A stretch of DNA of 11,745 nt, taken from positions 1 to 11,745 of the forward strand of contig JBKHVI010000071.1 in the NCBI GenBank assembly GCA_046570105.1. The letters are read 5' to 3'. This DNA is from Bacteriovoracia bacterium (lineage in GTDB: Bacteria > Bdellovibrionota > Bacteriovoracia > Bacteriovoracales > Bacteriovoracaceae). A model generated the notes under the pieces. It was not told where the DNA came from and did no database searches. It saw only the letters and a program-made list of their open reading frames with translations. Below, one piece after another: positions 1 through 11,745 of the stretch. Each line of letters begins with the position of its first letter. The first letter of the stretch is position 1. The translations under genes and the position numbers were made by a program.

Positions 1-1
1 C

Positions 2-151
2 GGTGCTGGTGGCATGGATTACTTTTCGAAATTTTTGGTCGATGCAGGTAACCAGGTAACTTGTTTTGCGCCTAAAAAACTCGCTCATCACGAACCCACC
101 TTGGCGGCGCCTCATTTACATGCTTTCCTTAAAGGCGAACTTTCACTCTGA
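2..151 (+). CDS. 3' end of an unidentified CDS, truncated by the window start
   Basis: Frame +2 is open from the window edge (GAGGMDYFSKFLVDAGNQVTCFAPKKLAHHEPTLAAPHLHAFLKGELSL) to TGA at 149-151. The stop overlaps the GAGGA RBS (150-154) of the next gene, as expected in an operon. No family recognised. Confidence 0.55.
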   Translation, partial: GAGGMDYFSKFLVDAGNQVTCFAPKKLAHHEPTLAAPHLHAFLKGELSL

Positions 152-157
152 GGATAT

Positions 158-1114
158 ATGGAACTTGTTATTGCGCTGGTTGCTCTGATTGTTGGTGTTT
201 TAATCTTGGGTTATGGCGCTGACATGTTTGTCGGTGGTGCATCCCACATTGCACGACGCTTTGGCATTCCTCCTGTGGTGATCGGTCTCACTGTTGTCGC
301 CTTTGGAACCTCTGCACCTGAAATGGCGGTCAATATTCTCGCTGCAATCCAAGGTAATAGCGGCATTGCTTACGGCAATGTGGTGGGCTCTAATACATTT
401 AACGTACTGGTCATTCTTGGCATCTGTGCCATCGTCAAACCACTCTCCGTCGGCAGTCAGTTAATTAGAATCGATATTCCTTTAATGGCAGTCGCCGCTG
501 CGATCTTGTGGTGGTTCTCTCAGGACGGAAGTCTCGGACGAATCGAGTCGACCGTATTGTTTGCGCTACTTTTGGCCTATATCGCTCTACAAGTTCGTCT
601 CTCGCTTAAAGAGCGCAATGCTACTAAAGAAGAGTTCGCTCAAGAGTTCAACGAGGGCGGACCGGTTTGGAAAAATATTTTATTCTTAGTGATTGGTCTC
701 GTTCTTCTCATCGCAGGCGCTAAGATGTTCGTTCATGGAGCGGTCACTCTCGCTCAATTGTGGGGCGTCTCTGAACAAGTGATTGCGCTTACAATCGTCT
801 CTGCTGGAACATCACTTCCTGAAGTAGCGACTTCCATCGCTGCTACCATGAAAGGTGAGCGTGAAATTGCAGTTGGTAATGTGGTGGGCTCAAACATCTT
901 TAACATCCTCGCTGTGCTGGGCATCTCAGGACTCTTAGCACCCAGTCCGATTATTGCCGATGCAGCGATGAGAGGAATTGATTTGCCGATCATGCTTTTA
1001 ACCTGTGTGGCGCTGGCGCCACTAGCAAAATTCCGCGGCAAATTCGAGCGTCCGGTCGGCGTGATTTTTCTCGCCGGCTACATAGCTTATACTGTGCATT
1101 TGATTTATCGCTAA
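158..1114 (+). CDS. yrbG: Calcium/sodium (cation:Ca2+, CaCA) antiporter, YrbG family
   Basis: 318 aa with about 10 hydrophobic segments. It has two alpha-repeats, GTSAPE...GNVVGSN and GTSLPE...GNVVGSN. RBS GAGGA lies at 150-154. Confidence 0.93.
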   Translation: MELVIALVALIVGVLILGYGADMFVGGASHIARRFGIPPVVIGLTVVAFGTSAPEMAVNILAAIQGNSGIAYGNVVGSNTFNVLVILGICAIVKPLSVGSQLIRIDIPLMAVAAAILWWFSQDGSLGRIESTVLFALLLAYIALQVRLSLKERNATKEEFAQEFNEGGPVWKNILFLVIGLVLLIAGAKMFVHGAVTLAQLWGVSEQVIALTIVSAGTSLPEVATSIAATMKGEREIAVGNVVGSNIFNILAVLGISGLLAPSPIIADAAMRGIDLPIMLLTCVALAPLAKFRGKFERPVGVIFLAGYIAYTVHLIYR

Positions 1115-2082
1115 TTTTTCTTAATCCAAAAACTCAGTGTTCTTAGAAATGCTTTTCGTCCGGGGCGCCCGTAAGGGGTGCCTTCGACGAAACGTAGGAA
1201 ACCGCGATTAGTGAGTTGGGAGATTTCGGTAGCAATCGTGGTGAGGTCTTGCTGGAAAAACTTCATCCAAGTGCGACTTTTTTCTGCCATGTAAGGAGTC
1301 GTATTCTCCAGTGGTTTATTGTTCCACGGACAAACGTCTTGGCAGATATCACAGCCAAAAATTTCTTCTCTGCCCTGCTCGCTGCCTTTGGGAGCCGCTA
1401 CATTTTCATCGCGCTCTTCAATCGTCCAAGTAGATAGACAGTCTTTTACTTTAATTGTGCGTGTTTCAGGATCAATCGCATCCGTGGGACAAGCATCGAC
1501 ACACGCTCGGCAAGTACCGCAATGGTCGGGAGTTATGGCTCCCTCTGCTAGCTCCCAAGTGCGATCAAACAACAAGGAACCGATCATAAAATAAGAGCCA
1601 TGTGTTCTGTGGATCATCATGGCATTTTTGCCAAACCACCCCAGGCCCGCGCGATGAGCGAGATCACGCTCGAGAACGGCTTCCGTGTCATGTGAGTGAC
1701 GAAATTCAAAACTGTACTGCGATTGCAGTTTGTGAGCGATAGCGTGAAGATTAGCCTTCATCAGTTCGTGATAATCCCGTCCTTCAAAACCCAAAGTATA
1801 GCCAGCGACACGATGGAACTTTGCTAAATTCATCGCTTTTTTTGTCGGAGTATAAGTAAAAAGAAAAACCAGCGCACTCTTGGCATGGGGCCAGTAGGCA
1901 TTGAGGTTTGAGCGGTAGTGAATATTTTTTTCGCTCTCAAGAAAAGGCAGCACGCCTTTATTTTTCTCTAACCAAGAAGAGAAGCGCTCAAAGCTTAGAG
2001 GTTTTGTTGCGGAAGTATACCCCCACTCCACTATGCCAAGTTGAGCGAGTTCATCGCTTGGGATATGGAGCAGATCTTTCAT
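1111..2082 (-). CDS. queG: tRNA epoxyqueuosine(34) reductase QueG (cobalamin, 2x[4Fe-4S])
   Basis: Motifs DYH, DT..VLERDLAHRAGLGWFGKN, HGSYFMIG, CGTCRACVDACP, CLSTWTIE and FGCDICQDVCPWN give the 8 cluster Cys. The start overlaps the pyk stop (ATGA at 2079-2082). Confidence 0.93.
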   Translation of the reverse strand: MKDLLHIPSDELAQLGIVEWGYTSATKPLSFERFSSWLEKNKGVLPFLESEKNIHYRSNLNAYWPHAKSALVFLFTYTPTKKAMNLAKFHRVAGYTLGFEGRDYHELMKANLHAIAHKLQSQYSFEFRHSHDTEAVLERDLAHRAGLGWFGKNAMMIHRTHGSYFMIGSLLFDRTWELAEGAITPDHCGTCRACVDACPTDAIDPETRTIKVKDCLSTWTIEERDENVAAPKGSEQGREEIFGCDICQDVCPWNNKPLENTTPYMAEKSRTWMKFFQQDLTTIATEISQLTNRGFLRFVEGTPYGRPGRKAFLRTLSFWIKKN

Positions 2083-3776
2083 GAATGTTTGGGAATGATC
2101 TCAATGGCGCCGGTAGGACAGACTCGCACGCATTCCATATCGAGGGTACACGCCTCGACTTTGCTGGGATCGATGCGAGTTTCTTTGGATTGATCCTGTG
2201 ACACTTTCCAAATATCGTGAGGGCAGATACTGACACATTGCTGGCAATAAGCGCAGACAGCTGTATCAAGTAAGAGCTTTCCCCGGGCAAAAGCCACCTC
2301 CTGAACCGTTTCATCTGAACCGGTTTGAGTGGCCTTAGGGACATCTTTAATAATCTCGACACGAATCGAGTTAGTAGAACCTTGTTGGAAGTAGCGGCCA
2401 TCACCTTTCGTGATAACAATCTTGTCACCATTCACCAGGCGACCTTTGGCCTTGAGATTCTCCATCATCGTTCTCTCAAGCACGGCCATCTCACCTTCAG
2501 TCGGTGTTTCCACGAAATACGGAGAGACGCCCCAGTAGAGCGCCATACGGCGAACGACTTTTAATGAATTCGTCACACCTAAAACTTGCGTTTTAGGACG
2601 GAAACGAGTCATTTCTAGACACGAATGGCCCGATTCGGTGATCGAGAGAATCCAGCGTGCGTTGGTTTTTTCTGCCACGATACTCGCTGCCACTTGAGTC
2701 GAAGCACTAACGCTAGAAATATCCATATGACGAAGCAATGGACGCTCCATCGGCTTGCGTTCAGCTTCACAGACAATCTGATTCATCATCTGAATCGTTT
2801 CTTCAGGATATGCACCCGAAGCCGTTTCTCCAGAGAGCATCACGCAATCAGTTCCATCCCAAACGGCGTTCGCCACGTCAGAGGCTTCCGCGCGTGTCGG
2901 GCGGGCATTGGTGATCATACTCTCAAGCATCTGAGTCGCGGTGATGACCGGTTTCCCAGCAGCGTTACAAGTCTTGATTAATTGTTTTTGAATCGAAGGC
3001 ACCAGATGGTTACCCACTTCCACACCCATATCACCACGAGCAATCATGATCATGTCAGAGACATGGATGATTTCGTCGATGTTGGTGATCGCTTCTGGTT
3101 TTTCAACTTTAGAAACGATCGGGATATCCACGCGCATTTTATGCAACATGCTTTTCACTGAGAGAATATCTTCTGCAGTACGAACGAAACTCAAAGCGAC
3201 ATAGTCGACGCCTTGCTTAAGTCCAAACATCAAGTCTTCATGGTCTTTGTCAGTATAGGAAGGGGCGGAAACTTTCACGTTTGGTAGATTAATACCCTTG
3301 TTACTCTTCAGCGCTCCGCCAACTTTCACGCGAATTTTGAGAACTTCGCCCTCTTTTGCAATCGCTTCCGCTTCGATCAGGCCATCATCAAACAAAATGA
3401 TCGCGCCCACTTCTGCATCTTTTACGAGGTCTTTATAAATTGTAGGAATAAAGCGCTCTTCATACTGCGGATACTTTGAGCGAATATCACTCGCGCCAAT
3501 CACCCATTCTTCACCGTTACCAAGCTGCAAAGGAGCTGGCACCTTATCAACGCGAATCTTGGGGCCTTGGAGATCTAAGAGTACTGCCACTTCACGACCA
3601 ACTTTGCGGCTGGCTTCACGGACGTTAGCAATGCTTTGAGCATGACCTTCGTGCGTGCCGTGAGACATATTAATGCGGGCGGCATTCATACCGGCACGGA
3701 TCAATTTCTCGAGCATTTCGACCGAGTTGGAGGATGGACCAATAGTGGCAATAATTTTCGCGCGACGTTCAGGCAT
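2079..3776 (-). CDS. pyk: Pyruvate kinase with C-terminal dicluster (4Fe-4S type) ferredoxin domain
   Basis: PK motifs are KIIATIGP, RINMSHG, DLQGPKIR, KGINLP, SKVEK, ARGDMGVE, ATQMLESM, RPTRAE, DCVMLSGETA and TNSIRV. About 90 extra residues follow, with CAYCQQCVSICP (C508-C518) and CTLDMECVRVCP (C543-C553). Confidence 0.96.
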   Translation of the reverse strand: MPERRAKIIATIGPSSNSVEMLEKLIRAGMNAARINMSHGTHEGHAQSIANVREASRKVGREVAVLLDLQGPKIRVDKVPAPLQLGNGEEWVIGASDIRSKYPQYEERFIPTIYKDLVKDAEVGAIILFDDGLIEAEAIAKEGEVLKIRVKVGGALKSNKGINLPNVKVSAPSYTDKDHEDLMFGLKQGVDYVALSFVRTAEDILSVKSMLHKMRVDIPIVSKVEKPEAITNIDEIIHVSDMIMIARGDMGVEVGNHLVPSIQKQLIKTCNAAGKPVITATQMLESMITNARPTRAEASDVANAVWDGTDCVMLSGETASGAYPEETIQMMNQIVCEAERKPMERPLLRHMDISSVSASTQVAASIVAEKTNARWILSITESGHSCLEMTRFRPKTQVLGVTNSLKVVRRMALYWGVSPYFVETPTEGEMAVLERTMMENLKAKGRLVNGDKIVITKGDGRYFQQGSTNSIRVEIIKDVPKATQTGSDETVQEVAFARGKLLLDTAVCAYCQQCVSICPHDIWKVSQDQSKETRIDPSKVEACTLDMECVRVCPTGAIEIIPKHS

Positions 3777-3782
3777 GGAGGG

Positions 3783-3812
3783 ATCTTACCCCATGCGCTT
3801 ATAATCGTTCAA
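3783..3812 (-). promoter_or_regulatory. Candidate sigma70 promoter giving a leaderless pyk-queG mRNA
   Basis: Minus strand reads TTGAAC (3812-3807), 18 nt, TAAGAT (3788-3783), CCCTCC, ATG (3776). There is no clear SD in the 9-nt gap. Confidence 0.5.
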
Positions 3813-5729
3813 CTGATCGATTTGCTGTTTTTGCGACAGCTTCAATTGGTTAATCTCGTTCTCATATTGAGAAATGAGTTGGGCCTTCTCCTGCTCTAGG
3901 GCCGACTTTAGACTCTTCATTTCATTTTTATGAAGAGCTTCTTTCTCGGCAAGCGCCTTATTTTGCGACACTTCCATCATTTTAATGCGGTTCTCATAGT
4001 CACTGACGGTGCCCTTGAGCTTCATTTCTGAGTTATAAGTTTGCTGGTCCATCTTACGAGAATAGCTATTACTTACCTCAAGAATCTTGTTTCTGAGGTT
4101 ATTCTCGCGCTGATCCATCAACATTTGATTCGACTTCGCATCGGCCTGACGCTTGTCTTCATAAATCTGCTGTTGCTGCTTCAACTGGCGATCGGCTTCC
4201 GCCATCACAAAGCCGACTTTCTGGTCGAGCTCATCGCGCAATTGGGCATTTTCACGGTTACTGGCCGCCAAGCGGGTTTCGTAGTTCCCCACCGTCGTGT
4301 CCATGAGATTATTAAAGTTACGACGCAAATCGAGGATCTCTTCATTGCGTTGCTGATTATTCATCGTAATAAAGGTCGCCTTGTCTTTATCCGTCTGGTC
4401 CTTTAGCTCTACGACAAACTTTTCATTTTTAGCAGCCAAGTCTTGCAAGCTCTTGTTGTAGTTCTCTTTCAACTTCTTGACTTGCCCACCGGCCTGATTT
4501 CTTTCGTTCACAATTTGATTTTCATAGCGCTGACGTTCAGCATGCTGGCTAGCACTCTGGGTAGAGTGAAGCTGTTGAGCCTTTTCACGCTCATTGGCGA
4601 CATGAACAATCTTATCCGCAGTCAACTCACGCTCTTTTCTTTCAAGGCGAGAGGCGGCTTCGGCTGATTCGACGTGAATAGCATCTTTATAAGCTTCAGA
4701 TTCATTCTCTAGGCGATTGTTATAATCGCGACGAGTTTGCACCAAGTTCTTACTCAATTTATCAATACGATCTTCAAAGACTTGGTCATCTTTGAGACCT
4801 TGCTGACGTTTTACTACTTCAGCAAATTCACCGCTGCCGTTATCACGGCGACGACGGTCAATATCAATATTACGCAAGTTCTTCTCGTAGCTACGACGAA
4901 CTTCACCTAACTCAGCACCGTGCTTTTTGTTATTTTGGAAATTCTCGCGCGCTTGCGCTTCTACGAACTCAGAGTTCTTTTTGTCGTAATCAGTCGACAT
5001 CTTAGCCGCGCGCTCATTAAAGTTACCTGAGAGCGTTTTCACTTTATCACTTAAATACGACTGCGACTGCTCAGCTTCTGCTGCATGGGCGGCCTTGGTG
5101 CGCTCAAGATCTTTTTGTAGACCTTCTTTCAACATAAAACGCTTCTGCGCTTCATCCTTGTAGATGCCTTCCAAATGCGTTTCATGAGAGCGGACTAGTT
5201 TTTCTTTTTCGCGCTTGTTTTGATCACGAATATCAGCACCAGAGCCAGACATCTTTTCCTGGAACGTCCGAATGCTTTTGTCTTTATCTTTCGTGATGCG
5301 ATCTACGTTTTTATGATAGCGCGCACTTCTCTCAGAGCTGACTTCTTCGTTGATTTTCTTTTCGCCTTCAAAAGCACGCGTATAAGAATCTTTAATATCG
5401 CGGAAGCGACCATCAAAATCTTTGCGCATCGTCGCGCGCTCAGACAGGAAGCGCTCTTTGTCGGCCTTATTCATTTTATGAAAGCGCTCTTTCTGCTGCT
5501 CGATACTTTCTTGCGTGCGCTCTTTCACGTTACTGATATTCGCCTGGTAGTCTTTCTCAAGCTCAGTGCGATTCTTCTCGAAATTGTTGTATTGCTTTTT
5601 CTGAATAGATTTATGGCGATTTTCTTCTTCCGCTAGATATTGTTTATTTTGAGCGCGATCCTTCTGAATCGTCTCTTGATAATTATCTCGCTCGCGCGCC
5701 AAGGCCTTTGAATAGTCTACACCGTTCAT
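3786..5729 (-). CDS. Hypothetical 647-aa all-helical protein with hendecad (11-residue) coiled-coil repeat
   Basis: Long ORF with RBS GAGGA (5740-5736) 6 nt before ATG. It is rich in E/K/Q/R/N, has no Pro, Trp or Cys, and shows no signal peptide or TM segment. Aromatic residues recur every 11 positions. Confidence 0.88.
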   Translation of the reverse strand: MNGVDYSKALARERDNYQETIQKDRAQNKQYLAEEENRHKSIQKKQYNNFEKNRTELEKDYQANISNVKERTQESIEQQKERFHKMNKADKERFLSERATMRKDFDGRFRDIKDSYTRAFEGEKKINEEVSSERSARYHKNVDRITKDKDKSIRTFQEKMSGSGADIRDQNKREKEKLVRSHETHLEGIYKDEAQKRFMLKEGLQKDLERTKAAHAAEAEQSQSYLSDKVKTLSGNFNERAAKMSTDYDKKNSEFVEAQARENFQNNKKHGAELGEVRRSYEKNLRNIDIDRRRRDNGSGEFAEVVKRQQGLKDDQVFEDRIDKLSKNLVQTRRDYNNRLENESEAYKDAIHVESAEAASRLERKERELTADKIVHVANEREKAQQLHSTQSASQHAERQRYENQIVNERNQAGGQVKKLKENYNKSLQDLAAKNEKFVVELKDQTDKDKATFITMNNQQRNEEILDLRRNFNNLMDTTVGNYETRLAASNRENAQLRDELDQKVGFVMAEADRQLKQQQQIYEDKRQADAKSNQMLMDQRENNLRNKILEVSNSYSRKMDQQTYNSEMKLKGTVSDYENRIKMMEVSQNKALAEKEALHKNEMKSLKSALEQEKAQLISQYENEINQLKLSQKQQIDQLNDYKRMG

Positions 5730-5748
5730 GGTCTATCCTCATAAGAAG

Positions 5749-5763
5749 GGTCCTTCCTGGACC
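5749..5763 (-). promoter_or_regulatory. Candidate CsrA/RsmA-binding hairpin in the 5' leader
   Basis: The mRNA reads GGUCC-AGGAA-GGACC, a 5-bp stem with GGA in the loop (CAGGAAG), and the SD GAGGA starts 8 nt after the hairpin. Confidence 0.45.
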
Positions 5764-5772
5764 TTACTTAAC

Positions 5773-5781
5773 AGAATAGCA
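5773..5781 (-). promoter_or_regulatory. Candidate extended -10 promoter for the coiled-coil gene
   Basis: TG-C-TATTCT on the minus strand just downstream of the terminator. No convincing -35. Confidence 0.4.
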
Positions 5782-5792
5782 CGCGCCCCAAT

Positions 5793-5827
5793 AAAAAAGG
5801 CCTTGGGCAAATTTTGCGCAAGGCCTT
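5793..5827 (-). terminator. Rho-independent terminator after the DsbA-like gene
   Basis: Minus strand AAGGCCTTG-C-GCAA-AAT-TTGC-C-CAAGGCCTT runs into TTTTTT, starting 33 nt after the stop codon. Confidence 0.85.
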
Positions 5828-5860
5828 CATTATTATAATTCTAATAACTTAGACTAAAAC

Positions 5861-6892
5861 TTAGAGACGAGAGAGTTCCTCATCTACCAATTCAGAGAAG
5901 ATCTCGATCGGTTGAGCGCCATTGATCAGCTGACCGTTGACGAAAAAGGTCGGAGTTGACTTCACTTTTAACTTCTTCCCGTCTTCCATATCCTGCTTCA
6001 CTTTGCTCAGATACTTATTAGAATCCAAGCACGCATCAAATGCCTCACCCTTTACGCCCACTTTACGAGCAAGAGCTTTTAGAGAGGGAACATCGAGTTT
6101 GTCTTGTGACTTAAACATAGCATCGTGCATTTTCCAGAACAAATCTGGACTCTGCTCGTTAGCACAAAGACCTGCAACGGCTGCGCCTTCTGCTTGATTG
6201 TGGAATGGCAGTGGGAAGTTCTTGAAAGCGACCTTGATCTTGTTGCCGTATTTTTTCTTAAGGTCATTCAGAATATCAGCACCGCGTGAGCAGAACGGAC
6301 ACTGGAAATCAGAGTATTCAACGATCGTGACTTTAGCATCTTTACCGCCTGCAACTGGAGCATCTCCGACTTGCACATCAAAAGATGGGCGGCGTGGTTT
6401 TTGAATGAAAACTTGAACTGGGTTTTTTGCTGTTTGCTTGCCTAACCACTGGTCCATCGCCTCTTTGCGTTTTTCCATTTCAAGGTAGCCCTTGATTTTT
6501 TCACGCACCATCGGATTGATGCTCTCTTGTGGAATCTGCTGCTTCTTGATGAAGGCATCGATATCGCCGTCAGAGATTTTTACGTTCTTAGCGATGTTCT
6601 TCTCGAGGTACTCATCATTCGACATACCTTTCTTCGCTGGATCTTTATCCATAATCTTTTGCATGACGATTCCACGCAAACGGTTGTTCTTAATTTCGAA
6701 CAACTTCGTCTCAGCTTCATAAAGCTCGGCCTCAATGCCTTCCATCAACTCAGCTTCTGTGATTTCGATATCACCCCACTGAGCTGCGATGCCAGGCTTA
6801 GCCGCTGGCTTAAATTGAAAATTAGGTTTGCTGATTGAATCAGAACAGGCGGCGACAAACATCATGATCGCCAATAAAGAAATTAGTTTCAT
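5861..6892 (-). CDS. DsbA-like thioredoxin-fold thiol-disulfide oxidoreductase, predicted lipoprotein
   Basis: Active site EYSDFQCPFC, NFPLPFH, and cis-Pro loop STPTFFVNG. The start is moved to ATG 6892 because AAGGAG (6904-6899) precedes it and it yields the signal peptide MKLISLLAIMMFVAA-C (lipobox). Confidence 0.9.
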   Translation of the reverse strand: MKLISLLAIMMFVAACSDSISKPNFQFKPAAKPGIAAQWGDIEITEAELMEGIEAELYEAETKLFEIKNNRLRGIVMQKIMDKDPAKKGMSNDEYLEKNIAKNVKISDGDIDAFIKKQQIPQESINPMVREKIKGYLEMEKRKEAMDQWLGKQTAKNPVQVFIQKPRRPSFDVQVGDAPVAGGKDAKVTIVEYSDFQCPFCSRGADILNDLKKKYGNKIKVAFKNFPLPFHNQAEGAAVAGLCANEQSPDLFWKMHDAMFKSQDKLDVPSLKALARKVGVKGEAFDACLDSNKYLSKVKQDMEDGKKLKVKSTPTFFVNGQLINGAQPIEIFSELVDEELSRL

Positions 6893-6917
6893 TTCAAACT
6901 CCTTGAAAATATGACCT

Positions 6918-6947
6918 ATCATAACGAGACTTCGTGCTCTCGTCCAA
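6918..6947 (-). promoter_or_regulatory. Candidate sigma70 promoter of the DsbA-like gene, with an inverted repeat in the spacer
   Basis: TTGGAC (6947-6942), 18 nt, TATGAT (6923-6918). The dyad ACGAGA-N8-TCTCGT lies at 6924-6943. Confidence 0.5.
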
Positions 6948-6963
6948 GAAGTAAAAAACTCAA

Positions 6964-8685
6964 CTATCCCGCTAAATGTTTGAGGAAATCCTTAAAAAGA
7001 TCTGAGCGCTGAGACAACTCCGCTGGTGTCCCGATATCCACTAAGACACCCGCATCCATCACCACGAGACGTTGGGCAGAAAGAATTGTTTCTACGCGGT
7101 GAGTGACGATAATCGTGAGTGAGTGCTGCTGCACAAAAAGCACCAAGTCGCGAAGAGCGCGCTCGAGATCAGGATCAAGCCCGGAAGACACTTCATCAAA
7201 CAAAACGATCGGTTTACGCAAATAACAGGCACGCAGGCCACTGAGTAACTGCTTTTGACCTAAGGACAACGTCTTGGGATCAATCACACTTGTGGGAGTA
7301 ATGCCCCAACGACGCAAATACGGCAGAGCCGCCTGGGCCTTTTGCCAAAACTCATCAAAATCCAAACTATCTTCACTCAAAGCGACATTAAAGCGCACAC
7401 TGGCGGAGAACACGTGGGAATCTTGCGAAACGAGACTCACCTGCTGACAAAGCTGAAACAGATCGGCGTTCTTCTCCATACTGAGCGAGAGATCATTCAA
7501 TTTCATGATGCCCTGAAACGATCCGTGCTGACCGGACAACAGACGCAAGAGTGTCGACTTGCCACAGCCCGATGAACCGACAATCCCAATCAGCTCACCT
7601 GGTTTTCCGGAGAAGACAATATTTTTTAATTCAAAGGCACTCTCTCCTTCGCGAGGAGGATAGGCGTAGTAATCCACGCGCACTTTGAATTCATTTAATT
7701 CAATCACATCACTCTTGGTGTTCAATTCGTCTTGGGCAAAGTGCATTTGGAAATCCAAGATTCTCTCAACACCCGTCTTCGCACGCTGGATACTGGAAAT
7801 TTTTCCCGCGACCTCTTTAATCGGTGTAATGGATTTCTGAATCAGATCAATCAACACCGCTAAGAGAGCAAGCTTGGCCCCTTGGCCATCAGGGAAGAAG
7901 AACAACACCAATGCCAACAAAATCGGATAAAGCGATTCCGCCGCTGAGTAATAACCCGCATCCCAGACATTGGACTTCAATTGCTTCTGTAAAAAATCAT
8001 CAAACACGCGATCCCCGCGTTTCGAGGCGTATTTGGCGTGCGGTGTGAAAGCCAACTCGCGCAGACCTTGGGTGACATCCGTCACCACGCGCGACAAATA
8101 CCCCGTGCTCTGGCGAACCGAGGCAAAAATCACACCCATCTTGCGTGAGCCCCAAATCAACAACACACAGGCGACAAGTTCTAAGAAAAATAATCCACCA
8201 CCGAGTCCCGCATCGAGGCGCAAGAAACCAATCAAGGCGGAAACAATAAAGACAAAATCAATAAAGATGGCAAAAGCACCGGAGGTCACCAATTCTTTCA
8301 CGGCATCACTGTCCGACATAATCCGTGCGAGAACTTCACCCATCGGAAATTCGTCTTCTTGGCCCTTGCGACGAATTTTCAACGGCGCTCGCATCCACAA
8401 ACCAAACGTGCGTGCGCGCGTCTCACCCAAGAGATGCTGAACATACTTATAGGTACTGATCTGATAACCCAGACGATTCACATACTCGGCGAGGAACAAT
8501 CCACCTAAAACCAAGAATGGAGTCAGGGCATCTTTTTGAAAATCCTGATAAAAATCTTCTGTGATCCCAGGCAATAGAATACCAATCACGGCCGTGAGGG
8601 CCATGTGAAATAGCATCATACCTAACCAGCGCCGACCTTTCTCAGGGATGAGAAACGGCAACCAGTTGTTCACGGAAAAATTCAA
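6964..8685 (-). CDS. ABC exporter half-transporter (TMD-NBD), MdlB/YheH-like subunit
   Basis: N-terminal TM domain, Walker A GSSGCGKS, Q-loop VSQD, deviant signature LSLGQ, Walker B VLFDE and H-loop THR. The TTG start has GAGGGAG 6 nt upstream and overlaps the partner gene by 44 nt. Confidence 0.92.
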   Translation of the reverse strand: MNFSVNNWLPFLIPEKGRRWLGMMLFHMALTAVIGILLPGITEDFYQDFQKDALTPFLVLGGLFLAEYVNRLGYQISTYKYVQHLLGETRARTFGLWMRAPLKIRRKGQEDEFPMGEVLARIMSDSDAVKELVTSGAFAIFIDFVFIVSALIGFLRLDAGLGGGLFFLELVACVLLIWGSRKMGVIFASVRQSTGYLSRVVTDVTQGLRELAFTPHAKYASKRGDRVFDDFLQKQLKSNVWDAGYYSAAESLYPILLALVLFFFPDGQGAKLALLAVLIDLIQKSITPIKEVAGKISSIQRAKTGVERILDFQMHFAQDELNTKSDVIELNEFKVRVDYYAYPPREGESAFELKNIVFSGKPGELIGIVGSSGCGKSTLLRLLSGQHGSFQGIMKLNDLSLSMEKNADLFQLCQQVSLVSQDSHVFSASVRFNVALSEDSLDFDEFWQKAQAALPYLRRWGITPTSVIDPKTLSLGQKQLLSGLRACYLRKPIVLFDEVSSGLDPDLERALRDLVLFVQQHSLTIIVTHRVETILSAQRLVVMDAGVLVDIGTPAELSQRSDLFKDFLKHLAG

Positions 8686-10309
8686 ACAACGCTCCCTCAG
8701 TCAATTTATCCTGACCTGACCCAATAGCTTTCACACCGATCTTGGGATCTAGTAAAATCGTCTTGTCACACGTCCGCACCGTGGTTAAACGATGAGACGT
8801 TAAAATAAATGTCTTCTTCTTGATATCAGCGCGACTACGCAGCACTTGAATAATTTTTCGCTCGAGCAATAAATCCACCGATGAGAACGGATCATCCCAC
8901 AGAACCACATCACTGGGGGCCAAGAGCGAGCGAACCAGTGCCAAGCGCTTGGCCTGTCCACCGGATAACCTCTTCCCATTCTCTCCCACTTCTAATTCCA
9001 AAAGTGAGCCATCGCCGGACGCGAGAATATCTAAACCAAATAGCTTCAACAGTTCCAACGCAAACGCGCGATCACCTTCCAAAACCTCACGGCCTAAGAA
9101 AATATTGGCTTCAATCGTGTCATTAAACAAATAAGGCTCTTGTTGCACCATCGCGAATGGAATCTTGTGCGCGGCCAGACGATGGGCCATTTTGCGCAAC
9201 AACTCTGACTTCCCACTCCCCGTCTCACCACAGATCACCGTCCATGAACCGATACCCAGTTCAACCGCAATACGTGACTCCCAATAAGGCAGTGAAAATT
9301 TCAAATCACTCGAACTCTGATTCAACTCACCTAACCAATGCGCCTCTTCCGGGTGCACCTCATTGATCACCTTATACAAACCCTTCACTCGCTTCCAAGC
9401 AGCGTAACCTTGTGTCGCCACAATCGCCATCCACGACAAAAACATCAACGGCTCAAGCATCAAAAATAAATATCCCGCAAAGAACACCAAATCCGATGCT
9501 CCCCCACCACTCTCTCGCAAAATCCAAGCGCCCCATAACAGCGATGCGCCTAAACCTAAACGAATCATCGGTACGCTAAAAGCAAAACCTACTGATGATT
9601 TGAAAAACAATCCCAATTCAACTGAAGAGAGATCCACAAAGCGCTGAATAAAAGTTTCTTCACGATGATAATTCTTCACCGTCGCCTTCGCGGCATAGGA
9701 TTCAATCACATGGTTTTGTACTTGCCCTTGAGCATCTAGCGCGCGCTTAGCGTATTTTTGAAAGACCGCCGTTAAAACAGAGAATAATAAAACCGACACC
9801 CCCATGGGAATGAACGCCGGCCACATACCTGACGACGCTTCATTCAAACGCGGGATCATCACCCACGCCGCCACGATCACATTCCCGACCTGCAACAGCG
9901 CAAATCCTACAAACCCACGCAGATTGTTAAAGTCATTAAACAGCACTTGATACAACTGCCCATCATTCCAAGCAGCGTAGCGCGCCGGCGGAGTTTCTTC
10001 TAAGCGCTCCAACATCTCTGTACGCAAGAGTTTCTGTTGATAGCGTGCGGGAGTGAAAAATAATAAACGCGAGAGCGTTCTAAAAACCAAAATCCCAAGC
10101 GCAATTAATAAAAACGTGCCAATCGGTGCGTCCGGCAAACCCGTTCCACCCATGGCACCATCAGTAAGTTTCTTCACTTCCGCCGGAAGTTGCGTCTGTA
10201 AGCGATGCAAGGCCCAGAGTGAAAAGAAGGCGCCCAGGTACCAAAACCAGAATTCAAAAAAATGGGCTGTGAGCCAGGGAAGAAATTTGCGATGGAGACG
10301 CTGTGACAT
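8642..10309 (-). CDS. ABC exporter half-transporter (TMD-NBD), MdlA/YheI-like subunit
   Basis: TM domain, Walker A GETGSGKS, QEP, VGENGKRLSGGQ, degenerate Walker B VLWDD, PFSSVD and SHR. The start is uncertain: ATG 10309 is preferred over 10342 because a -10-like TAGACT lies between them. Confidence 0.9.
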   Translation of the reverse strand: MSQRLHRKFLPWLTAHFFEFWFWYLGAFFSLWALHRLQTQLPAEVKKLTDGAMGGTGLPDAPIGTFLLIALGILVFRTLSRLLFFTPARYQQKLLRTEMLERLEETPPARYAAWNDGQLYQVLFNDFNNLRGFVGFALLQVGNVIVAAWVMIPRLNEASSGMWPAFIPMGVSVLLFSVLTAVFQKYAKRALDAQGQVQNHVIESYAAKATVKNYHREETFIQRFVDLSSVELGLFFKSSVGFAFSVPMIRLGLGASLLWGAWILRESGGGASDLVFFAGYLFLMLEPLMFLSWMAIVATQGYAAWKRVKGLYKVINEVHPEEAHWLGELNQSSSDLKFSLPYWESRIAVELGIGSWTVICGETGSGKSELLRKMAHRLAAHKIPFAMVQQEPYLFNDTIEANIFLGREVLEGDRAFALELLKLFGLDILASGDGSLLELEVGENGKRLSGGQAKRLALVRSLLAPSDVVLWDDPFSSVDLLLERKIIQVLRSRADIKKKTFILTSHRLTTVRTCDKTILLDPKIGVKAIGSGQDKLTEGALFEFFREQLVAVSHP

Positions 10310-10317
10310 AGAGGAGA

Positions 10318-10347
10318 AGTCTAGCGACGCGCAGAGCAGCATGTCCT
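10318..10347 (-). promoter_or_regulatory. Candidate sigma70 promoter of the ABC operon (near-leaderless)
   Basis: AGGACA (10347-10342), 18 nt, TAGACT (10323-10318), TCTCCTCT, ATG 10309. No SD. Confidence 0.4.
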
Positions 10348-10367
10348 GAAGAATCCCGCATGTCTTA

Positions 10368-10397
10368 TAGACAAAGTGACGGCCCCTCTTTTAGGAT
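10368..10397 (+). promoter_or_regulatory. Candidate sigma70 promoter of tRNA-Val
   Basis: TAGACA (10368-10373), 18 nt, TAGGAT (10392-10397), then the GC-rich discriminator GTCCCCCAC and the tRNA 5' end. Confidence 0.6.
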
Positions 10398-10406
10398 GTC
10401 CCCCAC

Positions 10407-10483
10407 GCGCCCGTAGCTCAGTTGGTTAGAGTATTACCTTGACATGGTAGGGGTCACAAGTTCGAATCTTGTCGGGCGCACCA
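10407..10483 (+). tRNA. tRNA-Val (anticodon GAC)
   Basis: Acceptor stem GCGCCCG/CGGGCGC, D arm GCTC-AGTTGGTTA-GAGT, anticodon arm TTACC-TTGACAT-GGTAG (GAC at 10441-10443), T arm ACAAG-TTCGAAT-CTTGT, discriminator A and encoded CCA. Length 77 nt. Confidence 0.98.
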
Positions 10484-10518
10484 TTCTTTTTAGTTATGTT
10501 TTGAGGCAAGCTTACCCT

Positions 10519-10704
10519 ATGGAAAAAGCAGTTATAACCTCAGATCAATCCGAACAATCAAAGCTCCCTCATGATCAACTCAATCTGATTGAGCGCAATC
10601 TTGAATTGTCCATCGATGAACGAATTAACCAACTCCAAAGTGCCGTAGACTTGATTGAAGAGATGAGGCGCTCATTGAGAGAAGTAAATGAGAACAGATT
10701 TTAG
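10519..10704 (+). CDS. 61-aa helical hypothetical protein, candidate antitoxin
   Basis: The track ORF 10444..10704 starts inside the tRNA, and the next in-frame ATG is 10519 (MEKAVIT...LIERNLELSIDERINQLQSAVDLIEEMRRSL...). It overlaps the nucleotidyltransferase start by 17 nt. Confidence 0.7.
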   Translation: MEKAVITSDQSEQSKLPHDQLNLIERNLELSIDERINQLQSAVDLIEEMRRSLREVNENRF

Positions 10705-11170
10705 AACACTCATAAGCAAGCTTGCCGAAAACGGATTTGAATTTGTTGTTGTTGGCGGTTTTGCAGCTTCGGCTTATGGATCAACTTATGTTACCCACGA
10801 TTTGGATGTCTGCGCAGTTCTGACACCGGAGAATATTACAAAGTTAAGGAAAATCTTAGAGGATATTCATCCTCTACATCGAATGATGATTCCAAAAAAG
10901 TCTTTCATTGAAATCCCAGAAAACCTAGAAGGTATTAATAATCTCTATCTCTCGACAGATGCAGGGGTACTTGATCTTATTTCTAATGTAGTTGGTGTCG
11001 GAGATTTCTCTGTTGTTTGTAAGTCGGCAGTTGAAATTACAATTCTCGGGAACAAATGCAAGATCATCTCACTGGACGATCTCATTAAATGTAAGAAGAC
11101 CTTAAAAAGACCTAAGGATCTGTTAGTTGCAGATGAATTAGAAGTCATTCGAGCAAAAGAAAAAAAGTGA
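10688..11170 (+). CDS. Pol-beta-superfamily nucleotidyltransferase (AbiEii/DUF1814/MenT1-like), candidate toxin
   Basis: Motifs VVVGGFAASAYG..VTHDLDV (G23-G24, T36, D38, D40), VLDLI and LIKCK....RPKD in 160 aa. Confidence 0.8.
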   Translation: MRTDFRTLISKLAENGFEFVVVGGFAASAYGSTYVTHDLDVCAVLTPENITKLRKILEDIHPLHRMMIPKKSFIEIPENLEGINNLYLSTDAGVLDLISNVVGVGDFSVVCKSAVEITILGNKCKIISLDDLIKCKKTLKRPKDLLVADELEVIRAKEKK

Positions 11171-11237
11171 TAAATTAACTTACTCTAAAAATGCTCTGAC
11201 GAAAGCGGGCTTTAACTTTCTAACCTAAGTCTATTTT

Positions 11238-11594
11238 ATGAAAAACTTCCTCGCCATCTACACTTGTGCCGAAAACAGTGCCAACCACCAAGCGTGGAAG
11301 AAGCTGGATGAAAAGACACAGCAAGAGCGTTTGCAGCTTGGCATGAAAGCGCTTGGGGAATGGATGACGAAGTATAAAGACCACATCGTCCATCAGGGTG
11401 GCCCTTTGGGTAATCAAACTAAAAGAATTAACACTCAAGGTATTACAGATGCTCCCAGCTTGATGGGAGCATTCTTGATTGTGAAGGCCAACTCTCACGA
11501 CGAGGCGGCCAGCATGTTCTTAGAGCATCCCCACTTTGCTATTTTCCCGGGCGATGGTGTGGAAGTATTGGAGTGTCTTGAAACTCCCCGCTGA
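11238..11594 (+). CDS. YciI-family (dimeric alpha/beta barrel) protein
   Basis: 118 aa with the pattern F-LAIY ... W ... GGPLG.TKRI...GITD ... MGAFLIVKANSHDEAA.MF.EHPH ... GVEVLE, typical of YCII-related proteins. Confidence 0.75.
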   Translation: MKNFLAIYTCAENSANHQAWKKLDEKTQQERLQLGMKALGEWMTKYKDHIVHQGGPLGNQTKRINTQGITDAPSLMGAFLIVKANSHDEAASMFLEHPHFAIFPGDGVEVLECLETPR

Positions 11595-11745
11595 TTTCAA
11601 TTATCTCTGTGAGCACGTCTTTGCTGTCTGTGGTTTCACCTACACGCAACCTGTTGCAGAAGCTGAGAGCGCAGAATATGAGGCCTATCGATTCAAACTC
11701 AACGGCCAAGCCGTTTGCTATCGCCAAGCGAAAGTCACACCGACC
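11578..11745 (+). CDS. mepB: MepB-family protein, 5' part (runs off the window end)
   Basis: Frame +1 reads (TTG)KLPADFNYLCEHVFAVCGFTYTQPVAEAESAEYEAYRFKLNGQAVCYRQAKVTPT. This matches the remembered MepB N-terminal pattern E.ES.EY.A..F.L.G....R.AK.TP. GGAG lies at 11570-11573; an alternative ATG is at 11554. Confidence 0.75.
   Translation, partial: MKLPADFNYLCEHVFAVCGFTYTQPVAEAESAEYEAYRFKLNGQAVCYRQAKVTPT

Follow-up and report, generated by a model that had tools for sequence, protein, structure and literature searches.

What does a ferredoxin do at the end of a pyruvate kinase (PK), and do all copies of the enzyme carry it? The question is raised by a gene, here called pyk-fd, in an 11,745-nt stretch of Bacteriovoracia DNA (the window). 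A sequence-only reading had proposed that PK is fused in frame to a C-terminal dicluster ferredoxin, and this was borne out: one open frame encodes both parts, laid out as follows.

2079..3776, minus strand: pyk-fd gene, one unbroken frame with a full-length product of 565 aa (PK plus dicluster ferredoxin)
2349..3776, minus strand: PK core, residues 1-476
2307..2348, minus strand: flexible linker, residues 477-490, pLDDT below 50 at 481-487
2082..2306, minus strand: bacterial dicluster ferredoxin domain, residues 491-565
2220..2255, minus strand: motif 1, C508-C511-C514-C518-P519
2115..2150, minus strand: motif 2, C543-D546-C549-C553-P554, with an Asp codon (nt 2139-2141) in place of the second Cys

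On the 565-aa product, Pfam placed the PK barrel at 4-328, PK_C at 363-473 and Fer4 stretches within 502-559. The match to TIGR01064 (pyruvate kinase) reached 531.5 bits against a curated cut-off of 306.4, with A, B and C domains present, and the top Foldseek matches of the protein model were PKs without exception. R34, N36, H39, D68, R75, K223, E225, G248, D249 and T281, the PK active-site residues, were each unchanged in all 83 rows of alignment A2. With these residues intact, the core is predicted to be an active kinase. L69, Q70 and K73 (83/83 rows) and V76 (77/83) in the same alignment form the signature of the K+-independent PK cluster, given in excerpts of PMC8835810 as L113/Q114/K117/(L,I,V)120 in rabbit numbering. 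In the AlphaFold model disorder is confined to residues 481-487, and the ferredoxin domain begins at about residue 491 (nt 2306), its first element being a beta-hairpin. The additional domain had thus been recognised correctly, together with its CxxCxxCxxxCP (2255-2220) and CxxDxxCxxxCP (2150-2115) motifs, but it measures about 75 aa and not about 65. Past residue 473 Pfam gives Fer4 families only and no PEP-utiliser (swivel) domain; with its ferredoxin fold, the domain is, as had been claimed, not the Bacillus-type extension.

The fusion is not a product of chance or of misassembly. In Bacteriovoracaceae, 116 of the 143 PK loci that we read join PK and ferredoxin in one frame, with seven Cys and the Asp, and further fusions occur in distant lineages, a Planctomycetota cluster among them. 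Searching with the C-terminal region gave 209 proteins among 227 candidates; the architecture that the earlier reading had suggested looking for in relatives, PK + PK_C + Fer4, was found in all 120 matches listed. The seven Cys were unchanged in 121/121 sequences and D546 in 120/121, and a larger alignment had Asp at position 546 in 247 of 249 rows. A metagenome scan returned mostly general PKs, with one fusion among 80 loci, and an ESM Atlas search gave no usable match. No close stand-alone relatives of the ferredoxin domain were found; there were three short matches, two of them named pyruvate kinase and read as fragments. On a FastTree tree the domain was lost in about eight lineages, loss and gain counts being approximate because 43 of 142 inner branches are open.

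Fold comparison of the ferredoxin gave a match to 2vkr at Z 8.1, with 62 residues aligned at an rmsd of 1.6, level with other dicluster folds. Canonical 2x[4Fe-4S] ferredoxins carry two CxxCxxCxxxCP motifs with eight Cys; here there are seven Cys and Asp546. This matches the 7Fe/Asp-site diclusters, in which one of the two motifs has Asp for Cys-II; according to excerpts of PMC2946596, such a site has either a [3Fe-4S] cluster or a [4Fe-4S] cluster that is labile to oxygen. The domain, predicted to be of the 7/8-iron type, would very likely bind Fe-S clusters, one of them at a labile 3Fe/Asp-4Fe site. Fold and Cys-II to Asp exchange are shared with the Sulfolobales Zn ferredoxins (1xer, 2vkr) and Pyrococcus furiosus ferredoxin; unlike these, pyk-fd has its Asp in the C-terminal motif, lacks a Zn extension, is fused to a kinase and had no close free-standing form among the matches found.

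Whether all copies of PK carry the ferredoxin depends on the junction, where we found a candidate frameshift cassette.

2295..2302, minus strand: internal Shine-Dalgarno (SD)-like AGGAGGTG, its AGGAGG ending 13 nt before the slippery heptamer
2277..2283, minus strand: slippery heptamer G_GGA_AAG, frame 0 being Gly499-Lys500
2231..2268, minus strand: 3′ stem-loop, outer stem 2268-2262 with 2237-2231, beginning 8 nt past the heptamer
2266..2268, minus strand: -1-frame TGA stop, concealed in the invariant codons Leu503 CTT and Asp504 GAT
2266..3776, minus strand: 503-aa product predicted for -1 frameshifting, with G-K-A-L-T-stop as its end and none of the ferredoxin cysteines

Codons 490-507 are the only peak of synonymous conservation in the gene (z 5.2, 0/20,000 permutations, 28 genes); the best other window reached z 1.7, and the median identical-codon fraction of 0.455 is near saturation in these 28 genes. 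The exact cassette was present in 51 of 237 family genomes (46/51 in genus g5, 5/11 in the window's genus), and the reversed control gave no match. It is missing from five g5 genomes because their assemblies lack the junction, the 46 that cover it all being exact. The G before GGA is kept whichever codon (K, Q, R, T or A) holds it, while AAG and the -1 stop are invariant in cassette genes. Among the 1,996 long ORFs of its own genome, pyk-fd alone has AGGAGG 9-15 nt upstream of an in-frame G_GGA_AAG, A_AAA_AAG or A_AAA_AAA. Measured against synonymous shuffles, the hairpin comes out ahead in 26 of the 28 cassette genes, with a mean z of -2.85 (-2.66 in the window's gene), and in 5 of 61 site-less genes. 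Its pairing holds in 96.6% of cells, with changes on both sides in only one of 13 pairs and otherwise invariance and G-U changes.

According to excerpts of PMC4066793, G_GGA_AAG is among the three best frameshift motifs in E. coli, and stimulators act as SD-like sequences 6-17 nt upstream and structures 5-8 nt downstream. Here the second base of the heptamer lies 14 nt past the end of AGGAGG, and the stem begins 8 nt beyond the heptamer, both inside these ranges. The junction thus unites an efficient-type X_XXZ_ZZN heptamer, an SD-like sequence and a structure at fitting distances, and suppressed synonymous variation, as in programmed -1 frameshifting; transcriptional slippage, defined by an A run of at least 9, does not apply in the window, where the longest run is 3. 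The 16S 3′ end was not found in the own genome, and AGGAGG is called SD-like from its sequence. Free ferredoxin made by internal initiation from the SD was rejected for want of a conserved downstream start codon, an internal promoter for want of a promoter-like match on the coding strand, and a known RNA family for want of an Rfam match at the junction.

In relatives, an efficient-type heptamer lies at the junction in 59/120 loci and 12/38 genera, against 0.8 expected (an expectation not conditioned on the Lys-rich protein, with kin not independent). A -1 stop at most 8 codons ahead of the first Cys accompanies 54/55 in-frame loci with the site versus 27/61 without; 30 further loci gave 9/9 versus 10/21. 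In other genera the junction carries a run of A9-A11, runs of at least 9 A being present in 24/120 relatives. The codon for Leu503 follows the type of site: CTT, giving the -1 stop, in 28/28 cassette genes, and CTA or TTA, giving a +1 stop, in 24/24 A-run genes. KKK is written AAA AAA AAA in 18/38 cases at the junction of A-run loci versus 0/20 elsewhere. Two products nevertheless appear dispensable, since 61/120 fused genes have no efficient-type site and 4/9 genes of the window's genus have lost SD and heptamer (two of these four keep the -1 stop).

In four genomes the ferredoxin lies in the -1 frame behind the A run. The sequence-only reading had regarded a frameshift in the linker of relatives as evidence against the fusion. 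Such frameshifts do exist in these four genomes, where the out-of-frame ferredoxin is under purifying selection (pS 0.32, pN 0.057), as fits recoding better than decay. Contigs of independent public runs showed no indel contradicting the split arrangement, and one bridging contig keeps the split register.

Neither the cassette nor the following barrel residue had been noticed in the earlier reading.

3141..3143, minus strand: fusion-specific His212, where barrel helix 201-213 ends, a likely ferredoxin docking point or metal ligand

All 249 fused rows carry His212, as do all 14 distant fusions and all 30 further loci; among ordinary PKs about 4% (4/101) have it. It was changed in seven of the eight lineages that lost the domain, where controls reached a maximum of 2-6 in 300 draws, and retained in 2/15 domain-less orthologues. 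Being tied to the presence of the domain, it suggests that the ferredoxin likely docks on the catalytic barrel, which perhaps completes the Asp-site cluster. Inter-domain covariation (MI-APC) between PK and ferredoxin gave noise at Meff 68. The earlier reading had pointed to the allosteric C domain, whereas His212 sits on the catalytic A barrel; its proposal of sensing redox, O2 or iron finds indirect support in the conserved Asp-site and the fusion-specific His212.

Our best reading, which we favour by a modest degree, is a cluster-gated regulatory domain on PK whose dose would be set by -1 recoding. Very likely, the cassette would make a share of ribosomes slip -1 at G_GGA_AAG and stop, so that a 503-residue kinase lacking the ferredoxin would be made in addition to the 565-aa form. 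The domain would probably fold back and dock at His212; this residue may supply the fourth ligand that is missing, or form a pair with Asp546. It is an even question whether docking would restrain PK, as the extra C-terminal domain does in Bacillus, with release by an oxidised, damaged or unfilled cluster; the direction could also be reversed. PK tetramers would contain long as well as short subunits, and their mixture would determine the share of PK under cluster control, like tau and gamma of dnaX. The own genome encodes PPDK, so an off switch for PK is plausibly needed. We hold only tentatively that the barrel donates its His to the Fe-S cluster of its own ferredoxin, making a redox or iron switch of PK that would be diluted by sensor-less subunits through recoding signals (-1 cassette, poly-A runs, split ORFs) reached separately in several lineages.

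Frameshifting could be real and the kinase unaffected, if the ferredoxin were a tethered carrier or an Fe-S store, held via His212 for another enzyme, and frameshifting saved iron or set the carrier to PK ratio. The dicluster fold is ordinary, the domain without close stand-alone relatives could be the cell's carrier for some partner, and some family genomes encode other POR_N-family oxidoreductases. However, NifJ-size PFOR occurs in only 13/151 genomes (four with the fusion, two with domain loss), in none of the window's genus or g5, and the own genome (87.8% complete) gave no POR_N match. PFOR was rejected as partner, and the earlier idea of an electron carrier tethered where pyruvate is made is not supported. 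Moreover, a docking residue invariant across lineages at about 40% identity exceeds the needs of a tether, and we judge this account unlikely. Less likely again is QueG as the recipient, with frameshifting chiefly tuning translational coupling into its gene.

1111..2082, minus strand: queG-like gene (epoxyqueuosine reductase), its start overlapping the pyk-fd stop (ATGA)

queG directly follows pyk in 114/120 ferredoxin-bearing loci, often with the ATGA overlap, which ribosomes halting at the -1 TGA would miss. Yet it is still adjacent in 15/16 orthologous loci that lost the ferredoxin and absent downstream of the four distant-family fusions fetched, so the neighbourhood is independent of the ferredoxin and a dedicated QueG donor was rejected; QueG also has Fe-S motifs of its own.

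Two further accounts concern the junction itself. SD-like sequences and hairpins can both slow ribosomes, and here they fall precisely on the domain boundary, while half of the family has no slippery site; a pause element that gives PK time to fold or to be loaded with Fe-S, or a site for RNA binding, with little frameshifting, would suit this. It would leave unexplained why G precedes GGA whichever of five amino acids is encoded, why AAG and the -1 stop are invariant, why the Leu503 codon changes with the type of site, and why four genomes have the ferredoxin out of frame. The CsrA-type binding motif ANGGA is not kept at the second site, and the coding-strand promoter and Rfam searches at the junction were empty. 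We therefore give this account a poor chance. It is very improbable that the cassette is inherited chance, the A runs mutational hotspots or assembly errors, and the protein simply a fusion. All four split genes are short by one base, the direction in which homopolymer errors usually run, and for the split relative tested, L034, the search of sequencing runs found no near-identical run (best share 0.28) and listed no RNA run. Against this stand near-saturated synonymous sites elsewhere in the gene, AAA AAA AAA confined to the junction in A-run loci, and the split register kept in the bridging contig of an independent run. Cluster gating dosed by recoding remains the reading we prefer.

Few programmed -1 frameshifts have been proven in the chromosomal housekeeping genes of bacteria, the standard cases being dnaX and copA. 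From the single gene dnaX come a long and a short subunit of the same oligomer, by -1 frameshifting in E. coli and by A9-A10 transcriptional slippage in Thermus and Chlorobi, some split in two ORFs. The PK-ferredoxin family shows all three dnaX states described in excerpts of PMC3711429: a cassette with a heptamer, a poly-A run, and an ORF that is split in the genome. Unlike dnaX, the candidate pyk-fd is a metabolic enzyme with a G_GGA_AAG heptamer that would drop an Fe-S domain. E. coli copA, a chromosomal metal-related gene, likewise gives a shorter product, CopA(Z), by -1 frameshifting (PMC5009743, in excerpt), but that product is a small metal-binding domain, whereas the short pyk-fd product would be the enzyme minus its metal domain. 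Bacillus-type PKs similarly have an additional domain past the C domain; its distribution is patchy, with frequent losses (PMC12428139, in excerpt), and in B. subtilis it is autoinhibitory (PMC11834443, in excerpt). Theirs is a PEP-utiliser-like beta/beta/alpha domain, that of pyk-fd a dicluster ferredoxin with a signature residue on the barrel.

In the literature searched, mostly outside subscription journals, no paper turned up that describes PK fused to a ferredoxin or frameshifting in a PK gene, in line with the earlier statement that no characterised example was known. 'Pyruvate kinase' is absent from the recoding papers PMC5009743 (excerpts), PMC3711429 with two supplement files and bioRxiv 10.1101/2025.10.02.679949 (main text), and 'pyruvate' from the searched text of PMC4066793. 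The pyk-fd candidate brings every stimulator, strong synonymous conservation and the three dnaX-like states to a core metabolic enzyme. If true, the His-ligated switch with its recoding signals would be a first case of a pyruvate kinase gated by an Fe-S cluster, and would add a new family in core metabolism to those with programmed frameshifting, the cell having both cluster-switched and unswitched PK forms. A barrel residue tied to an Fe-S domain would directly couple flux through glycolysis or gluconeogenesis to oxygen, redox state or iron; the predatory bacteria concerned alternate between open water and the interior of their prey. Annotation pipelines label the gene merely 'pyruvate kinase'.

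The sequence-only reading had proposed a pyruvate kinase (PK) fused in frame to a dicluster ferredoxin, and this was borne out. The gene, pyk-fd (2079-3776, minus strand), runs through 565 uninterrupted codons in the window; its product scores 531 with TIGR01064 (pyruvate kinase; curated cut-off 306 bits), its Fer4 matches fall inside residues 502-559, and the ferredoxin domain alone matched dicluster ferredoxin folds (Z 8.0-8.9, all tied, 7Fe ferredoxin 2vkr included). The AlphaFold model (83 rows; mean pLDDT 89.6, pTM 0.83) showed a normal PK part followed by disorder at 481-487; the folded domain begins near residue 491. PK active-site residues were unchanged in 83/83 alignment rows and a K+-independent PK signature was found. 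When relatives were sought with residues 470-565, as that reading had suggested, 209 proteins were found among 227 candidates, and all 120 matches listed showed the same PK + PK_C + Fer4 architecture; the named carriers among these were Bacteriovoracaceae, with concurring record titles. The seven ferredoxin cysteines were invariant (121/121) and Asp546, which replaces the second Cys of motif 2, was kept in 120/121. A literature search (subscription journals mostly outside its coverage) found no publication on a PK-ferredoxin fusion or PK frameshift. The parts are each of known kind (a PK bearing an additional regulatory domain, an Asp-site ferredoxin, dnaX-type recoding); their combination appears undescribed.

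A class survey of 151 genomes gave a match in 145. The 143 loci read comprised 116 in-frame fusions, 4 split genes, 17 domain-less orthologues (at least 50% identity, ferredoxin domain undetected) and 6 divergent PKs. Since one of the 17 is simply truncated at a contig edge, 16 genuinely lack the domain. On a FastTree phylogeny in which many forks were unresolved, the domain-less orthologues fell into about 8 lineages, one being a genus within the window's own clade. Outside the family, fusions occurred in 4/20 fetched phylum loci and 1/80 metagenome loci; several representatives at about 40% identity were likewise fused, one distant cluster has members named Planctomycetota, and the second motif of distant fusions retains Asp or, in one case, Glu. 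The search for a close free-standing form of the domain gave three short matches and no such form. Separately, second PK-barrel matches in 666-733-aa frames (G008:C4, G022:C14, G079:C247, G341:C20; 31-37% identity) represent a different PK-containing architecture.

The PK/ferredoxin junction carries a putative frameshift cassette:

2302-2266, minus strand: junction DNA of pyk-fd, AGGAGG, 13 nt, G_GGA_AAG, 6 nt, CTT GAT

Slippage by -1 would yield the end G-K-A-L-T-stop and thus a predicted 503-aa PK with zero ferredoxin Cys. Across 28 genes (25 of the related genus g5, 3 of the window's genus) synonymous sites were near saturation (identical codons: median 0.455), and codons 490-507 formed the sole conservation peak (z 5.2, 0/20,000 permutations; best other codon window z 1.7). 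The exact pattern was present in 51/237 family genomes, namely 46/51 of g5 and 5/11 of the window's genus, the junction being missing from the assemblies of the five remaining g5 genomes; a reversed control pattern gave 0 occurrences. The G before GGA was constant across Lys, Gln, Arg, Thr and Ala codons, so selection is at the nucleotide level. In-frame G_GGA_AAG occurs in 31/1,996 long ORFs of the own genome, and among the 1,996 pyk-fd alone has AGGAGG 9-15 nt before this heptamer or before either A-rich one (A_AAA_AAG, A_AAA_AAA). In the same genome (87.8% complete) the sole Lys tRNA found has a UUU anticodon, and the 16S end was not found. A hairpin starting 8 nt downstream of the heptamer was stronger than synonymous-codon shuffles in 26/28 cassette genes (z averaging -2.85, and -2.66 in the window) vs 5/61 genes without a site; compensatory changes were seen in just one pair. 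PMC4066793 places G_GG.A_AA.G among the three most efficient E. coli motifs, with stimulators spaced 6-17 nt upstream (SD) and 5-8 nt downstream (structure).

Efficient-type heptamers were present at the junction in 59/120 domain-bearing loci and 12/38 genera (28 G_GGA_AAG, 25 A_AAA_AAA, 6 A_AAA_AAG), vs a gene-wide expectation of 0.8 that disregards the Lys-rich protein sequence there. A -1 stop preceded the first Cys in 54/55 in-frame loci with a site vs 27/61 without, and in 30 further loci, a few of them already included under named records, in 9/9 vs 10/21. Runs of 9-11 A lay at 24 junctions: all 20 in-frame A-run loci had stops in both shifted frames, no second run of that length occurred elsewhere in these genes, and KKK was written AAA AAA AAA in 18/38 cases at the junction vs 0/20 elsewhere. 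At Leu503, whose codon carries the shifted-frame stop, all 28 cassette genes use CTT and all 24 run genes use CTA/TTA. Two g7 genes combined AGGAGG or GAGG, 13 nt, A_AAA_AAG and a -1 TGA. Were the junction a pause site, or its conservation due to chance, these frame-specific signatures would be left unaccounted for. A_AAA_AAG was observed at this junction in L187 (G021), where a strong hairpin follows it (z -4.6), and in L150 (G024) and L159 (G098), with an SD-like sequence at the window's 13-nt spacing; these sites are a possible third signal type.

A linker frameshift in relatives, which the sequence-only reading had counted against the fusion, does exist: four genomes of three genera encode the ferredoxin in the -1 frame behind an A run. 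The domain there is intact and under purifying selection (split relatives L033/L034: pS 0.32, pN 0.057). Contigs of independent public runs listed no indel against L034, and one, 86% alike, spans its run gap-free (among 20 of 131 pieces); no public run near-identical to L034 was found, nor any additional split gene among 67 more genomes. In dnaX, ribosomal frameshifting, A9-A10 slippage or split ORFs occur depending on taxon (PMC3711429), and the pyk-fd family has the same three states, its frameshifting being predicted from sequence. Against a dnaX-type pattern count the absence of efficient-type sites in half of Bacteriovoracaceae and the loss of SD and heptamer in 4/9 genes of the window's genus.

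As to the role of the domain, we screened 169 PK columns conserved across 36 domain-bearing genera. His212, invariant there, was altered in 7/8 loss lineages (13/15 sequences), whereas random draws reached 2-6 lineages; two further residues, Lys208 of the His212 helix and Asp459 of the effector loop, each were altered in 5/8. His212 was by far the best fusion-discriminating column, present in every fusion of the family (120/120) and of distant groups (14/14) vs about 4% of 101 ordinary PKs, and was found in 249/249 pooled rows of overlapping sets and 30/30 further loci. In the model it stands at the end of helix 201-213, between strands bearing S196 and K223/E225. Four domain-less PKs outside the family (L096, L098, L105, L207) retain His212; no ferredoxin motif was found in their fetched flanks and they are possibly recent losses. 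Covariation analysis for docking gave no informative signal. Our inference is that the domain sits against the PK barrel, where His212 may occupy or touch the position at which Asp546 stands for Cys. Known ferredoxins with this kind of site form either a [3Fe-4S] cluster or an Asp-ligated [4Fe-4S] cluster that is oxygen-labile (PMC2946596); NsrR is a precedent for cross-subunit cluster ligation.

We favour a model in which the domain would be a cluster-gated brake on PK and the frameshift product an unbraked form, the direction of control being suggested by analogy. It is favoured because autoinhibition of B. subtilis PK in gluconeogenesis depends on a C-terminal domain of another type, without which the enzyme is constitutive (PMC11834443), and because the own genome encodes PPDK and heme-copper oxidase subunits. 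Alternatively, the domain could donate electrons to QueG, encoded next downstream in 114/120 domain-bearing loci:

1111-2082, minus strand: queG-like gene, 188.8 vs TIGR00276 cut-off 200, DUF1730 and double-cluster domain present

However, queG also adjoins 15/16 domain-less orthologues and is not downstream in the 4 distant fusions fetched. A carrier for PFOR was rejected: NifJ-size PFOR occurs in just 13/151 genomes, none in g1 (the window's genus) or g5, and two PFOR genomes have lost the domain.

Upstream, 3786-5729 (minus strand) encodes a charged coiled-coil protein of 647 aa with 0 Pfam/NCBIfam matches and weak Atlas leads only; in many loci of the family its gene directly precedes pyk, as part of the conserved gene order ABC-ABC-DsbA-like-coiled coil-pyk-queG. 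In the window, 5861-10342 (minus strand) encodes a DsbA/thioredoxin-like protein and an overlapping pair of MsbA/SmdAB-like ABC exporter genes, all scoring below named cut-offs. At 10444-11170 (plus strand) an 86-aa ORF overlaps a 160-aa nucleotidyltransferase-like ORF (DUF2204) at lower GC (37-44%); the pair resembles a small mobile module of two genes. It is followed at 11238-11745 (plus strand) by an ORF of 118 aa that matched no family and by another that leaves the window end; these may resemble YCII-like and MepB-like proteins. Elsewhere in the own assembly, 6 TGA stops interrupt a COX1 match (G000:C123:26-679); its contig likely uses TGA=Trp and would be contamination of organellar or other origin.
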